Origin: Hyalangium minutum
GTDB taxonomy: Bacteria > Myxococcota > Myxococcia > Myxococcales > Myxococcaceae
Assembly (NCBI RefSeq): GCF_000737315.1
Contig: NZ_JMCB01000001.1
Span: forward strand, 868,001 to 932,000
Length of the DNA: 64,000 bases
Direction: 5' to 3'
A model generated the notes under the pieces. That model ran no database searches. It was not told the origin of the DNA and saw only the letters and a program-made list of their open reading frames with translations. Shown here in pieces: positions 1 to 64,000 of the stretch. The first letter of the stretch is position 1, and the number at the start of each line of letters is the position of its first letter. A program made the translations under genes and the position numbers.

Positions 1-406
1 AGAAGGCCTGATCGTCCCTCACCACCAGGGAGATGACGGTGGTGCCCATGCCGGACAGGCGTGGGTCCTCCTGGGCGGCGGTGTAGATGGCCAGACAGGC
101 CCGCTCCACGGCGCCGCGAATGGCCTCGGGGATGAGGGCCTCCTGGAGGTTGGGGACGGTGATGAACGGGTTGTCCCGAGTCTCACGCGCCTTGCGCAGT
201 TCCTTGTCGATGGTCTCGACGGCGATCCGGGAGGCAGTGCCTCCGCCGGCATGGCCACCCATGCCATCCGCCACGACGTAGAGCTGCAGCTCGTCGTCGA
301 TGAGGAAGCTGTCCTCGTTGTGGTTGCGCTTCCGACCGACGTCGGTCTGACCAGCCGAGACGACCTTCAGCCGCGGTGCCGCGCTCTGTCCTGCGGTTTT
401 GGACAC
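1..406 (-). CDS. PP2C-family (Stp1/IreP-like) Ser/Thr protein phosphatase, 3' end runs off the window
   Basis: Manual translation from GTG at 406: SKTAGQSAAPRLKVVSAGQTDVGRKRNHNEDSFLIDDELQLYVVADGMGGHAGGGTAS...GMGTT; TDxGxxRxxNED, ADGMGGH and MGTT are PP2C motifs. Not in the ORF track because it is truncated. Confidence 0.92.
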   Translation of the reverse strand, partial: MSKTAGQSAAPRLKVVSAGQTDVGRKRNHNEDSFLIDDELQLYVVADGMGGHAGGGTASRIAVETIDKELRKARETRDNPFITVPNLQEALIPEAIRGAVERACLAIYTAAQEDPRLSGMGTTVISLVVRDDQAF

Positions 407-465
407 GGTAGGGATGCTATGTGACGACTTGGAGCGGGGCAAGGATGCGAATGCTCGTGGCGTCT

Positions 466-2208
466 TCAAGCGCTCTGTCGAAGGCGCCCCCGGGCCCCTC
501 CCCCAGGCGTCGGCTCACGCCGGGGCCGGGGGGGAGCCCCCAAGGCGCGGTGCGCCGAACGAACCAGGGCCTCGGCCGCCCCCAGTGCCTCCCGAGTCAC
601 CTCGACCCCGGAGAGCATTCGGGCCAGCTCATGCGTCCGCTCGGCCCCCGCCGCCAGGGGAACCACCTCGGAGACGGTGCGCTCGCCCTTGAGCCCCTTG
701 CGGATGAGCAGGTGGGCGTCCGCGTAGGCAGCCACCTGAGGCAGGTGGGTGATGCACAGGACCTGGCGGTGCCCGGAGACCTCCTTGATCATCCGTCCCA
801 CGACATCCGCGATGGCCCCGCTCACCCCCGAGTCTGCTTCGTCCAGCACGTAACACCCGCACCCGTCGCTGCCCGCCAGGGCTCGCTTGAGGGCCAGCAG
901 GAGCCGGCTCGCCTCGCCTCCCGAGGCCACCTTGGCCAGAGGCCGGGGCGGCTCGCCCGGGTTGGCGCTGAAGAAGAACTCCACCTCGTCCAGGCCCTCG
1001 GGCCGGAGGGTGGTGCCCTGCGTCACCCTCACCTCGAAGGCCGCCTTGCCCAGGGCCAGGCCCGCCAGCCCCTCCCGCACTTGGAGGGAGAACCGACCCG
1101 CACAGGCAGCGCGGGCGCGCGACAGGCCTGTAGCACTCTCTCTCGCACGGGCCTCTGCCGCCTGCTTCTCCTTGGCGAGCCCCTCGAGGATCTCCTGGCG
1201 GTTCTCCAGGGTGGACAGCTCCGCCTCCAGCTCGCCGCGCTTCTGGAGCACACCTTCGAGGGCCGCGCCGTGCTTGCGGCACAGGCGCTTGATGGCGTCC
1301 AAGCGCTCCTCCACCTCGCCCAGCCGGGAGGGATCCGACTCCAACCCCTCGGCGTAGCGGCTCAGCTTGCGCTGGGCCTCCTCCAGCTCCGCCATGGCAG
1401 TGCCCATGGACTGAACCAGGGGCCCGAGTGTCGCGTCACACCGCAGTGCGTCGTTCAAGAGCCCCAGCGCCCGCCCCACCGTCTCCAGGGCCGAGCTCTC
1501 GTCACCCGAGACGAGCAGCTCGGCCTCGGCGGCCTGGCGCTTGAGCTTTTCCGCTCCGGCCAGCCGGCGCCGCTCCACGTCCAGCTTGGCGTCCTCGCCC
1601 GGAGCGGGATCCAGGCGGTTGATCTCATCCAGTTGGAAGCGCAGGAACTCGGCGCGCTCGCGCACGCGGGCCTCGTCGCCGCCCAGCGACTCCATCTTCG
1701 CCTCCAGCTCGCGCACGGCGGCGAAGTGCTGGCCATAGGCCTCGAGCGCCTCGGAGAGGTTCCCGTACCGATCCAGCAGCGTGCGGTGCAGGCTGGAGTC
1801 GAACAGGCTCACGTGCTCGTGCTGGCCGGCAATGTCCACCAGCCCCCGGGTGAGCCGGCCGAGAATCCCCACCGTCACCAGCGAGCCGTTCACATAGGCC
1901 TTGGCGCGGCCGTTGCGCCCCACCACGCGGCGCACCAGCACTTCCTCGCCCAGGTCCGGCAACCCCAGCTCTTCCAGACGCTCGGCCACCACCGGAGTGC
2001 GCGCGAAGATGCCCTCCACGGAGGCCTCGTCGCGGCCCGCGCGGATGACGTCCGCGTCCGCCCGGCCGCCCAGCAGCAGCCCCAGTGCATCCACGAGGAT
2101 GGACTTGCCCGCTCCCGTCTCACCGGTGAGCACGGTCAATCCGGCCCCGAACCCAACCTCCACCTCTTCAATCACCGCCACGTTCGAAATCCGAAGTCCC
2201 AGCAGCAC
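466..2208 (-). CDS. recN: DNA repair protein RecN
   Basis: Walker A LTGETGAGKS, long coiled coil, signature ASGGE, LDEADSG, CITHLPQVAA. Confidence 0.97.
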   Translation of the reverse strand: MLLGLRISNVAVIEEVEVGFGAGLTVLTGETGAGKSILVDALGLLLGGRADADVIRAGRDEASVEGIFARTPVVAERLEELGLPDLGEEVLVRRVVGRNGRAKAYVNGSLVTVGILGRLTRGLVDIAGQHEHVSLFDSSLHRTLLDRYGNLSEALEAYGQHFAAVRELEAKMESLGGDEARVRERAEFLRFQLDEINRLDPAPGEDAKLDVERRRLAGAEKLKRQAAEAELLVSGDESSALETVGRALGLLNDALRCDATLGPLVQSMGTAMAELEEAQRKLSRYAEGLESDPSRLGEVEERLDAIKRLCRKHGAALEGVLQKRGELEAELSTLENRQEILEGLAKEKQAAEARARESATGLSRARAACAGRFSLQVREGLAGLALGKAAFEVRVTQGTTLRPEGLDEVEFFFSANPGEPPRPLAKVASGGEASRLLLALKRALAGSDGCGCYVLDEADSGVSGAIADVVGRMIKEVSGHRQVLCITHLPQVAAYADAHLLIRKGLKGERTVSEVVPLAAGAERTHELARMLSGVEVTREALGAAEALVRSAHRALGAPPRPRREPTPGGGARGRLRQSA

Positions 2209-2240
2209 ACGCCCTCCGATATCTGCTTTGGCGCCCAGGC

Positions 2241-2285
2241 ACTGAACACCCTAGCAGGTAACGAAGGCACTGCACAGACGTTCCG
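2241..2285 (-). promoter_or_regulatory. Two imperfect Myxococcus-type LexA boxes upstream of recN
   Basis: Minus strand CTGCTAGGGTGTTCAGT (2241-2257) and CGGAACGTCTGTGCAGT (2269-2285) each match 14/17 positions of the published M. xanthus consensus CTRHAMRYBYGTTCAGS. Confidence 0.5.
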
Positions 2286-2333
2286 TACAGTCGCCTGCAC
2301 GGTTGCGGAGGTGGGAGAGAAGACGACGGGCCG

Positions 2334-5300
2334 TCACTCTCCGGTGAACAGATCCTGAATGTCCTGTTCCGTCAGGGACTTACCAAAGTCTCCATCCCCG
2401 CCGAGCACCCCAGCGGCCAGGTCCTTCTTCCGCTTCTGGAGTGAGAGGATCTTCTCCTCCACCGTGCCCCGGGTAATGAGCTTGTAGCTGATGACGGCCC
2501 GGGTCTGGCCAATGCGGTGGGTGCGGTCCGTGGCCTGGTCCTCCACCGCCGGGTTCCACCAGGGATCGTAGTGGATGACGTAGTCAGCGGCCGTGAGGTT
2601 GAGTCCAGTGCCGCCCGCCTTGAGGCTGATGAAGAACAGCGGCGGGCCGTCCGGGCGGTTGAAGTCGTCCACCTTGGCCATGCGGTCCTTGGTGCGGCCG
2701 TCCAGATAGAGGTACTGCAGGCCCCGCTTGTCGGCCTCGCTCTTGAGCAGCTCCAGCATCTCCGTGAACTGGCTGAAGACGAGCGCGCGGTGGCCCTCGG
2801 CCACGAGGTCGTCCACGAGCTGGCCGAAGCGCTCCAGCTTGGCGCTGGAGGGCAACAGCGTGTTGGGCGGCAGCTTGAGCAGGCGCGGATCACAGCACAC
2901 CTGCCGCAGCCGCATCAGCGCGGCGAGGATGGACACGCGGCTGCGCTTGAAGCCCACCTTCTCGATGCTCTCGCTCACCTTGCGGCGGCTCTCCTCGAGC
3001 ACCTCGCGGTAGAGCGCGGCCTGGCCCGGCTCCATCTCGCACCACGCGACGCTCTCCGTCTTCGGAGGCAGATCGCTGGCCACCTCTGTCTTCAGGCGGC
3101 GCAAGATGAAGGGCTGGATGCGGCGGCGCAGGCGGTCCCTCACGCCGATGTCATTGGCCACCTGGATCGGCTGCTCGTAGCGGTCGCTGAAGCCCTCCGC
3201 GCTGCCGAGGAAGCCCGGCATCAGGAAGTCGAAGAGGCTCCACAGCTCGCTCAGGCGGTTCTCCAGCGGCGTGCCCGTGAGCGCCAAGCGGGTCTCGCTG
3301 GGCAGCGACTTGCAGGCCTGCGCCGTGGCGCTGTCCGCGTTCTTGATGTTCTGCGCCTCGTCGAGGATGACGTAACGGAAGCCGACCTCGGAGAGCTGTT
3401 CCAGGTCCCGGCGAACCAGCGCATAGGAGGTGAGCACGAGGTCCACGTCCTTGAGGTCCTCGGTGCGCTCCTTGCGGTCCTGGCCGTGCCACACCATCGT
3501 CTTCAGCTTCGGGGTGAAGCGCTCGGCCTCGCGCTCCCAGTTGGCGAGCACGCTGGTGGGAGCCACCACGAGCGACGGCTTGCGGCCCTCCTCGTTGTTC
3601 ACCTTCTGCAGCAGGCTCAGGGACTGGATCGTCTTCCCGAGACCCATGTCGTCCGCGAGGATGCCGGACAGGCCGTGCCTGTGCAGGAACCAGAGCCACG
3701 CGAGCCCCGCCTCCTGATAGTGGCGCAGCGTGGCCTGGAGCCCCTCGGGGACGGCGACCTTGGGCACGCCGTTGGTGTCGCGCAGCTCCAGCATGGCCTG
3801 GCGCGCCTTGGCCTCCACCTCGGTGAACTCGCCCAGGTCCGCGAGCAAGTCGAGCGCCACGGCCTGGTGCAGCGGCAGCCGCGTGCGCGTGCGGCCCGGC
3901 ATGGCGCCCACTTCCTCGAGGATGTCCGCCACGCGCTTGAGCTCGGCGGGATCCGCCTCCGCGAAGGTGCCGTCCTTGAGCGGCACGAAGCGCCGGCCGG
4001 ACTCCAGCCACATGCGCACGGCGCCCAGGTCCACCGCCTGATCATCGGTGACGAACTCGGCGTCGAGATCGAACCAGTTCACCCCGCTCATGCCCACGCG
4101 GATGCGCGGCTTGAGCTTGGGCCGCAGGCGCACCTTGGGGGCCTGCACGCCGAAGCGCTCCCAGCTCTCCGGCAGCGAGCCGAGCCCGCGCGCCCAGAAC
4201 TCCAGCGCCACGTCCCCGCTGGCCTCGTAGCCATGGCTCTGCCCGTCGTAGCGCAGGCCCATCTCCGTGAGCAGCTTGCCGGCGGCGCGCTCCAGCTCCT
4301 CGCGGCGGCGGTAGAGCTTGCGGCTCTCGTTGCCCACACCGCTGGCGTAGCCCAGGTGCGTCGCCGAGGGCGACACCGGCACCGTCGTCTGTCCGTAGCG
4401 CGCGGCGAGCAGCACCTTCACGCGGTCCGCGTTGCCCTCCAGCGTGAGGACGAAGTGCGGCTCCACGGACTCGTCCACGTCCAGGTTGTCCGCCTTGAGC
4501 ACCATGCGGAAGCGCGGCAGGTGCGCGGCGAAGAACGTCAGCACCCGGTCCAGCTGCGCCGCCGGGAAGGACATGGTGGGCTCCAGCAGCCACTTGCGCA
4601 GCAGCCGGGGCGGGAAGTCCGGCTCCACCGGGTACAGGTTCTGCGCCTGGATGGCCCAGGTGCGGCGCCCCGCGAGCAGGATGACGTCCTTGAGCGGCAC
4701 GCCCACCCCATCCGGGAAGAGCAGCTCGATGCGAGCGGTGGCTCCGTCCGGGCGGGACTCCAGGTGGATCTGCGGGCGCACGGGCACGTCCGAGAAGATC
4801 AGCTGCGTGCCCCGGTAGATGATGCGGCGCTGGCGCAGCAGATCCAGCAGCTCCGAGAGATCCTCATCGGAGACCACGATGCGCGAGTCGTACCGGTGCT
4901 CGTGCCGGGCGAGCACGAGGAACACGCGCTCGTCCGAGGGGGCGATGCGCGTGCCTGCCTGGAGCAAGCGCTTCACGTGCACGGGGCCCTTCATCTGGGC
5001 GTCCTGGCGGCGCACATCCAGCACCCAGTGCCGGCCACCCGGGCCCGTGTTGGCGGGCGTCAACCGGTAGAGGAACTCGTAGTCCGGCTGCGAGGAAAGC
5101 CCCAGCCAGCTCTCCACCTTCGCCAGCGCCGGCAGGTTCACCGCATCAACGCCGGGCGGGAGCTCCGGGACGGGGACCTCCTCCTCGTCGGCCACACTGT
5201 CCGCCTCGGCTTCTTCCTCCGGGCGCGGAGCAGCGACGGCGGGAGGAGCGGCGGGCGCGGGCGCGGCCTTCTGCGCGGCGGCCTTGTCCGGAGGCGGGGG

Positions 5301-5633
5301 CGGGCGGAAGCGAGCGGCGTAGATGAGCGCCGCGGCTACCACGTGCTTGCAGTGGGGCCCATAGGTATTCCAGGACGGGCAGGAGCACTTGGAGGTGACC
5401 TTGCCGTCCTTGGGCTCCAGCGCCACCTCGTAGCGCTCGCCGGAGGAGCCAGCCACTTGGGCGAAGATGCGGTCGCCCTGGCGCTGAAGTCCAAAGACGC
5501 GGCGCGTCTCGGCGCACTCACGGCCCTTCTTGAAGGTTGTGGGCTGTACCTCGGCCCTCAGGGCGCGCAGCCACTGGCCGTCCTGCGGTGGAAGAGTCTC
5601 TCGGGTGTCGACGGTCGATTGCACAGGTCGCAA
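2334..5633 (-). CDS. SWIM zinc finger + SNF2-family helicase/ATPase
   Basis: N-terminal CSCP...CKH SWIM motif; LADDMGLGKT, ILDEAQNIKN, LTGTPLENR, QATDRTHRIGQ. Start codon uncertain. Confidence 0.95.
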   Translation of the reverse strand: MRPVQSTVDTRETLPPQDGQWLRALRAEVQPTTFKKGRECAETRRVFGLQRQGDRIFAQVAGSSGERYEVALEPKDGKVTSKCSCPSWNTYGPHCKHVVAAALIYAARFRPPPPPDKAAAQKAAPAPAAPPAVAAPRPEEEAEADSVADEEEVPVPELPPGVDAVNLPALAKVESWLGLSSQPDYEFLYRLTPANTGPGGRHWVLDVRRQDAQMKGPVHVKRLLQAGTRIAPSDERVFLVLARHEHRYDSRIVVSDEDLSELLDLLRQRRIIYRGTQLIFSDVPVRPQIHLESRPDGATARIELLFPDGVGVPLKDVILLAGRRTWAIQAQNLYPVEPDFPPRLLRKWLLEPTMSFPAAQLDRVLTFFAAHLPRFRMVLKADNLDVDESVEPHFVLTLEGNADRVKVLLAARYGQTTVPVSPSATHLGYASGVGNESRKLYRRREELERAAGKLLTEMGLRYDGQSHGYEASGDVALEFWARGLGSLPESWERFGVQAPKVRLRPKLKPRIRVGMSGVNWFDLDAEFVTDDQAVDLGAVRMWLESGRRFVPLKDGTFAEADPAELKRVADILEEVGAMPGRTRTRLPLHQAVALDLLADLGEFTEVEAKARQAMLELRDTNGVPKVAVPEGLQATLRHYQEAGLAWLWFLHRHGLSGILADDMGLGKTIQSLSLLQKVNNEEGRKPSLVVAPTSVLANWEREAERFTPKLKTMVWHGQDRKERTEDLKDVDLVLTSYALVRRDLEQLSEVGFRYVILDEAQNIKNADSATAQACKSLPSETRLALTGTPLENRLSELWSLFDFLMPGFLGSAEGFSDRYEQPIQVANDIGVRDRLRRRIQPFILRRLKTEVASDLPPKTESVAWCEMEPGQAALYREVLEESRRKVSESIEKVGFKRSRVSILAALMRLRQVCCDPRLLKLPPNTLLPSSAKLERFGQLVDDLVAEGHRALVFSQFTEMLELLKSEADKRGLQYLYLDGRTKDRMAKVDDFNRPDGPPLFFISLKAGGTGLNLTAADYVIHYDPWWNPAVEDQATDRTHRIGQTRAVISYKLITRGTVEEKILSLQKRKKDLAAGVLGGDGDFGKSLTEQDIQDLFTGE

Positions 5634-5768
5634 AGGCCCCAGATCGGGGGAATCCCCCCGTGTACCACAGAGATGGCTGGCTGCGTTGAAGGGAATCAGC
5701 CAAGCCGTTCAACGCGCGGCAGACCGAGCCCCTGAAGGCGCTCGGCTGTGAGAGGATCAACGCCCGCC

Positions 5769-6755
5769 ATGGCGCCTCCCCTCCCCCCTCGTGTCCTCGT
5801 CACCCGCCAGCTCCCTGGAGAGGCCCTCGACCGGCTAAGCAGGCACGTGGACCTGCGAGTCTGGGAGGACGAGCTGCCCCCGCCTCGGGAGACGCTCCTG
5901 GAGCTGGTCCGAGGCATGGACGGGCTCATCACCCTGCTCACCGACCGGGTGGACGAGCCGCTGCTCGCCGCCGCCCCCTCCCTGCGAGTCGTGAGCAACG
6001 TGGCGGTGGGCTACGACAACATCGATGTAGCGGCATGTACGGCGCGCCGCATCCCGGTGGGCAATACTCCGGGCGTCCTGACGGAGACGACGGCGGACTT
6101 CGCCTTCGCCATGCTCATGGGCCTGGCGCGGCGGGTGGCGGAGGCAGATGCGTACGTACGCGCGGGCCGGTGGCGCACCTGGTCCCCGACCCTGCTGCTG
6201 GGGGCGGACATCCACGGGGCCACGCTCGGGCTCGTGGGGCTGGGGAAGATTGGCGCCGCAATGGCCCGGCGGGCCCGAGGCTTCGGGATGCGCGTGCTGT
6301 ACGTCAACCGGCAGGCTCGCCCGGAGCTGGAGGCCGAGCTGGGGCTGCGGCGCGTGGACAAGGCCACGCTGCTCGCCGAGTCGGACTTCCTCAGCCTGCA
6401 CGTGCCGCTCACGCCGGAGACCCGCCACTGGGTGGGCCGCTCCGAGCTGGCCGCGATGAAGCCCGGCGCCCTGCTCATCAACACCGCCCGAGGCCCGGTG
6501 GTGGATCAGGCCGCGCTTGCCGAGGCGCTCGTCCAGGGACGGCTGGGAGGCGCGGCGTTGGATGTCACGGATCCCGAGCCGCTGCCCCTGGACAGCCCCT
6601 TGCTCACCGCCCCCAACGTGCTGCTCGCGCCCCACATCGCCAGCGCGAGCCATGCCACCCGCGGCCGCATGGCCTCCATGGCCGCGGATAACCTCCTCGC
6701 CGCGCTGGAGGGGCGCCGCCCTCCCCACTGCGTCAACCCGGAGCTGTTCTCATGA
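5769..6755 (+). CDS. D-2-hydroxyacid dehydrogenase (glyoxylate reductase/D-glycerate dehydrogenase)
   Basis: [41 protein letters not shown]; ATG at 5769 preferred over the upstream GTG. Confidence 0.93.
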
Positions 6756-7291
6756 CCGCCGCTGATCTCTCCCTCGCCGATGAAGTGAAGGCCCGCCTGC
6801 GCGACGTTCAGGACTTCCCTCGCCCCGGCATCGTCTTCAAGGACATCACCCCGCTGCTGGCGGACCCAGTCCTCTTCGGCCGCGTCATCAACGCCATGGC
6901 GGCGCCCTTCCGGGGCCAGCACATCACCAAGGTCATCGGCGTGGAGGCGCGCGGCTTCATCTTGGGAGCGCCCGTGGCGCTGGCGCTCAATGCGGGCTTC
7001 GTCCCGGCGCGCAAGCCCGGCAAGCTGCCCCACCGCACCGTCGTCGAGCGCTACTCCCTGGAGTACGGCTCGGATGGGCTGGAGCTGCACCAGGACGCCA
7101 TCCTCAAGGGCGAGCGGGCCATCATCGTGGACGACGTGCTGGCCACCGGTGGCACCGCCGAGGCCACCGCCAAGCTCACCTCGCAGCTGGGCGGCGAGCT
7201 GGTGGGCTTCAGCTTCCTCATGGTGCTCGGCTTCCTGGATGGCGCGAAGCGCTTGGGCGCCGACCGCGTGCGCAGCGTCATCACCCTGTAG
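6752..7291 (+). CDS. apt: Adenine phosphoribosyltransferase
   Basis: [42 protein letters not shown]; overlaps the upstream stop (ATGA). Confidence 0.96.
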
Positions 7292-7319
7292 GCCCGGCTG
7301 GAGTGGCGTCCTCGGCACG

Positions 7320-7365
7320 TTGACACCGCCACCCTGGCTGTTTATAAATTGGTCGACTAACCAAT
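7320..7365 (+). promoter_or_regulatory. Sigma70 promoter with overlapping TetR-type operator
   Basis: TTGACA (7320-7325), 17 nt, TATAAA (7343-7348); inverted repeat ATTGGT-N6-ACCAAT (7348-7365) directly before the TetR gene. Confidence 0.8.
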
Positions 7366-7380
7366 AAATCCGAGGATACC

Positions 7381-7989
7381 GTGGGCCGTCCATCCAACAC
7401 CGAGGAGCGCCGCCAGCAGATTGTCGCGGGTCTGCTGCGGGTCATGGCAGAGCGCGGCTACGAGGGCGCCTCGGTGGCGGCGATCGCCAAGGCGGCGGGG
7501 CTGGCTCCGGGGCTGGTGCACTACCACTTCAAGGACAAGCAGGAGATCCTCCTGACGCTGGCGGAGCAGCTCGCGGCGCGCGTGCACGAGCGCGTGGCCT
7601 CACGGCTGGCGCGGGTGAAGGGAGGGGACGCACGGGCCAAAGTGGACGCGTTCCTGGATGCGTTCCTGGCGACGGGGGCGGACGCGGATCCACACGCGGT
7701 GGCGAGCTGGGTCACCATCAGCGCCGAGGCCATCCGGCAGCCCGAGGTGCGCGCCATCTACGAGAAGGTGGTGCGGACGGACATCGCGCAATTGGAGGAG
7801 CTGGTGGCCGCAGTGACGGGGAAGCGGCGGGCTCCGGCGGTGGCGGCCGGGCTCTTCGCGGCCATCCAGGGCTACTTCGTGTTGGCCGCGTCCGTGCCGG
7901 GGCTGGTGCCCCCGGGCTCCGCCGCGAGCACCGTGAAGCGCATGGCCGCGGGGTTGCTCGACACGGCACAGGGCTCGGAGGAGTCATGA
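7381..7989 (+). CDS. TetR/AcrR (BetI-like) transcriptional regulator
   Basis: HTH: RRQQIVAGLLRVMAERGYEGASVAAIAKAAGLAPGLVHYHFKDKQEIL. Confidence 0.95.
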   Translation: MGRPSNTEERRQQIVAGLLRVMAERGYEGASVAAIAKAAGLAPGLVHYHFKDKQEILLTLAEQLAARVHERVASRLARVKGGDARAKVDAFLDAFLATGADADPHAVASWVTISAEAIRQPEVRAIYEKVVRTDIAQLEELVAAVTGKRRAPAVAAGLFAAIQGYFVLAASVPGLVPPGSAASTVKRMAAGLLDTAQGSEES

Positions 7990-9185
7990 AGACCGCGACG
8001 AAGATCGGCCTGCTGTCGAGCCTGTATCTGTCGCAGGGGCTGCCCTACGGCTTCTTCACCCAGGCGCTGCCAGCGCTGCTGCGCAAGCAGGGCATGTCCC
8101 TGCCCAACATCGGCCTGACGTACCTGCTCCTGCTGCCCTGGGCGCTGAAGTTCGTCTGGGCGCCGCTGATGGATCGGCACGGCTCGGAGCGGCTCGGTCG
8201 GCGGCGTGGGTACATCCTCCCGCTCCAGCTGCTCTCCGCGGGAGTGCTCCTGCTGCTCGCGCTTCCTTCGGGGGCGCCGAGCACCCAGCTCCTGCTGGGC
8301 GTGGTGCTGGTGGTGAACCTGCTGGCGGCGACTCAGGACGTGGCCACGGACGGGCTCGCGGTGAACCTGCTCGCGGCGCGGGAGCTGGGGCTGGGGAACG
8401 GCGTGCAGGTGGCGGCGTACCGGGTGGGGATGATCCTGGGCGGCGGGTTGATTCTGGCGGTGTTCGACGCGGCGGGCTGGCGCCCCACCCTGCTGAGCCT
8501 CGGAGCCATGCTGCTCGTGGCCACCGTGCCCATCGCGCTCTACCGGGAGCCTCCGTCCGCGCCGCCAGCTCGCGAGAGCATGGATCTGGCCTGGTGGTTC
8601 AAGCGCCCTGGCACGGCGGGGTGGCTGATGCTGCTCGTCCTCTACAAGGCGGGCGAGGCGCTCGCGACGGGCATGCTGCGCACCTTCCTTGTGGACGCGG
8701 GGCTGAGTCTCACGGACCTGAGCTGGATGCTCGGAGGTGTCGGCTTTACGGCAGGGCTCCTCGGCGCGCTGGCGGGAGGCGCTCTGGTGAACCGGCTCGG
8801 GTACCGGCGGGCGTTGATCCTCTTTGGCCTCGTTCAGATGGGGGCCGTGCTGCTCTACGCGTTCGCGGCGCGTGGGGCCTCGATGGCGCTCCTCACGCTC
8901 GTGTGCGGAGTCGAGCACCTGGCCAGCGGCATGGCCACTGCCTCCCTGTTCACCGTGATGATGCACGAGTGCCGCCCCGAGCATGCCGGTACCGACTACA
9001 CCGTGCAGGCCTCACTGGTCGTCATCGCTACCGGTGGAGCCGCGGCCGTGAGCGGCTTCTCGGCACAGGCGCTGGGCTACTCGGGACACTTCCTGCTATC
9101 CGCCGCACTGTGCGCACTGGGGACAGCGTACGTGCTGCTCACCTTCCATCCGCCGCAGCATCTTCAAACGGCTGAGCCGCATTGA
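7986..9185 (+). CDS. MFS transporter, AmpG/RhtX-FptX-like
   Basis: LYLSQGLPYG, PWALKFVWAPLMD, AATQDVATDG motifs; about 12 hydrophobic segments. Confidence 0.9.
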   Translation: MKTATKIGLLSSLYLSQGLPYGFFTQALPALLRKQGMSLPNIGLTYLLLLPWALKFVWAPLMDRHGSERLGRRRGYILPLQLLSAGVLLLLALPSGAPSTQLLLGVVLVVNLLAATQDVATDGLAVNLLAARELGLGNGVQVAAYRVGMILGGGLILAVFDAAGWRPTLLSLGAMLLVATVPIALYREPPSAPPARESMDLAWWFKRPGTAGWLMLLVLYKAGEALATGMLRTFLVDAGLSLTDLSWMLGGVGFTAGLLGALAGGALVNRLGYRRALILFGLVQMGAVLLYAFAARGASMALLTLVCGVEHLASGMATASLFTVMMHECRPEHAGTDYTVQASLVVIATGGAAAVSGFSAQALGYSGHFLLSAALCALGTAYVLLTFHPPQHLQTAEPH

Positions 9186-9244
9186 ATGTCCGCCCCTGCC
9201 GCGGCCAAGCTGCGTCTGCGCTTCATCGAGTCCCGGAGTCCGCC

Positions 9245-9991
9245 ATGAGCCTCACGTTCATCCCCCTGGGCGTTGGAGATGCCTTCTCCGCGCTGCGCTA
9301 CTCCTCCTGCCTCGCCGTGGAGGCCGAGGGCCAGGTGCTGCTCATCGACTGTCCCCACCCCATCCGCAAGATGATGCGCGAGGCTTCCGAGTCCTCGGGC
9401 GTCCCCATCGACGTGGACCGTGTGGCCGGCGTGGCCCTCACGCACCTGCACGCGGACCACAGCTCCGGACTGGAGGGCCTGGGCTACTTCTCCTTCTTCC
9501 TGCTGCACCGGAAGATGCCCCTGCTCACGCACGCCTCCGTAGCGAAGCGGCTGTGGGAAGGCCACCTCGCGGCCGGCATGGAGTGCCTCATCGAGAAGCA
9601 GGGCGAGGCGCCCAACCCCAAGCACTTCGAGGACTACTTCACCCACACGCCGCTCACCACCGAGGCCCCCGTCCAGTTCGGCCCCTTCTCCATCGAGTGC
9701 CGCTTCACCTACCACCACCTGCCGACCACCGCCCTGCGCATCAAGGCCGGGGGCCGGAGCCTGGGCTACAGCGCGGACACCTCTTTCGACGAGGGGCTCA
9801 TCTCCTGGCTGGCCGAGGCGGACCTCGTCATCCACGAGACGAACTACGGGGTCCACACCCCGTACGCGAAGCTCGCCGAGCTCCCCAGCGAGCTTCGCGC
9901 CAAGATGAAGCTCATCCACTACCCGGACAACTTCGACCTCCAGGCGAGCAACATCGAGCCGCTCGCCCAGGGCCGCCGCTACACGGTGTGA
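9245..9991 (+). CDS. MBL-fold metallo-hydrolase (RNase Z-like)
   Basis: LLIDCP, THLHADH, YSADT, IHE, LIHY motifs; ATG at 9245. Confidence 0.9.
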   Translation: MSLTFIPLGVGDAFSALRYSSCLAVEAEGQVLLIDCPHPIRKMMREASESSGVPIDVDRVAGVALTHLHADHSSGLEGLGYFSFFLLHRKMPLLTHASVAKRLWEGHLAAGMECLIEKQGEAPNPKHFEDYFTHTPLTTEAPVQFGPFSIECRFTYHHLPTTALRIKAGGRSLGYSADTSFDEGLISWLAEADLVIHETNYGVHTPYAKLAELPSELRAKMKLIHYPDNFDLQASNIEPLAQGRRYTV

Positions 9992-10012
9992 GCCGCTCCG
10001 AACATCACTGCG

Positions 10013-13000
10013 TCACGGAGCCTGGTACTCGATGCTCACGCCCTGCACACTCAGGGGACGGTTGGAGCCGTCACTCGTGAGGATGATGCGCAGCCGCAGG
10101 TCGCTCGCAGCCAGGTCGAACGACTGGAGCGGATCCCCCGGAGTAAAGGCCTTCCAGTTCGCGCCTCCATTGGAGCTCAGCTCATACGTGACACTGCCGC
10201 CCCGAGTGTCCTGAACCGTCGAGACGACGCGCGCCTTGGTAATGGTGCCCGAGACGTTGTCCAGCGTCCCGGTCTGTGCACGCACGGTGCTTGAGTTAGA
10301 GGACCCTGGGGTAAACGTGGGCGAGGTCGTGTCTCCCGCGTGCAAGCTCGTGGTGTCGATCCGGATACGCCCCGCACCACCGTAACCGCCAGATGTGGGG
10401 AGTCCTCCCTTCGCCGTCACACGGTCCTGGCCGATGTTCATGGTGGTGGCACGCAAGTAGACAGAGCCACCTGCTCCCCCGCCCGAGGCATCGACCCCCG
10501 TGCCGTCGGCCGAGATGCGTCCGCCCACGCCGAGGGTGTTCGCCCACACCACCACAATCCCACCGGCCGTCGTCGCCGCGTTGCTGCTGTATCTTCCTCC
10601 TGCGGACCCCATGAACCACTTGGTCAAGAGCGCATCCCCATAGGTAAAACCGACAGCAACGTTCTGGGTGCCTCTCGGCGTCCCCGCAGTGCCATAACTG
10701 CCGCCTGCCGAGTAGTAGCAAGAGCTGCCATTGCCACTGGCACTCCCTCCTCCATTGGCCGGAGTGCACACTGCGGACTGCGCACCGGGCCCTGAGTAGC
10801 TCTCCCCGACAGACCACGTGCCCGTATTGACCGCCGAGCGATACCCCGAGCCCGCCATGGTGATCTGGCCCGAGGGCAAGACGACCAGCGCGCCGCTCAC
10901 CTTGATGAAGAAGATCCCGCCCTGAGTTCCGTCCCAGGGGCTGGCCGTCAGCGTGCCGCTCACCGTGACGTTCCGATAATGGGGGATGCGCTGGACGATG
11001 ATCTTCTGCCCCGTCAAAGTCGCGTTGCTGTTCGTGGCCCCATACGTCTTGAGGATCGGACTCGTGAAGGTGAGCTGGTTCGTTCCGAAGTTGACGGACC
11101 TGACGGTGAAGATCTCGTAGGTGCCCACGTTGCCTGTGTCGCCTACGCCCGCCGAGACCGTGGCAGAGGGCGAGGGGAAGTTGCTGCCCCCCTGAAGGTT
11201 GATCAGCACCACCTCGTCCCCCACCGCCAAGCCGGCCGGGAAGTCCGCCAGGGTGAGCGCCGTGTTGTCCGTGGAGAAGGCCGTCACCCTGTAGGCCACG
11301 GCATCCGGGAAGGTGCGCGACGGGATCGCGGGATTGGGTTGGGTATTGATGTTGAACGTGCCCGAGGAGACATAGAGATCACCGTCCTCTCCGTTTCCGA
11401 GCCCCGCGACGAGAGGGAACGAAGCCTCCGCGCGCTCCACATCCCAGTTGGCGCTCGTGGTGGCCCCGTCCTTGGCTGTGGTCCGGGTGAAGTCCTCTCC
11501 CACCCAGAGGTTGGTCCCAGAGACCGCCAGCTGGAAGTTGGCGGTTCCCCTGCAGTTCGAGGCCGTCAGAGTTGTCGCGGTGGCCGTCGCGCTCTGCCCC
11601 GCGTTCGCGCCGGGCCCGCTCTTGACCAGGAAGTCGATCTTCCCGTTGATGCTCGCCACCTCGATCGTTCCCGAGGTCGAGGGGTTGAGATCCGCTGACA
11701 GCACTCCCCCGGTATTGTTCGACGCCGAGACCGTGAACAGCGTCCCATCCGGAACCGGTACGCCGTTGTTGTCGGTGATCGTGTCCGAGGTGATCAGCAG
11801 CGTCGAGTTGTTGTCCGCAGGCAGCGACGAACTGGACGCCCTCAGCGTGAACGGCTTGCACGCCGCGCCACCGCAAGCACCATTGCTGCACGTGGTCGTG
11901 CAGGACTGCAGGTAGTTGTACCCAGTCCCATCCGGCTTGCACTCCTCCACGTCCGTGCCGTTGCACCGCGTCCGGCCCGGCACGCAGATCACCGCACCTG
12001 ACGTCTGACAGGTTCCTGCCACGCACACCTTGCCCTGCGCCGCGCAGTCCACGGTCGTACTCCCTGTGCCCGTCGCGTTGCAGATGGCCGCCGTCGTGCT
12101 GTTGGAGCACGTCGCGCTGCCCGGCGCGCACACCACGTCCTGGCATGCGCCCGAGACACACGCCTTGTTCGTCCCACATCCCGTCCCCGAGTACCCCGTC
12201 CCCGCCGTGTTACACGTACCCAGCGTCGCGATGTCCAAGCACACCCGTGCCCCACTCGTGCACACCGACGGCTTGCACACGCCACTGGCCGGGTCGCACG
12301 CCGTGCCCGCGCCACAGCTCACCGCGTTGTAGCGGGTGCCGCTCGGATCGCACACCTCGCTGCCCGAGGTGCTCGCACAGCGGCTCGTCCCTGGCGTGCA
12401 GATGATGTTCGCGCAGGCGCTCCCCAGGCACGTCTGCCCCGAGGCGCACTGCGCATAGGTGTAGCCCGTGCCCCCCGAGTTACACGTGGCCAGCGTCAGC
12501 GCGTCCACGCACCGCTTGCTGTCCGGCGTGCACGAGTTGTTGCTGCTGCTGGGGACGCACACCCCTGCCTGGCAGTTCGACCCCGACTGGCAGGCCACGT
12601 CGATGTAGCCCGTGCCGTTGGGAGCACACACCTGGCTCGTCGCCGTGTCCTTGCACCGAGTGCTCAGCGGCGCGCAGATGAGCGCCTTGCACGTACCTCC
12701 CGAGCAGGCCTCGTTCACGGCGCACGCCGCCGGTGCGAACTCCGTCCCCGCCGCGTTGCACACCCCCGCCGTGGTGGAGTCGAGGCACCGCGTCTGCCCC
12801 GGCGTACACACCGTGGGCACACAGCGCCCGCTCACGCACGCCTCCGTGCTGGAGCAGGGCGCCGCCGTTAGCGCCGTCCCCGTGGAGTTGCAGATCTCGT
12901 GCGCTCCGCTCACCGGGCTGCACCGCTCCGAGAAGGGCACGCAGATCGGCGCCTTGCACGCCTTGGAGGACGAGTCACACCCCGCGGAGCAGAACTGCAG

Positions 13001-13531
13001 GAAGGCCCAGGCGCTCCCCGTCGGAGTGCAGGCCTCGATCGACTCGTTGTTGCACCGCTTCTCCCCGGGTGTGCAGACGGAAGCCCCCGAGGTGGAACAG
13101 GTGCCACTGGCACAGCCGATATCGCACGTCTGCACCACCTGGTACCCGGTGCCGTCCGGCGTACAGGCCTCCACCGTCTTGTTGTCCGCCCGGCACCGCG
13201 TGGTGTTGGGCGTACAGGCCTGGGCCAAGCAGGCTCCGTTGCTACATGCCCCCGCGCATTTCTCCTTGAACTCGTAGCTCCGCCCGTCTGTCCCGCAGAG
13301 CTCCACGTCGCCCCCGTTACAGCGCGTCTTCCCCGGGACGCAGGCCTGCTCGCTGCCTAGCGCTGCGCACTTCTTGTCCATGCACAGCAGCGACTGGCCA
13401 CAGTCCGCGTTGTAGGTGCACGCTCCGCCTGGCTGCACGGAGCCCGGCTCCGGAGCGCTCGCTCCGCAGCCCAGCATCCACAAGCACATCCACACTCCCG
13501 TGACGGCACTCCATCTCTGACAACTGGTCAT
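10013..13531 (-). CDS. Large lipoprotein: tandem 6-Cys repeats, Ig-like (invasin/Big_1-like) domain, Gly-rich AgmC-like adhesin domain
   Basis: GGAGGG upstream of ATG 13531; signal peptide ending MLGC; 11 repeats of CxPGxxRC...C...G...C...C...GxC; then TLRASSSSLPADNNST...VPDGTLFTVS; then VGDEVVLINLQ...QRIPHY...WDGTQGG and GGAGGS motifs. Confidence 0.8.
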   Translation of the reverse strand: MTSCQRWSAVTGVWMCLWMLGCGASAPEPGSVQPGGACTYNADCGQSLLCMDKKCAALGSEQACVPGKTRCNGGDVELCGTDGRSYEFKEKCAGACSNGACLAQACTPNTTRCRADNKTVEACTPDGTGYQVVQTCDIGCASGTCSTSGASVCTPGEKRCNNESIEACTPTGSAWAFLQFCSAGCDSSSKACKAPICVPFSERCSPVSGAHEICNSTGTALTAAPCSSTEACVSGRCVPTVCTPGQTRCLDSTTAGVCNAAGTEFAPAACAVNEACSGGTCKALICAPLSTRCKDTATSQVCAPNGTGYIDVACQSGSNCQAGVCVPSSSNNSCTPDSKRCVDALTLATCNSGGTGYTYAQCASGQTCLGSACANIICTPGTSRCASTSGSEVCDPSGTRYNAVSCGAGTACDPASGVCKPSVCTSGARVCLDIATLGTCNTAGTGYSGTGCGTNKACVSGACQDVVCAPGSATCSNSTTAAICNATGTGSTTVDCAAQGKVCVAGTCQTSGAVICVPGRTRCNGTDVEECKPDGTGYNYLQSCTTTCSNGACGGAACKPFTLRASSSSLPADNNSTLLITSDTITDNNGVPVPDGTLFTVSASNNTGGVLSADLNPSTSGTIEVASINGKIDFLVKSGPGANAGQSATATATTLTASNCRGTANFQLAVSGTNLWVGEDFTRTTAKDGATTSANWDVERAEASFPLVAGLGNGEDGDLYVSSGTFNINTQPNPAIPSRTFPDAVAYRVTAFSTDNTALTLADFPAGLAVGDEVVLINLQGGSNFPSPSATVSAGVGDTGNVGTYEIFTVRSVNFGTNQLTFTSPILKTYGATNSNATLTGQKIIVQRIPHYRNVTVSGTLTASPWDGTQGGIFFIKVSGALVVLPSGQITMAGSGYRSAVNTGTWSVGESYSGPGAQSAVCTPANGGGSASGNGSSCYYSAGGSYGTAGTPRGTQNVAVGFTYGDALLTKWFMGSAGGRYSSNAATTAGGIVVVWANTLGVGGRISADGTGVDASGGGAGGSVYLRATTMNIGQDRVTAKGGLPTSGGYGGAGRIRIDTTSLHAGDTTSPTFTPGSSNSSTVRAQTGTLDNVSGTITKARVVSTVQDTRGGSVTYELSSNGGANWKAFTPGDPLQSFDLAASDLRLRIILTSDGSNRPLSVQGVSIEYQAP
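11880..13410 (-). repeat. Tandem ~44-aa six-cysteine repeats (11 copies) inside the lipoprotein
   Basis: For example CVPGKTRC..LC..C..C..C, CTPNTTRC.., CTPGEKRC.., CTPGQTRC.., CVPGRTRC..; boundaries approximate. Confidence 0.85.
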
Positions 13532-13699
13532 TCGACCCTCCATGACCGGCGAGGGTGCCGAGAGATAGGCAGTGAACGCTGTACCACCAGGGCAGTATGG
13601 CGCGTGGAGTTCGCTCTCCCATCGCACGAGGCGCCGCTACACGGTATGAGGGGGCGCTCGCCCCACGCCCCCGTGGGGTCCCATCGGAGATCGCATCCC

Positions 13700-14662
13700 G
13701 TGGAACCCTCGCCCAGTCCTGCCGCCTCCTCCCCTCCCCTCGCCATCGAGGTGAAGGGGCTCGTCAAACGCTTCGAGGACGTCACCGCCATCGCTGGCAC
13801 CCACTTCGAGGTTCCCGTGGGCCAGTGCGTGGGCCTGCTCGGCCCCAACGGCGCCGGGAAGACGACCACCGTCGAGATCCTCGAGGGCCTTCAGCACCCC
13901 ACGTCGGGCGAGGTCCGGCTCCTGGGCCTGCGCTGGGACAAGGACGAAGCTGAACTCCGGGAGCGCATCGGCATCGCCCTCCAGGAGACGCGCTTCCATG
14001 ACCGGCTCTCCGTCGAGGAGACCGTGCGCCTCTTCCGCTCCTTCTACCGGAAGGGCCTGTCCGTCGAGGAGGCCATCGGCCTCGTCAAGCTGGAGGAGAA
14101 GCGCAATGCCCAGGTGGTGAAGCTCTCCGGCGGCCAGCGGCAGCGGCTGGCGCTCGCGGTGGCGCTCGCCGCAGACCCGGAGATCCTCTTCCTCGACGAG
14201 CCCACCACCGGCCTGGACCCCCAGTCGCGGCGCGCCCTCTGGGACGTCATCACCGGCCTCAAGGGCAAGGGCCGCACCGTCGTCCTCACCACCCATTATA
14301 TGGAGGAGGCCCAGGTGCTCTGCGACCAGGTGATCATCATGGATCACGGCCGCATCGTCGCCCGAGGCACTCCGGCCCAGCTCATCGCCTCCATTGGCGG
14401 CGAGCAGGTGATCGATTTCTCCACCACCCCCACCCTCCCCGCCGAGGCCTTCGCCGAGGTCCCCACGCTCGTGGCCACGCACTCCCGCGGCGACGGCTAC
14501 ACCCTCTCCGTCAAGGAGCTGCACCGCGCCCTGCCGGGGCTCCTCTCGCTGGTGTCCGCGCGCGGCGCCCACCTCGTCCACCTGTCCACCCGCCAGGCCA
14601 CGCTCGATGACGTGTTCCTGGCCTCCACCGGCCGCAGCCTGCGCGAGGACGCTCAGTCATGA
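13700..14662 (+). CDS. ABC-2 type exporter ATP-binding subunit
   Basis: GPNGAGKTT, LSGGQRQR, LFLDEPTTGLD, TTHYMEEA; GTG start with GGAGA upstream. Confidence 0.95.
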   Translation: MEPSPSPAASSPPLAIEVKGLVKRFEDVTAIAGTHFEVPVGQCVGLLGPNGAGKTTTVEILEGLQHPTSGEVRLLGLRWDKDEAELRERIGIALQETRFHDRLSVEETVRLFRSFYRKGLSVEEAIGLVKLEEKRNAQVVKLSGGQRQRLALAVALAADPEILFLDEPTTGLDPQSRRALWDVITGLKGKGRTVVLTTHYMEEAQVLCDQVIIMDHGRIVARGTPAQLIASIGGEQVIDFSTTPTLPAEAFAEVPTLVATHSRGDGYTLSVKELHRALPGLLSLVSARGAHLVHLSTRQATLDDVFLASTGRSLREDAQS

Positions 14663-15693
14663 ACTCGAACCACCCGTTGGGGCAGCTCGTGCTGTTCCGG
14701 ATGCGCGGGTTCCTGCGCGAGCCCGCCGCCCTCTTCTGGGTCTTCGTCTTCCCGCTGCTCACCGCCCTGGCGCTCGGGGTGGCCTTCCGCAACCGCGCCC
14801 TGCCCGAGCTGGCTGTGGCCGTCGTGGACAGCCCCGAGGCCGAGCAGCTCGTCCCCACCCTGGACGCTGTGGACGGGCTCACCGCCCAGCAGATGACCGA
14901 GGCCGCCGGCCGCGACGCCCTGCGCCGGGGCAAGGTGTCCCTGGTGCTCATCCCTGGCGCGAAGCCCGAGCTCATCGTGGATCCCGCCCAGGCCGAGGGC
15001 CGCACCGCGCGGCTCATGGTGGTGGACACGCTGGAGCGGCTCCAGGGCCGCGTGGACCACGTGGCGTTGCAGCGCACCGAGGTGACGGCGCCGGGCTCGC
15101 GCTACATCGACTTCCTCATCCCCGGCCTGCTGGGCTTTGGGATCATGTCCTCCAGCCTGTGGGGGCTGGGCTGGGCGCTGGTGCAGATGCGCACCGGCAA
15201 GCTGCTCAAGCGCCTGGTGGCCACGCCCATGAAGCGCGGCCACTTCCTGCTCTCCTTCATGATCGGCCGCAGCATGCTCGCCGTGGTGGAGATCCTCTTC
15301 TTCGTCGCCTTTGCCCGGCTGCTCTTCGACGTGCGCATGTTCGGCAGCCTGCTCTCCTTCACCCTCCTGGGGCTGTGGGGCTCCACGGCCTTCGGGGGGC
15401 TGGCGCTGCTCGTCGTCTGCCGGGCCAACAACGCGGAGACGGCCAGCGGGCTCATGAACCTCGTCAGCATGCCGATGACCGTGCTCTCGGGCGTGTTCTT
15501 CGCCTCCACCAACTTCCCGGACTGGCTCCAGCCCGTCATCCAGTTCCTGCCGCTCACCGCCCTGAACGACGGCCTGCGCAGCATCATGCTGGATGGCACG
15601 CCCCTGCTCGCCCTCTGGCCCCAGGTGCTGATACTGGGGGTTTGGGGCCTGATTCCCTTCTTCATCGCATTGCGTTACTTCAAGTGGATGTAG
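14659..15693 (+). CDS. ABC-2 type exporter permease
   Basis: REPAALFWVFVFP, YIDFLIPG, LKRLVATPM, FLPLTALNDGLR; overlaps the ATPase stop. Confidence 0.94.
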   Translation: MNSNHPLGQLVLFRMRGFLREPAALFWVFVFPLLTALALGVAFRNRALPELAVAVVDSPEAEQLVPTLDAVDGLTAQQMTEAAGRDALRRGKVSLVLIPGAKPELIVDPAQAEGRTARLMVVDTLERLQGRVDHVALQRTEVTAPGSRYIDFLIPGLLGFGIMSSSLWGLGWALVQMRTGKLLKRLVATPMKRGHFLLSFMIGRSMLAVVEILFFVAFARLLFDVRMFGSLLSFTLLGLWGSTAFGGLALLVVCRANNAETASGLMNLVSMPMTVLSGVFFASTNFPDWLQPVIQFLPLTALNDGLRSIMLDGTPLLALWPQVLILGVWGLIPFFIALRYFKWM

Positions 15694-15730
15694 CGCGGTC
15701 CTGGGGAGGGTAAGGTCCGCGCCCCTGGAG

Positions 15731-17335
15731 GTGACATCCGTGAACGCCGTGCGCCGCCCTCTCCCCCGCTGGCCGTCGCTGGTGCTGGCCCTCGCGCTCG
15801 CGCTGGGCTGCAGCCCCTTAGCGCAGAAACAGGCCACGCCGGAGACCGTCCGCATCAACCTGCTCCACCTCAACGACGTGTACCAGTTCACCCCGCTGGA
15901 GCAGGGGCGCGTCGGAGGTATTGCCCGCGTCGCCACGCTGCGCAAGAGGCTCCTCGCCGAGGCCCCTCACACGCTGACGCTCTTCGCCGGCGACACGCTC
16001 GCCCCCTCCGTGGAGTCCATCAGCGAGGTGGGCGGCAAGCCGCTCCAAGGCCAGCAGATGATTGATGCCTGGAACGCGCTCGGGGTGGACTACGCGGTGC
16101 CGGGCAACCACGACTTCGACTTCGGGGACGCCGTGCTGCGCGAGCGCATCAAGGCCTCGCGTTTCCCGTGGCTCGCCGCGAACATCTTCGACAACGACAC
16201 CGGAAAGCCCTTCGAGGGTCTCCACCCCTACCAGCTCATCCAGCTCAGCGGCGTGAAGGTGGGCTTGTTCGGCCTGCTGGTTCCCGAGACGGAGGTGACC
16301 TCCAGCGTTTCGGAGCACACGAACATCCGGGACGTCTGCTCCACGGCGAAGCCCATCGTCTCGCGGCTGCGCAAGGAGGGCGCCACCGTCATCATCGCGC
16401 TCACCCACCTGGACGTGCAGCAGGACCGGGAGCTGGCCCAGTGCGCTCCCGTGGACGTCATCATCGGCGGGCACGAGCACGAGCGCATCGAGGACCGCTC
16501 CACCGGCGTTCCCATCTTCAAGGTGGCGGCAGATGCCGTGGAGCTGGGCCAGGTCACCCTGGATGTGGACACCAAGACGGGCAAGGTGCGCCAGCTGGAC
16601 TGGAAGGTGCACCCCATCACCCCGGAGCTGCCCGAGGATCCCTCCTTCCTCGCGGCGATGACGAAGTACGCCCCCCTCATCGCCGAGCTGTCCCAGCCCG
16701 TGGGCAAGACGCCCGTGCCGCTCGATGCGCGAAAGCTGGTGGTGCGCAGCCAGGAGACGAACCTGGGCTCGCTCGTGGCCGATGCGCTGCGCCAAGCCGC
16801 AGGCACCGATGTGGCGCTCGTCAACGGTGGTGCCATCCGCGGTGACACCCGCTTCAGCGCCGGAGTGCTCACCCGGCGCGAGATGCTCTCCATCTTCCCG
16901 TACCGTGATCAGCTCGTGCGGTTGCAGGTGACGGGCGCCATCCTCCAGGCCGCGCTGGAGAACGCCGTCAGCAAGAGCGCCGAGGACCCCGAGCCCGGCC
17001 GCTTCCTCCAAGTCTCCGGCCTGCGCTTCGCGTTCGATCCAAGCCGGCCCAAGGGCCAGCGCGTCCTGTGCGTCACGGTGGGGGGCAAGCCCCTGTCCCC
17101 AACGGCGACATACAGCCTGGCGACATTCAGCTTCCTCGCGAGTGGCAAGGACGGCTACGAGATGTTCAAGGGACTCCCGGCCACCCCGGCCCTACAGGAG
17201 GGCCGCACCCCGAGAGACGTCCTGAGCGACGCGCTCCGCACCGGCAAGCCGCCTCCCATGCAACAGGGAGATGGGCGCATCCAGCGCGCCAGCGCCTCGG
17301 CTGGAGCGTGCACGACGGGCCCGAACTCCCTGTAA
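15731..17335 (+). CDS. Bifunctional metallophosphatase/5'-nucleotidase lipoprotein
   Basis: LHLNDVY, FAGD, PGNHDFD, GGHEH, NGGAIRG, FLQVSG; lipobox LALGC. Confidence 0.95.
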   Translation: MTSVNAVRRPLPRWPSLVLALALALGCSPLAQKQATPETVRINLLHLNDVYQFTPLEQGRVGGIARVATLRKRLLAEAPHTLTLFAGDTLAPSVESISEVGGKPLQGQQMIDAWNALGVDYAVPGNHDFDFGDAVLRERIKASRFPWLAANIFDNDTGKPFEGLHPYQLIQLSGVKVGLFGLLVPETEVTSSVSEHTNIRDVCSTAKPIVSRLRKEGATVIIALTHLDVQQDRELAQCAPVDVIIGGHEHERIEDRSTGVPIFKVAADAVELGQVTLDVDTKTGKVRQLDWKVHPITPELPEDPSFLAAMTKYAPLIAELSQPVGKTPVPLDARKLVVRSQETNLGSLVADALRQAAGTDVALVNGGAIRGDTRFSAGVLTRREMLSIFPYRDQLVRLQVTGAILQAALENAVSKSAEDPEPGRFLQVSGLRFAFDPSRPKGQRVLCVTVGGKPLSPTATYSLATFSFLASGKDGYEMFKGLPATPALQEGRTPRDVLSDALRTGKPPPMQQGDGRIQRASASAGACTTGPNSL

Positions 17336-17489
17336 GGGGTTTTCCCACCGAGCCAGCGAGCAGTCAGGCCCTCACGGAGCTCGTTCGGGTGCGCGGGCCC
17401 TGCGCATCGGGACATCAGGACGATGCCTTCGCGTCGCGGCATGCCTACCTCCCGGAGGTGTGCCTCGAAACGCTCATGAGGAGGCGGTC

Positions 17490-17741
17490 ATGGCTCAGTG
17501 CGAAGTGTGCGGTAACGAGTACTACCTCGCGTTCCAGGTCGTCACGGCCGGCGTCACTCACACCTTCGATTGCTTCGAGTGCGCCATTCACAAGCTCGCC
17601 CCCATCTGCGACCACTGCAACTGCAAGATCCTGGGCCACGGTGTCGAGGCGCAGGGAACGTTCTTCTGCTGCGCCCACTGCGCCCACGCCAGCGGCTCCC
17701 ACCAGATCGTGGACAACGCGGAGCACGCGCAGCTGAGCTAG
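17490..17741 (+). CDS. Small Cys/His-rich metal-binding protein (prokaryotic metallothionein-like)
   Basis: 83 aa with 10 Cys and 8 His (CEVC, CFEC, CDHCNC, CCAHC); GAGGAGG upstream of ATG 17490. Confidence 0.85.
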   Translation: MAQCEVCGNEYYLAFQVVTAGVTHTFDCFECAIHKLAPICDHCNCKILGHGVEAQGTFFCCAHCAHASGSHQIVDNAEHAQLS

Positions 17742-18511
17742 GGCGCCGTCCAGCCGCGCATCCGGTACACCATCCGGCCCGCCAGCTCTCGGAGCGCGTC
17801 CGAGCTCGCGCTCAGGTGATAGCCCCGAGGCAGCCAGCTCGGCGACCGCTTGCCCGGGGGTGACCGCACATCCGCCAGGAACGTGTCCGTCCGGATCCCT
17901 ACCGCCGCGTAGCACCCGTATGCCCGGGGCATGTGCGCCGCGCTCGTCACCAGCAGGAGCGTTTTCCATCCCTGCTGCCGGATGATCTTCTCCGACTCCA
18001 CCGCGTTCTCCCGCGTGTTGCGGCTGCGGCCCTCCGTGAAGATGCGCCCGGGCTCGATGCCCCACATCTGCAACTGGCGCGAGAGCACATCCGCCTCGAT
18101 GGGCGCCTCCGGCCGTGGATCCAGTGAGCCTCCGGAGATGAGGATGTTGCGCGCGTGGCCCTCGCGCAGCAGCTCGTAGCCTCGCAGGATGCGATCCCCC
18201 GCCGCGTTGTACTCCGCCCGGCCCGAGGTCTCGGTCGCGTCCGGATCCAGGCCGCCGCCCAGCACGATGACCGCGTCGTAGACCACGTCGGGCCGGTACG
18301 TCGCCTCCACCCCGGACTCGGTCCACCGCATGAGCACTGCGGCCACGGGCTCGATGGAGAAGACGTAGAGCACTGCGAGCCCGAAGAGCTGAAGCCCGAG
18401 AGCCAACCGAGCCCGGCGCCGCCGCAGGAGGATCCCCGCGAGGATGAACAGCATCGCCCACGTGAGCGGACCGAGGAACAAATCCAGGATCTTGGAGAGG
18501 AAGAGGAACAT
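17738..18511 (-). CDS. YdcF/ElyC/SanA (DUF218) family membrane protein
   Basis: IVLGGG, ISGG, EGRSRNTRENA, LLVTSAAHMPRA. Confidence 0.93.
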   Translation of the reverse strand: MFLFLSKILDLFLGPLTWAMLFILAGILLRRRRARLALGLQLFGLAVLYVFSIEPVAAVLMRWTESGVEATYRPDVVYDAVIVLGGGLDPDATETSGRAEYNAAGDRILRGYELLREGHARNILISGGSLDPRPEAPIEADVLSRQLQMWGIEPGRIFTEGRSRNTRENAVESEKIIRQQGWKTLLLVTSAAHMPRAYGCYAAVGIRTDTFLADVRSPPGKRSPSWLPRGYHLSASSDALRELAGRMVYRMRGWTAP

Positions 18512-18547
18512 ACGGACACCGAAGCCCCAGAGGCGGTGGCTCGAGCG

Positions 18548-20524
18548 CTAACGGCCCCCTCGGCCATGTTCCCGGACATAGTCCCGGGCGGCGGTGGCGC
18601 CGTCGCCGCGCGGATCGAGCTCCAGGAAGCGCGCGTAATACTCCAGCGCCTCCTCCGTGTTGCCCAGCGCCGCGGAGACCTCGCCCAAGCGGCGGAAGCA
18701 CTTCGCGGACTTCGGGTCATGCGCCAGGCACTGCCAGAACAGCTCCTTGGCCTTCTGGAGCTTGCCCCGGCTCAACTGCTTCACCCCCGCCTTGTACTTC
18801 GCGGCGGCAGTCTCGGCAGAGGGCTTGTCCGCGGCGGTGATCCGGAGGCCCGATGGGGGCGAGGCTGAGGACTTGGGCTGGGCCGTGGCCTTCTTCGTCG
18901 CAACCGCGACACGGGAGTCCTCGGGTTGCTCCTGTGGAGGAGCCTTGGCCTCCTCTGGCTCCGACTCCGGATCGGGAATGGCCGGCTCCTGAGTGGCCGA
19001 CTCCAACTCCTCGAGCTCGGCCTCCACCTTCCCCCGGAGCGTGCCCGCGGCGAACGAGCGCTCCCAGGACTTCTTCCCCAGCAGGACCAGTTCCATCGTG
19101 TGCGGCGCGTCTGGCTTGACGTCCTCCAGCACCAGCGGCGTCACGCCCCGGAACTGTCCATCGATGCGCACCTGCGCCCCAGGCGGCTCGGAGTGGATCT
19201 CCAGGGTCCCGGGCCCGCGCAGCACCCAGAACAGGCCTCCCGCCATCACCGCCGCGAGCGCCGCCACGCCCAGGCTCCACAAGGGACTCCTGCGTGACGT
19301 GCTGGGCTCGATCTGCGCGGGTGCCACCTCTTCCGTGGCGTCACTGGAAGCCTCTCCCGCGCCTGCCGCCCGGAAAACCTGCGTGGGGAGGGCCTCCGGC
19401 TGGGTGTCCCACTTCCACGAGTCCGACGCGGGCCGTGCAGGCAGTGCATTCGGCCCCGGCGGGGCCTCCCGCGTCACCGCAGGGAGCTGGTCCGGCGTGG
19501 TCTCCTCGCCTGAAGGGCCCTTCCACAGCCGGACCTGATCGAGGAACTCCTGCGGCAGGACGGGGGCCCGGCCCTGCGCCGCCAGCTCCTGCGTGTAGAG
19601 CCAGCCCATCAGGTGCTTCAGGCTGTTCACGGAGAACAGCGGCGCCCGCGAGGCCATCCACAGGCTGAGCGCCTGCTGCAGCGCCTCGGCGCTCTGGAAG
19701 CGGTCCTCCCTCGAGGTGGCCAGCGCCCGCATGACGATCTGGTTGAGCTGGCCATCCAGGTCAGGGTTGAGCTGGATGGCTGGAGTGATGCCGCCCTGGA
19801 CGATGCGAGCCATCACCTCGAAGTCTTGGCCCTCGAAGGGCAGCCGGCCGCAGAGCATGCGGTAGAGCACCACCCCCACCGCGTACACGTCCGAGCGCGC
19901 ATCCACATCATCCTGCCCCTGCGCCTGCTCCGGCGAGAGGTAGAGGTACTTGCCTTTCACCATGCCCGCCGCGGTGATGGGCCGGCCCGCCAGCTGCGCC
20001 TTGGCGATGCCGAAGTCGGTGATCTTCACCTCGCCGTCGTAGCTGACCAGCACGTTGTCGGGAGACACGTCCCGGTGGACGATCCCCAGCGGGCGGCCCT
20101 GCTCGTCCTTGCGCGTGTGGGCGTAGTGCAGCCCCTTGCACATCTCGAGGGCGATGCTCGCCGCCAGCGCCTGGGGCAGAAACCGGAGCCCCTGCTGCTG
20201 GGCCCGCTTGATGACGCGCGACAGCGGCTGGCCGTCCACCAGCTCCATGGCCAGGTAGTACTCGGCATTCACCTGACCGAAGTCGAAGACTTGGACGATG
20301 TTGCCGTGGCTCAGTCCCACGGAGATGCGCGCCTCATGGATGAACAGCTCCATGAAGGTCGGGTTCTCCGCGTACTCGTCCAGCACGCGCTTGATGACGA
20401 CGGGCTTGGTGATGCCAGGGACGGCCGTGTACCGCGCACGGTAGACGTTGGCCATCCCGCCCACGCCCAGGCGCTCGAGCAGTTCGTACTTGCCGAAGGG
20501 GATGGACTTTTCCTCGGTCGCCAC
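18548..20524 (-). CDS. Membrane Ser/Thr protein kinase with PEGA and C-terminal TPR-like domain
   Basis: LGVGGMANVY, VVIKR, HRDVSPDN, DFGIAK; TM helix; PEGA SEPPGAQVRIDG...TPL; C-terminal helical repeat. Confidence 0.93.
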   Translation of the reverse strand: MATEEKSIPFGKYELLERLGVGGMANVYRARYTAVPGITKPVVIKRVLDEYAENPTFMELFIHEARISVGLSHGNIVQVFDFGQVNAEYYLAMELVDGQPLSRVIKRAQQQGLRFLPQALAASIALEMCKGLHYAHTRKDEQGRPLGIVHRDVSPDNVLVSYDGEVKITDFGIAKAQLAGRPITAAGMVKGKYLYLSPEQAQGQDDVDARSDVYAVGVVLYRMLCGRLPFEGQDFEVMARIVQGGITPAIQLNPDLDGQLNQIVMRALATSREDRFQSAEALQQALSLWMASRAPLFSVNSLKHLMGWLYTQELAAQGRAPVLPQEFLDQVRLWKGPSGEETTPDQLPAVTREAPPGPNALPARPASDSWKWDTQPEALPTQVFRAAGAGEASSDATEEVAPAQIEPSTSRRSPLWSLGVAALAAVMAGGLFWVLRGPGTLEIHSEPPGAQVRIDGQFRGVTPLVLEDVKPDAPHTMELVLLGKKSWERSFAAGTLRGKVEAELEELESATQEPAIPDPESEPEEAKAPPQEQPEDSRVAVATKKATAQPKSSASPPSGLRITAADKPSAETAAAKYKAGVKQLSRGKLQKAKELFWQCLAHDPKSAKCFRRLGEVSAALGNTEEALEYYARFLELDPRGDGATAARDYVREHGRGGR

Positions 20525-20569
20525 GGGGGGGCACCATAGCAGCCAGGGCGCCTGCTCCCCAAAGGGGCG

Positions 20570-21415
20570 TCAGCGCTCGCCCCAGTGGAGCTTCTGCCGG
20601 AGGATGGTGAAGTAGGCCATGTGCGGGTTGCGCACCAGGTTCACCCGGTTGGGCGAGCGCACCACCTCGATGCAGTCCCCACCCTGCAGCGAGTGGCCCG
20701 TCTGTCCGTCCAGGGTGAGGTACGTGTCCGCCGTCTCCTTGCGCAGCGTGACACGGATGGTGCGATCCGCGGGCACCACGATGGAGCGCTGAGTCAGCGC
20801 GTGCGAGCAGATGGGTGACAGGATGGTGCAGTCCACCGAGGGGTGGACGATGGGGCCTCCCGCCGACAGCGAATAGGCCGTGGAGCCCGTGGGCGTGGCC
20901 AGGATCATCCCATCCGCCTTGTAGGTGGTGATGGGAACCCCATCGATGGACGTCTCATGGTCCGAGATGCGGGCCAGCGCGCCCTTGTTGATGACCACGT
21001 CGTTGAGGACCTCGTCCTCCAGGACGGTCTTCCCCTCGCGCACCAGGCGGCAGGTGAGCTTCATGCGCGAGTCCACCTTGAAGCGGCCGGCGAGCACCTC
21101 GTCCAGGGTGGAGAACAGCTCGTCCACGGGGATTTCGGTCATGAAGCCCAGGCTGCCCAGGTTCACCCCGAGGATGGGCACGCCCCGCCCCGCCAGGAGG
21201 CGCGCGGTGTAGATGAGGGTGCCGTCCCCGCCGAGAACGATGACCAGCTCGGCCCGCTGGGCCAGTTCCCGGTCCTCCACGCGGGGCCAGCCCAAGGAAT
21301 GGGACAGGTAGCGCTCCGCGAGCACGGTGAGATGCGGGTAGCGCTCGCGAATCCGCGCCGCCAGCGCTACGGCTTCCTGCTTGTCCCTCTTCGCGACGAT
21401 GGCCAGGGTGTGCAC
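20570..21415 (-). CDS. nadK: NAD(+) kinase
   Basis: LGGDGT, GVNLGSLGF, LNDVVI, ATPTGSTAYSLSAGGP. Confidence 0.97.
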   Translation of the reverse strand: MHTLAIVAKRDKQEAVALAARIRERYPHLTVLAERYLSHSLGWPRVEDRELAQRAELVIVLGGDGTLIYTARLLAGRGVPILGVNLGSLGFMTEIPVDELFSTLDEVLAGRFKVDSRMKLTCRLVREGKTVLEDEVLNDVVINKGALARISDHETSIDGVPITTYKADGMILATPTGSTAYSLSAGGPIVHPSVDCTILSPICSHALTQRSIVVPADRTIRVTLRKETADTYLTLDGQTGHSLQGGDCIEVVRSPNRVNLVRNPHMAYFTILRQKLHWGER

Positions 21416-21489
21416 TGTGGCGGATGGTTCTAGTCCAGGTGGGCAAGTCGCGCTGGAGGAAATGAAGCCAAGCGATAGGTTCCCGGCAT

Positions 21490-22815
21490 ATGGACCTCTT
21501 TGAACATGCCGGCCAGAAGGAGCAGGCCGAGCAAGCCCCCCTGGCCGAGCGCATGCGCCCCACCACCCTGGCGGAGTTCGTCGGGCAGGAACACCTGACG
21601 GGCGAGGGCCGCTTCCTCCGGCGGGCCATCCAGCAGGATCAGGTGCCCTCGCTCATCCTCTGGGGGCCTCCGGGCACGGGGAAGACGACGCTGGCCCGTG
21701 TCATCGCCCAGTCCACTGGCTCCTCCTTCGAGTCCCTGTCCGCGGTGCTCTCCGGCGTGAAGGACATCCGAGAGACGGTGGCCCGCGCGCAGGACCGCTG
21801 GAAGATGAACCGCCAGCGCACGCTGCTCTTCATCGACGAGATTCACCGCTTCAACAAGAGCCAGCAGGACGCGCTGCTGCCCCACGTGGAGAAGGGCACG
21901 GTGACGCTGATTGGCGCCACCACGGAGAACCCCTCCTTCGAGGTGAACGCGGCGCTCCTGTCCCGCTGTCGCGTCATCACCCTGCGCGGGCTGGAGCAGG
22001 AGGAGCTCGTCATGGTGATGCGCAAGGCCCTGGCCTCTCCCAAGGGGCTGGCGGGGAAGGTCGAGGTAGACGAGGAGGCGCTCCAGTTCATCGCGGACGC
22101 GGCGGGCGGAGACGCGCGCAAGGCGCTCACGGCGCTGGAGGTGGCCGCGGCGTACGGGGGGGCGCGGGTGGACAAGAAGGCCGCGGAGGAGGCGCTCCAG
22201 CAGAAGACGCTCCTCTACGATAAGGGCGGCGAGGAGCACTACAACGTCATCAGCGCCTTCATCAAATCCATGCGCGGCTCGGACGTGGACGCGGCGCTCT
22301 ACTGGATGACCCGGATGTTGGAGTCCGGGGAGGATCCGATCTTCGTGTTCCGCCGCATGGTCATCTTCGCCTCGGAGGACATCGGCAACGCGGACCCCAG
22401 GGCGCTCGGGGTGGCGGTGGACGCGATGCAGGCGTTCCAGCTCATGGGGATGCCGGAGGGGGCGCTGCCGCTCACGCAGGCGGTGACGTACCTGGCGCTG
22501 GCGCCCAAGTCGAACGCGGTCATCACCTCGTACGGGGCGGCGCGGGCGGCGGTGATGCAAGAAGGCTCGCTGCCGGTGCCCATGCACCTGCGCAACGCGC
22601 CCACGAAGCTGATGAAGAACCTGGGGTACGGGGGCGGCTACAAGTACCCCCACAACTTCGAGGGCCACTACGTGCCCGAGGACTACCTGCCCGAGGCGCT
22701 CAAGGCCCGCCGCTTCTACAAGCCCAGCCAGAACGGGCAGGAGAAGGAGCTGTCCGAGCGCTACGAGGCCATCCAGCGCCAGCTGGCGGACCGGGACAAA
22801 GACCGCAAGCCTTAA
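21490..22815 (+). CDS. rarA: Replication-associated recombination protein A (RarA/MgsA AAA+)
   Basis: PLAERMRP, WGPPGTGKTT, FIDEIHRFNKSQQD, GATTENP, SAFIKSMRGSD, ASEDIGNADP. Confidence 0.97.
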   Translation: MDLFEHAGQKEQAEQAPLAERMRPTTLAEFVGQEHLTGEGRFLRRAIQQDQVPSLILWGPPGTGKTTLARVIAQSTGSSFESLSAVLSGVKDIRETVARAQDRWKMNRQRTLLFIDEIHRFNKSQQDALLPHVEKGTVTLIGATTENPSFEVNAALLSRCRVITLRGLEQEELVMVMRKALASPKGLAGKVEVDEEALQFIADAAGGDARKALTALEVAAAYGGARVDKKAAEEALQQKTLLYDKGGEEHYNVISAFIKSMRGSDVDAALYWMTRMLESGEDPIFVFRRMVIFASEDIGNADPRALGVAVDAMQAFQLMGMPEGALPLTQAVTYLALAPKSNAVITSYGAARAAVMQEGSLPVPMHLRNAPTKLMKNLGYGGGYKYPHNFEGHYVPEDYLPEALKARRFYKPSQNGQEKELSERYEAIQRQLADRDKDRKP

Positions 22816-24266
22816 GCCACCTCTAATGGAGAGTCGCTGTCGCTGCCGCCCTTGCGCGTCTTCATGGTGCGGCCAGCCACCTCGTACTGCTTGAGCAGGC
22901 GGCGGAAGTTGGAGCGATCCACCCCGGCGGCCCGCGCGGCGCTGGAGACGTTGTTGTTGTTCTTCTCCAGGAGCGCCGTGAGGTAGCGCCGCTCGAAGGC
23001 GCGCATCGCCAGCCGCTTCGCCTGCGCATACGGCAGGTGCGCCAGGCTGAACACCTCCACCGGCGAGCCCGCCTGCGGAGACTCCTGGAACCCGGGCGGC
23101 AGGTCCTCCACGTCCAGCACGTCATTGGAGGTGAGCACCACCGCGCGCTCGATGACGTTCTCCAGCTCGCGCACGTTGCCCGTCCACCGGTTCACCGTGA
23201 GCGCCTCCATGGCCCGCGGCGTGAACCCCGTCACCTTCTTCGCCAGCTTCGCCGCGTACATCTTCAGGAAGTGGTGCGCCAGGAGCGGCACGTCTTCCGG
23301 TCTGTCCCTCAGCGGCGGCAGATCAATGGTGATGACGTTCAGGCGGTAAAACAGATCCTCGCGGAACTTGCCCTCGGACTTGGCGCGGTTCAGGTCCACG
23401 TGGGTGGCCGCGATGACGCGCACGTCCACCTTCACCGGATCGTTCGCGCCCACGCGCTTCACTTCGCCCTCCTGCAGCACGCGCAGCAGGCGGACCTGGG
23501 TGGCCGGCGGCACGTCGCCGATCTCGTCCAGGAAGATGGTGCCGCCGTCGGCCGCCTCGAAGAGGCCCTTCTTGTTGTTGGTGGCGCCCGTGAACGCCCC
23601 CTTCATGTGGCCGAACAGCTCGCTCTCCAGCAGCGTCTCCGTCAGCGCCGAGCAGTTCACCGCCACGAAGGGCTTGTCCTTGCGCGCGCTGCGGTAGTGG
23701 ATGGCCCGCGCCACCAGCTCCTTACCCGTGCCGCTCTCGCCCTGGATGAGCACCGTGGCCGTCGAGTGGCTCACCGTCTCCACCAGCTTGAACACCGCCC
23801 GCATCTGCGAGGACTGGCCAATCAGGTCCTCGAACTGGCTGCGGACCGTGAGCGCCTCCTCGAGCGCCCGAGTGCGGTCCTTGAGCGCCTTGCGCTCGGC
23901 CGCCTTGCCTACCGTCAGGCTCAAGTCGTCGATGTTCTCGAACGGCTTGGTCAGGTAGTCGTACGCGCCCGCCTTCACGGCCTCCACTGCCGTCTCCACC
24001 GTGGCGTAGGCCGTCATCATGATGACCTCCACGTCCGGCCGCTCGGCCTTGATGGCCTTGAGCAGGTCCATGCCGGACAGGTGGGGCATGTTGATGTCCA
24101 GCACCGCCACATCGATGGAAGGATCCTTCGCGGCCGTCAGTCCCTCGACGGCGTCGTCGATGCCCACCACCGGGTAGCCCTCGCGCTGGAGGATCTGGGT
24201 GACGGCCTTCAGGACGACAGTGTCATCGTCCACCACGAGGATCTTGGCGCGCTTGGGTTGATTCAC
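22812..24266 (-). CDS. hsfA: Sigma-54-dependent response regulator (NtrC family), HsfA-like
   Basis: Receiver with VLD.MP, GESGTGKE, GAFTGA, FLDEIG, C-terminal HTH; GTG start overlapping the kinase stop. The hsfA name rests on recalled M. xanthus gene order (hybrid kinase upstream, GGDEF gene beyond), not on an alignment. Confidence 0.85.
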   Translation of the reverse strand: MNQPKRAKILVVDDDTVVLKAVTQILQREGYPVVGIDDAVEGLTAAKDPSIDVAVLDINMPHLSGMDLLKAIKAERPDVEVIMMTAYATVETAVEAVKAGAYDYLTKPFENIDDLSLTVGKAAERKALKDRTRALEEALTVRSQFEDLIGQSSQMRAVFKLVETVSHSTATVLIQGESGTGKELVARAIHYRSARKDKPFVAVNCSALTETLLESELFGHMKGAFTGATNNKKGLFEAADGGTIFLDEIGDVPPATQVRLLRVLQEGEVKRVGANDPVKVDVRVIAATHVDLNRAKSEGKFREDLFYRLNVITIDLPPLRDRPEDVPLLAHHFLKMYAAKLAKKVTGFTPRAMEALTVNRWTGNVRELENVIERAVVLTSNDVLDVEDLPPGFQESPQAGSPVEVFSLAHLPYAQAKRLAMRAFERRYLTALLEKNNNNVSSAARAAGVDRSNFRRLLKQYEVAGRTMKTRKGGSDSDSPLEVA

Positions 24267-25831
24267 GGCAACCTCTCGAGCTGCAGGGGAATGGGGAGAT
24301 AGACGGTGAAGCGGGAGCCCTGGCCAACCTGGGTGTCGACCTGGAAGACGCCCCCGTGGTCCTGGACGATCCGATACGCGATGGACAGGCCAAGCCCCGT
24401 CCCCTCGCCCGGCGGCTTGGTCGTGAACGAGGGCTCGAAGATGCGCGGCAGGTGCTTCTCTTCGATGCCTGTCCCCGTATCGGAGACGGCGAAGAAGCAC
24501 CGGTCACCCTCTCGCCCCGTGTCCACGCGCAGCTCACCCTCGGCGTCTGGAAGCGCGTACAGCCCGTTCTGCAGCAGATTGAGCACCACCTGCGACAGCT
24601 GCGCCGGATCCCCGAACAGCTTGGGCAAGTCGCGGGAGAGGTTCATCTCCAGCTTCACCTTGGGGTTGGCCTTCAGCTGCGCCTTGAACAGCACCGTCGC
24701 GTCCTCCACACACTTCGACAAGTCGAAGTGCCGCCGATCATCCGGCTTGCTGTGACGGCTGAACTTCAAAAGGCTCTCGACGATGCGCTTGCACCGCAGC
24801 GCGCTCTCCTCGATGAGATCGAGCGACTCCTTGTCCGCCTCCGTGCGCCCGGAGTCCCGCTTCATCAACTGCGCGAAGGCGAGGATGCCTCCCAGCGGGT
24901 TGTTGATCTCGTGCGCCACGCCACCGGCCAGCTGGCCCACCGCCGCCATCTTCTCCGTCTCGATGAGCCGCTTGGTGAGCGAGTGCTCCTCGGTGACGTC
25001 ACGGTAGGTGAGCACCACGCGCTTGTCCCCTGGCATGGGGTAGGCAGCCACCACGTAGGTACGGCCCTTCTGTGTGATCTCCCCGCGCGCGCTCTTGCCC
25101 GTCTCCACCGCGGCCGGCAGCGGGCAGCCCTCGCACGGCGTGTCCCGCCCGAAGAGGTACTGGTAGCAGGTGGCCGCCGAGGCGTTGGCCCCTTCGCCTG
25201 TCGCAGCCACCTTCAAGTAGGCCAGGTTCGCCCGCCGCACCATGTAGTCCGGCTGCATCACCGCCAGCGGATTCTCGATGCAGTCGAACGTCTGCTCCCA
25301 GTCGCGCTTGGCCTGGCTGAGCATCAGCGTGCGCGACTCCACGCGCGCTTCCAGGTCCACGTTGAGCCGCTTGAGCTCCGCGTTCTGCTCCTTCGTCACC
25401 CGCATCAGCCGCTGGTTCTCGGCCACGAGCGCGTACTGCTCGAAGGCGCTCTTCACCGTGAGCACCAGGTGGCTGTCGTTCCACGGCTTGGAGATGAAGC
25501 GGAAGATCTCCGAGCGGTTGATGGCCTCTTCAATCGCCATCTGATCCGCCTGGCCCGTGAGCATGATGCGCTGGGCCAGCGGTACCTGCTCCTTCACCCG
25601 CGTGAGGAAGTCCACGCCGTTCATCCCGGGCATCCGGAAGTCCGAGATGACCACCTGCGGCGAGAACTGCTCCAGCCTCCGCAGGCCCTCCTCGGCATCC
25701 GTAGCGGTCTCGATGTCCCAATCGCCCCGGCGCAACACGCGCCGGATGGACTTGAGGATGTTCTCCTCATCGTCGACCAACAGCAGTCGCCCGCGGGAAC
25801 CCGTCGCCTCCTGTGTATGCGCAAGTCCCAC
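24263..25831 (-). CDS. hsfB: Hybrid histidine kinase (N-terminal receiver, PAS-like, HisKA/HATPase), HsfB-like
   Basis: LLVDDE...ISDFRMPG receiver; H-box AHEINNPL; N-box VVLNLLQN; DTGTGI, GTGLGL. Start approximate; name from recalled synteny. Confidence 0.85.
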   Translation of the reverse strand: MGLAHTQEATGSRGRLLLVDDEENILKSIRRVLRRGDWDIETATDAEEGLRRLEQFSPQVVISDFRMPGMNGVDFLTRVKEQVPLAQRIMLTGQADQMAIEEAINRSEIFRFISKPWNDSHLVLTVKSAFEQYALVAENQRLMRVTKEQNAELKRLNVDLEARVESRTLMLSQAKRDWEQTFDCIENPLAVMQPDYMVRRANLAYLKVAATGEGANASAATCYQYLFGRDTPCEGCPLPAAVETGKSARGEITQKGRTYVVAAYPMPGDKRVVLTYRDVTEEHSLTKRLIETEKMAAVGQLAGGVAHEINNPLGGILAFAQLMKRDSGRTEADKESLDLIEESALRCKRIVESLLKFSRHSKPDDRRHFDLSKCVEDATVLFKAQLKANPKVKLEMNLSRDLPKLFGDPAQLSQVVLNLLQNGLYALPDAEGELRVDTGREGDRCFFAVSDTGTGIEEKHLPRIFEPSFTTKPPGEGTGLGLSIAYRIVQDHGGVFQVDTQVGQGSRFTVYLPIPLQLERLP

Positions 25832-25961
25832 TCGCAGCCCTCGCCTATCTTTCCCCGTCAAACAATTGCAATGCTGTGGCCACAACCCCGGGGGGAAACC
25901 GGTACGCCAACCTGTTGATTCTTCAGTCTTTTCAGAACTGTAACGCCGGACTCAGGGGGTC

Positions 25962-26027
25962 ATTCTATACCCGTGAGGTGACAAAAGGTCAAAAATGACC
26001 CGGGTCAGCACCCAATGACCCGGGTCA
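25962..26027 (-). promoter_or_regulatory. Putative sigma70 promoter of the hybrid kinase operon with tandem TGACCCGGGTCA palindromes upstream
   Basis: Minus strand TTGACC (25992-25987), 17 nt, TATAGA (25969-25964); perfect 12-bp palindromes at 25996-26007 and 26016-26027. Confidence 0.6.
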
Positions 26028-26049
26028 ATTCTCATGAAGCGGGCGAACC

Positions 26050-27006
<957 letters not shown>

Positions 27007-27134
27007 AGTCTCCCCAAAATGAAGGTCGGTGCACCAACGTACCATGGCCTTTCCCTGGGGACGACACCGGCGATTGCGTTGGCCTACTGGCCTCTGCTAC
27101 CCAGCCTCCTCGTCACACTGCCGTGAGGAACTCC

Positions 27135-27926
27135 GTGGCCAACTATCCAAGCATCAGCCTCTTCCTCCCCGCCTGGAACGAGGAGGACTACGTCGAACGC
27201 GCCGTCACGCGCGCCCTGGATGTCCTGCCCCGGCTCACGGATGACTTCGAAATCATCGTCGTCAACGACGCGTCCACCGACCGCACGAAGGAGATCGCCG
27301 AGGGACTGGCGGCGCGCATTCCGCAGCTGCGCGTCATCACCCACGCCACGAACCTGAAGCTGGGCGGGGCGATGCGCACGGGCCTGTCGGCGTCCACCAA
27401 GGACATCGTGGTCTACTCGGACATCGACCTGCCGTGGGACTTGCGGGAGCTGGAGCGGGCGCTGCACCTGATGGACTACCTGGAGGCGGACATGATCTGC
27501 GCCTTCCGGTTCGACCGCACGAGCGAGGGCCCCAAGCGCATCATCTACTCGTTCGTCTACAACCTGCTCATCCGGTCCTTGTTCGACATCAACATCAAGG
27601 ACGTGAACTTCAGCTTCAAGGTCATGCACCGGCGGGTGCTGGAGGCCATCGAGCTGAAGAGCCTGGGCTCGTTCATCGACGCGGAGCTGGTGGTGAAGGC
27701 CATGCGCAAGGGGTTCCGCGTCTTCCAGATGGGCGTGGACTACTTCCCGCGCACCCGCGGCGTGTCCACGCTGGCCTCGCCCTCGGTCATCATGAAGATG
27801 GTGAAGGAGCTGGCCAAGCTCTACCCGGAGACGCGCTCGCCGGAGGCCCCGGTGCAGCCGGTGCGGCTGCCTCCCTCGGTGGCGCCGCTGCACCCCACGA
27901 CGTCCCGGCGCCGTCAGCACGGGTAG
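27135..27926 (+). CDS. Glycosyltransferase family 2, polyprenol-phosphate sugar synthase (DPM1/ArnC/FlmF)-like
   Basis: LPAWNEE, VNDASTD, SDIDL (DxD), late FPRTRG; soluble, 263 aa. Confidence 0.92.
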   Translation: MANYPSISLFLPAWNEEDYVERAVTRALDVLPRLTDDFEIIVVNDASTDRTKEIAEGLAARIPQLRVITHATNLKLGGAMRTGLSASTKDIVVYSDIDLPWDLRELERALHLMDYLEADMICAFRFDRTSEGPKRIIYSFVYNLLIRSLFDINIKDVNFSFKVMHRRVLEAIELKSLGSFIDAELVVKAMRKGFRVFQMGVDYFPRTRGVSTLASPSVIMKMVKELAKLYPETRSPEAPVQPVRLPPSVAPLHPTTSRRRQHG

Positions 27927-27932
27927 GCGGGA

Positions 27933-28778
27933 TTGGCCGTGGGACTCGGCGGCACGCGCCTCATCGTCAACGCCGACGATCTCGGCCTGCACCCCTCGTT
28001 GGATAGCGGCATCCTCCGGGCGCACCGCGAGGGCATCGTCACCAGCGCTACGCTGCTCGTGATGGGGCCCAGCGCGCCCGAGGCGGTGTCCCGGGCCCGC
28101 GCGCAGGGGCTGGCGATCGGCGTGCACCTGGCCCTGTCCACGCGGCTGCCCTGCGCGGCTCCGGCGGCCGAGGTGCCCACGGTGGCGCCGGACGGAAGGC
28201 TGCGCGCGAGCTGGGCGGACTTCGCTCGGGCGTTTCTCACCGGCAAGGTCCGGCGCTCGGAGGTCGCACTCGAGCTGGAGGCGCAGCTGGCCCGGGCCCG
28301 CGCCCTGGGCGCCGAGGTGGACCACCTGGATGCTCACCAGCACCTGCACCTGCTGCCCGGCATCCGTCCGCTGGTGGAGACCCTGGCCAAGCGAGAGGGA
28401 CTGCCTGTGCGCTGGCCGGATCGGCTGCCTCGCCCTTCGTGGCGCCGCGCTCCAGGACCTGCCCTCAAGACGCTGATCCTCACCGCGCTGGCCCGCACAG
28501 CGCCTCGGGCTCCGCTGGGTGTGCGGCGAGTGAGCGCGGGAGGCGTCTTCGAGGCGGGGCGGCTGGATGAGCCCACCCTGCTGGCGCTGGTGGACTCTCT
28601 GCCTGAGGGCGTCTTCGAGGTGGGCTGCCACCCTGGCGAGGGCACTCCGCATGTCCCGGAGGATCCCGCGTGGACCTACGGTTGGCAGGCGGAGCTGGAC
28701 GCGCTCACGAGTTCCCGGGTGAAAGCGCGGCTCCTGGAGCGAGGCATTGTCCTGACCACCTACGGGAGCGTCCGGTAG
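27933..28778 (+). CDS. YdjC/ChbG/HpnK-family carbohydrate deacetylase
   Basis: LIVNADDLG, TSATLLV, GVHLAL, HLDAHQHLH, GCHPG. Confidence 0.93.
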   Translation: MAVGLGGTRLIVNADDLGLHPSLDSGILRAHREGIVTSATLLVMGPSAPEAVSRARAQGLAIGVHLALSTRLPCAAPAAEVPTVAPDGRLRASWADFARAFLTGKVRRSEVALELEAQLARARALGAEVDHLDAHQHLHLLPGIRPLVETLAKREGLPVRWPDRLPRPSWRRAPGPALKTLILTALARTAPRAPLGVRRVSAGGVFEAGRLDEPTLLALVDSLPEGVFEVGCHPGEGTPHVPEDPAWTYGWQAELDALTSSRVKARLLERGIVLTTYGSVR

Positions 28779-28838
28779 CGAGCGCCGCTCTAAGTCCGGG
28801 TTTGACGGGTGGCGAGGCGGCTGCCAAACCGGCGGCGT

Positions 28839-29666
28839 ATGAGCGACCCACTGCCCTCCGCACCTCCGCCCCAGCCCGCCGCTCCCTCGCGTCTGCCGCT
28901 GGTGGCGGGCATTGTCGTCGTCGTGCTCATCGGCCTGGGCACCGCCTGGTTCCTCCTCCGTCCCAGGCCCGAGGAGCCTGCTGCCCCTACCCCGACCGCG
29001 CTCACTCCCACGGCGACGCCTACACCCACCGCCCCGGCCGAGGAGCCGCCGCCCCAGGGACCGCCGCTGCCAGCGCTCGATCAGAGCGATCCCCGCACGC
29101 GCGAGCTGTTGGGCGCCATGTCCTCAGATCCCGAGTTCCAGAAGTGGGCCGCCAACGAAGGCCTCGTCCGGCGCTTCACTGCCGCCAGCTTCAACATCGC
29201 CGAGGGAGAGAGTCCTCGCGCCGTGCTGGTCTTCCTGGCGCCCCAGGGCACCTTCCAGGTCGTCGAGCGCAATGGCCACACTTTCATCGCTCCCGAGAGC
29301 TTCGCCCGCTATGACACCGTGGCGCGCGTCCTCGGCTCGCTGGACACGCAGGCCACCACGCAGGCGTACCGGATGCTCAAGCCGCTTATCAATCAGGCCT
29401 TCAAGGAGATTGGCCCGCCGGGCCAGCGCTTCGACGCTGTGCTCTCACGGGCCATCCAGCGGATGCTCGACACGCCCGTGCCCGAGGGCGACCTGGAGGT
29501 GGTGGACACTCCCGGCGTCAACTACGCCTATGCCGCCCCGGAGCTGGAGCAGCTCAGCGCCGCCCAGAAGCACCTGCTGCGCATGGGGCCCGCCAACGCC
29601 CGAGCCATCCAGGCGAAGCTGCGTGAGCTCCATAAGGCGCTTGGGCTGCCTCCCGCTGGCCGTTGA
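28839..29666 (+). CDS. DUF3014-like membrane-anchored protein
   Basis: TM helix, Pro-rich linker, LPALDQSD, RY, YAYAAPELEQLSAAQKHLLRMGPAN. Confidence 0.85.
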   Translation: MSDPLPSAPPPQPAAPSRLPLVAGIVVVVLIGLGTAWFLLRPRPEEPAAPTPTALTPTATPTPTAPAEEPPPQGPPLPALDQSDPRTRELLGAMSSDPEFQKWAANEGLVRRFTAASFNIAEGESPRAVLVFLAPQGTFQVVERNGHTFIAPESFARYDTVARVLGSLDTQATTQAYRMLKPLINQAFKEIGPPGQRFDAVLSRAIQRMLDTPVPEGDLEVVDTPGVNYAYAAPELEQLSAAQKHLLRMGPANARAIQAKLRELHKALGLPPAGR

Positions 29667-29737
29667 GCTTGCGCGCGGGTCCGGCCGGGGCTCTGTCTTC
29701 GCCTGACGAGGGCCTCTCTTCCTGGTAGAGCTAGACC

Positions 29738-30118
29738 ATGCGCTTGCTCCTGAACATCCTGTGGGTCGTGCTCGGCGGCGGGTTCGTCATCTGGCTCGAG
29801 TACCTGCTCGGCGGGCTGCTGCTCTGCCTGACCGTCATCGGCATCCCGTTTGGGGTGCAGTGCTTCAAGATCGCGGGCGTGGGGCTGCTGCCGTTCGGCA
29901 AGGACATCCAGGACGCGCCGGGAGCCAGCGCCATTGGCTGCACGCTCAACGTCTTCTGGATCGTCATCGCCGGCATCTGGATCTTCCTGAGCCACATCGC
30001 GCTGGCGCTGTCGCTGGCGGTGACGATCATCGGCATCCCTTTCGCCATTCAACACGTGAAGCTCGCGATGCTCGCGCTCGCGCCCTTCGGAAAGATCGTG
30101 CGCGAGATGAAGGAATGA
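29738..30118 (+). CDS. YccF domain inner-membrane protein
   Basis: Duplicated LNILW...TVIGIPFG..CFK....PFG unit. Confidence 0.92.
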   Translation: MRLLLNILWVVLGGGFVIWLEYLLGGLLLCLTVIGIPFGVQCFKIAGVGLLPFGKDIQDAPGASAIGCTLNVFWIVIAGIWIFLSHIALALSLAVTIIGIPFAIQHVKLAMLALAPFGKIVREMKE

Positions 30119-30942
30119 CCATGCCCAGCCTCGAAGGAAAAGTCCTGTTCATCACCGGCGCCAGCCGTGGCATCGGCAAGGCCATTGCTCTGCGGGCCGC
30201 ACGTGACGGCGCGAAGATCGTCATCGCCGCGAAGACGGCCGAGCCCCACCCCAAGCTCCCCGGCACCATCTTCACCGCCGCTCAGGAGATCGAAGCCGCG
30301 GGCGGCAAGGCGCTCCCCCTCATGGTGGACATCCGCTCCGAGGAGCAGATTGCCCAGGCCGTCGCCAAGACGGTGGAGACGTTCGGGGGCATCGACATCT
30401 GCGTGAACAACGCCAGCGCCATCAGCCTCACGGGCACGCTCGAGACGCCGATGAAGCGCTTCGACTTGATGCACTCCATCAACATGCGCGGCACGTTCGC
30501 CACCTCGCAGGCCTGCCTCCCCCACCTGCTCCTGGCGAAGAACCCGCACATCCTCAACCTGTCGCCGCCGCTCAACATGTCGCCCAAGTGGTTCCAGAAC
30601 CACGTGGCCTACACCATGGCCAAGTACGGCATGAGCATGTGCGTGCTCGGCATGGCCGCCGAGTTCAAGGAGCAGGGCGTCGCTGTGAACGCGCTCTGGC
30701 CCCGGACCACGATCGCCACTGCGGCCATCAACATGGTCGGCGGCGAGGAGATGATGCGCCAGAGCCGCAAGCCGGAGATCATCGCGGACGCGGCCCACTC
30801 CATCCTCACCAGCGACAGCCGCACCTGCACCGGCAACTTCTTCATCGACGAGGACGTGCTGCGCGCGCACGGCGTCACTGACTTCGAGCAGTACGCCATG
30901 GAGAAGGGCGTAGAGCCCCTGCCGGACTACTTCCTGGACTGA
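30115..30942 (+). CDS. SDR oxidoreductase (HSDL2-like)
   Basis: TGASRGIG, NNASAI, HILNLSPP, YTMAKYGMS. Confidence 0.93.
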   Translation: MTMPSLEGKVLFITGASRGIGKAIALRAARDGAKIVIAAKTAEPHPKLPGTIFTAAQEIEAAGGKALPLMVDIRSEEQIAQAVAKTVETFGGIDICVNNASAISLTGTLETPMKRFDLMHSINMRGTFATSQACLPHLLLAKNPHILNLSPPLNMSPKWFQNHVAYTMAKYGMSMCVLGMAAEFKEQGVAVNALWPRTTIATAAINMVGGEEMMRQSRKPEIIADAAHSILTSDSRTCTGNFFIDEDVLRAHGVTDFEQYAMEKGVEPLPDYFLD

Positions 30943-31613
30943 GCGGCCGGCTCCACGGCCTCGGTGACATAGAGGATGTGCGGCGTGGTGTAGCCCCGAT
31001 CCAGTTCCACCACCTCGCGCATCCGGAAGCCCGCGTCGCTCAGCAGGGCTTCCGCGGTGGCGCGAGGCTCGAGCACCAGCCCGCCCCCCGCCTTCGTGCG
31101 GCCGAGCAGCGTCACCATCACCCACTCCTGCGCGAGGCACTTGTAGTGCTTCCAAGAGCCGTCTCCCTCCGCCTCCTTCAGGAGGAACCGCCCGCCGGGC
31201 TTCAGCAGGCTGCGCACCTGGCGGAGGAACTCCGGCCACTGTGCCCGGGGCAGCAGGTAGAGGACGTCGCAGACCACCGCAGCGTCAAACCCACCTGGGC
31301 GCTGCGCCCCGAGGCTCTCCACCGTGCCCACCTCGAAGTGAACATTGGGGAGCTTCCCGGCGGCCTCGGTGGCCCACTTCACCTTACGAGGATCGGGATC
31401 CACGCCGTGCACGGTGCGGCTCCCGTCCTCCAGAGCCATCATCGCGGAGAGCAGGCCGTGGCCACACCCCACGTCCGCGACGGTGGCGGCGGGAGGCACG
31501 CGCGAGGAGACAGCCTCCAGAGGCGCGGAGAAAGCGCGGGCGCGCACGTGGAAGCGCTCGGCGGGCGGCAGCGCCGAGAACTGCTGGAGCGTCCTCTCGG
31601 TCAGCGTGCTCAT
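30927..31613 (-). CDS. Class I SAM-dependent methyltransferase
   Basis: VADVGCGHG motif I, DVLY, LKPGGRF; ATG 31613 overlaps the upstream stop. Confidence 0.9.
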   Translation of the reverse strand: MSTLTERTLQQFSALPPAERFHVRARAFSAPLEAVSSRVPPAATVADVGCGHGLLSAMMALEDGSRTVHGVDPDPRKVKWATEAAGKLPNVHFEVGTVESLGAQRPGGFDAAVVCDVLYLLPRAQWPEFLRQVRSLLKPGGRFLLKEAEGDGSWKHYKCLAQEWVMVTLLGRTKAGGGLVLEPRATAEALLSDAGFRMREVVELDRGYTTPHILYVTEAVEPAAQSRK

Positions 31614-32743
31614 GAGACGTAGATCTCCCGGCCAAAGCACCAGGACAGGAAGACGAGGCCGACGGCGCTCACGGCCATGATTCCGCGCAACAGCCTCGGG
31701 CGCTCCTTCAGCAGCAGCGCCAGGGTGAGGAACAGCGGGAAGGCCGAGATGAGGTAGCGGGCCATGCCCATGAAGTCCTTGGTGGACAGCGCCGGCATCC
31801 CCACGACGGCCAGCGTGAAGGCCGCGTAGCCCCACCCGAGCCGCTTGAAGGTGGGAATCACCAGGGCGAGACCCGTCAGGGTGAGCAGGGCATGGGTGAT
31901 GAGCCGCCCCTTGACCTCCCACGATTGACCCGGGTCGAAGACCGTCTGGAACCAGGTCACCTTGAACCAGGTGTGGGGGCCAGGAGATTGATCCCACCCG
32001 GGCGAGCCCTGTGTCTCCACGAAGGCGAACGGCGCGCCGAAGGACTCCTTGAGGAAGAGGATGTACGAGACGAAGCCGAGCGCGGAGAACACGGGCAGGA
32101 AGTCCCACGGGCTCCAGCGCTCGCCTCGCTCACGCTTCCACTCCAGCCGACGCACGAGCAGCCCCACCACCACCGCGGGCGCCACGGGCCGTGCCGCCGT
32201 GGAGATCGCCGCCACCAGCACCGCAGGCAGCAGGTACCCCTTCTCCAACAAGAGGAAGGCGCTCACCACCAGCAGGACGAAGAGCGCGTCCGAGTACATG
32301 ACGCCGTACAAATAGAAGGTGAAGGGATACAGGGCGATCAGGAGTCCCGCCTGGAGCGCGGAGACCTCATCCGCCCGAGTCCGGGCCCAGAGCGTAAAGA
32401 GCACCATCGCCAGCGACCCGCACAAGAGCGTGACGAGGATCCCCGCGCCGTATACCGAGAGCCCCGTCTGCATGACTCCTCGGATGGCCAGCGGGTAGAG
32501 CGGGAAGAAGGCCACCGAGCTCTGCTTGCCGGGCGTATAGAAGTAGCCCTCCTCGGCAATGCTCTTGTACCAGCCCGAATCGAAGCCCACCCATCCCATA
32601 GAGTAGTAGTCGCCCAGGTGCAGGCCCGAGGTGTCGTGGTGCTTGCGGTAGAACCTCCACGCGCCCAGGCTGGCCGCCGCGCCACAGACGACGATGGCGA
32701 GCAGGACGACGAGCGCGACAGTGCGGGGAGCGGAGCGAGCCAT
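31610..32743 (-). CDS. GT-C integral membrane glycosyltransferase (PIG-V/Mannosyl_trans2-like)
   Basis: FDSGWYKSIAEEGY...VAFFPLYP, YSDALF, ARPV, RY motifs; many TM segments. Confidence 0.85.
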   Translation of the reverse strand: MARSAPRTVALVVLLAIVVCGAAASLGAWRFYRKHHDTSGLHLGDYYSMGWVGFDSGWYKSIAEEGYFYTPGKQSSVAFFPLYPLAIRGVMQTGLSVYGAGILVTLLCGSLAMVLFTLWARTRADEVSALQAGLLIALYPFTFYLYGVMYSDALFVLLVVSAFLLLEKGYLLPAVLVAAISTAARPVAPAVVVGLLVRRLEWKRERGERWSPWDFLPVFSALGFVSYILFLKESFGAPFAFVETQGSPGWDQSPGPHTWFKVTWFQTVFDPGQSWEVKGRLITHALLTLTGLALVIPTFKRLGWGYAAFTLAVVGMPALSTKDFMGMARYLISAFPLFLTLALLLKERPRLLRGIMAVSAVGLVFLSWCFGREIYVS

Positions 32744-32837
32744 GCGGGCGTGGCATCATCCAGCGCCCCGTCCGGGTCAAGCAGCTTCGTACGCCCCGAG
32801 CCAGGCGCGCTGGGCTCGGGGCGGGTCACGCGGTGCG

Positions 32838-35072
32838 TTAGCGCGAGTGGAACGTCTTGCCCGCGTTCACCACGTCCACCAGGTGGGGCGCCGGCGTGAA
32901 GCGCTCGCCGTACTTGTCTTGGTAGTGCTCCAGCCGCTTGAGCAGCACGGCTGGCGTCAGGCTGTCCGCGTATCGGAACGGGCCGCCCAGGAACGGCGGG
33001 AAGCCGAGGCCGAAGATGGCGCCCACATCCCCGTCCCTCGGGCTGCGGAGGATGCCCTCGCCCAGGCAGCGGATCGCCTCGTTCACCATCTGCAGGGCGC
33101 ACCGCTCGGCCATCTCGGTTCGGTCGAACTTCTTGCGATCCGCTCCACCCGGCAGCAGCCCGTAGACGGAGGCATCCACCTCCTTCTTCTTCCCGGTGTA
33201 CGTGTAGAAGCCCTTCTGGTTCTTCCGGCCCAGGCGCCCGTCCTGGATGACCTTGTCGAGCGTCTTCGGCGCCGCCAGCCGCTTGCCGAACGCGGCCTCC
33301 ATGATGGGCCCCACCTTATAAGCCACGTCGATGCCCACCTCGTCCAGCAGGGTGATGGGCCCCACGGGGAAGCCGAACTCCACCAGCGCCTTGTCCAGCT
33401 CCGCGATGTCCGCGCCCTCGGCGAGCAGGTACGCCGCCTCGTTCATGTACGGCGCGAGGATGCGCGAGGTGTAGAAGCCCACCCCGTCATTGACGACGAT
33501 GACCGTCTTGCCCTGCTTCCGACCCACCTCCACGCAGGTGGCCGTCACCCAGTCCGCCGTGCCCTTGTGGGTGATGATCTCCAGCAGCGGCATCTTGTGC
33601 ACCGGGCTGAAGTAATGCATCCCGATCACCTGCTCGGGACGCTTGCTGCCCTTGGCCAGCTCGGTGATGGGCAGGCTGGAGGTGTTGGACGCGAAGATGC
33701 AGTCCTCGCGCGTGACGGCCTCCGTCTCGGCGATGACGCGGTGCTTGAGCTTCAGGTCCTCGAACACAGCCTCGATGACGAGATCCACGTTCTTGAAGCC
33801 GCTGTAGTCCGTGCCCGCGGTGATGAGCGCCTGCTTCGCCGCCGCCTCGCGCCACGTGAGCGAGCGCCGCTTCACGCGTTCATCCAACACACTCTGTACC
33901 TGCTTGAGCGCGCGGCCCACGCCCGCGTCGTCCTTGTCCTTCACGCGCACGGGGACGCCCTGGAGCGCCGCGGACACGTAGGCGATGCCGCCGCCCATGA
34001 GCCCGCCGCCCAGCACGCCGATCTTCTTCACCTCGCGCGGCATCACGCTGGGGTCGGAGGTGCCGTTCTCCTTCTTGAGCGCCGTGGTGGCGAAGAAGAT
34101 CTCCACCAGCCGCTTGGAGACATCTGACACCACCAGTTCGCCGAAGAGGCGCGCCTCGGTCTCCAGGCCCGCCTTGCGGCCGGACTCCACGCCCACGCGG
34201 ATGGCCTCCAGCGCCTTCTCCGGCGCGGGGTACTTGCCGCGCGTCTTCTTCAGGAGCAGCTTGCGCGCCTGATCGAAGAGCAGCTTGCGGCCCAGCGGGT
34301 TGGCCTCGAGCGCCACCTCGGACCAGAGCGCCTTATCGGCCAGACGCTGGAGCATGCCCGCGAGGCCCTTCTTCGACTGTGCGGCCACGGCCTTGAGGCG
34401 CTGGCCGTGCGGGCGCTCCACCTTCAGCGCTCCGGCCGACAGCTCCCGGGCGCGCTGCAGGGCAATGGAGCGCAGGATGGGTACTGGCACCACCTCGTCC
34501 ACCAACCCGAGCCGCTTCGCCTTCGAGGGCTTCACCGTCTTCCCGGCGAGGATCAAATCGAGCGCCGCCTGGATGCCGATGAGCGCCGGAAGCCGCTGGG
34601 TGCCGCCCGCGCCCGGCAGCAGGCCGAGCTGCGTCTCGGGCAGGCCGAGCTGCGTCTTCGGGCTGTCCGTGGCGATGCGGTAGTCACACGCCAGCGCCCA
34701 CTCCAGGCCGCCGCCGAGACACGCGCCATGGATGGCCGCCACCACCGGCTTGGGGAAGGCGTCCAGCCGGTCAAAGCCCTCCTGGCCCTTGCGGGAGATC
34801 TCGGTGGCCTCGGCCGCCGTCTTGATGGTCTGCAGGAAGTCGATCTTCGCCCCAGCGACGAAGGTGTCCTTCTTGCCGGAGGTGAAGACCACGGCCTTCA
34901 CGTTGGGATCCGCCTCCGCGTGTCCGAGCAGCTTCTCGAACGCCGTACCGGTCTCGGGAGAGAGCGTGTTCACCGCCTCGCCCTGCTGATCGATGGTGAT
35001 GACGGCCACACCATCCTCGACCGAGTACGTGAAGCCCTGCTGTGCCTCGAGCTCTTCCAGTTTGATGGCCAT
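32838..35072 (-). CDS. fadJ: Fatty acid oxidation complex alpha subunit
   Basis: Enoyl-CoA hydratase (FVAGAKI, CLGGGLE, PETQLGLLPGAGGTQRL) plus 3-hydroxyacyl-CoA dehydrogenase (GGGLMGGGIA, SNTSS, HYFSPV). Confidence 0.95.
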   Translation of the reverse strand: MAIKLEELEAQQGFTYSVEDGVAVITIDQQGEAVNTLSPETGTAFEKLLGHAEADPNVKAVVFTSGKKDTFVAGAKIDFLQTIKTAAEATEISRKGQEGFDRLDAFPKPVVAAIHGACLGGGLEWALACDYRIATDSPKTQLGLPETQLGLLPGAGGTQRLPALIGIQAALDLILAGKTVKPSKAKRLGLVDEVVPVPILRSIALQRARELSAGALKVERPHGQRLKAVAAQSKKGLAGMLQRLADKALWSEVALEANPLGRKLLFDQARKLLLKKTRGKYPAPEKALEAIRVGVESGRKAGLETEARLFGELVVSDVSKRLVEIFFATTALKKENGTSDPSVMPREVKKIGVLGGGLMGGGIAYVSAALQGVPVRVKDKDDAGVGRALKQVQSVLDERVKRRSLTWREAAAKQALITAGTDYSGFKNVDLVIEAVFEDLKLKHRVIAETEAVTREDCIFASNTSSLPITELAKGSKRPEQVIGMHYFSPVHKMPLLEIITHKGTADWVTATCVEVGRKQGKTVIVVNDGVGFYTSRILAPYMNEAAYLLAEGADIAELDKALVEFGFPVGPITLLDEVGIDVAYKVGPIMEAAFGKRLAAPKTLDKVIQDGRLGRKNQKGFYTYTGKKKEVDASVYGLLPGGADRKKFDRTEMAERCALQMVNEAIRCLGEGILRSPRDGDVGAIFGLGFPPFLGGPFRYADSLTPAVLLKRLEHYQDKYGERFTPAPHLVDVVNAGKTFHSR

Positions 35073-36367
35073 TACGCACGCTCCAGGACCACGGCGGCCC
35101 CGAGGCCACCCGCGGCGCAGACGGTGCACAGCACCGTGTTCTTGTTCCGGCGCTTCAGTTCATGGAGGGCCTGCGTGACGATGCGCGCGCCCGTGGCCCC
35201 GAAGGGGTGGCCCAGGGAGATAGAGCCGCCGTTCACGTTGAGCCGGTCGCGATCCACCTCGCCCACCGGGGCGCTCCAGCCGGCCTTCTTGGCGAAGGCG
35301 GGCGAGGCGAGCGCCTGAAGGTTGCTGGCCACCTGAGCGGCGAAGGCCTCGTGCATCTCCACGAGATCAATGTCCGCCAGCGTCATGCCCGCGCGCTGCA
35401 GGGCGATAGGCGCCGCGTAGGCCGGGCCCTGCAGGAGCTGATCGGCCGGGTCGGTAGCGGCGTAGGCATGGGCGCGCAGGAAGCCGAGCGGCTCGTAGCC
35501 GAGCGCCCGGGCCTTCTCCTCGCTCATGAGCAGCAGGGCGGCGGCGCCGTCCGTGAGCGGCGAGGCGTTGCCAGCGGTGATGGTGCCGTACTTGCGGTCG
35601 AACACCGGCTTGAGTTGGCCGAGCGCCTCCAGGGTGGTGTCCTCGCGGACGATGTTGTCCTTGGCCGCCACGTCCTCGTACTGGGGTGGGACGACGACGT
35701 GCATCACCTCGCTGTCGAAGCAGCCCTCCTTCCAGGCGCGAGCGGCGTTGTGGTGCGAGGCCAGGGCGATGCGGTCCTGCTCCTCGCGGGAGATGCCGTT
35801 CTCCTTGGCCATCTTCTCGGCGCTCTCGCCCATGGTCTGGCCGGTGGAGTACTCGGCGATGGAGGGGGGCACCGGCAGCAGGTCCTTCGCCTTGAGCTTC
35901 TGGAAGGGCCGGAGCTTCTCCGGAAGGCTCTTGGCCTTGGAGGCGGCCACCAGGGCATGGGCCAGGGGACGGCTGGTGAAGATGGGGGCGTCCGACATGG
36001 ACTCGGTGCCGCCCGCGATGACGACGTCCGCCTCACCCACGGCGATGGCGTTGGCCGCCGTCGTCATGGCCTGAATGGAAGTGGCGCAGGCGCGCGCCAC
36101 GGTGAAGGCCTCGATCTTCCGAGGCAGACCGGCGGCGATCACCACCTCCCGGGCGATGGACGGGGCCGTGAGCGTGGGGATGACCTGCCCGAAGACCAGC
36201 TGGTTGATCTCGTTCGGGTCGAGCTCGGCACGCTGCACCAGTTCCTGGACGACGAGCTTGCCCAGGTCCAGCGCGGTGAGCTTCCCAAAGACGCTGCCCG
36301 CCTTCACAAAGGGGGTCCGCAGTCCGCGGACGATGGCCACCCTGCGATGACCGTTGCTCTGAGCCAT
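35072..36367 (-). CDS. fadI: Acetyl-CoA C-acyltransferase (thiolase)
   Basis: RACATS, NASPLTDGA, HEAFA, GHPFGATG, CAAGG; TAATG overlap with fadJ. Confidence 0.95.
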   Translation of the reverse strand: MAQSNGHRRVAIVRGLRTPFVKAGSVFGKLTALDLGKLVVQELVQRAELDPNEINQLVFGQVIPTLTAPSIAREVVIAAGLPRKIEAFTVARACATSIQAMTTAANAIAVGEADVVIAGGTESMSDAPIFTSRPLAHALVAASKAKSLPEKLRPFQKLKAKDLLPVPPSIAEYSTGQTMGESAEKMAKENGISREEQDRIALASHHNAARAWKEGCFDSEVMHVVVPPQYEDVAAKDNIVREDTTLEALGQLKPVFDRKYGTITAGNASPLTDGAAALLLMSEEKARALGYEPLGFLRAHAYAATDPADQLLQGPAYAAPIALQRAGMTLADIDLVEMHEAFAAQVASNLQALASPAFAKKAGWSAPVGEVDRDRLNVNGGSISLGHPFGATGARIVTQALHELKRRNKNTVLCTVCAAGGLGAAVVLERA

Positions 36368-36433
36368 GTGCCTCACCTCCTGACAGCGAGTGAGGCACTT
36401 GTAACGACCCCTAATGCACCGCGTCAACGAGAA

Positions 36434-36449
36434 TTGATTTGAAAGTCAA
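36434..36449. promoter_or_regulatory. Near-palindromic putative operator upstream of fadI
   Basis: TTGATTT-GA-AAGTCAA in an AT-rich patch about 70 bp upstream of the fadI start. Confidence 0.45.
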
Positions 36450-36534
36450 CCGGTGGACGCCCTGCTGGGCTGCCCGGGTGCTGGGGCTGCGAGCCCTCGG
36501 GAGGAAAGCGATTCAGGAACGGGAGAAGCGCGGG

Positions 36535-37584
36535 CTACCGCTGGGGCGTGGTGCCCTGACGAAGCGCGATGCCGTGGCGGTGCACCGCCTCCACCAGGAA
36601 CTTCGCCGCGTCCGGATCCGTGGGAGGCAGAATGCCATGGCCCAGGTTGAAGATGTGCCCCAGGGGCCCCGCCCGGTTCAGGATGTCCACCACCCGCGCC
36701 TCGAGCTCCTCGCGCGGCAGGAACAGGTGCAGCGGATCCAGGTTCCCCTGCACCGCCACGTCCGGCCCCAGCACCTTCCGAGCCTGGTCCATCTCGATCC
36801 GCCAGTCCTGGCCGATCACGTCCGCCCCCGTGCGCTTGAGCAGCGGCAGGTGCGTGGACATGCCCGTGCCGAAGAGAATCACCGGCACGCCCGTGGCCTG
36901 AAGCTCCTTCACCATGCGCGTCAGGTACGGGAGGCTGAAGCGCTCGAAGTCGTACGCCCCCAGCTCGCCGCCCCACGAGTCGAAGATCTGGACGATCTTC
37001 GCCCCCGCCTCCACCTGCATCTTCAGGTACGGGATGAGCGTGTCCGTCAGCTTCTGGAACAGCGTGTGCGCCAGCTTCGGCTGCTCGAACAGCAGCCGCT
37101 TGATGAGGATGTAGCTCTTCGAGCCGCCGCCCTCGACCATGTACGCCGCCAGCGTGAACGGCGCCCCCGCGAACCCAATCACCGGCACCGAGTCATTCAG
37201 CGCCTTGCGCGTCCTGCGGATGGCCTCGGCCACGAAGCCCGTGCTCTGCACCGGATCCGGCACCCCCAGCCGCTCGATGTCCGACGCCGTGCGCACCGGG
37301 TTCGGGAAGTGCGGGCCCTTGTCCCCCAGCTCCAGCGCGATCCCCATCGCCTCCACCGGAATCAGGATGTCCGAGAAGATGATCGCCGCGTCCACCCCGA
37401 GCCGCGTGATGGGCTGCACCGTCACCTCGGCCGCCAGGTCCGGGTGCTTGCACAGGTCCAGGAACGCGATGTTGCCGCGGATGGCCCGGTACTCGGGCAG
37501 GTAGCGCCCCGCCTGACGCATCAGCCAAATCGGGGTGGTGTCCGTGGGCTGGCGACGCGCCGCCTTCAAGAGTCTGTCGTTCAT
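36535..37584 (-). CDS. hemE: Uroporphyrinogen decarboxylase
   Basis: PIWLMRQAGRYLPEY, IIFSDIL, GFAGAPFTL, VQGNLDP, FNLGHG. Confidence 0.97.
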   Translation of the reverse strand: MNDRLLKAARRQPTDTTPIWLMRQAGRYLPEYRAIRGNIAFLDLCKHPDLAAEVTVQPITRLGVDAAIIFSDILIPVEAMGIALELGDKGPHFPNPVRTASDIERLGVPDPVQSTGFVAEAIRRTRKALNDSVPVIGFAGAPFTLAAYMVEGGGSKSYILIKRLLFEQPKLAHTLFQKLTDTLIPYLKMQVEAGAKIVQIFDSWGGELGAYDFERFSLPYLTRMVKELQATGVPVILFGTGMSTHLPLLKRTGADVIGQDWRIEMDQARKVLGPDVAVQGNLDPLHLFLPREELEARVVDILNRAGPLGHIFNLGHGILPPTDPDAAKFLVEAVHRHGIALRQGTTPQR

Positions 37585-37779
37585 GGAGGAGCCCTCCGGC
37601 GCCACCGGGCGCCGTCTCTCCCCGCCCATACCGGACTTCCGCCCGGATGTCCTGCCTCTCGCGCCCCTCCATGCTCCAAATGACGAGGGCCGGACCCACC
37701 GTCTCGGTGAGCCCGGCCCCAGTACACGAAAGGCCACGGCCACCCGCGCCGTAACCCTCCGAACCGTGTCAGCCCTTCC

Positions 37780-40173
37780 CTACTTCGCGATCAGCAGAAT
37801 CAGGCCGCGGCCGCAGACGCCGTAGATGGTGTTCTCGCCGCCAACGCCCACCTCGGCGCCGGGCGAAGCCACCTGGTCGACGCCCTCGGCCCAGTTGCAC
37901 GTGTCCGTCACCCGGTACCAGCTCTTGCCGCTGCCCGGCCACGGCAGCACGAAGTTCACCGCGGCGGACCAGCCGTTGTACGCCACATAGATGGCGCTCG
38001 CCGGGTCCCCGAACTCCGTGCCGTCGATGCGGTAGGCCAGCGCGTGGTTGCTGGCGTTGCTGAAGTACGCAGTGTCCGGCACGTTGCCGTCCGACTTGAA
38101 CCAGCGGTGCTGCTCCATCACGTTCCCGTTGTTGTCCACCGCGCTGTAGAAGTTCAGCGGCCGCAGCGCCGGGTGAGCCCTGCGGAACGCAATCATCCGC
38201 TGGGTGAACGTCTTGAAGGTCGTCTGGTCTCCCGTCAGCGTGTAGTTCAGCCAGTTCTTGTCCGAGTCCAGGTTGTACGCGTTGTTGTTCCCGTACTGCG
38301 TGCGCAGGAACTCGTCGCCGCCGGTGATCATCGGCGTGCCCGCGCTCAGCATCAGGAACGCAATGCCATTGCGCGCCGCCTTGCGCTGGTCCGCAGCCAC
38401 TCCGCCCTGGTCCCAGCTGTGGTTGCTGTCCTCGCCACCATCCGAGGGCCCATACGGCCACCCCTGGCTGTTGTTCTTGCTGTTGTACGAGTACAGGTCC
38501 TTCAGGGTGAAGCCGTCGTGCGCCACCATGAAGTTGATGGAGTTGTACGGCATGCGCCCATCATCCCCGTACTTGTCCGACGAGCCCGAGAAGCGCGTGG
38601 CCAGCTCTCCTGGCGTGACGTTCTCCACGCCCATCTGGTTCTGATCCTTGCGGAACGAGTCGCGGAAGGCGCCGTTCCACTCCGCCCACGCGCCCGGGAA
38701 GTTGCCCACCTGGTACGAGTTGCCGCCAATGGCCCACGGCTCGGCGATGAAGTCCGTGCCCGCAGCGTTCGCCGCCGGACGCGGCGACAAGTCCCGCATG
38801 ATGCGGTTGAGCGCCGTGCCGCTGTTCATCTTGTCGTAGTTGAAGCAGCCGTGCTGGCACGTGTTGCCCAGCACCGAGGCCAGATCGAACCGGAACCCGT
38901 CCACCCCCAGCGTGTCCTTCCAGTACGCCAGCGAGTGGATGATGAGGTCCTGGGCCACCGGGTTGAACGTGTTGTAGTTGCCGCCCACGCCCGTGTTGTC
39001 CCAGTTGAACTTCAGGTCCGACGTGAGGCTGTAGTACGTGGGGTTGTCCAGGCCGCGGAACGACAGCAGGTTGTAGGTGCTCGAGTCGTTGGCGATCCAG
39101 TTCCCGCCCTCGCCCGTATGGTTGTAGACCACGTCGATGAAGACCTTGATGCCGTTGTCGTGGAAGGCCTTCACCATCTCCTTGAACTCGCGCGTCGGGC
39201 CGCCCGCCGACTTGTCGTACGCGTAGCGGCGATCCGGCGCGAAGTAGTTCAACGTCATGTAGCCCCAGTAGTTGTCATCCGTCGTGGTGGGCTCGTTGTC
39301 GATGCTGTCGTTGTCCGTCTCCTGCACCGGCAGGAACTCCACCGCCGTCACCCCGAGCGCCGCCAGCGCCGGGGCCTTCAGCCCCGCCCCCTTGTACGTG
39401 CCCCGGAACGTGGAGGAGATGCTCGGGTCATTCTTGGTGAGGCCGCGGACGTGGACCTCGTAGATGACCTCGTCCTTCAGCGCGCGCGTGGGCTTGGTAC
39501 CGATGGACTGCGTGTCCCCCGCCAGCACAATGCCCTTGGGTGCGTACGGGCCGCTATCCTTCAGGCGGTATGCTCCCGAGGCGAACCACTGCCCGTCCGT
39601 GTTGGTACCGTTCTTCGGATCGTGGCTGATCTCCAGCGCGTAGGGGTCCAACAGCACCTTGTTGGGGTTGAAGCGGTTGCCGCTCGCATCCACGTCCGCC
39701 ACGAACCCCAGGTTTGAGCCCTTCGTCCAATTGGAGTTGTACGTCCAGTTCGGCCCCCAGGCGCGGTAGCCGTAGTAGACGGTGCCGGTGACGCCATACG
39801 TGGTCTGCAGCGTGGAGACCGAGACCGGCTTCGACCAAATGTTCGTGGCCGAGTCCTTGGTCATCACGTACTTGGTCACCTCCTGGGCGCCGTACGGGGT
39901 CTTGTAGATCCAGACCTCGATGCGGGTGGCGCGCGACGAGTAGACGCGGAAGTTGATGTTCGCCTTGGTTGCGTCGTAACTCGCACCCAGAGTCCAGGTG
40001 ACCGCCTCCTGTTGCTGGACGCCCGTAGGGGCCAGCTCCTCTTCCAGGAAGGAGGTGCTCGGGTCCGAGCTGCCACAGGCAGCCAGGAGTGCGGCAAGGC
40101 AGGCTGCCAGAAGGGGGGGATGCCACCGAAGTGGCAGGGAAGCCGCTGGGGGGATAGCAGTGGCTCTTCTCAT
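37780..40173 (-). CDS. GH13 isoamylase (glycogen-debranching enzyme), lipoprotein
   Basis: Lipobox LLAAC; IYEVHVRG, NYWGY, DVVYNHT, DGFRFDLA, IAEPW, AHDGFTL. Confidence 0.93.
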   Translation of the reverse strand: MRRATAIPPAASLPLRWHPPLLAACLAALLAACGSSDPSTSFLEEELAPTGVQQQEAVTWTLGASYDATKANINFRVYSSRATRIEVWIYKTPYGAQEVTKYVMTKDSATNIWSKPVSVSTLQTTYGVTGTVYYGYRAWGPNWTYNSNWTKGSNLGFVADVDASGNRFNPNKVLLDPYALEISHDPKNGTNTDGQWFASGAYRLKDSGPYAPKGIVLAGDTQSIGTKPTRALKDEVIYEVHVRGLTKNDPSISSTFRGTYKGAGLKAPALAALGVTAVEFLPVQETDNDSIDNEPTTTDDNYWGYMTLNYFAPDRRYAYDKSAGGPTREFKEMVKAFHDNGIKVFIDVVYNHTGEGGNWIANDSSTYNLLSFRGLDNPTYYSLTSDLKFNWDNTGVGGNYNTFNPVAQDLIIHSLAYWKDTLGVDGFRFDLASVLGNTCQHGCFNYDKMNSGTALNRIMRDLSPRPAANAAGTDFIAEPWAIGGNSYQVGNFPGAWAEWNGAFRDSFRKDQNQMGVENVTPGELATRFSGSSDKYGDDGRMPYNSINFMVAHDGFTLKDLYSYNSKNNSQGWPYGPSDGGEDSNHSWDQGGVAADQRKAARNGIAFLMLSAGTPMITGGDEFLRTQYGNNNAYNLDSDKNWLNYTLTGDQTTFKTFTQRMIAFRRAHPALRPLNFYSAVDNNGNVMEQHRWFKSDGNVPDTAYFSNASNHALAYRIDGTEFGDPASAIYVAYNGWSAAVNFVLPWPGSGKSWYRVTDTCNWAEGVDQVASPGAEVGVGGENTIYGVCGRGLILLIAK

Positions 40174-40383
40174 GGGGTCCGACTCCCGCGCGGTTGCGTT
40201 CAGCGCTGCGAGCGGGCCCGCGCTCGCCCGTACTGCAAACTTCCAGCACTGGCGGGGCTGTGAAGTCAACGCGGCCAGGCCACAGAGGACCTCATTGTCA
40301 TGCGGGCAAAAGGTGAGTCATTCCCGCTCCAGAGGGAAAAATGAGGGCGCCGGGGGAATGATCGGGTCCGCAAAAACGTAGGC

Positions 40384-40412
40384 TTGACAGTGGGGGACGT
40401 GGCCGATACAAG
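40384..40412 (+). promoter_or_regulatory. Probable tRNA operon promoter
   Basis: TTGACA (40384-40389), 17 nt, TACAAG; the -10 is a weak match. Confidence 0.5.
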
Positions 40413-40441
40413 GCCGCCCACGTTGCCAGCGGCGGTCGCTC

Positions 40442-40513
40442 GGGCGGATAGCTCAGCGGTAGAGCGTCGCCCTTACAAGGCGAGGGTCACAGGTTCGATC
40501 CCTGTTCCGCCCA
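40442..40513 (+). tRNA. tRNA-Val (anticodon TAC)
   Basis: Acceptor GGGCGGA/TCCGCCC, D arm AGCTCAGCGGTAGAGC, anticodon arm TCGCC-CTTACAA-GGCGA, GGTTCGATCC; CCA not encoded. Confidence 0.97.
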
Positions 40514-40521
40514 AATATTGT

Positions 40522-40598
<77 letters not shown>

Positions 40599-40601
40599 AG
40601 A

Positions 40602-40642
40602 GAAGGGCCCGGAATCGAAAGGTTCCGGGCCCTTCGTTTTTT
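40602..40642 (+). terminator. Rho-independent terminator after the tRNA pair
   Basis: 13-bp stem GAAGGGCCCGGAA/TTCCGGGCCCTTC followed by GTTTTTT. Confidence 0.92.
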
Positions 40643-40739
40643 CAGCGCCCGCGTTTCTCCAGGCGCCTCACTCACCTGACGGGGCCAGGAGATTCAGACT
40701 ATCCAGGGATGTCAGCCCTTCCCTGTAGATAGTCGGGCC

Positions 40740-41966
40740 ATGACCCTTTTCCATTCTCGTCGGCCCCTCCTGTCTCTATCCCCCCACCCTCGCGCTTCTG
40801 GCTGGTTGGCTCTCGCGCTTCTTGCCGTGCTCGGCCTTCAGAGCACGGCTTACGCCGCTGCGGAGCACGAGCACGAGCCGGAGCAGATGGCGCTGTCGGT
40901 CTCCACGATGAGTGTGTGCGTCGATGGAACCACGCAGACGATCGCGTGCGGCATCCTCGGCACCCAGACCCGGACCTGCTCGGCGGGGCAATGGGGCCCC
41001 TACGGAACCTGCAGTGCCCCCGCGTCCATCTCGCTCCAGGTGTCCGGCCGGAAGGACATGGTCCATGACGTCCAGCGCAACCGGCTCTACATCACCACCG
41101 GCGGCACCGCGGGCGAGGTGCTCGTCTACAACCTGCTCACCCGCCAGTTCGAGCCCTCCCTGCTCACCGGTGGCTCCTTCAGCGGAATCGATCTGTCCCC
41201 CGACGGGGATCAGCTGCTCATCGCGGACCTGCAGACCAACTCCAACAACCAGAACTGGGTCCACCACATCAACCTCGCGACGAACGCGCGCCAGCGGTTC
41301 TTCTTCACCCGGGACTTCTACGAGGGTGGCACGTTCACCGTGGTTTTCACCTCCAACACCGAGGCGATCGTCACCTCCCAGTTCAACGGCTCGGGTTGGG
41401 TTCCCATGCGCAAGGTCAATCTGACCACCGGCACCGCTCAGTCCATCGCCAGCGTGCGCCAGGCCACCATGCTCGCCCGCTCCGCTGACGGCTCCACCGT
41501 CGCCTATGCCGAGTCGAACATCTCCAGCGGCGAGTGGGGCCGCTACTTGACCGGTGCTCAGACCTTCGCGGAGTCCAGCACCAGCTGGTTCGTCTACGAG
41601 ATTGCTGTCAGCCGGCTGGCCAACCAGTACGCCCTCCCCACCTACGGCGGGCTCTACGTCTTCGACGGCGCCCTGTCGCGTCAGGCCATCCTGGGCACCT
41701 ACGCCAGCCAGCTGCCCATTGGCGCCGTCTACAGCCCCGTCGCCGACGAGCTCTACCTGGCCTGGTATGGCTCCAACATCTCCATCGACGTCTACAGCAC
41801 CACGACGCTGCAGAAGCTGCGCAACATCGCTCCCTCCCCAGGTCTCTTCTCCTGGACCGGGAACAACGCCTTCAACAACGGACGCATGCGCATCTCCCGC
41901 GATGGCACGCTGCTCTTCGCCACCACCGGCAGCAGCGGCCTCGGGATTTACCTCACGGGCCAGTGA
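40740..41966 (+). CDS. Secreted YncE-like beta-propeller protein with a short N-terminal Cys-rich module
   Basis: Signal peptide (..STAYA); CVDGTTQTIACG..TRTC...WGPYGTC; propeller-type repeats (GIDLSPDGDQLLIAD, ISRDGTLLF). Confidence 0.75.
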   Translation: MTLFHSRRPLLSLSPHPRASGWLALALLAVLGLQSTAYAAAEHEHEPEQMALSVSTMSVCVDGTTQTIACGILGTQTRTCSAGQWGPYGTCSAPASISLQVSGRKDMVHDVQRNRLYITTGGTAGEVLVYNLLTRQFEPSLLTGGSFSGIDLSPDGDQLLIADLQTNSNNQNWVHHINLATNARQRFFFTRDFYEGGTFTVVFTSNTEAIVTSQFNGSGWVPMRKVNLTTGTAQSIASVRQATMLARSADGSTVAYAESNISSGEWGRYLTGAQTFAESSTSWFVYEIAVSRLANQYALPTYGGLYVFDGALSRQAILGTYASQLPIGAVYSPVADELYLAWYGSNISIDVYSTTTLQKLRNIAPSPGLFSWTGNNAFNNGRMRISRDGTLLFATTGSSGLGIYLTGQ

Positions 41967-41999
41967 GCCACGGCTCCCTTCCTCCTTGACACTCCATTT

Positions 42000-42018
42000 G
42001 ATAATGATAATCGTTATC
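42000..42018 (+). promoter_or_regulatory. Fur box
   Basis: GATAATGATAATCGTTATC, 18/19 match to GATAATGATAATCATTATC; TTGACA at 41986-41991. Confidence 0.92.
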
Positions 42019-42040
42019 AAATCGCTGTGCTGAGGAGGAC

Positions 42041-42370
42041 ATGCCGCTTTCGATGCTGCTGAGCCTGCTGGGGGCCACCGCCTTCTACTTCGCGGCGGCC
42101 GTGCCGGCCCGCTCTGGAGGCAGGTGGCAGCAGGTGCTCCATCGGAACCGGGTGGGCGTACGCGCGGCAGGCGCGAGCCTCCTCGCGGCCGGTGCGGTGG
42201 CAGGTGGGGTGGCCCAGGGCTGGGGTGCGGGGCTCACGGTGGTCGCGCTGGTGCTGATGCTCACGCTCTCGCTCCTCGCGCTCTGCACTCCGCTCTGGCC
42301 TCGCGGCACCTTGGGAGCAGTTCAGCTCACCGCGCTGGCACTTGTCGTGGCCTGGCTCGGAGGGAGCTGA
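42041..42370 (+). CDS. Small membrane protein (DUF3325-like) of an iron-regulated operon
   Basis: GAGGAGG RBS; three hydrophobic segments; GWGAG motif; position before a PepSY-TM gene. Confidence 0.75.
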   Translation: MPLSMLLSLLGATAFYFAAAVPARSGGRWQQVLHRNRVGVRAAGASLLAAGAVAGGVAQGWGAGLTVVALVLMLTLSLLALCTPLWPRGTLGAVQLTALALVVAWLGGS

Positions 42371-42633
42371 TGGCCCGCAAGCACGAACACGGCCTCGGAC
42401 GGATCTCCGCGGCGATTTCGGCCGCACCGGCGGCCGCCGTGCTCGCGGACCTCTCCCTCTCCGGCGCGCTGCCCTTGCCCGGGGATGTCCGATTCCTCGT
42501 CGCCCTCCTGGCCGCGGCTCCCGCAGTCGTTGTGGCGGTGTGCCTGGCCCTTCTCGCCCAGAGCTGGCAGCGGGCATGGCTTGGCTCCGCAGTGGTTGGC
42601 GCCGCGTCGGTTGCCGTGATGGTGCTCTCGTGA
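42370..42633 (+). CDS. Small membrane protein (DUF3649-like)
   Basis: TGATG coupling; hydrophobic, ends SWQRAWLG; typical companion of PepSY-TM genes. Confidence 0.7.
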   Translation: MARKHEHGLGRISAAISAAPAAAVLADLSLSGALPLPGDVRFLVALLAAAPAVVVAVCLALLAQSWQRAWLGSAVVGAASVAVMVLS

Positions 42634-44180
42634 AGGTGTCTCCACGAGCCTACGAGATCCTCTGGGATGCGCATGCGTGGACCGGCGTCCTCTCGTCCAT
42701 CGTGCTCTTTGCCCTCTTCTTTCTCGGAACCTTCGCGCTCTTCGCCGAGGAGCTGGCTCCCTGGCAGGAGCCTTCGTTCCGGGGCCCCATCGCAGTCTCC
42801 GATGCGCATGCGCTCGAGCTCGCGCAGCGCCTCGTGGACACGGAGGTCGAGGCGAAGCCCGCGTGGTTTGGGATCTCGCTGCCCACCGAAGAGGAGCCCT
42901 GGCTGCGGATCTGGCGCCTGGCCCCCGGAGGAACAGTCCAGTCCTCGTGGATGGATCCGGTCTCCGGGCAGCCGCTCGGTGAGCGAAGCGACCTGGGCGA
43001 GTTCCTCAACGCGATGCACTTCCTCGACCCGATTCCGGGAGGGAAGTATCTGGCGGGCATCGCATCCGTCGTCCTCCTGCTGCTGATTGTGACAGGGGGC
43101 TTGATTCAGCTCGGGAAGCTGGTGCGCGAGCTCGTGCAGTTCCGGCCCCACCAGGGCCACCGCGTGCGCTGGTCCGATGCGCACAAGGTCCTCGGGGTGG
43201 TCAACGCACCCTTCCTGTTGCTCTTCGCGCTGACTGGCACCGTGCTCTGCCTGTCTGCCTGGCTCCAGCCGGCGGTGGTGGCCACGACCCTGGAAGGCGA
43301 CGCACGCGCCGTCGAGAGCGCCACAGACTGGCCAGTGCCTCCCCCTCGGAAAGGCGAAGCTGCCAGGGCGCCTGACCTGCGCCTTGCCCTGGAGAGAGCC
43401 CAGCAGCGGTTCCCCCAGGCGACCCACCGCTGGTTCTTCATCGACAACCTCGGGGATGCCAACGCCGTCGTCCACCTTCCGGGCGAGAGCAGCGGTACCA
43501 TCAATGCGTTCGAGCACGTCTGGGTCTCACTCGCCGGAGAAATTGTCCGGGTCCGGGAAAAGGGCGGAGCGACGAGCTACTCGCGGACGATGGAGACCCT
43601 CTACGGATGGCACTTCGCCACCTGGGCCGGGCTCCCGGTGAAGGTGCTCTACGCTCTGCTCGCACTGCTCGCCTCGTTCGGCATCCTTGCGGGAAATCTC
43701 CTCTGGCTGGAGCGTCGACGCAGCCGAGGACTGGGGTCCTTCGATCGGCTCCTCGAGAAGCTGACCGCGGGCGGTTGCGCTGGGCTCACCTTCGCCGTGG
43801 CCGCGCTGTTCCTCGCGAACCAGCTCCTTCCCGCCGCGCTCCACGAACGTCCAAGGTATGAGCACGCGCTCTTTTACGTCAGCTGGTTGGGGGCGCTCGG
43901 TTACGCCCTCGTCGAGCGCTCCGCCGCGCGCTCCGCGCGGCGGCTTCTCATCGGTGCGAGCGGGCTGCTCTTCGCGGTGCCGTTGATCGATGCAGCGCGG
44001 ACCGCTCGCATTCCCTTCGCTTCTGGCTCCCCGTTCGTCCTCGCCACCGAGCTGGGTCTCGTCTTCCTCGGGCTGCTGCTGGCTGGCGCCGCTCGTGCTG
44101 TCTCCCGGATGGAGCCTCATGGCGGCTCTCCGCTCCCTCTCGAGGAGCTGGCCAACGACTCCACCCCTTCACCCACCTGA
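42630..44180 (+). CDS. PepSY-associated TM helix protein (putative ferri-siderophore reductase)
   Basis: HAWTG, LHF-like AMHF, DAHKVLG, GWHFA: conserved His residues of PepSY_TM proteins; GTGA overlap with the previous gene. Confidence 0.9.
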   Translation: MKVSPRAYEILWDAHAWTGVLSSIVLFALFFLGTFALFAEELAPWQEPSFRGPIAVSDAHALELAQRLVDTEVEAKPAWFGISLPTEEEPWLRIWRLAPGGTVQSSWMDPVSGQPLGERSDLGEFLNAMHFLDPIPGGKYLAGIASVVLLLLIVTGGLIQLGKLVRELVQFRPHQGHRVRWSDAHKVLGVVNAPFLLLFALTGTVLCLSAWLQPAVVATTLEGDARAVESATDWPVPPPRKGEAARAPDLRLALERAQQRFPQATHRWFFIDNLGDANAVVHLPGESSGTINAFEHVWVSLAGEIVRVREKGGATSYSRTMETLYGWHFATWAGLPVKVLYALLALLASFGILAGNLLWLERRRSRGLGSFDRLLEKLTAGGCAGLTFAVAALFLANQLLPAALHERPRYEHALFYVSWLGALGYALVERSAARSARRLLIGASGLLFAVPLIDAARTARIPFASGSPFVLATELGLVFLGLLLAGAARAVSRMEPHGGSPLPLEELANDSTPSPT

Positions 44181-44196
44181 CACTGGAGCCCTCCCC

Positions 44197-45423
44197 ATGA
44201 ACCTGAACCGCCGTTCCACCCCAGCGCCCGTGAGCGCGGCCCTGCTCCTCGGCGCGGCCCTTGCCGCGTGTGGCTCCGACCCCGAGCCCCTCGAGCCGTG
44301 TGCCTCCGAAGGAACGGGCCCCGTCTACGCCATCGCCACTTCGATCTTCGGCGACGAGGGCGCATCGACGTACGTGCGCCTCTTGGAGTCTCTCGACGTG
44401 CAGAGCATCAACCTTGACCAGGCCTCGGAGCATGCGGGGTTCGCGACGATTGGCGCGGCCGGTGGGAAGCTCTTCGTCGGTGACGGTGAAGCGCCCGAGC
44501 TCCGCCGCTACACGGTGGGTGCCGGCTGTGGACTGCAGGAGGACGGCCGCTTGAGCTTCGCCAACTACGGCCCCGCGGTGGCCCCGCTCTACAAGAATGT
44601 GTTCGTCGACGCGTCGACCGCGTACATGCAGCTCGAGGAGTCCCGGCGGATCATCTGGAATCCGGAGGCCATGCAGATCTCCGGTACCGCCGATGCCCCT
44701 GGGCTCCCGGCCGAGCGCGACGGATTGACCGTGAGGGCGGGTTACGACCGGAGCACGGCCGTTCGCAGCGGCAACTCGTTCCAGCCCTTCTACTGGGCGG
44801 ACAACAGCTTCTACCGGTTCTCCCCCACCTCTCAGATTGCCGTGTACTCGAATGCGGACGACCGCCTGGTCAAGCTGATCGATGCACCCTGCCCAGGGCT
44901 CGACATGGCGACGCAGGACGAGGCCGGTCACCTCTACTTCAGCAACTGGGTCTTCAGCACCGCGGCCCCGGTGCTGAGCGACGACGCGCCGGACAACTGC
45001 GCGGTCCGCATCAAGGCCGGCGAGCTGGCGCTGGACGCGGGCTGGACCCGTAAGCTCTCGGACATTGTGGGCGGCCGCCAGACCGTTGCGTACCGATACC
45101 TGGAGAACGGTGTTGGCATCGTCGCCGTGCTCCATTCCGAGGACATGAACATCACCGAGAACACCGAGCCCAATGCCATCACCGGTGGCAGCCACTGGCG
45201 GCTCTGGCGCGTCAATGTGGAGGCGGGAACGGGCCAGCCCGTGGACGGGTTGGGCAAGTTCGCTGGCGGCTACTACGCGTTCCGCATCGACGGCCGCACC
45301 TTCCTCCTGCTCCCGAGCGCCGATTATGCGAAGACCACGGTCTACGAGCTCGGTGTCCAAGGCGTGGCCGAGCCCCGCTTCGAGACGCTGGGGTGGGCCT
45401 ACCAGCTGGTGAAGCTGCGCTGA
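44197..45423 (+). CDS. MxcI-like iron-uptake lipoprotein
   Basis: Lipobox ALAAC; CPGLD, GHLYFSNW, CAVRIKAG motifs recalled from myxobacterial MxcI-type proteins; iron-locus context. Confidence 0.72.
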   Translation: MNLNRRSTPAPVSAALLLGAALAACGSDPEPLEPCASEGTGPVYAIATSIFGDEGASTYVRLLESLDVQSINLDQASEHAGFATIGAAGGKLFVGDGEAPELRRYTVGAGCGLQEDGRLSFANYGPAVAPLYKNVFVDASTAYMQLEESRRIIWNPEAMQISGTADAPGLPAERDGLTVRAGYDRSTAVRSGNSFQPFYWADNSFYRFSPTSQIAVYSNADDRLVKLIDAPCPGLDMATQDEAGHLYFSNWVFSTAAPVLSDDAPDNCAVRIKAGELALDAGWTRKLSDIVGGRQTVAYRYLENGVGIVAVLHSEDMNITENTEPNAITGGSHWRLWRVNVEAGTGQPVDGLGKFAGGYYAFRIDGRTFLLLPSADYAKTTVYELGVQGVAEPRFETLGWAYQLVKLR

Positions 45424-45433
45424 CGCGCCTGCT

Positions 45434-47929
45434 TCAGTATTCGAAGGTCCCCTTGAGCCAGGCCGCCCTGCCTGGCCTCTGGACTCCGAAGAAGTCGAAG
45501 GTCCTGGCATTGCCGAGGTTCTCCAACTCCGCCGTGAGGCCCACCGTGGCCTGGGCTCGCGTCACGCGATAGCTGACGCCGGCGGATTGAACGAACTGGT
45601 TCGGAATCACTTCCTTCGTCTCCGCAGCCCCCACGCTCTCCCAGTGCCGGAAGAACTCGCGGATATAGCGGGTGCTCCAGAAGGGCGAGAGCTCATCCTG
45701 CTCCGCGACCACTCCACGAATCGACATCCGCGCCGTGCCGTTGGCGAAGAACCACGGGCGATTCGGGAGCCGATCCCCATCGAACGCACCGAAGGTCCCC
45801 TCGCCCGAGGTGTTCCGGAGATCCTGCAGGGTGGCGTTCGCGTCGAGGTAGAACAGGCGGCCAACGGAGTTCCAACCGGCTGCCACCTCGAAGCCGAGCG
45901 CATGGGCCCCATAGACGTTCTGGTAGCTCGACTTGCGAGCATCGCCCAGGAGGATGATCTGGTTGCTGACCAGGCGGGCGAAGCCGTTGAGCTCAGCCCG
46001 GAAGGTGCCGAGTCCCGAGCGCAACGGCTGGGTGGCGACACCGAGGTTGAGGTTGTGGCTGCCCTCGGACTCGAGGTCGAGGTTCTCGCTGATCAGCACG
46101 CCATTGCCGAACAGCTCGTCCACGCGGGGGAACCGCGTGGCCCGCTCGTAGCTCGCCTTGAGGTAGAGCGGCTCGCCCAGGCGCACGCGCATGGCCAGCC
46201 CCCCACCGAAGCGCTGCAAGTCACGGTCCTTGCGCTGAAAGCCGCCGCCCACAGCGCGTTCCTGGGCCCGGGCCGCATAGCGGTAGTCCTTGCCGAAGAG
46301 GATGACCTGGACGGTGTCGTCGAAGAGCGCCAGCTCGTATTCGAGACCGATGACGGAGGTGAAGAGCGTCCGCTCCGCCGCGAGGACATCCAACTCCGGA
46401 GTCGAGAGCCGATCCTCGCCAGTGCGCCAGGTCCGGGTGGGCGCGATGGAGAGCCGGAGCTTCTGGGCACTGGCGAAGGCCCAATCGGCATGGGCTCGGC
46501 CGTAGAGGGCGTGCTGCCAGAGGGTCTGATCCGTCGCCTGGTTGTTGATCTCGCCCGGCAGCGTCCTCTCGCGGACCTGGCGGCCGAACCAGTCGTACAC
46601 CCAGCGCGAGACGTCGACGAACTCGGTGGCCTGCCATCCGTACCCGACCACCGCGTCGAGGCGCAGCGCCTCGGTGAAGGCCTTCTCGTAGAGAAGCTGG
46701 CCGCCCGCGGTGGTGACGCCGTAGGAGGCCTCTCCATATGGCGTGCCGCGCATCACCAAGTTGTGCTGCAGCTCCTTGTCATGACCGGAGCCGAAGGCCC
46801 GGAAGACCAGCCGATCTGCCCAGCCGAGCGACTCCAGCCCCACGTCGAGGCCACCGCCCAGGGCTCGGTAGCCGTCATGGAAGCGCTTGACGGTGGCGGG
46901 AAGCAACTGGCCTTGCTCATCGACCGTCTCGATGTCGACGCGGTAGTCGTTGCGAGTCGTGTCCGCGAACAGGTGTGCCCTGACGAAGAAGCCTTGTGGC
47001 TTGGGTTGGTAGCTGCCTGCGAGGGTGAGGCGCCAGGTCCCAAATGAGCCGCCCTGCAGGGAGAGCGCTCCGTGGGCTCCCTCCTGCAGGGGGGCGCTGA
47101 CGAGATTGACTGCTCCGCCAAGGGCATCGGCTCCGTACCGGGCTGGCACGACGCCTCGGTAGAGCTCGATCCGATCCACGAGGTTCACCGGCACGTTGGC
47201 GACACCAAACGGATAACCCGAGAGTTCAAGCGGAAGGCCATCAAGGAAGAAGCGGATCTGGTCGTCGGTGAGCCCGTTGAGGGCGAAACGGGCGGTGCTG
47301 CCCAGGCCCCCTGTCCTGCGGACAGACACCCCTTCCTGCTGCGCGAGGACCTGACCGAGGTCTGCTGACTGCGCCCTCGCGCGCCGGATCTCGACCACCT
47401 TCACCGCCTCCGCGGACTGACGCATCCGCTCGGCTTCCGAGCGGCCACGGACGGTCGTCTCGGTCACCTTCTCCTCCTTGGCTGGAGTGGCGGCGGCCGC
47501 GTCATCTGGCGTGGGGAGGCCGGGCTCAGAAGCGGTGGGAGTCTCAGGAGGAGCGGGTGCCTCTGGGGACGCAGGCGCCTCTGGGGCGAGCCGGAAGCTG
47601 TGGACGAACTCGACCCGGCACGCCACAGGCTCGCCGTCCACCCGAGCAGGCTCAAAGCGGAAGGTGAGGCTCGCGGACTGGGCCGCCGCGTCGAACGCCG
47701 CTCCTCCAGATCTGGAGATCTCCGAGCCAGTCACGATCCCCTTCTCGTCGATGGTGAGGAGAAGGACCACTTCGCCCTCCCGGCGCGCGGCGAGCTCCTC
47801 TGCCGGGTACGGGATCTCGACGGTGTCGATTCGATGAGGGGGCTGAATCACCGGCTCGGCAGCTGCGAGGGAGACAACCGGCAAGACCACCGTCAGGAAG
47901 AGGGCAAGCGAGGAGCGAGGCGAGAACAT
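45434..47929 (-). CDS. mxcH: TonB-dependent siderophore receptor (MxcH-like) with N-terminal TonB C-terminal domain
   Basis: Signal peptide; TonB_C (YPAEELAARREGEVVLLLTIDEKG...FEPARVDGEP); Pro linker; plug (GVSVRRTGGLG, RIELYRG..YGADALGGAVNLV); barrel ending in aromatic Y. Confidence 0.88.
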   Translation of the reverse strand: MFSPRSSLALFLTVVLPVVSLAAAEPVIQPPHRIDTVEIPYPAEELAARREGEVVLLLTIDEKGIVTGSEISRSGGAAFDAAAQSASLTFRFEPARVDGEPVACRVEFVHSFRLAPEAPASPEAPAPPETPTASEPGLPTPDDAAAATPAKEEKVTETTVRGRSEAERMRQSAEAVKVVEIRRARAQSADLGQVLAQQEGVSVRRTGGLGSTARFALNGLTDDQIRFFLDGLPLELSGYPFGVANVPVNLVDRIELYRGVVPARYGADALGGAVNLVSAPLQEGAHGALSLQGGSFGTWRLTLAGSYQPKPQGFFVRAHLFADTTRNDYRVDIETVDEQGQLLPATVKRFHDGYRALGGGLDVGLESLGWADRLVFRAFGSGHDKELQHNLVMRGTPYGEASYGVTTAGGQLLYEKAFTEALRLDAVVGYGWQATEFVDVSRWVYDWFGRQVRERTLPGEINNQATDQTLWQHALYGRAHADWAFASAQKLRLSIAPTRTWRTGEDRLSTPELDVLAAERTLFTSVIGLEYELALFDDTVQVILFGKDYRYAARAQERAVGGGFQRKDRDLQRFGGGLAMRVRLGEPLYLKASYERATRFPRVDELFGNGVLISENLDLESEGSHNLNLGVATQPLRSGLGTFRAELNGFARLVSNQIILLGDARKSSYQNVYGAHALGFEVAAGWNSVGRLFYLDANATLQDLRNTSGEGTFGAFDGDRLPNRPWFFANGTARMSIRGVVAEQDELSPFWSTRYIREFFRHWESVGAAETKEVIPNQFVQSAGVSYRVTRAQATVGLTAELENLGNARTFDFFGVQRPGRAAWLKGTFEY

Positions 47930-47955
47930 CCACAATCCGAGCCGGAGACAATCTT

Positions 47956-47974
47956 GATATTGAGAATCAATATC
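47956..47974 (-). promoter_or_regulatory. Fur box upstream of the receptor
   Basis: GATATTGAGAATCAATATC, 16/19 match to the Fur consensus, about 27 bp upstream of the ATG. Confidence 0.85.
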
Positions 47975-48066
47975 AAATGTTGGCTGTCACTATTGGTGAT
48001 CGACCTGAGCCGGTCAAGGGGAGGGACGCGCGTCGCCGACGAGCGGTGCGCCTGGGCCCCAGCGCC

Positions 48067-48852
48067 TCAGGCGCGCAGCAACCGCGCGGCGATCGGTAGG
48101 TGATCGGAGGGCTCGGTCTCCGACGGCATCGGCGTCCGGTCGGACAGCTCCGGCAGCCGGTCCGGCTGCGCCTGCAGCGTGCGCGAGTGGAAGAGGTAGT
48201 CGAGCGTCTTGGCCTTGCTGTTCGCGTTGCAGGTCGGCTGGTGCCGTCCCTCGTGGGCATCGAGCAGCCCAGCCGCCGAGAACGCTCGGACCAGCGGCTC
48301 GCCGGGCTGCGCGTTGAAGTCGCCGCACACCACCCAAAGGGATTCTGGCTCCCGCCGCACCAGCTCCTCGAGCAGCTCGGACGCCTCCTGCATCCCCTGG
48401 TGCTGCTCCACGGGCCTGTCCGGCCGATCCCAGCGCAGGTGCGTGCACGCCACGCGCAGTCGTTCCCCTCCGGCCTCGAAGTCCACCACCAGCGCCAGGT
48501 GCCCGGAGACGCGCCCGCCCTCGAGTCGATCCTTGAAGTAATGGGCCCGGTGGCCCAGGCAACGCTCCAGCCGGTGGAACACCGCGCAGCCGTCGGGCTT
48601 CCCCTGCTGCTTCAGCGCCAGCACTCCCGCGTACCCGTGCGGCTCCAGCGCTCTCTGGAGTGCGGCGAAGCTGCCGGGCTCCACCTCCTGCAGGCAGACA
48701 ATGTCCGCGTTCAGCCCCGCGATCCGGCGAGCCAGCGCCTCCTGGCGCCTCTGCGGCTGGAAGATGTCCGCAGGCGTGTCCGGGAACCACTCGGGCTTGA
48801 CGTAGGCGTCCGCCAGGATGTTGTACGAGGCAATTCGCAGATCCACCGGCAT
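48067..48852 (-). CDS. Endonuclease/exonuclease/phosphatase (EEP) protein, CCR4/nocturnin/PDE12-like
   Basis: SYNILADAY, DIVCLQEV, PDGCAVF, CGDFN, LDY, PSDH. Confidence 0.88.
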   Translation of the reverse strand: MPVDLRIASYNILADAYVKPEWFPDTPADIFQPQRRQEALARRIAGLNADIVCLQEVEPGSFAALQRALEPHGYAGVLALKQQGKPDGCAVFHRLERCLGHRAHYFKDRLEGGRVSGHLALVVDFEAGGERLRVACTHLRWDRPDRPVEQHQGMQEASELLEELVRREPESLWVVCGDFNAQPGEPLVRAFSAAGLLDAHEGRHQPTCNANSKAKTLDYLFHSRTLQAQPDRLPELSDRTPMPSETEPSDHLPIAARLLRA

Positions 48853-48956
48853 CGGCAAGTCCTCCCGGTCCGCCGACAAGCTCCCCCCAAGGCCGTCGCG
48901 GGCACTCGATACACTACACCTCCACCTGCCTCACACGTCCCCGCGCAGATCGGGCG

Positions 48957-50357
48957 CTAGCCTCCGAGCGCCACCGCCACCGGCTGCGCCTCCGGCTCCA
49001 CGAGCGATTTCTGCTCCCAGACCCGGCTCTTCCACCGCAGCCACATGGTGATGCCGCGCAGCCACTCATCGGCCGAGACGGCGAGCCACACCCCGGGCAG
49101 CCCCATGTTCAGGTTGAACACCAGGAAGTAGCCCAGGGGCACGCTCATGCAGGCCATCGAGAGCACGCCCATGTAGACGGTGAAGGGGGCGTCTCCCGCC
49201 GCTCGCAAGGCGTTGACCAGGACCAGGTTGAAGGACCGGCCCGTTTCCAGCAGCAGGCTCAGGACGATGAGCTGAGCGGTCACCTGGATGATGTCGCCAT
49301 TGTCCGTGAACAGGCCGACCAGCCGCTCTCGGAAGAGGATGGCGAACACATCCACCGCGATGGTGATGCCCAGGCCCCACTTCAGGCTCTCCAAGGCCTG
49401 GAGGTACGCGTCCTCGGTGCGGCGAGCGCCCACTCTCCGCCCGACGATGATGCCCGTCCCCAACCCAATGGCCAGGCTGCACAGATAGACATACTGAGAG
49501 ATGGACTGGGCGTACTGCCGTGACGCCAGGGCGACGGAGCCCAGCGTGGTGATGAAGTACAGGAACGTCGTCTGGCAGCCCTGATAGGTGAGCTGCTCGA
49601 CCGCCGCGGGGATGCCCACCTTGAGGATCTTCCGGATGTACTCCTTCGAGAACGTCACGTAGTCCCGGAGCACCATCCGCACGGGCATGACGCGGTAGAG
49701 CATCCAGGCGAAGACTCCAAGCGCGGTGGCCCGGCTCAGCACGGTGGAGAGCGCCGCGCCCTTCACCCCCAGCGCCGGTAGACCGAAGTGGCCGAAGATG
49801 AGGGCGTAGTTGGCGGCCACGTGCAGCACGTTCATGCCCAGCGAGACGAACATCGACTGCCGGGTGAAGCCGTAGGTGCGCAGCAAGCCGGAGAAGACGT
49901 TGATCAGCGCCTGGAAGAAGAGGAAGCCGCCCACCAGGTGCAGGTACGTCTTCGCATACGCGAGCACCGGCCCCTCCAGGTTCATCCCGCCCAGGAGGAA
50001 GTCCCCTAGCAACAGCAGGCCCACGCTGACCGTGATGCCGAGGCCGAGGTTCAGCGTGAGGGCCAGCGCCGAGATCCGGGCGGCCTCTTGCTGCTTGCGA
50101 GCCCCGAGGTACTGGGCGACCACGATGGCGGCCCCGTTACCAATGATGCCCGTGCTCAGGATGCAGATGAAGACGTACTGATTGACCACGCCCACCGCGG
50201 AGACGGCGTCGTCGGACACGCCGCTCAGCATGAGCGTGTCCGACGTCCCCATGAGCATGAAGAGGAGGAGCTCCAAGAAGATGGGCCAGGTCAGCCGGAA
50301 CAACCCCAGGTGAGGTTCGGTCTGCACATCTCCCTGCGGCGTCGCTGCGACTTCCAT
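48957..50357 (-). CDS. MATE family efflux transporter
   Basis: LTWPIFLE, SDDAVSAVG, AQYLGA, GVKGAALST, ALRAAGD, two pseudo-symmetric halves. Confidence 0.94.
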   Translation of the reverse strand: MEVAATPQGDVQTEPHLGLFRLTWPIFLELLLFMLMGTSDTLMLSGVSDDAVSAVGVVNQYVFICILSTGIIGNGAAIVVAQYLGARKQQEAARISALALTLNLGLGITVSVGLLLLGDFLLGGMNLEGPVLAYAKTYLHLVGGFLFFQALINVFSGLLRTYGFTRQSMFVSLGMNVLHVAANYALIFGHFGLPALGVKGAALSTVLSRATALGVFAWMLYRVMPVRMVLRDYVTFSKEYIRKILKVGIPAAVEQLTYQGCQTTFLYFITTLGSVALASRQYAQSISQYVYLCSLAIGLGTGIIVGRRVGARRTEDAYLQALESLKWGLGITIAVDVFAILFRERLVGLFTDNGDIIQVTAQLIVLSLLLETGRSFNLVLVNALRAAGDAPFTVYMGVLSMACMSVPLGYFLVFNLNMGLPGVWLAVSADEWLRGITMWLRWKSRVWEQKSLVEPEAQPVAVALGG

Positions 50358-50480
50358 GGGTTCATCTGCTCCGTGAGGCGGGCCTCGCGGAGCGTGTCTC
50401 GCATGTCTGGCGGGAGGCGTCGAGCGATTGGCGGTGCACCTCGCGCCGCATCGGAGGAGCCCCAACTATCTGGAGGCGCG

Positions 50481-51797
50481 CTACTGCCATTGGTAGACGC
50501 GGACCCAGTCCACTTCCATCACCTGCGGCGTCTGGGCGATGAGGTTCGCCGTAGACTGCGGCACGCCGTAGTACGGCGTCGTCGCGCCGTTCAGCCCGAA
50601 CGGATAGCCCCCGCCCACCGCCAGGTTCAGGATGATGAAGAACGGGTGGTCATACGCGTAGTTGCCGTACTGGGTGACCTCCCCTCGCGTCACCGTCTTC
50701 AGCAGCACGTCGTCGATGTACCACTTGATTTCCGTAGACGAGTAGTCGGCGCGGTACACGTGAAAGTTGCTGACCGGGGAGTTCGGGTAGAACCGAGCGT
50801 TGATCGGCGTGTTGCCGTAGTAGCCCGGACCGTGCAGCGCACCCGACGTCCAGTCGCCGTAGCCCACGTTCTCCATGATGTCGAGCTCGCCGCAGGCCGG
50901 CCAACCCGCCGTGTTGATGTCATTGCCGAGCATCCAGAACGCCGGCCACAGCCCCGCCCCCACCGGCAGCTTGATGCGCGCCTCGACGCGGCTGTGCCCG
51001 AACTCGCGCTTGCCCACGCTCTCGATGCGGCCCGAGGTGTAGGGGTAGCCGTTCGTCGGCTGGTAGCGCGCAATCAGCTTCAGCGTGCCGTTGCTCACCT
51101 GCACGTTCTGCGACGACGAGGTGTACTGCTGCTGCTCGCTGTTCACGTGGACCGTCGTGTTGTAGCTCCAGTTCGCCGTGTTGAGGCTGGTGCCGTCGAA
51201 CTCGTCGCTCCAGACCTGCACCCAGTTGCCCGGTGTGCCCCCCACCGCGCCCCACGAGAACCTCTCCCAGCAGTCCGTGGCGGCGCGGTTGGCCACCAGC
51301 TGCGTGTTGGCCAGGTTCGAGTCCGCCGCCACGTACTTCGCGGTGGACTTGGCCAGCAGGCTCACCGTGCCATCCGCCTGGGAGACCCACTGAAAGCGCT
51401 CCCAATCCCCCACTGTCGTCTTCGACGCGGTGAGCTGCCCGTTGGCGTTCGGATCCGCCGACACGTACTTGCCGTTGCTGTTGGCCAGCAGCGCCACCTG
51501 GCCGCTGCCCCCGTCCTTCACCTGGAATTGCTCCCAGCCCTGCGCCGTGGCCCGGTTGGCCACCAGCGGCGTGTTGGCGTTGATGTTCTGATCCGCCGAC
51601 ACGTACTGCTGGTTGGTGCACGCCTTGAGCCAGATCGTCTGGCCAATCGGCGCCGCCGCCAGCTGCTGCACCGCCGCCTCGGTCTCGGGCGTGGCGGCCT
51701 CTTGCTCGGGGCTACAGGCCGAAGTGCCCAGCACCAAGCTCCCCATTCCCACCAGCAGCCAGTTCTTTCCTACCGTCTTGAGCAGTCTCGAAAGCAT
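50481..51797 (-). CDS. Lipoprotein: fascin-like beta-trefoil + GH16 beta-1,3-glucanase
   Basis: Lipobox TSAC; three YVSAD...A....WExF repeats; WSDEF, WPAFW, catalytic ELDIME. Confidence 0.9.
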   Translation of the reverse strand: MLSRLLKTVGKNWLLVGMGSLVLGTSACSPEQEAATPETEAAVQQLAAAPIGQTIWLKACTNQQYVSADQNINANTPLVANRATAQGWEQFQVKDGGSGQVALLANSNGKYVSADPNANGQLTASKTTVGDWERFQWVSQADGTVSLLAKSTAKYVAADSNLANTQLVANRAATDCWERFSWGAVGGTPGNWVQVWSDEFDGTSLNTANWSYNTTVHVNSEQQQYTSSSQNVQVSNGTLKLIARYQPTNGYPYTSGRIESVGKREFGHSRVEARIKLPVGAGLWPAFWMLGNDINTAGWPACGELDIMENVGYGDWTSGALHGPGYYGNTPINARFYPNSPVSNFHVYRADYSSTEIKWYIDDVLLKTVTRGEVTQYGNYAYDHPFFIILNLAVGGGYPFGLNGATTPYYGVPQSTANLIAQTPQVMEVDWVRVYQWQ

Positions 51798-51913
51798 TGA
51801 AAGGCCTCGCGGAGATTTTGAACGCGCTTTCAATACGCCTTATCGGCAATTCAAGTAAAGCCCTATTAGGCCACTATTTACTGGAGGACAGCTCCTCCGC
51901 GGCTCGGGCTCGG

Positions 51914-52050
51914 GTGGACGGACGGACTGTGGCTTCGGTGGAGCTCGCGGGACAGGCCGCCGTCGTGCTGTTCCTGTCGAGCGGGTGCCCAAAGTGCCGA
52001 GGAACGGTCCCCGTGCTCCAGCAGATCCTCCCGGCCATCCGCAGCGCTGG
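51914..52050 (+). pseudogene. Remnant of a thioredoxin-fold (TlpA/MauD-like) gene
   Basis: VDGRTVASVELAGQAAVVLFLSSGCPKCRGTVPVLQQILPAIRSAG with CxxC at 51986-51997; lacks N- and C-terminal parts and runs into the convergent neighbour. Confidence 0.55.
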
Positions 52051-52059
52051 CATCGGGCA

Positions 52060-52548
52060 TTACAGCCAGCGCCGCACGCGCGCCTTGTAGCGCACGTAGG
52101 GCTCCCCGAACGTTGCCTCCAAGTACCGCTCCTCTTTCGCGATGACGTAGTAGCGAATCACCAGCAGCGCTGGGATCAACGTGAGCACCGCCCATTCACT
52201 GGGGATCAGCAGCGCGATGCCCAGGTAGATGATCGCGAACGAGAGGTACATCGGGTTGCGCGTCCAGCTGTACAGCCCCTTGTCCATGATGCCCGCGGTC
52301 GGCATCCACGGGCGCATATCGATGTCCGCCCTCGTGAACTGGCGCATCGACATCACCAAGAGCACCACGCCCCCCAAGAGCAACGCCCCTCCTATTCCAC
52401 GCGCATGGCTGTGCGCCGCCGCGGGGAGGACGTTCAGCGGAACGACCCTCGAGAGCAACACCCCCGCGAGGAGGTGCAACACCATGATCACGGGAGGCGG
52501 GAAGCGGACGCCCGCGCTCGCTGGTTTCGCGTTGTCCACGGGCCTCAT
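52060..52548 (-). CDS. Isoprenylcysteine carboxyl methyltransferase (ICMT/PEMT-like) family membrane protein
   Basis: GLYSWTRNPMYL, EERYL..FG..Y..YK.RVRRW. Confidence 0.92.
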   Translation of the reverse strand: MRPVDNAKPASAGVRFPPPVIMVLHLLAGVLLSRVVPLNVLPAAAHSHARGIGGALLLGGVVLLVMSMRQFTRADIDMRPWMPTAGIMDKGLYSWTRNPMYLSFAIIYLGIALLIPSEWAVLTLIPALLVIRYYVIAKEERYLEATFGEPYVRYKARVRRWL

Positions 52549-52647
52549 CGTACTGGCTCAGCCCCGCCAGCGCACGGCCCCCGCTCGTGCCCCGTCCACC
52601 CCGGGTCTTGGATAAGCTAGAGCCCGCCGTCTCTCCCGGAGCCGCCC

Positions 52648-53511
52648 ATGGCCGAGCAGCCCATCCAGAACTGCGAGGTGCGCTTCCAGTTCCAGTGTCC
52701 CAAGCAGTGGGATGCCTTGCAGTCCACCGCTGAGCCCGGTGTACGCGCGTGCAGCCAGTGCCAGAAGTCCGTGTACTTCTGCCAGAGCGCCGAGGAAGCC
52801 GCCCAGCACGCTCAGCTCGGGCACTGCATCGCCGTGCCCTCCTGGCTCTCCGCGCCGCAGGACTCGCCCGAGGAGTTCGAGCGCCTTCAGGAACTGGCTC
52901 GCCAACATGGCATGCCCGCGGTCCGCTTGCGCGGCTTCAGGCCTGATCCGGAGCTTCTCAAGCGAGTGGGCCTGGAGGTGGCCCGCAAGTACACCGTGCT
53001 CCCCGTGGGCCAGTCCGGCAGTGTGATCACCCTGGCCCTGAGCGACCCCACGAACCGCATGGCCATCGACGACGTGATGTTCTACACCGGCTACAACGTG
53101 AAGCCCGTGGTGGCTTCCCAGAGAGAGATCCTCTCCGTCATTGACCGGGCCACCCAGGAGGACAAGTCCCATATCGATGTAGGCGTGGTCGATGAGCGGG
53201 CGTTCCTGAATCCGAAGCCCACGCCCGCCCGGCTCTCCCTCGTCTCGGAAGATGGCGTGGAGTGGTACGTCCACCGGGATCGCTTCGTCATCGGCCGGGG
53301 CAAGGACTGCGACTTCCAGCCGGACTCCCGCATCCTCTCGCGCCACCACGCCGTCATCGTCCGCGAGGGCGAGGACTACTTCCTCGAAGACCTGGCCTCC
53401 ACCAGCGGCGTCTGGCTCGGCCGGGAGCGGCTCCAAGGGCGCCACCGTCTCGGCCCCGGCGATGAGTTCACCCTGGCCGACGTGAAGCTCCGTGCCCAGT
53501 TCCGCGGGTGA
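52648..53511 (+). CDS. Cys-rich N-terminal domain + T2SSE_N (GspE/PilB N-terminal) + FHA domain protein
   Basis: Six Cys in residues 9-60; LLKRVGLEVARKYTVLP...LALSDPTN...TGYNVKPVVAS; FHA IGRG...SRHHA...EDLAS. Confidence 0.8.
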   Translation: MAEQPIQNCEVRFQFQCPKQWDALQSTAEPGVRACSQCQKSVYFCQSAEEAAQHAQLGHCIAVPSWLSAPQDSPEEFERLQELARQHGMPAVRLRGFRPDPELLKRVGLEVARKYTVLPVGQSGSVITLALSDPTNRMAIDDVMFYTGYNVKPVVASQREILSVIDRATQEDKSHIDVGVVDERAFLNPKPTPARLSLVSEDGVEWYVHRDRFVIGRGKDCDFQPDSRILSRHHAVIVREGEDYFLEDLASTSGVWLGRERLQGRHRLGPGDEFTLADVKLRAQFRG

Positions 53512-53536
53512 CGGCGCCGGGTAGAGTGGGCGCCCC

Positions 53537-54109
53537 ATGAAACGGACCGGAGTTGCCCTCCCCCTCCTCGTGCTGGCCCTCACCTCGCTGTCGCTCGGCT
53601 CAGCCGGGTGCGCCTCCGCGAGCGTCTATTCGAAGCGCGAGCCCGGTGAGCTGCCACGGCTGTCCCGCCTCTTCGTCGCGGGCAGCTCCCAGGGACTCGA
53701 CGACAGCGCACCGCTGGGCGAGCTGTCGAGCGCCATGACAAAGCAGTTGTCCGCGCGCGGGGTGGCGTCCTCCGCCTACGTGTTCGAGTCGGCGGAGCTG
53801 AGCAGCCCCGAGCCCCTCCGCCAGCGCCTCGCGGAGTCCCAGGCGGACGGACTGCTGCTCCTCACGCTCTCAGCGACCGAGGGCTGGATTGCCTCCGGTG
53901 GCATGGGTGGCGTGGCGGCCGAGCGCACCACCACCACCCGCGTAGAGGCCCTGCTCACCCCTGCGGGCTCTGACCGGCGCATCTGGAGCGCCACCTGCAA
54001 GTACGGCAACAAGAGCCGGGCAACCCAGGCCATCCTCGACACGTGCGCCCAGAAGCTCGTGGAGCAGCTCTTCACGGATGGGGTGCTCACTCCCTCCGGG
54101 ACGCCCTGA
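53537..54109 (+). CDS. Hypothetical secreted protein or lipoprotein
   Basis: Signal-like N-terminus with SAGC; resembles DUF4136-type alpha/beta lipoproteins (DGLLLL..., IWSA). Confidence 0.65.
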   Translation: MKRTGVALPLLVLALTSLSLGSAGCASASVYSKREPGELPRLSRLFVAGSSQGLDDSAPLGELSSAMTKQLSARGVASSAYVFESAELSSPEPLRQRLAESQADGLLLLTLSATEGWIASGGMGGVAAERTTTTRVEALLTPAGSDRRIWSATCKYGNKSRATQAILDTCAQKLVEQLFTDGVLTPSGTP

Positions 54110-54113
54110 CGGC

Positions 54114-54494
54114 TCAAGTGCTCCCGCGCGCGCTCCCACCGGCCAGCAGGGGCACCAGATCCACCCCGCGCCAGAGCCGCTCGCGCATCTCCCGCGAGTC
54201 CGCCAACGCCCGTGCGCCTCGCGGCGTCACGGCGAACACCCTCCGAGAGTTCCCGCCGCTCGTCTCTCCTCGCCCGGAAGAGGCCAGCCCCTTCGCCTCG
54301 AGCCGATCCAGCGTGGCGTACACCGCGCCGATCGCCACCTCGCGCCCCGTCACCGCCTCCAGTTCCCGGCGGACGGCCATGCCGTAAGCGCCACTTCCAT
54401 CCGCCGCCCGTGCGGTTCGCAGCACGGCCAGCAGCACCTGTTCCTCGAAGGTCCCAAGAGGTGCATCCGCGGAGGGGCTCGAAGGTGTTGGCAT
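54114..54494 (-). CDS. PadR family transcriptional regulator
   Basis: LGTFEEQVLLAV, AYGMAVRREL, GAVYATLDRLEAKG, RRVFAVT..G. Confidence 0.93.
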   Translation of the reverse strand: MPTPSSPSADAPLGTFEEQVLLAVLRTARAADGSGAYGMAVRRELEAVTGREVAIGAVYATLDRLEAKGLASSGRGETSGGNSRRVFAVTPRGARALADSREMRERLWRGVDLVPLLAGGSARGST

Positions 54495-54554
54495 GGGGGA
54501 TTCCTCAAGGAATCTCTTACTACAATGTAGAAGACGCAGCCAAGACCGGACCGG

Positions 54555-55295
54555 CTAGCGGCGCTTCACGGCGACGAAGGTGTCGTACGGATGGCCTTCG
54601 AGGGTCCTCGGCTCCAGGCGCGCGTCGAGCCCCACCTCCTGGAAGAGCCGCAACCAGGTGTCGCGCGAGAACACCCCATAGTGGTGCGTGTCGAGCACGG
54701 AGCGGACGCTCCCATCCTTCTCCCGGAGCACCAGCGAGTAGTGGACGACGCTGTAGCTCTTGCCCGGCTCTGGCGGAAGCGTCCACATGAGGTAGCGCAG
54801 CGAGCGCGCACGCCCATCCGCATCCGGCGGCCCGTCCTCACCTTCGACGGCTGAGCCGGGCTCGAAGGACTCGCGCGTGGCATCCGGGGCCACCACGGTG
54901 ACGCCGCCGGGACGCAGGTGCACGGAGACCGTCTCCAGCGCCGCGCGCAGGTCCTCCTCCGTCGTCATGTACTCGATGGCGTCGTGCACGAAGACACCGT
55001 CGAACGTGCGTCCCAGGCGCACGGTGCGCATGTCCCCGGGCAGGTGCTCGCACTCGGGATTCAGCTCGCAGCTCACCTTGCGCATCCCCTCCGAGGGCTC
55101 CACCAGGGTGAGCTTGAACGCACTCTTGAGGTGGCTGGCGTTGTTGCCGCCGCCGCTGCCCAGCTCGAGCACCTCTTTCAGCGGCCCAGACGCGGCGGAC
55201 CGGAAGAGCCGGAGGTACTCGTCGGACTCCTCGCGGTAGTGGGACACAGGCGAGACCAGCGGCCACCAGTCGGCCAACTCTTCATAGAGCTTCAT
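54555..55295 (-). CDS. Class I SAM-dependent methyltransferase
   Basis: VLELGSGGG, GDMRT, FDGVF.HDAI.Y, HLRPGG. Confidence 0.92.
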   Translation of the reverse strand: MKLYEELADWWPLVSPVSHYREESDEYLRLFRSAASGPLKEVLELGSGGGNNASHLKSAFKLTLVEPSEGMRKVSCELNPECEHLPGDMRTVRLGRTFDGVFVHDAIEYMTTEEDLRAALETVSVHLRPGGVTVVAPDATRESFEPGSAVEGEDGPPDADGRARSLRYLMWTLPPEPGKSYSVVHYSLVLREKDGSVRSVLDTHHYGVFSRDTWLRLFQEVGLDARLEPRTLEGHPYDTFVAVKRR

Positions 55296-55331
55296 GCGCT
55301 TCTCCCAGGAGTTCCGAAGCGTACGCCCGCG

Positions 55332-56249
55332 TCAGCGTTCCACGCAGAGCACTCCGCCTGCATCGTCGGCGATGAACGCCCGCCCGGTGTCATCGAGTGC
55401 CAGTCCCTCGGCGCGCTTGCCGGGGAGGGGCATCTTCCGCACCAACTTCCCCTCCAGGGTCAGCTCATAGACCCACCCCAAGCCCTCGCCACTGCTGGAC
55501 TCGGTGATCAGGAAGTGGCCCGACGCCCGGTCATAGGTGATGTCCGAGGCCTGGTACTCAATGACTGTGGACAGGTCGATGGCCTCCACCGCCTTGGCCT
55601 TGCCGTCCTTCTTGTCGAGCGGCACCTTGAGCTTCACCAACCGGGGCGGCTGCTGATTGACGCAGTAGAACGCGAGCTGCTCGGGCACGTAGCACACGCC
55701 CTCGGCGCTCTTGTTCGCGTCATCGCCGATGATCCGCTGGCCGTGGATCTTCGTGTCCACCTCGTACTCCGCCTGGATCTTGAGCGAGTCCGGATCAAGC
55801 GCGTAGAGCTTCGGAGACTTCTTCTCCTCGAGGACGAAGAGCCGGCCGTTGGGGCCCACCGTGACGCCCTCGAATCCCCGGCTCCCGAGCTTGGCACTGC
55901 GCAGCACCTTCCCGTCCCGCGTGAGCTCGGCCACATCCCCGTGGTCACCCACCACGAAGAGCGTGCCGCGGCCTGGGTGGAAGGCGATGCCGCTGGGCTC
56001 CTTCACGGCCTTGGAGTGGACGGGCAGCACCGAACGCACCTGGGCCGACGGACCGAAGGGCAGCTCCGCTTGACGCTCTGAAGAGGGCGCACTGGGCCGC
56101 ACCTCCACGGGAGAAGACGCGATGGGAGCGGGCATGATGACTCCGGGAAGCGCTGCAGTAGGCCTCCCAGTCATATCGCGTCTCACTCCTGGCCCGTCAG
56201 GACTGGCCGCCAACTCTAGCCAGTCAGAGTCGGGGGCCACGTCTGACAT
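55332..56249 (-). CDS. SdiA-regulated/YjiK-like beta-propeller protein
   Basis: EPSGIAF, LFVVGD, FEGVT, AEGV, ASDITYD, AEGLALD repeats; start uncertain. Confidence 0.82.
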   Translation of the reverse strand: MSDVAPDSDWLELAASPDGPGVRRDMTGRPTAALPGVIMPAPIASSPVEVRPSAPSSERQAELPFGPSAQVRSVLPVHSKAVKEPSGIAFHPGRGTLFVVGDHGDVAELTRDGKVLRSAKLGSRGFEGVTVGPNGRLFVLEEKKSPKLYALDPDSLKIQAEYEVDTKIHGQRIIGDDANKSAEGVCYVPEQLAFYCVNQQPPRLVKLKVPLDKKDGKAKAVEAIDLSTVIEYQASDITYDRASGHFLITESSSGEGLGWVYELTLEGKLVRKMPLPGKRAEGLALDDTGRAFIADDAGGVLCVER

Positions 56250-56265
56250 GCCTCACCGAGCCCTC

Positions 56266-57390
56266 CTACATGCTGGGCTGGACAGGCACCGCGGGGGGCG
56301 AGTTCGTGTCGCGCTTCTGCTCCACACTCGAAGCGGCGCGGAACTTCTGCTCGATCCCCTCGTAGGGGCCCCAGCCATGAGTCTCAGTGATCCGGGCCCG
56401 CAGCGTATCCTCACGCTGCCGCAGCGCCGCAGGATACTCCTGCTCGACGCTGGGGTCGAACACCCGATCGAGCAGATACGCCAAGCGCAGGCCCGCGTAG
56501 AGAACTCGCTCATTGGCCACGACGATGCCCTGCGTATAGTACACATCCCCCAGCGTCTGCCTCGGGACGGCACTGTAAGCGGTCGCGCGGTCGATGCGGC
56601 TCTCGTTCATCCAGTCGATGGGCAGCGTGTGGACGATGCTCTGCCACTGGCTCACGGGCATCTTCCGGGAGACCGCCTTCGCGTACGCCTTGTGACGATG
56701 AACGGAGTCACCGGGCACCTCCGGCAGGTGGTGCACGAACTGGTCGATCATGTGGAAGTCCCACACAGCATGGAGGTTGACGGGCTTCTGCTGCACCTTG
56801 GCCTCCACGCACTCGCCGGTGATGGGCTCGAACCAGATGTTGCTGCCCACACACTCCGCCCGGGGCGAGGCGCGCAGAATCTCGGGATACTCGTACGAGG
56901 ACACACCGTACCAGCTCACCTCATAGCCCTTGTTGCCCCCCTGATCATCCGGCCGTCCCACGTGCAGGGGCTGGTGCAGATCCCCCACCACGTGCCCGAG
57001 AAACCGCACCCAGGTGCGCTTCATCTCATCCGGGGTGGCGGAGGCGCGCAGCATGTCGAGCGCGATGAGGATGGAGCGCACGGGATCGCCCTCCTCACTC
57101 ACGACGCCCTTGTCGAAGTAGTCCGCGTGGTCGTGGATGTCCGCGAAGTGCCACTTGGCGGTGAACTTCCACGGGCTCGACTCGCCGCGCACCATGTCCG
57201 GCCACGTGCACTGCTGGGCGAACTCGGGTCCCATAAGGGCATCCAGCCGGGCCCGCGTGATGGCCGAGACATTGTTGTAGGCAATCTCGCACGCCGCCCA
57301 GTGCCCCGTCTCACGCCACGCGTGAGCCTGCGACGCCCAGAAGGTCAGAGTTGCGGCGAGGAACCCCTTCACAGCCTGGTGCTGCTTCAT
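56266..57390 (-). CDS. Secreted S1/P1 nuclease
   Basis: Signal peptide ending AHA, then W-RETGH; TWPDMVR, WHF, HVVGDLHQPLH, GGN, NLHAVWD. Confidence 0.93.
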   Translation of the reverse strand: MKQHQAVKGFLAATLTFWASQAHAWRETGHWAACEIAYNNVSAITRARLDALMGPEFAQQCTWPDMVRGESSPWKFTAKWHFADIHDHADYFDKGVVSEEGDPVRSILIALDMLRASATPDEMKRTWVRFLGHVVGDLHQPLHVGRPDDQGGNKGYEVSWYGVSSYEYPEILRASPRAECVGSNIWFEPITGECVEAKVQQKPVNLHAVWDFHMIDQFVHHLPEVPGDSVHRHKAYAKAVSRKMPVSQWQSIVHTLPIDWMNESRIDRATAYSAVPRQTLGDVYYTQGIVVANERVLYAGLRLAYLLDRVFDPSVEQEYPAALRQREDTLRARITETHGWGPYEGIEQKFRAASSVEQKRDTNSPPAVPVQPSM

Positions 57391-57646
57391 ATGTGACTTC
57401 CCCCTGTCCGGCGTGCAGTGCCCTGGCGCTGCACGACTCCGGCTTATCAACGGGGCGAGGGTGCGCTTATTCACGACGCAGACGACACGCACCTGCAGGA
57501 GTCAGCGCGCTCTCTGGTGGCCAGCACCGATCGCCGGTCCCCCTGGGAGGAGGGGTCGGTCTGGTCGTCAGCGCTCTCTGGTGAGCCTTGGCCGCTCACT
57601 CGTATTTCGACCAGCCCTCCTGGTTGGCTGCGCCGATCGCCTCGTA

Positions 57647-57667
57647 AGTGCCCGTTTTCTGGGCACT
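57647..57667. promoter_or_regulatory. Perfect 7-7-7 inverted repeat upstream of the beta-rich protein
   Basis: AGTGCCC-GTTTTCT-GGGCACT, about 120 bp upstream of the GTG start at 57790. Confidence 0.45.
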
Positions 57668-57789
57668 GGACGCACCTACATCCTCTACCCACCCACTCCC
57701 AGCCACTCACTTTCTGGGAAACCGCCCCCCTCACAACATTCCGTTCAGCTCCGGCGATAATCCGTCAAAGCACTTCCAGGAGAGATCCC

Positions 57790-59652
57790 GTGGCACGTAT
57801 CGATGGTGGTGGTTCGCGTCAGGTCCAGGCGCGCAAGCCGGAGCCGAAGCCCGAAGTTCAGGCCAAGTCCGCTCCCGCCTCCGAAAAATCCGCTCCCAAG
57901 GCCAAGGCCGAGTCCAAGCCGCAGCGCGATGGCTTCGACTCCAAGGGCAACCCGCAGGCCGCCGAGAAACCCAAGAGCCACGTCGCCGAGCGCAACACCA
58001 AGGCCTTCAACTCCGGCGCCCGCAACGAGATCAACCGCTTCGCCCAGTCCTCCAAGCCCGCCGCTACCACCAACAAGGACGGCTCGGTCACCCGCTCGAA
58101 AACCACCGAGAAGGGCAAGAACACCCGCACCCAAGAGCTCACCACCGACAAGGGCAAGCTCCGCGAGGCCCAGCTCAAGTACACCAACACCTCCACCACG
58201 AAGGTGAAGGGCGGCACCAACGAGGTGAAGAACTCCCACACCTCGCAGAGCGACATGTTCGGCCGCACCACCTCCTCCAAGCAGCGCGAGGCCACCGAGA
58301 CGCGCGGCAACACCGCCACCACCAAGTCCCGCACCGAGGCCACCGACCGCTGGGGCAACGTCAAGACGACCAAGGGCGAGACCACCAAGGTCTCCGACGG
58401 TGACAACTCCAAGAGCACCTCCAGCTCCGTCACCACCGATGGCAAGGGCAACCGCGCCGTCTCCAACGAGACGAAGACGGTCACCAAGGACGGCAACACC
58501 ACCACCACGAAGACCACCAAGAACTCGAGCGGCTCGGAGACGACCCACTCCTCCACCGCCAAGTACGAGAACGGCACGTACACCCTCGGTGAGTCCAAGG
58601 ACTGGAAGAACCAGAAGTTCAATACCGAGAAGAGCTTCTCCAAGGAGAAGGAGCTCAAGCCCAGCAGCGAGGACAAGGGCTTCACCCAGAAGCAGAAGAC
58701 CGACAAGCTCGGCAACGCGCAGACCGCGGGCAACCTGCTCGGCGCCGCCGGCGTGAAGAAGACGATCACCAAGGGCGAAGTCGACAAGAGCAAGATGCAC
58801 GAGAACAACAGCTCGACCGACCCCAACACCTTCGTCGGCAACCGCTACGGCTACTCCGGCAAGCACGAGGTGACGATCGGCGCCGATGGCGTGAACGCCT
58901 CGTTCAACCGCGAGGCCAAGGCCGGGCTCTACGCCGAGACCAAGACGCCTGACATCAAGAAGGGCGAGGCCGGCTACCAGGTCGGCGCCAACGCCAAGCT
59001 CGAGGCCGCCGCCAGCGTGGATGCCAAGGGCAAGCTGGACCTCAACGGCCTGGACGCCAGCGTCAACGCCAAGGTCGGCGTCACCGCCGAGGCCTCCGTC
59101 AACGGCAAGGCCCAGACGAAGAGCGTCAAGGTCGCCGGCGTGGACGTGAACGCCTCCGTCGAGGGCACCGCCAAGGTCTCCGCCTCCGCCACCGCCGAGG
59201 CCTCCGGCAAGGTGAAGGTCACCCGCAACCCGCCCACCGCCATCGCCGAGGGCACCGTCGGCGCCTCCGCCGTCGTCAAGGCCGAGGCCGAGGTGAAGGC
59301 CTCCGCGGGTCCCTTCGCCGTCAAGGCCACCGGCTACGCCAGCGCTGGCGCCGAGGCCAAGGCCACCGGCACCATTGGCTACGAGGATGGCAAGATCAAG
59401 CTCGGCGGCAGCCTGGGCGCCGCGCTCGGCGTGGGCGCGGGCGGCTCGGTCAACGTCGAGGTCGACGTCAAGCAGATCGGCGAGATGGCGAAGAACACCG
59501 CCGTGAAGGTCGCCGACGCCAACGGTGACGGCAAGCTGGGCCTGGATGACGCGAAGGCCGTGGCCAACAACGTCAAGGACGCCGCCGTCAACACCGCCAA
59601 GAACGTCGTGGACAACACGAAGAAGACTGTCATGGGGTGGCTCGGCTGGTGA
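57790..59652 (+). CDS. Hypothetical 620-aa Cys-free protein, Thr/Lys-rich N-half and Ala/Val/Gly beta-rich C-half
   Basis: AGGAG RBS then GTG; strongly GC3-biased codons; no signal peptide; alternating hydrophobic/polar strands. Confidence 0.85.
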   Translation: MARIDGGGSRQVQARKPEPKPEVQAKSAPASEKSAPKAKAESKPQRDGFDSKGNPQAAEKPKSHVAERNTKAFNSGARNEINRFAQSSKPAATTNKDGSVTRSKTTEKGKNTRTQELTTDKGKLREAQLKYTNTSTTKVKGGTNEVKNSHTSQSDMFGRTTSSKQREATETRGNTATTKSRTEATDRWGNVKTTKGETTKVSDGDNSKSTSSSVTTDGKGNRAVSNETKTVTKDGNTTTTKTTKNSSGSETTHSSTAKYENGTYTLGESKDWKNQKFNTEKSFSKEKELKPSSEDKGFTQKQKTDKLGNAQTAGNLLGAAGVKKTITKGEVDKSKMHENNSSTDPNTFVGNRYGYSGKHEVTIGADGVNASFNREAKAGLYAETKTPDIKKGEAGYQVGANAKLEAAASVDAKGKLDLNGLDASVNAKVGVTAEASVNGKAQTKSVKVAGVDVNASVEGTAKVSASATAEASGKVKVTRNPPTAIAEGTVGASAVVKAEAEVKASAGPFAVKATGYASAGAEAKATGTIGYEDGKIKLGGSLGAALGVGAGGSVNVEVDVKQIGEMAKNTAVKVADANGDGKLGLDDAKAVANNVKDAAVNTAKNVVDNTKKTVMGWLGW

Positions 59653-59711
59653 CGTGAACCTGCCTCCCGGCTGCTCGTCTTCACCCGGCTTCTGAGGGAT
59701 ACTTCCGACCG

Positions 59712-61025
59712 ATGGTCCAGAGCGAACTCTACCGACGTGGCTACGAGCAGCTGAAGGCAGGCAACTACGAGGAGGCGAAGCGTCTCTTCCGGGAGAACGA
59801 GGAGAAGGCCGGCACCGCCGCCGAGACCAAGTCCTTGTTGCGCCAGGCGGAGACGCTGCTCGCCAAGGGCGACGTCAACGCCGCCGCAGCGCTCTACGAG
59901 AAGCTCCTGGAGCGCAACCCGGGTCTGCCCGAAGTCTACCTCGGGCTGACCCGCATCAGCCTCTTCACCGGCCAGCGGGACGCGGCGCGGGTGCACGCCA
60001 CCGCGGCCACCCGGCTCGGGCCGGAGCAAGGCCTGGCCTGGGCCCTGCTCGGCATGGTGCACGAGGCGGAGGGAGACATGCCCACCGCCCTGCAGCACCT
60101 GAAGAAGGCCTCGGAGGTATCGCCCTCGGTCTTCCTGTGCCAGTTCAACTACGGCCGGGTGCTGGCCGCGGCCGGCCGCCCCGCCGAGGGCATCGTCCCG
60201 CTCAAGCGCGCCACCGAGCTGGAGCCGAACAACCCGGACGGCTTCTACACGCTCGGCATCCTCTTCAAGCAGGCCCGCCAGTACGAGAACGCGCTCAAGG
60301 CCTTCGAGAAGGCGAAGGATCTGGCCCCCAAGAACGTGGACGCCTGGGCCACGCTCGCGGACGTGCTCTTCGAGGTGAAGGAGTTCCAGGCGGCGCGCGA
60401 CATCCTGGACCGGGGCCTCGCGGCCTGCGGAGACCATCCGGCGCTGCTGGAGAAGGCGCTGGCCACGGCGATGATGCTCTCGGATGCCGAGGGTGCCATC
60501 GGCTACGTGGAGCGCGAGCTCAAGGTGGTGCCGAACCACGAGCAGGGCTGGCTCAACCTGGCCCACCTGCTGCTGCTCACCAAGGACTTCGACAAGAGCG
60601 AGCAAGCGGCGCGCGAGCTGCTCCAGCGCAACCCGAAGAACTGGGAGGCGTGGTTCCACCTGGGCAACCTCTACGAGGCCGTCCCCGCCGAGGCGAAGGC
60701 CGAGGAGGCCTACCGCAAGGCCATCGAGCTGGCCCCCGACAGCTGGAAGCCCCTGGCCAACCTCGCCGGGCTCTTCATCCAGATGGACTCGCGCGCCAAG
60801 AACTCCGAGGCCATTCCCCTGCTGGAGCAGGCGCAGATGCTCGCGCCCAAGGGCGAGTGGCGCGTGCAGTACAACCTGGCGCTCGGCTACACCAAGCTCG
60901 GCAAGCGCGAGCGCGCCCTGGAGCTCGCCCGGAAGATCCAGCGCGAAGCCCCCGCCAGCGACCCCATGGTCGCCGAGGCCCGCAAGCTGGAGTCCAACCT
61001 GCTCGAGGCGGCCGCACGCCACTGA
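59712..61025 (+). CDS. All-TPR protein without a catalytic domain
   Basis: Repeated TPR consensus (AWALLG, QFNYG, FYTLG, AWATLA, GWLNLA, AWFHLG, QYNLA); no signal peptide. Confidence 0.92.
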   Translation: MVQSELYRRGYEQLKAGNYEEAKRLFRENEEKAGTAAETKSLLRQAETLLAKGDVNAAAALYEKLLERNPGLPEVYLGLTRISLFTGQRDAARVHATAATRLGPEQGLAWALLGMVHEAEGDMPTALQHLKKASEVSPSVFLCQFNYGRVLAAAGRPAEGIVPLKRATELEPNNPDGFYTLGILFKQARQYENALKAFEKAKDLAPKNVDAWATLADVLFEVKEFQAARDILDRGLAACGDHPALLEKALATAMMLSDAEGAIGYVERELKVVPNHEQGWLNLAHLLLLTKDFDKSEQAARELLQRNPKNWEAWFHLGNLYEAVPAEAKAEEAYRKAIELAPDSWKPLANLAGLFIQMDSRAKNSEAIPLLEQAQMLAPKGEWRVQYNLALGYTKLGKRERALELARKIQREAPASDPMVAEARKLESNLLEAAARH

Positions 61026-61049
61026 GCGCGGCCGTGGCCCGGCTCTCCG

Positions 61050-61904
61050 TCAGAAGCCGGTGAGCACGAAGAGGGAGCGCTGCCCGTTGACGGCGTAGGC
61101 AATGGCCTTGCCGTCCGGGGACACGTCCACATCCTTGAAGGCCGTGCCCTGCTTCAGCAGCTTGCGCGTCGGCGCCCCGCTGCCGTTGAGCGTGATCAGC
61201 TCCAGGCCCTCGTCGGTCACGGCCGCGAGCTGGTTGCCATCCGGGAACCAGTCCGCCGAGCTCAGGTAGTTGCTCGTGTCGAGCGCCGTCGTCGTCGTGT
61301 CGCTCTCCAGACTGCGAATCCGGATGTCGTCGTTGGAGAAGTCCCGGTAGAGCAGCTTCTTCCCATCCGGAGAGAAGCGCAGCCCGTACACGTTGCTCTG
61401 CGAGGCGATCTCCCGCTTCGTGTTGTCCGCCAGCTTGAGCAGCACCACGTCATACGCCTGGTACCCCAGGTACTGGCCGTCCGCGGACACGTCGAGGCCC
61501 TTGGGCGCCTGGAACGGCTTGATGACCTGGCGGGGAGTGCCTCCCGTGGACGCCACCGCGTTCACCGCCTCGTCGCGCGAGAAGAAGAGCTCCCCGCTGG
61601 TGGGGTGCCACGCGCTCTCGCAGAAGGTGTCGCACCGGTCCGAGAGCACCTGGAGGTTCTTCCCATCCCGGCCGATGACCGCCAGCGAGGGCGACCCCGC
61701 GTTGTGGTTGAACGACAGCCGCTGCCCATCTGGCGAGAAGCGCGGCGAGCCCGCCGTCACGCCCGCGGGCATGGTGATTTCCTGCACCTGCACGCCGCCC
61801 GTGGGATTCGGGTTGGGGTTCGGGTTGGGATCCGGATCGGGTCCCTCCGAGTTCGACTTACACGCGGCGAGCCACAGGACGCAGGCGAGGGTCAGGTAAC
61901 GCAG
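61050..61904 (-). CDS. TolB/PD40-like beta-propeller lipoprotein with a predicted CTG start
   Basis: Frame is open 37 codons upstream of the track start and encodes (M)RYLTLACVLWLAAC-KSNSEGPDPDPNPNPNPNP; PD40 repeats (PRFSPDG, WHP, FSPDGK, WFPDG, VSPDGK). Confidence 0.85.
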   Translation of the reverse strand: MRYLTLACVLWLAACKSNSEGPDPDPNPNPNPNPTGGVQVQEITMPAGVTAGSPRFSPDGQRLSFNHNAGSPSLAVIGRDGKNLQVLSDRCDTFCESAWHPTSGELFFSRDEAVNAVASTGGTPRQVIKPFQAPKGLDVSADGQYLGYQAYDVVLLKLADNTKREIASQSNVYGLRFSPDGKKLLYRDFSNDDIRIRSLESDTTTTALDTSNYLSSADWFPDGNQLAAVTDEGLELITLNGSGAPTRKLLKQGTAFKDVDVSPDGKAIAYAVNGQRSLFVLTGF

Positions 61905-61971
61905 GGAAGGCCTCCTTGAGAAGACAGCCCCCCATCATACCCTCCACGGATCCAGCTACTATGGGGTCCGG

Positions 61972-63636
61972 GTGAACTTGGGAGTGAAGGCACACGTCGT
62001 CATCCTTGGCCTGCTGCTCGCGCTGGTAGGGCCCGCGCATGCCCAGGGGAGTCCCCCGCGCCGCCCTCCCCTCGTCTTCAGCGGCAACCTCGTGCTGAAT
62101 GACGAGGTCTACCTGGCCGTGCTCGATCTGCCGCCGGACTTCGCGCCCGACAAGAGCGGCGCCGCCCTGGTGCGCTCCCGGCTGCTCACGTTCCTGCACC
62201 GCGCGGGCTACGAGCTGGCGCGCGTCGAGACGGCGGTGGAGGGCAACCGCATCCTCGTGGACATCGACGAGGGGCGCGTCGAGAAGCTCATCCTCCGAGG
62301 CCAGGGCTCGCTGCGCACGGTGCAGGTGCTGCTGAGCCTGAGCCTGCCACACAACGTCTTCAACCGGCCCTACCTCGAGCGGCAGCTGGCGGATCTGCAC
62401 GCGCAGAGCGGCGTGGAGTTCGAGTGCTTCAAGAAGGAGCCCACCGGCACGAAGCCGAGCACGGGGACGGAGTGCTTCAAGCTGGTACCCACCAGCGAGG
62501 TGAAGCACGTAGGTCCCCAGGTGGAGGACCTGGGTCCCATCGTCGATGACATTGGCCGGTTCGTCGGCCATCCCCTCATCCCTCCCCGCGCGGACTACGA
62601 GCTGCACATCTTCCTGCGCCGCCGAGAGTGGGCCACGGGGCTGGGCGTCGTCGCGGGGCTCGGCGGCGGAGAGGGCCTGCGGCTGGGCGCCGAGTACCGC
62701 GGTGAGGGGCTCGCCCTCGCGAAGGATCGCTGGAGCGCCGGCGCGCAGCTCGGGGCGAAGATCCGCTCGCGCATCTCCAATGACCGGGCATACCTGGCGC
62801 TGACCCGTGCCCAGGCGGAGCTGCACTGGTACACGCCGCGCCTGCGCCTCGGCCTGCGGCCCGTGCTGACGGCCCGCGGGGAGCTCATCAGCCGCCAGCG
62901 CCCCGACATCGGGCTGGAGAGCTACTACGCCATGCGCGCGCAGCTCACGCTGGGCCTGAGCTATGACTTGTTCCGAGGTGCCACGGTGGCCCTGGGAGTG
63001 GGGGGCGAGGAGCTCGACGTCTTCGGGCTGAAGCCGGCAATGGAGGGCGTGGGCCCTGCCGCGGGCGTGGGCCCGAGCTCCACGCTGCGCCCCTACCTGA
63101 GCAGCACGGCGCACCTGGTGTTCGACATGGATGAGGTCCGCCGGGATCGCCGCACCGAGCTCGAGTTCAACGGGCGCCAATACCCGCGCGAGTCCGGGCG
63201 CGGCTACGGCGTCATCTCGTACCGGTTCCAGCGCGTCAACGAGGTGGGCTGGCATGATCTGATGCTCACGAGCCGGGGCGCCTGGCTCTGGGGCAACGTG
63301 CCCTTCATCGAGGAGCAGCCCGTGGGCGGCCTGCACGTGCGCGGCGTCTTCGATGATCGCTTCTACGCCAAGCACGTGGCCAGCGGAGGCATGGAGGTGC
63401 GCTTCTCCCTCACGCGCGACATCTACAAGGTGGGGGGGTTCGCGGACGTGGCCGTGTTCGGGGAGCTCGATCGGGGCAGCGGCTCCGAGAAGCCCCGCGT
63501 GGTGGGCAGCGCGGGCCCGAGCTTCCACGTGCTCATCGCGGACGTCTTCCAGTTGGATCTCTATTACGCGCTCGGGTTCGCGGGCCACGGAGAGGCCGAG
63601 CGCGGCTTCACGGCGGCCCTCCGGCAAGCGTTCTGA
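61972..63636 (+). CDS. Omp85-family outer membrane protein with two POTRA-like domains
   Basis: Signal peptide (..PAHA); GY..ARV...IDEGRVEK; amphipathic strands; VRGVF loop-6-type motif; C-terminal F. Confidence 0.82.
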   Translation: MNLGVKAHVVILGLLLALVGPAHAQGSPPRRPPLVFSGNLVLNDEVYLAVLDLPPDFAPDKSGAALVRSRLLTFLHRAGYELARVETAVEGNRILVDIDEGRVEKLILRGQGSLRTVQVLLSLSLPHNVFNRPYLERQLADLHAQSGVEFECFKKEPTGTKPSTGTECFKLVPTSEVKHVGPQVEDLGPIVDDIGRFVGHPLIPPRADYELHIFLRRREWATGLGVVAGLGGGEGLRLGAEYRGEGLALAKDRWSAGAQLGAKIRSRISNDRAYLALTRAQAELHWYTPRLRLGLRPVLTARGELISRQRPDIGLESYYAMRAQLTLGLSYDLFRGATVALGVGGEELDVFGLKPAMEGVGPAAGVGPSSTLRPYLSSTAHLVFDMDEVRRDRRTELEFNGRQYPRESGRGYGVISYRFQRVNEVGWHDLMLTSRGAWLWGNVPFIEEQPVGGLHVRGVFDDRFYAKHVASGGMEVRFSLTRDIYKVGGFADVAVFGELDRGSGSEKPRVVGSAGPSFHVLIADVFQLDLYYALGFAGHGEAERGFTAALRQAF

Positions 63637-63664
63637 CGGCACGGGCCCGCAAGCCCCGCGCGGC

Positions 63665-64000
63665 TCACGGGCTGCCCGGCGTGGGCGGCGGCGGCGGCGG
63701 CGGCGTCAGGATGTACGGCTCGGGCTGCTGCTGCTGCTGCGGAGCGACCGGAGCGCCGCTGAGCGGGGTCAGCTCGTAGAGGCGCTCGGGCTTGTAGCCC
63801 ATGATCCACAGGAACGGCACGAGCACGAAGAAGCCGCCAATGCACGGCCCGACCTGGAACTCCTCGTTGCGAACGAAGAAGGTCTCGTAGTCCTCGTAGC
63901 CCTCGCGGCGCAGCTTCACACGCGTGGTGGAGCTGACCGTCTTGGTGTCCGTATGGACGTAGGGGGTCTGCCCCACTTTGCTGCCGTCGATGTAGACGGT
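63665..64000 (-). CDS. PEGA domain protein, 5' end outside the window
   Basis: TVYIDGSKVGQTP...VKLRREGY; hydrophobic segment and Gln/Pro tail. Confidence 0.8.
   Translation of the reverse strand, partial: TVYIDGSKVGQTPYVHTDTKTVSSTTRVKLRREGYEDYETFFVRNEEFQVGPCIGGFFVLVPFLWIMGYKPERLYELTPLSGAPVAPQQQQQPEPYILTPPPPPPPTPGSP

Follow-up and report, generated by a model that had tools for sequence, protein, structure and literature searches.

What could be the function of two adjacent genes, one encoding a Cys-free, beta-rich protein without an export signal and the other a protein built of tetratricopeptide repeats (TPRs) only? Such a pair is present in the window analyzed here, a 64-kb stretch of Hyalangium minutum DNA, and was proposed in the initial annotation to be a secreted effector with its chaperone.

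Two adjacent genes encode a signal-less protein and a TPR protein

Gene A (57790..59652, plus strand, stop codon included) codes for a modular, beta-rich protein of 620 amino acids (aa) with no Cys and no signal peptide. Gene B (59712..61025, plus strand) codes for a predicted cytoplasmic protein of 437 aa that consists of TPRs only, contains 2 Cys, and also lacks a signal peptide. The basic layout described initially, including the 59-bp distance between the genes, was thus confirmed. The GTG start codon of gene A is preceded, 5 nt on its 5′ side, by a Shine-Dalgarno–like AGGAGAG (57779..57785, plus strand; read from the sequence), and the start is backed by the N termini of homologs, which follow the pattern M-[AST]-R-[IV]-[DN], e.g., M-A-R-I-D. 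In the spacer (59653..59711, plus strand), GAGGGA provides the ribosome-binding site of the TPR gene. No terminator-like site was found on the plus strand between the genes and, since the 59-bp spacer lacks one, genes A and B probably form an operon. The numbers of homologs found, 81 for protein A and 156 (close) for the TPR protein, indicate that both genes are real.

Protein A contains 80 Lys, 78 Ala, 71 Thr, 65 Gly, and 54 Ser residues, and its residues 61 to 300 are rich in Thr, Lys, Ser, and Asn. The maximal Kyte-Doolittle 19-residue mean is only 1.13 (at LGGSLGAALGVGAGGSVNV), and therefore no Sec, Tat, or lipoprotein signal and no transmembrane helix is predicted; a longer in-frame extension of the gene from 57418 gains no signal-like segment. 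High expression had been suggested from codon usage. This suggestion failed: the GC3 of gene A (0.945) is equal to that of neighboring genes (0.952 for the TPR gene, 0.94 for the PD40 gene, and 0.915 for the 554-aa gene), so C/G-ending codons are genome-wide and uninformative on expression.

The gene B product has 10 repeats and a maximal 19-residue mean of 0.91, matches TPR models only, and stays below every cut-off of the NCBIfam equivalogs. Class II chaperones of the SycD/LcrH family typically have ~160 aa with three TPRs. Membership of the TPR protein in this family was rejected, given its 437 aa and a score of 70 bits versus a cut-off of 104.8 with the corresponding model (TIGR02552, 136 positions). 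Its size, ~3 times that of known T3SS translocator chaperones, is an observation that does not favor an effector role of the pair.

Protein A appears to be uncharacterized and consists of a variable N-terminal half and a conserved C-terminal module

Searches of Pfam, NCBIfam, PADLOC, and PHROGs returned no match to protein A, which places it, as judged from sequence, outside every curated family, in line with its initial description as undescribed. In the model species M. xanthus, no homolog was found among the named matches for protein A or the TPR protein, which does not favor the effector reading. Foldseek comparison of the AF2 model with solved and predicted structures revealed no relative (TM-score at most 0.21), and the AF2 monomer is unlike any known pore-forming toxin, a point against the effector reading. 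A profile search of PDB sequences gave low-complexity matches only and no similarity to glycine-zipper toxins.

The N-terminal segment (residues 1 to 57; 57790..57960, plus strand) begins with the conserved MARID motif and continues as a cationic K/A/P-rich stretch predicted to be disordered (AF2 pLDDT <50). The length and sequence of this region vary across the family, and in homolog P0044 it is replaced by a PG_binding_1 domain (PF01471). The first 25 residues contain, family-wide, 39.5% S/T/P/N/Q, 2.8% Leu, and 5.5% acidic residues. Residues 90 to 288 (58057..58653, plus strand; pLDDT 85 to 96) are modeled as a hydrophilic, Thr/Lys/Ser-rich up-and-down beta meander whose strands grow from ~10 to 26 residues and are joined by DG, GN, and KG turns; distant relatives have unrelated N-terminal regions in its place.

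The conserved core (approximately residues 347 to 559; 58828..59466, plus strand) is predicted to form eight amphipathic beta strands arranged in hairpins (pLDDT 78 to 91 in two independent runs). The strands are very long, 18 to 25 residues, with one face made of Ala, Val, and Gly. The “strictly alternating” strands noted initially are real: hydrophobicity in residues 401 to 560 has a strong period of 2 (power of 50 to 52 versus 5 to 6 at period 2.2). Almost every invariant column of the family alignment falls in the core, which is the sole part common to the whole superfamily, including actinobacterial proteins with T7SS signals; distant relatives align to profile positions ~330 to 600. The core ends in a glycine zipper, GGSLGAALGVGAG (residues 539 to 551; 59404..59442, plus strand), with the spacing G539-x3-G543-x3-G547-x3-G551. 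Residues G543, A544, A545, G547, G549, and G551 are invariant in the family alignment, and 80 of the 81 family members carry GxxxGxxxG, as do 109 of the 133 distant representatives. Two features of this architecture do not fit an effector easily: conservation is concentrated C-terminally and variation N-terminally, opposite to the arrangement in classical polymorphic toxins, and the apolar strand face is limited to Ala, Val, and Gly, with few aromatics.

Downstream of the core, an EF-hand/dockerin-type loop, DANGDGKLGLDD (residues 576 to 587; 59515..59550, plus strand), is of the calcium-binding type by sequence and has helices on both sides. Its D576 and D587 are invariant in the family alignment, and D580 and G581 are almost so. 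Dockerin and EF-hand matches of this region are weak in protein A, and several EF-hand loops in distant relatives exceed the Pfam cut-off (EF-hand_7, 52 to 69 bits versus 30). The remaining residues 588 to 620 (59551..59649, plus strand) comprise three 11-residue repeats (AKAVANNVKDA, AVNTAKNVVDN, and TKKTVMGWLGW) that would form an amphipathic helix. The hydrophobic period of 3.6 to 4 in residues 561 to 620 indicates helix, and the AF2 model places one, with low confidence, at residues 585 to 617. The C terminus is aromatic throughout the family, [WF]-x-[GPS]-[WF], and the tails of homologs carry additional 11-mers that match apolipoprotein, perilipin, and phasin models. Of the 81 family members, 79 have no Cys, and neither do 102 of the 133 distant representatives; TPR partners mostly contain 2 to 4 Cys.

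Could protein A be an outer-membrane beta barrel, an S-layer or spore-coat protein, or a hydrophilic, LEA-type stress protein? Its sequence is hydrophilic, repetitive, and Thr/Lys-rich, the top Foldseek matches are outer-membrane barrels and the S-layer protein SlpA, and one family member (from Cystobacter fuscus) bears the database name “outer membrane protein.” The TM-scores of these matches, however, are 0.1 to 0.21 with rmsd of 15 to 30 Å, so that only a generic beta-meander likeness is suggested; moreover, aromatics are few, and even the longest possible open reading frame does not encode a signal peptide. Nor would a disordered stress protein be expected to have a well-ordered, highly conserved core or to come with an obligate TPR partner. 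We consider these possibilities largely refuted and highly improbable.

The TPR gene is co-conserved with gene A

A TPR ortholog (48 to 83% identity, full length) adjoins the A homolog in 51 of 70 genome loci, being located directly downstream in 46 and divergently upstream in 5 more. When 877 neighbor genes were clustered, only two families were broadly linked, A in 61 loci and TPR in 44, and no other family occurred in more than 13 loci. Seven more distant relatives with downstream sequence were checked by encoding-contig look-ups (L073, L075, L078, L079, L082, L083, and L084), and in each of them a TPR gene encoding 396 to 461 aa comes after the A-like gene, as it does in metagenome locus L092; distant pairs keep it even when the N-terminal half of the A-like protein is unrelated. 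Some genomes have two or three copies of gene A, whether TPR-linked or not, and for 14 of the 17 copies that lack TPR, the assembly contains a TPR-linked copy as well. By these genomic data, A and B are a dedicated, co-conserved pair, as had been anticipated.

The TPR gene is better conserved than gene A, which is not typical of immunity genes and counts against an effector. In P0315, a single metagenome gene call, the core is fused to a region colinear with residues 206 to 419 of the TPR protein (28% identity, E value of 9e-15). This fusion speaks for the pairing of A and TPR, but it also counts against an effector: with both in one chain, it is unusual for a substrate-chaperone pair.

The core is shared with actinobacterial T7SS-type proteins

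A core-only profile retrieved proteins with an N-terminal T7SS_signal domain (PF21725, 86 to 103 bits versus a cut-off of 27) and a protein with a WXG100_2 N-domain (PF25547, 92 bits). One source is a Streptomyces isolate; the rest are metagenomes or unnamed assemblies. In every protein retrieved, the core is the C-terminal domain. BLASTP of protein A against P0355 (E4198_05155 of Streptomyces sp. RKND-216) gave 35% identity over 139 columns (E value of 3e-12), and hhalign of the core against the T7SS-type family gave a probability of 97.8% (E value of 8e-13). The likeness to actinobacterial type VII proteins that was initially put forward is thus true homology of the core to their C-terminal ~170 to 200 residues.

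These proteins are uncharacterized, and no Pfam model exists for their C-terminal domain. They share with protein A the segment EAFAGAKA...AEAWAG...DGK...GG.LGAALGVG...V.V.D, in which the zipper of A aligns to GGDLGAALGVGAK of P0355, as well as a short helical tail that ends in hydrophobic or aromatic residues and a soluble partner gene directly downstream. The partner, in contrast to the TPR protein, is a ~170- to 180-aa soluble protein, mutually homologous in three loci; a fourth locus encodes an unrelated 157-aa protein. Unlike the T7SS-type proteins, protein A has no WXG100, LXG, or T7SS_signal domain, and Myxococcota are not known to carry a T7SS.

Gene neighborhoods and the type III link

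In the MAG GCA_039196305.1, the genes sctQ-R-S-T-U-V, FHA, sctD-like, orf166, A-like, and TPR are on one strand, and in a second MAG, this region runs on downstream to a sigma-54 activator gene. The pair therefore sits inside or beside a T3SS operon in one lineage, represented by two related MAGs binned as Acidobacteriota. The initial proposal of a type III connection is supported by this distant lineage but not by Myxococcota: no secretion-system genes (T3SS, Tad, or other) are present in the 64-kb window, and none lie within 10 kb of the pair in 70 Myxococcota loci. This distribution is in itself an observation against an effector.

The surroundings of the pair are mostly housekeeping genes. 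At 14 of the 70 loci, signal-less PG_binding_1 hydrolases (CHAP, NlpC/P60, and VanY) are encoded close to A-family genes, in one case between A and TPR, and locus L084 has the defense-type neighbors AAA_15/21 and GmrSD. Neither a conserved membrane immunity gene nor, by neighbor-gene clustering, a conserved protease or other trigger gene was found next to the pair; the missing immunity gene is a further point against an effector.

The statements of the initial annotation on the needleless T3SS* and the Kil/Tad machinery of myxobacteria are consistent with the literature (PMC10849154, PMC12075869, PMC8460266). Since T3SS* has no dedicated secretin and lacks needle and translocon homologs (PMC10849154), the hairpins of A might themselves be a conduit or translocon that replaces the missing parts, with the TPR protein as an assembly chaperone and other cargo, such as the signal-less hydrolases found as neighbors, passing through. 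Hairpins of 23 to 25 residues could span an envelope layer, and the A-like and TPR genes follow sctV and the sctD-like gene in one operon of GCA_039196305.1. It is also established that classical T3SS translocators have TPR chaperones. Nevertheless, the pair is never beside T3SS genes in Myxococcota, two or three copies per genome, with or without TPR, suit cargo better, and the core ends actinobacterial T7SS substrates, where a T3SS part is impossible. We give a structural role in export only a small chance.

Protein A may, alternatively, never leave the cell. The 11-mer helix and aromatic tail could attach it to lipid bodies or, from the inside, to the cytoplasmic membrane, and it could polymerize through its Ala/Val-faced sheets in a bactofilin-like or phasin/perilipin-like manner, with the TPR protein as an assembly adaptor of this scaffold or coat. 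The absence of signal peptides from both proteins, housekeeping genes in place of export machinery nearby, and the natural core-TPR fusion, which suggests one shared compartment, are consistent with this view, as are matches of the tail and its extensions to apolipoprotein, perilipin, phasin, and DUF883 models and subthreshold bactofilin matches in 5 of 39 members. However, the bactofilin score is 15.3 versus a cut-off of 27.9, and AF2 predicts long hairpins rather than a beta helix. Family-wide absence of Cys, the EF-hand/dockerin loops, and the PG_binding_1 fusion point outside the cytoplasm, and the core ends proteins with T7SS secretion domains and is encoded in a T3SS operon in one lineage. 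A scaffold is therefore unlikely in our estimate.

Protein A could also act on its producer and, much as bacterial gasdermins or holins do, permeabilize the inner membrane from the cytoplasmic side. Such an activity would serve developmental autolysis, phage defense, or the release of cell contents. The TPR protein would hold A inactive until a signal arrives, and the neighboring hydrolases would be endolysin-like partners. The lack of signals in either protein, the amphipathic core with its zipper, the hydrolase genes in 14 of 70 loci (including the one between A and TPR), and the defense-type neighbors in L084 agree with this, and EsxX is a glycine-zipper toxin able to act from the cytoplasmic side (PMC12744356). 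Yet A has no PADLOC or PHROG matches, no trigger gene is conserved beside the pair, neighborhoods are mostly housekeeping, T7SS N-domains and the T3SS operon favor export, and EF-hand loops are hard to reconcile with cytoplasmic calcium levels. The chance of a self-lysis function appears slim.

Discussion

Among the closest parallels to an exported, membrane-active protein A are membrane-depolarizing glycine-zipper toxins, such as EsxX-ExiAB of S. aureus, TelE-TipE of S. gallolyticus, Tse4, and CdzC/D. T7SS, T6SS, and T1SS all deliver toxins of this kind (PMC10434224). As in A, GxxxGxxxG is located in a small-residue-rich region near the C terminus of a signal-less protein; a specialized secretion system delivers the toxin, and a soluble partner gene co-occurs (PMC12744356, PMC10434224). 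The soluble ExiAB dimer, which co-occurs with esxX, sequesters the EsxX glycine zipper before secretion (PMC12744356). In contrast, TelE is modeled as alpha-helical (PMC10434224), while the zipper of A is predicted to lie in a beta hairpin within a sheet of ~220 residues, and the partner of A is a 10-repeat TPR protein.

T3SS translocators (YopB/YopD with SycD/LcrH and IpaB/IpaC with IpgC), like A as a putative substrate, are signal-less, membrane-inserting proteins and are encoded next to a cytoplasmic all-TPR protein; the S/T/P/N/Q-rich, Leu- and acid-poor N terminus of A also resembles T3SS signals. However, translocators are helical, with transmembrane helices, and A is beta-rich. By analogy with beta-barrel pore-forming toxins, the long amphipathic hairpins of A, in which polar and apolar residues alternate, might form the lining of a large oligomeric barrel. 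Bacterial gasdermins, too, have no signal peptide, but A has neither a palmitoylated Cys nor an activating protease; no Foldseek match to either group was found (TM-score at most 0.21), and the likeness is by analogy only.

The best reading, which we hold to be moderately probable, is that A is a Sec-independent exported, membrane-active effector and that the TPR protein is its cytoplasmic chaperone or neutralizer. Extracytoplasmic action is hinted at by the absence of Cys, the EF-hand/dockerin loops, the PG_binding_1 domain of P0044, and the nearby signal-less hydrolases, and the period-2 amphipathic strands, invariant zipper, and 11-mer amphipathic tail argue for membrane activity. The gene pair with its deep co-conservation, the domain anatomy, the homology of the core to C-terminal domains of proteins with T7SS N-domains, and the T3SS operon of one lineage are shown by the sequence data; we infer physical binding of A to the TPR protein, export and its route, and permeabilization of membranes, as well as the formation of pores or fibers considered initially. 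The functional heart of this modular protein would be the C-terminal module, with four long amphipathic beta hairpins ending in the invariant glycine zipper, a calcium-binding EF-hand–type loop, an 11-mer amphipathic helix, and an aromatic C terminus. The variable N-terminal half would most likely provide an export signal and spacer or make contact with the cell wall. The TPR protein would stay in the cytoplasm and bind A, most plausibly at the aggregation-prone core with the zipper, keep it soluble and harmless to the producer, and pass it to a Sec-independent export machine, for which the needle-less type III–like system is the best candidate in these myxobacteria. Once outside, the module may reach the membrane of another cell by means of calcium binding and its amphipathic tail; there, the hairpins and glycine zipper would oligomerize and permeabilize that membrane.

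Overall, the sequence analysis suggests that protein A is probably a novel membrane-attacking protein destined for export, with the TPR protein as its chaperone, and a candidate cargo of the still poorly understood machinery by which predatory myxobacteria kill.

Gene organization of the A/TPR pair

Gene A, preceded by AGGAGAG, extends from a GTG at 57790 to a stop codon at 59650–59652 on the (+) strand and encodes a protein of 620 residues (protein A). Its start is fixed by the M-A-R-I-D N-terminus shared by homologues. As the initial annotation had stated, the protein is 620 amino acids long and contains no Cys (composition: K80, A78, T71, G65, S54). The Thr/Lys/Ser-rich part was located to residues 61–300, which are rich in T, K, S, and N, and the alternating strands are evident from a strong period-2 hydrophobicity at residues 401–560; at residues 561–620, the hydrophobic period is 3.6–4. 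The reported lack of a Sec or lipoprotein signal was also borne out. The top 19-residue hydrophobicity window reaches just 1.13, which implies neither a signal peptide nor a transmembrane (TM) helix, and the longer upstream ORF of gene A adds no signal-like hydrophobic N-terminal segment.

The TPR gene (59712–61025, +) begins 59 bp after gene A. The 437-aa product (TPR437) is made only of TPRs, as had been proposed: TPR matches cover residues ~5–420, and there are no other domain matches. No terminator-like site was found between the two genes, and no sigma-54 or sigma-70 promoter was found for the pair. High expression of A had been suggested from its codon bias, but the GC3 value of gene A, 0.945, is the same as that of neighboring genes (0.92–0.95), and codon usage is therefore uninformative on expression.

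A ~400-bp intergenic region is common to gene A and to two divergent genes on the (−) strand, which encode an S1/P1-type nuclease (56266–57390) and an SdiA-regulated/NHL-type β-propeller protein (55332–56249). The product of the gene at 61972–63636 (+), 554 aa long, bears a clear signal peptide (MNLGVKAHVVILGLLLALVGPAHAQG) and matches nothing in Pfam or NCBIfam; it is possibly an outer-membrane protein, and its gene shows no co-conservation with the pair.

The TPR gene is co-conserved with gene A and follows its C-terminal core

The initial annotation treated the TPR protein as a dedicated partner of A, and the two genes proved to be co-conserved. We compared 70 loci from contigs, with one genome per species. 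All are from Myxococcota (including Archangium, Cystobacter, Vitiosangium, Citreicoccus, and Myxococcaceae MAGs) except L060, which is from a bin labelled Pseudomonadota. A full-length TPR orthologue is located directly downstream of the A-family gene at 46 of the 70 loci and divergently upstream at 5; at 2 loci, there is too little downstream sequence for judging. The 17 loci without a TPR gene (L025, L026, L031, L032, L036, L039, L041–L044, L046, L048–L051, L053, and L064) form a second class of A-family paralogues, with 40–46% identity, a shorter N-terminus, and no adjoining TPR gene. Since for 14 of these 17 copies the assembly also contains a TPR-linked copy, one TPR protein may serve both classes. 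When the 877 genes of the 70 loci were clustered, A and the TPR gene were the only broadly linked families; none of the window neighbors (S1/P1 nuclease, PD40 propeller, 554-aa protein, SdiA-regulated-type propeller, methyltransferase, or PadR) was co-conserved. The TPR family is constant in length (430–445 aa), has the same taxonomic spread as A, and is more conserved than A. Both proteins are present in Stigmatella aurantiaca DW4/3-1 under the consecutive GenBank accessions ADO71637 and ADO71636.

A profile search of 1.84 billion representatives recovered ~300 relatives of A. In distant relatives, the C-terminal core (residues 347–559 of A) and the tail are the only common part. A 396- to 461-aa TPR gene lies 3′ of the A-like gene in all seven distant relatives whose encoding contigs include downstream sequence, and the same order is found at metagenome locus L092. 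The TPR neighbor is kept even where the N-terminal half of the relative is entirely different. That TPR linkage follows the core in this way favors a direct physical link between A and the TPR protein. In relative P0315 (L071:738–2909, JGI metagenome 3300041024), a single chain contains the core together with a segment that aligns colinearly with the second half of the TPR partner. Several Cys are present in P0315, and both the EF-hand and the aromatic tail are missing; the fusion may be genuine or may be an error of gene calling. Overall, we are nearly certain that A and the TPR gene constitute a real functional unit.

The domain family is sizeable, with ~300 representative clusters at 50% identity; neither Pfam nor NCBIfam has a model for it, and it is without structural relatives. 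It ranges over Myxococcota, Actinobacteria, and some Acidobacteriota- and Planctomycetota-binned genomes. Several members have replaced N-terminal halves, the types including D/K/T/N/V hairpin repeats and a Q-rich helical region. In P0225 (L073:5613–8063), which keeps its TPR neighbor, the N-terminal half is swapped for a 440-aa region with a PD-(D/E)xK-like look; this likeness was noted by eye only, and a nuclease assignment was rejected as it lacks Pfam support. The N-terminal halves of P0317 (L074:8001–11309, on a contig that ends ~65 bp past the A-like gene) and of the L092 protein (L092:5738–7681) are unrelated to A, with the core kept. In one Archangium MAG, A and the TPR gene are separated by an inserted gene (L018:11784–13439) whose 551-aa product is a papain-like (C1) peptidase that has a Gly-rich N-terminus, a DUF4384 domain, and a TM segment.

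Predicted structure of A

Protein A was modeled with AlphaFold2 at full length using a 39-sequence alignment (mean pLDDT 75.6) and as its C-terminal 281 residues alone (mean pLDDT 79.4); the two runs agreed. Residues 1–57 are predicted to be disordered, residues 90–288 to form an up-and-down meander of hydrophilic strands (pLDDT 85–96), and residues 347–559 to form eight strands of 18–25 residues each, arranged in hairpins (pLDDT 78–91). A helix, a loop, and another helix follow C-terminal to this core. Foldseek searches of PDB and BFVD with the full-length model and with the core alone yielded TM-scores of at most 0.21, reflecting generic β-meander likeness to outer-membrane barrels, and profile searches of PDB sequences returned dockerin-loop and low-complexity matches only. 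As modeled, the fold of A is without a solved relative.

Almost every invariant column of the family alignment falls in the last four strands. The invariant segments include TRNPPTA, GASAV.K.E, SAGPF, Y.SAGAE, DGK, and a glycine zipper, G539-x3-G543-x3-G547-x3-G551 in A, whose GxxxGxxxG pattern is found in 80 of 81 family members. Just after the core, DANGDGKLGLDD agrees at every liganding position with the 12-residue EF-hand/dockerin loop, D-x-[DN]-x-[DN]-G-x-[ILV]-x-x-x-[DE], which has helices on either side; D576, D580, G581, and D587 of this loop are conserved in the family. Pfam gave no EF-hand or dockerin match for A itself at E of 1 or better. The loop is matched by Dockerin_1 in 13 of 39 members and by EF-hand_1 in 10 of 39, and in distant relatives it is present four to seven times with scores above the Pfam cut-offs. 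The segment is a candidate calcium-binding loop of the EF-hand/dockerin type.

The last 33 residues of A consist of three 11-mers and end in WLGW, the family C-terminus being [WF]-x-[GPS]-[WF]; in some homologues, the tail is extended by many further 11-mers that match apolipoprotein, perilipin, and phasin models. An apolipoprotein/LEA-type helical reading holds for the last ~33 residues of A only; it was rejected for residues 401–560, where the period is 2, not 3.6, in agreement with AlphaFold2. Bactofilin (PF04519) was likewise rejected: the score is 15.3 bits against a cut-off of 27.9, weak matches occur in 5 of 39 members, and the predicted hairpins of 18- to 25-residue strands are not a β helix. 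An outer-membrane barrel, S-layer protein, or autotransporter was discarded given the lack of a signal peptide even in the longest ORF and Foldseek TM-scores of 0.1–0.21. Anti-phage defence or phage origin was dismissed, as A has neither a PADLOC nor a PHROG match.

The core is shared with type VII secretion system proteins of actinobacteria

A likeness of the A tail to actinobacterial type VII-associated proteins had been noted in the initial annotation, and our searches establish it as homology of the C-terminal β/glycine-zipper domain. A core profile search of 5.8 billion proteins retrieved T7SS-type proteins at E 7e-14; BLASTP against A gave E 3e-12, and hhalign gave a probability of 97.8% with E 8e-13 over 166 columns. 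One of these proteins is from a Streptomyces isolate, and the rest are from metagenomes or other assemblies. In each, the core is the C-terminal domain and the N-terminus is T7SS_signal or WXG100_2. Judged by sequence, true homology between A and these uncharacterized actinobacterial T7SS-type proteins is confined to the C-terminal domain. The alignments show the same module apparently joined to different secretion-targeting N-termini in different phyla, and attachment to varied N-termini of this kind is the usual behavior of secreted effector domains.

T7SS substrates themselves carry an N-terminal helical secretion domain of the WXG100, LXG, or T7SS_signal type. In contrast, A has no Pfam match to such a domain at E of 0.01 or better, and its N-terminus is predicted to be disordered and then β; A is thus not a member of this class.

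At three of four T7SS-type loci examined, the next gene encodes a soluble protein of ~170–180 aa (L085:2246–2773, L086:5373–5885, and L087:6382–6924), and the three are mutually homologous (35–60% identity). The fourth, L093, has a 157-aa soluble protein in this position (L093:4419–4892), with no detectable similarity to the other three and a weak LpqN-like match. None of the four belongs to a Pfam family; they are candidate immunity proteins or chaperones for the core domain.

An A-like/TPR pair is located within a type III secretion operon

At L078:1–13277 (GCA_039196305.1, JBCCUV010000163.1), A-like and TPR genes lie within a type III secretion operon on one strand, in the order partial sctQ (at the contig edge), sctR-S-T-U-V, FHA, sctD-like with a TIG domain, and then the A-like/TPR pair. 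In a second MAG (L079, GCA_038748685.1), the operon carries on downstream to a sigma-54 activator. Both MAGs are binned as Acidobacteriota. The operon also includes unassigned ORFs of 110 and 166 aa, joined in L079 by two of 468 and 261 aa; these may encode additional components of the system. The operon setting also bears on a rival explanation, that A is a structural conduit of the export machine.

No T3SS core genes were found in the window or at the 70 related loci. The sole T3SS-like match was that of the FHA domain of a window protein to the SctD FHA domain. This protein (52648–53511, +; 287 aa, MshEN + FHA) is encoded 4.3 kb before gene A and shows no co-conservation with the pair; its FHA domain also matches Yop-YscD_cpl weakly.

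SycD/LcrH class II chaperones are about 160 aa long, contain three TPRs, and are encoded beside translocators in the T3SS locus. TPR437, in contrast, is large and is not in a T3SS locus, where only its distant L078 orthologue is found. It scores 70.0 bits against SycD/LcrH (TIGR02552; cut-off 104.8) and 53.9 against SctY (cut-off 70). Higher scores, though still below the respective cut-offs, come from generic TPR families such as MamA, and every NCBIfam TPR match of TPR437 is below its equivalog cut-off. The first 25 residues across the A family are rich in S/T/P/N/Q and poor in Leu and acidic residues, a composition compatible with a T3SS-type signal but not specific for it. We consider a T3SS-like export route in Myxococcota possible but doubtful. 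The myxobacterial T3SS*, a needle-less type III-like system, lacks a dedicated secretin and needle and translocon homologues, and prey lysis depends on it (PMC10849154; see also PMC12075869 and PMC8460266). Our searches revealed no identified T3SS* substrate.

Several features point outside the cytoplasm

Members of the A family mostly lack Cys (79 of 81), while their TPR partners have it. One relative, P0044, carries a PG_binding_1 domain where the N-terminal tail would be. Signal-less PG_binding_1 hydrolases (CHAP, NlpC/P60, or VanY) are encoded near A-family genes at 14 of the 70 loci, with the architectures 4xPG_binding_1+CHAP, 2xPG_binding_1+NlpC/P60, and PG_binding_1+VanY; none is encoded in the window. 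Genes of about 485 aa (L008, L009, L013, L014, L017, L019, L023, L035, and L059) face the TPR gene in convergent orientation, mostly directly behind it, while those of about 350 aa (L025, L032, L048, and L053) lie ~2 kb downstream of the TPR-less paralogue; a further hydrolase gene is found at L013:12694–13335. One hydrolase gene, whose product starts with MALRINSRGSQ, is located between A and the TPR gene. The hydrolase N-termini (MTIRIPTTP, MPIRTPV, and MALRINSRGSQ) resemble the start of the A family, a likeness that may reflect a common export signal independent of Sec.

Together, the lack of Cys, the predicted calcium loops, the PG_binding_1 domain, and the nearby hydrolases appear to point outside the cytoplasm, the opposite of what a cytoplasmic scaffold, one rival explanation for A, would imply. 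Another rival is that the pair, with its neighboring hydrolases, is a self-lysis module.

Discussion

We lean toward a model in which A would be exported without Sec and would then act on membranes as an effector, while the TPR protein would be its cytoplasmic chaperone or neutralizer. Glycine-zipper toxins provide an analogy. They are delivered by T7SS, T6SS, and T1SS (PMC10434224); EsxX is toxic from either side of the membrane, and the soluble ExiAB, which co-occurs with EsxX, has a groove in which the EsxX zipper is buried ahead of secretion (PMC12744356). As a class, such toxins depolarize or permeabilize membranes, lose this activity when zipper Gly residues are changed to Val, and are neutralized by a cognate partner. 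The GxxxGxxxG of small residues is common to A and TelE, EsxX, Tse4, and CdzC/D. The likeness is one of proposed working, with soluble neutralizers, and relatedness is not claimed: apart from low-complexity, dockerin-loop, and generic β-meander similarities, our searches of PDB sequences and of solved and BFVD structures gave no match.

Classical polymorphic toxins have a conserved N-terminal trafficking domain, a variable C-terminal toxin, and an immunity gene directly downstream. A also has a downstream partner gene, but its C-terminal module is the conserved part, its N-terminus is variable, and conservation is higher in the partner than in A itself. RTX/type I substrates are recognized by GGxGxDxUx nonapeptide repeats and linked ABC/MFP genes; A has no RTX-type Pfam match, and no transporter gene is conserved nearby. 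A is in no curated family. A secreted membrane-active effector with a cytoplasmic partner is known in kind; the domain family and the type of partner are new, and the fold has no solved relative.

Several observations stand against the effector model. The pair has no nearby secretion genes in Myxococcota, and the T3SS link comes from one lineage. The apolar face of the A strands consists of Ala, Val, and Gly only. The TPR protein differs from known T3SS chaperones, and the conserved and variable halves of A are reversed relative to classical polymorphic toxins. The rival reading of A as an ordinary envelope or stress protein is very unlikely. Literature searches with the identifiers of the Stigmatella pair and Pfam accessions returned nothing, a general secretome search yielded nothing relevant to the pair, and no experimental study of any member was found.

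A more specific and rather unlikely extension of the effector model is that the A family is the cargo or the missing translocon of the T3SS* in predatory myxobacteria: a β-hairpin/glycine-zipper pore former, chaperoned by a large TPR protein and delivered with signal-less peptidoglycan hydrolases at prey contact, the module having been coupled independently to T7SS in actinobacteria. The T3SS* is part of the myxobacterial contact-dependent killing machinery, and the A/TPR pair is a concrete candidate substrate, given a signal-less A with a T7SS-shared core, a type III operon in one lineage, and a cytoplasmic TPR partner. Since the genetically tractable S. aurantiaca DW4/3-1 has the pair, experiments are feasible. 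Independently of the cargo or translocon reading, the TPR proteins would join ExiAB as soluble proteins that mask a glycine zipper before export. If that reading is true, A would be the first β-type T3SS translocator or effector, with a fold without a solved relative.
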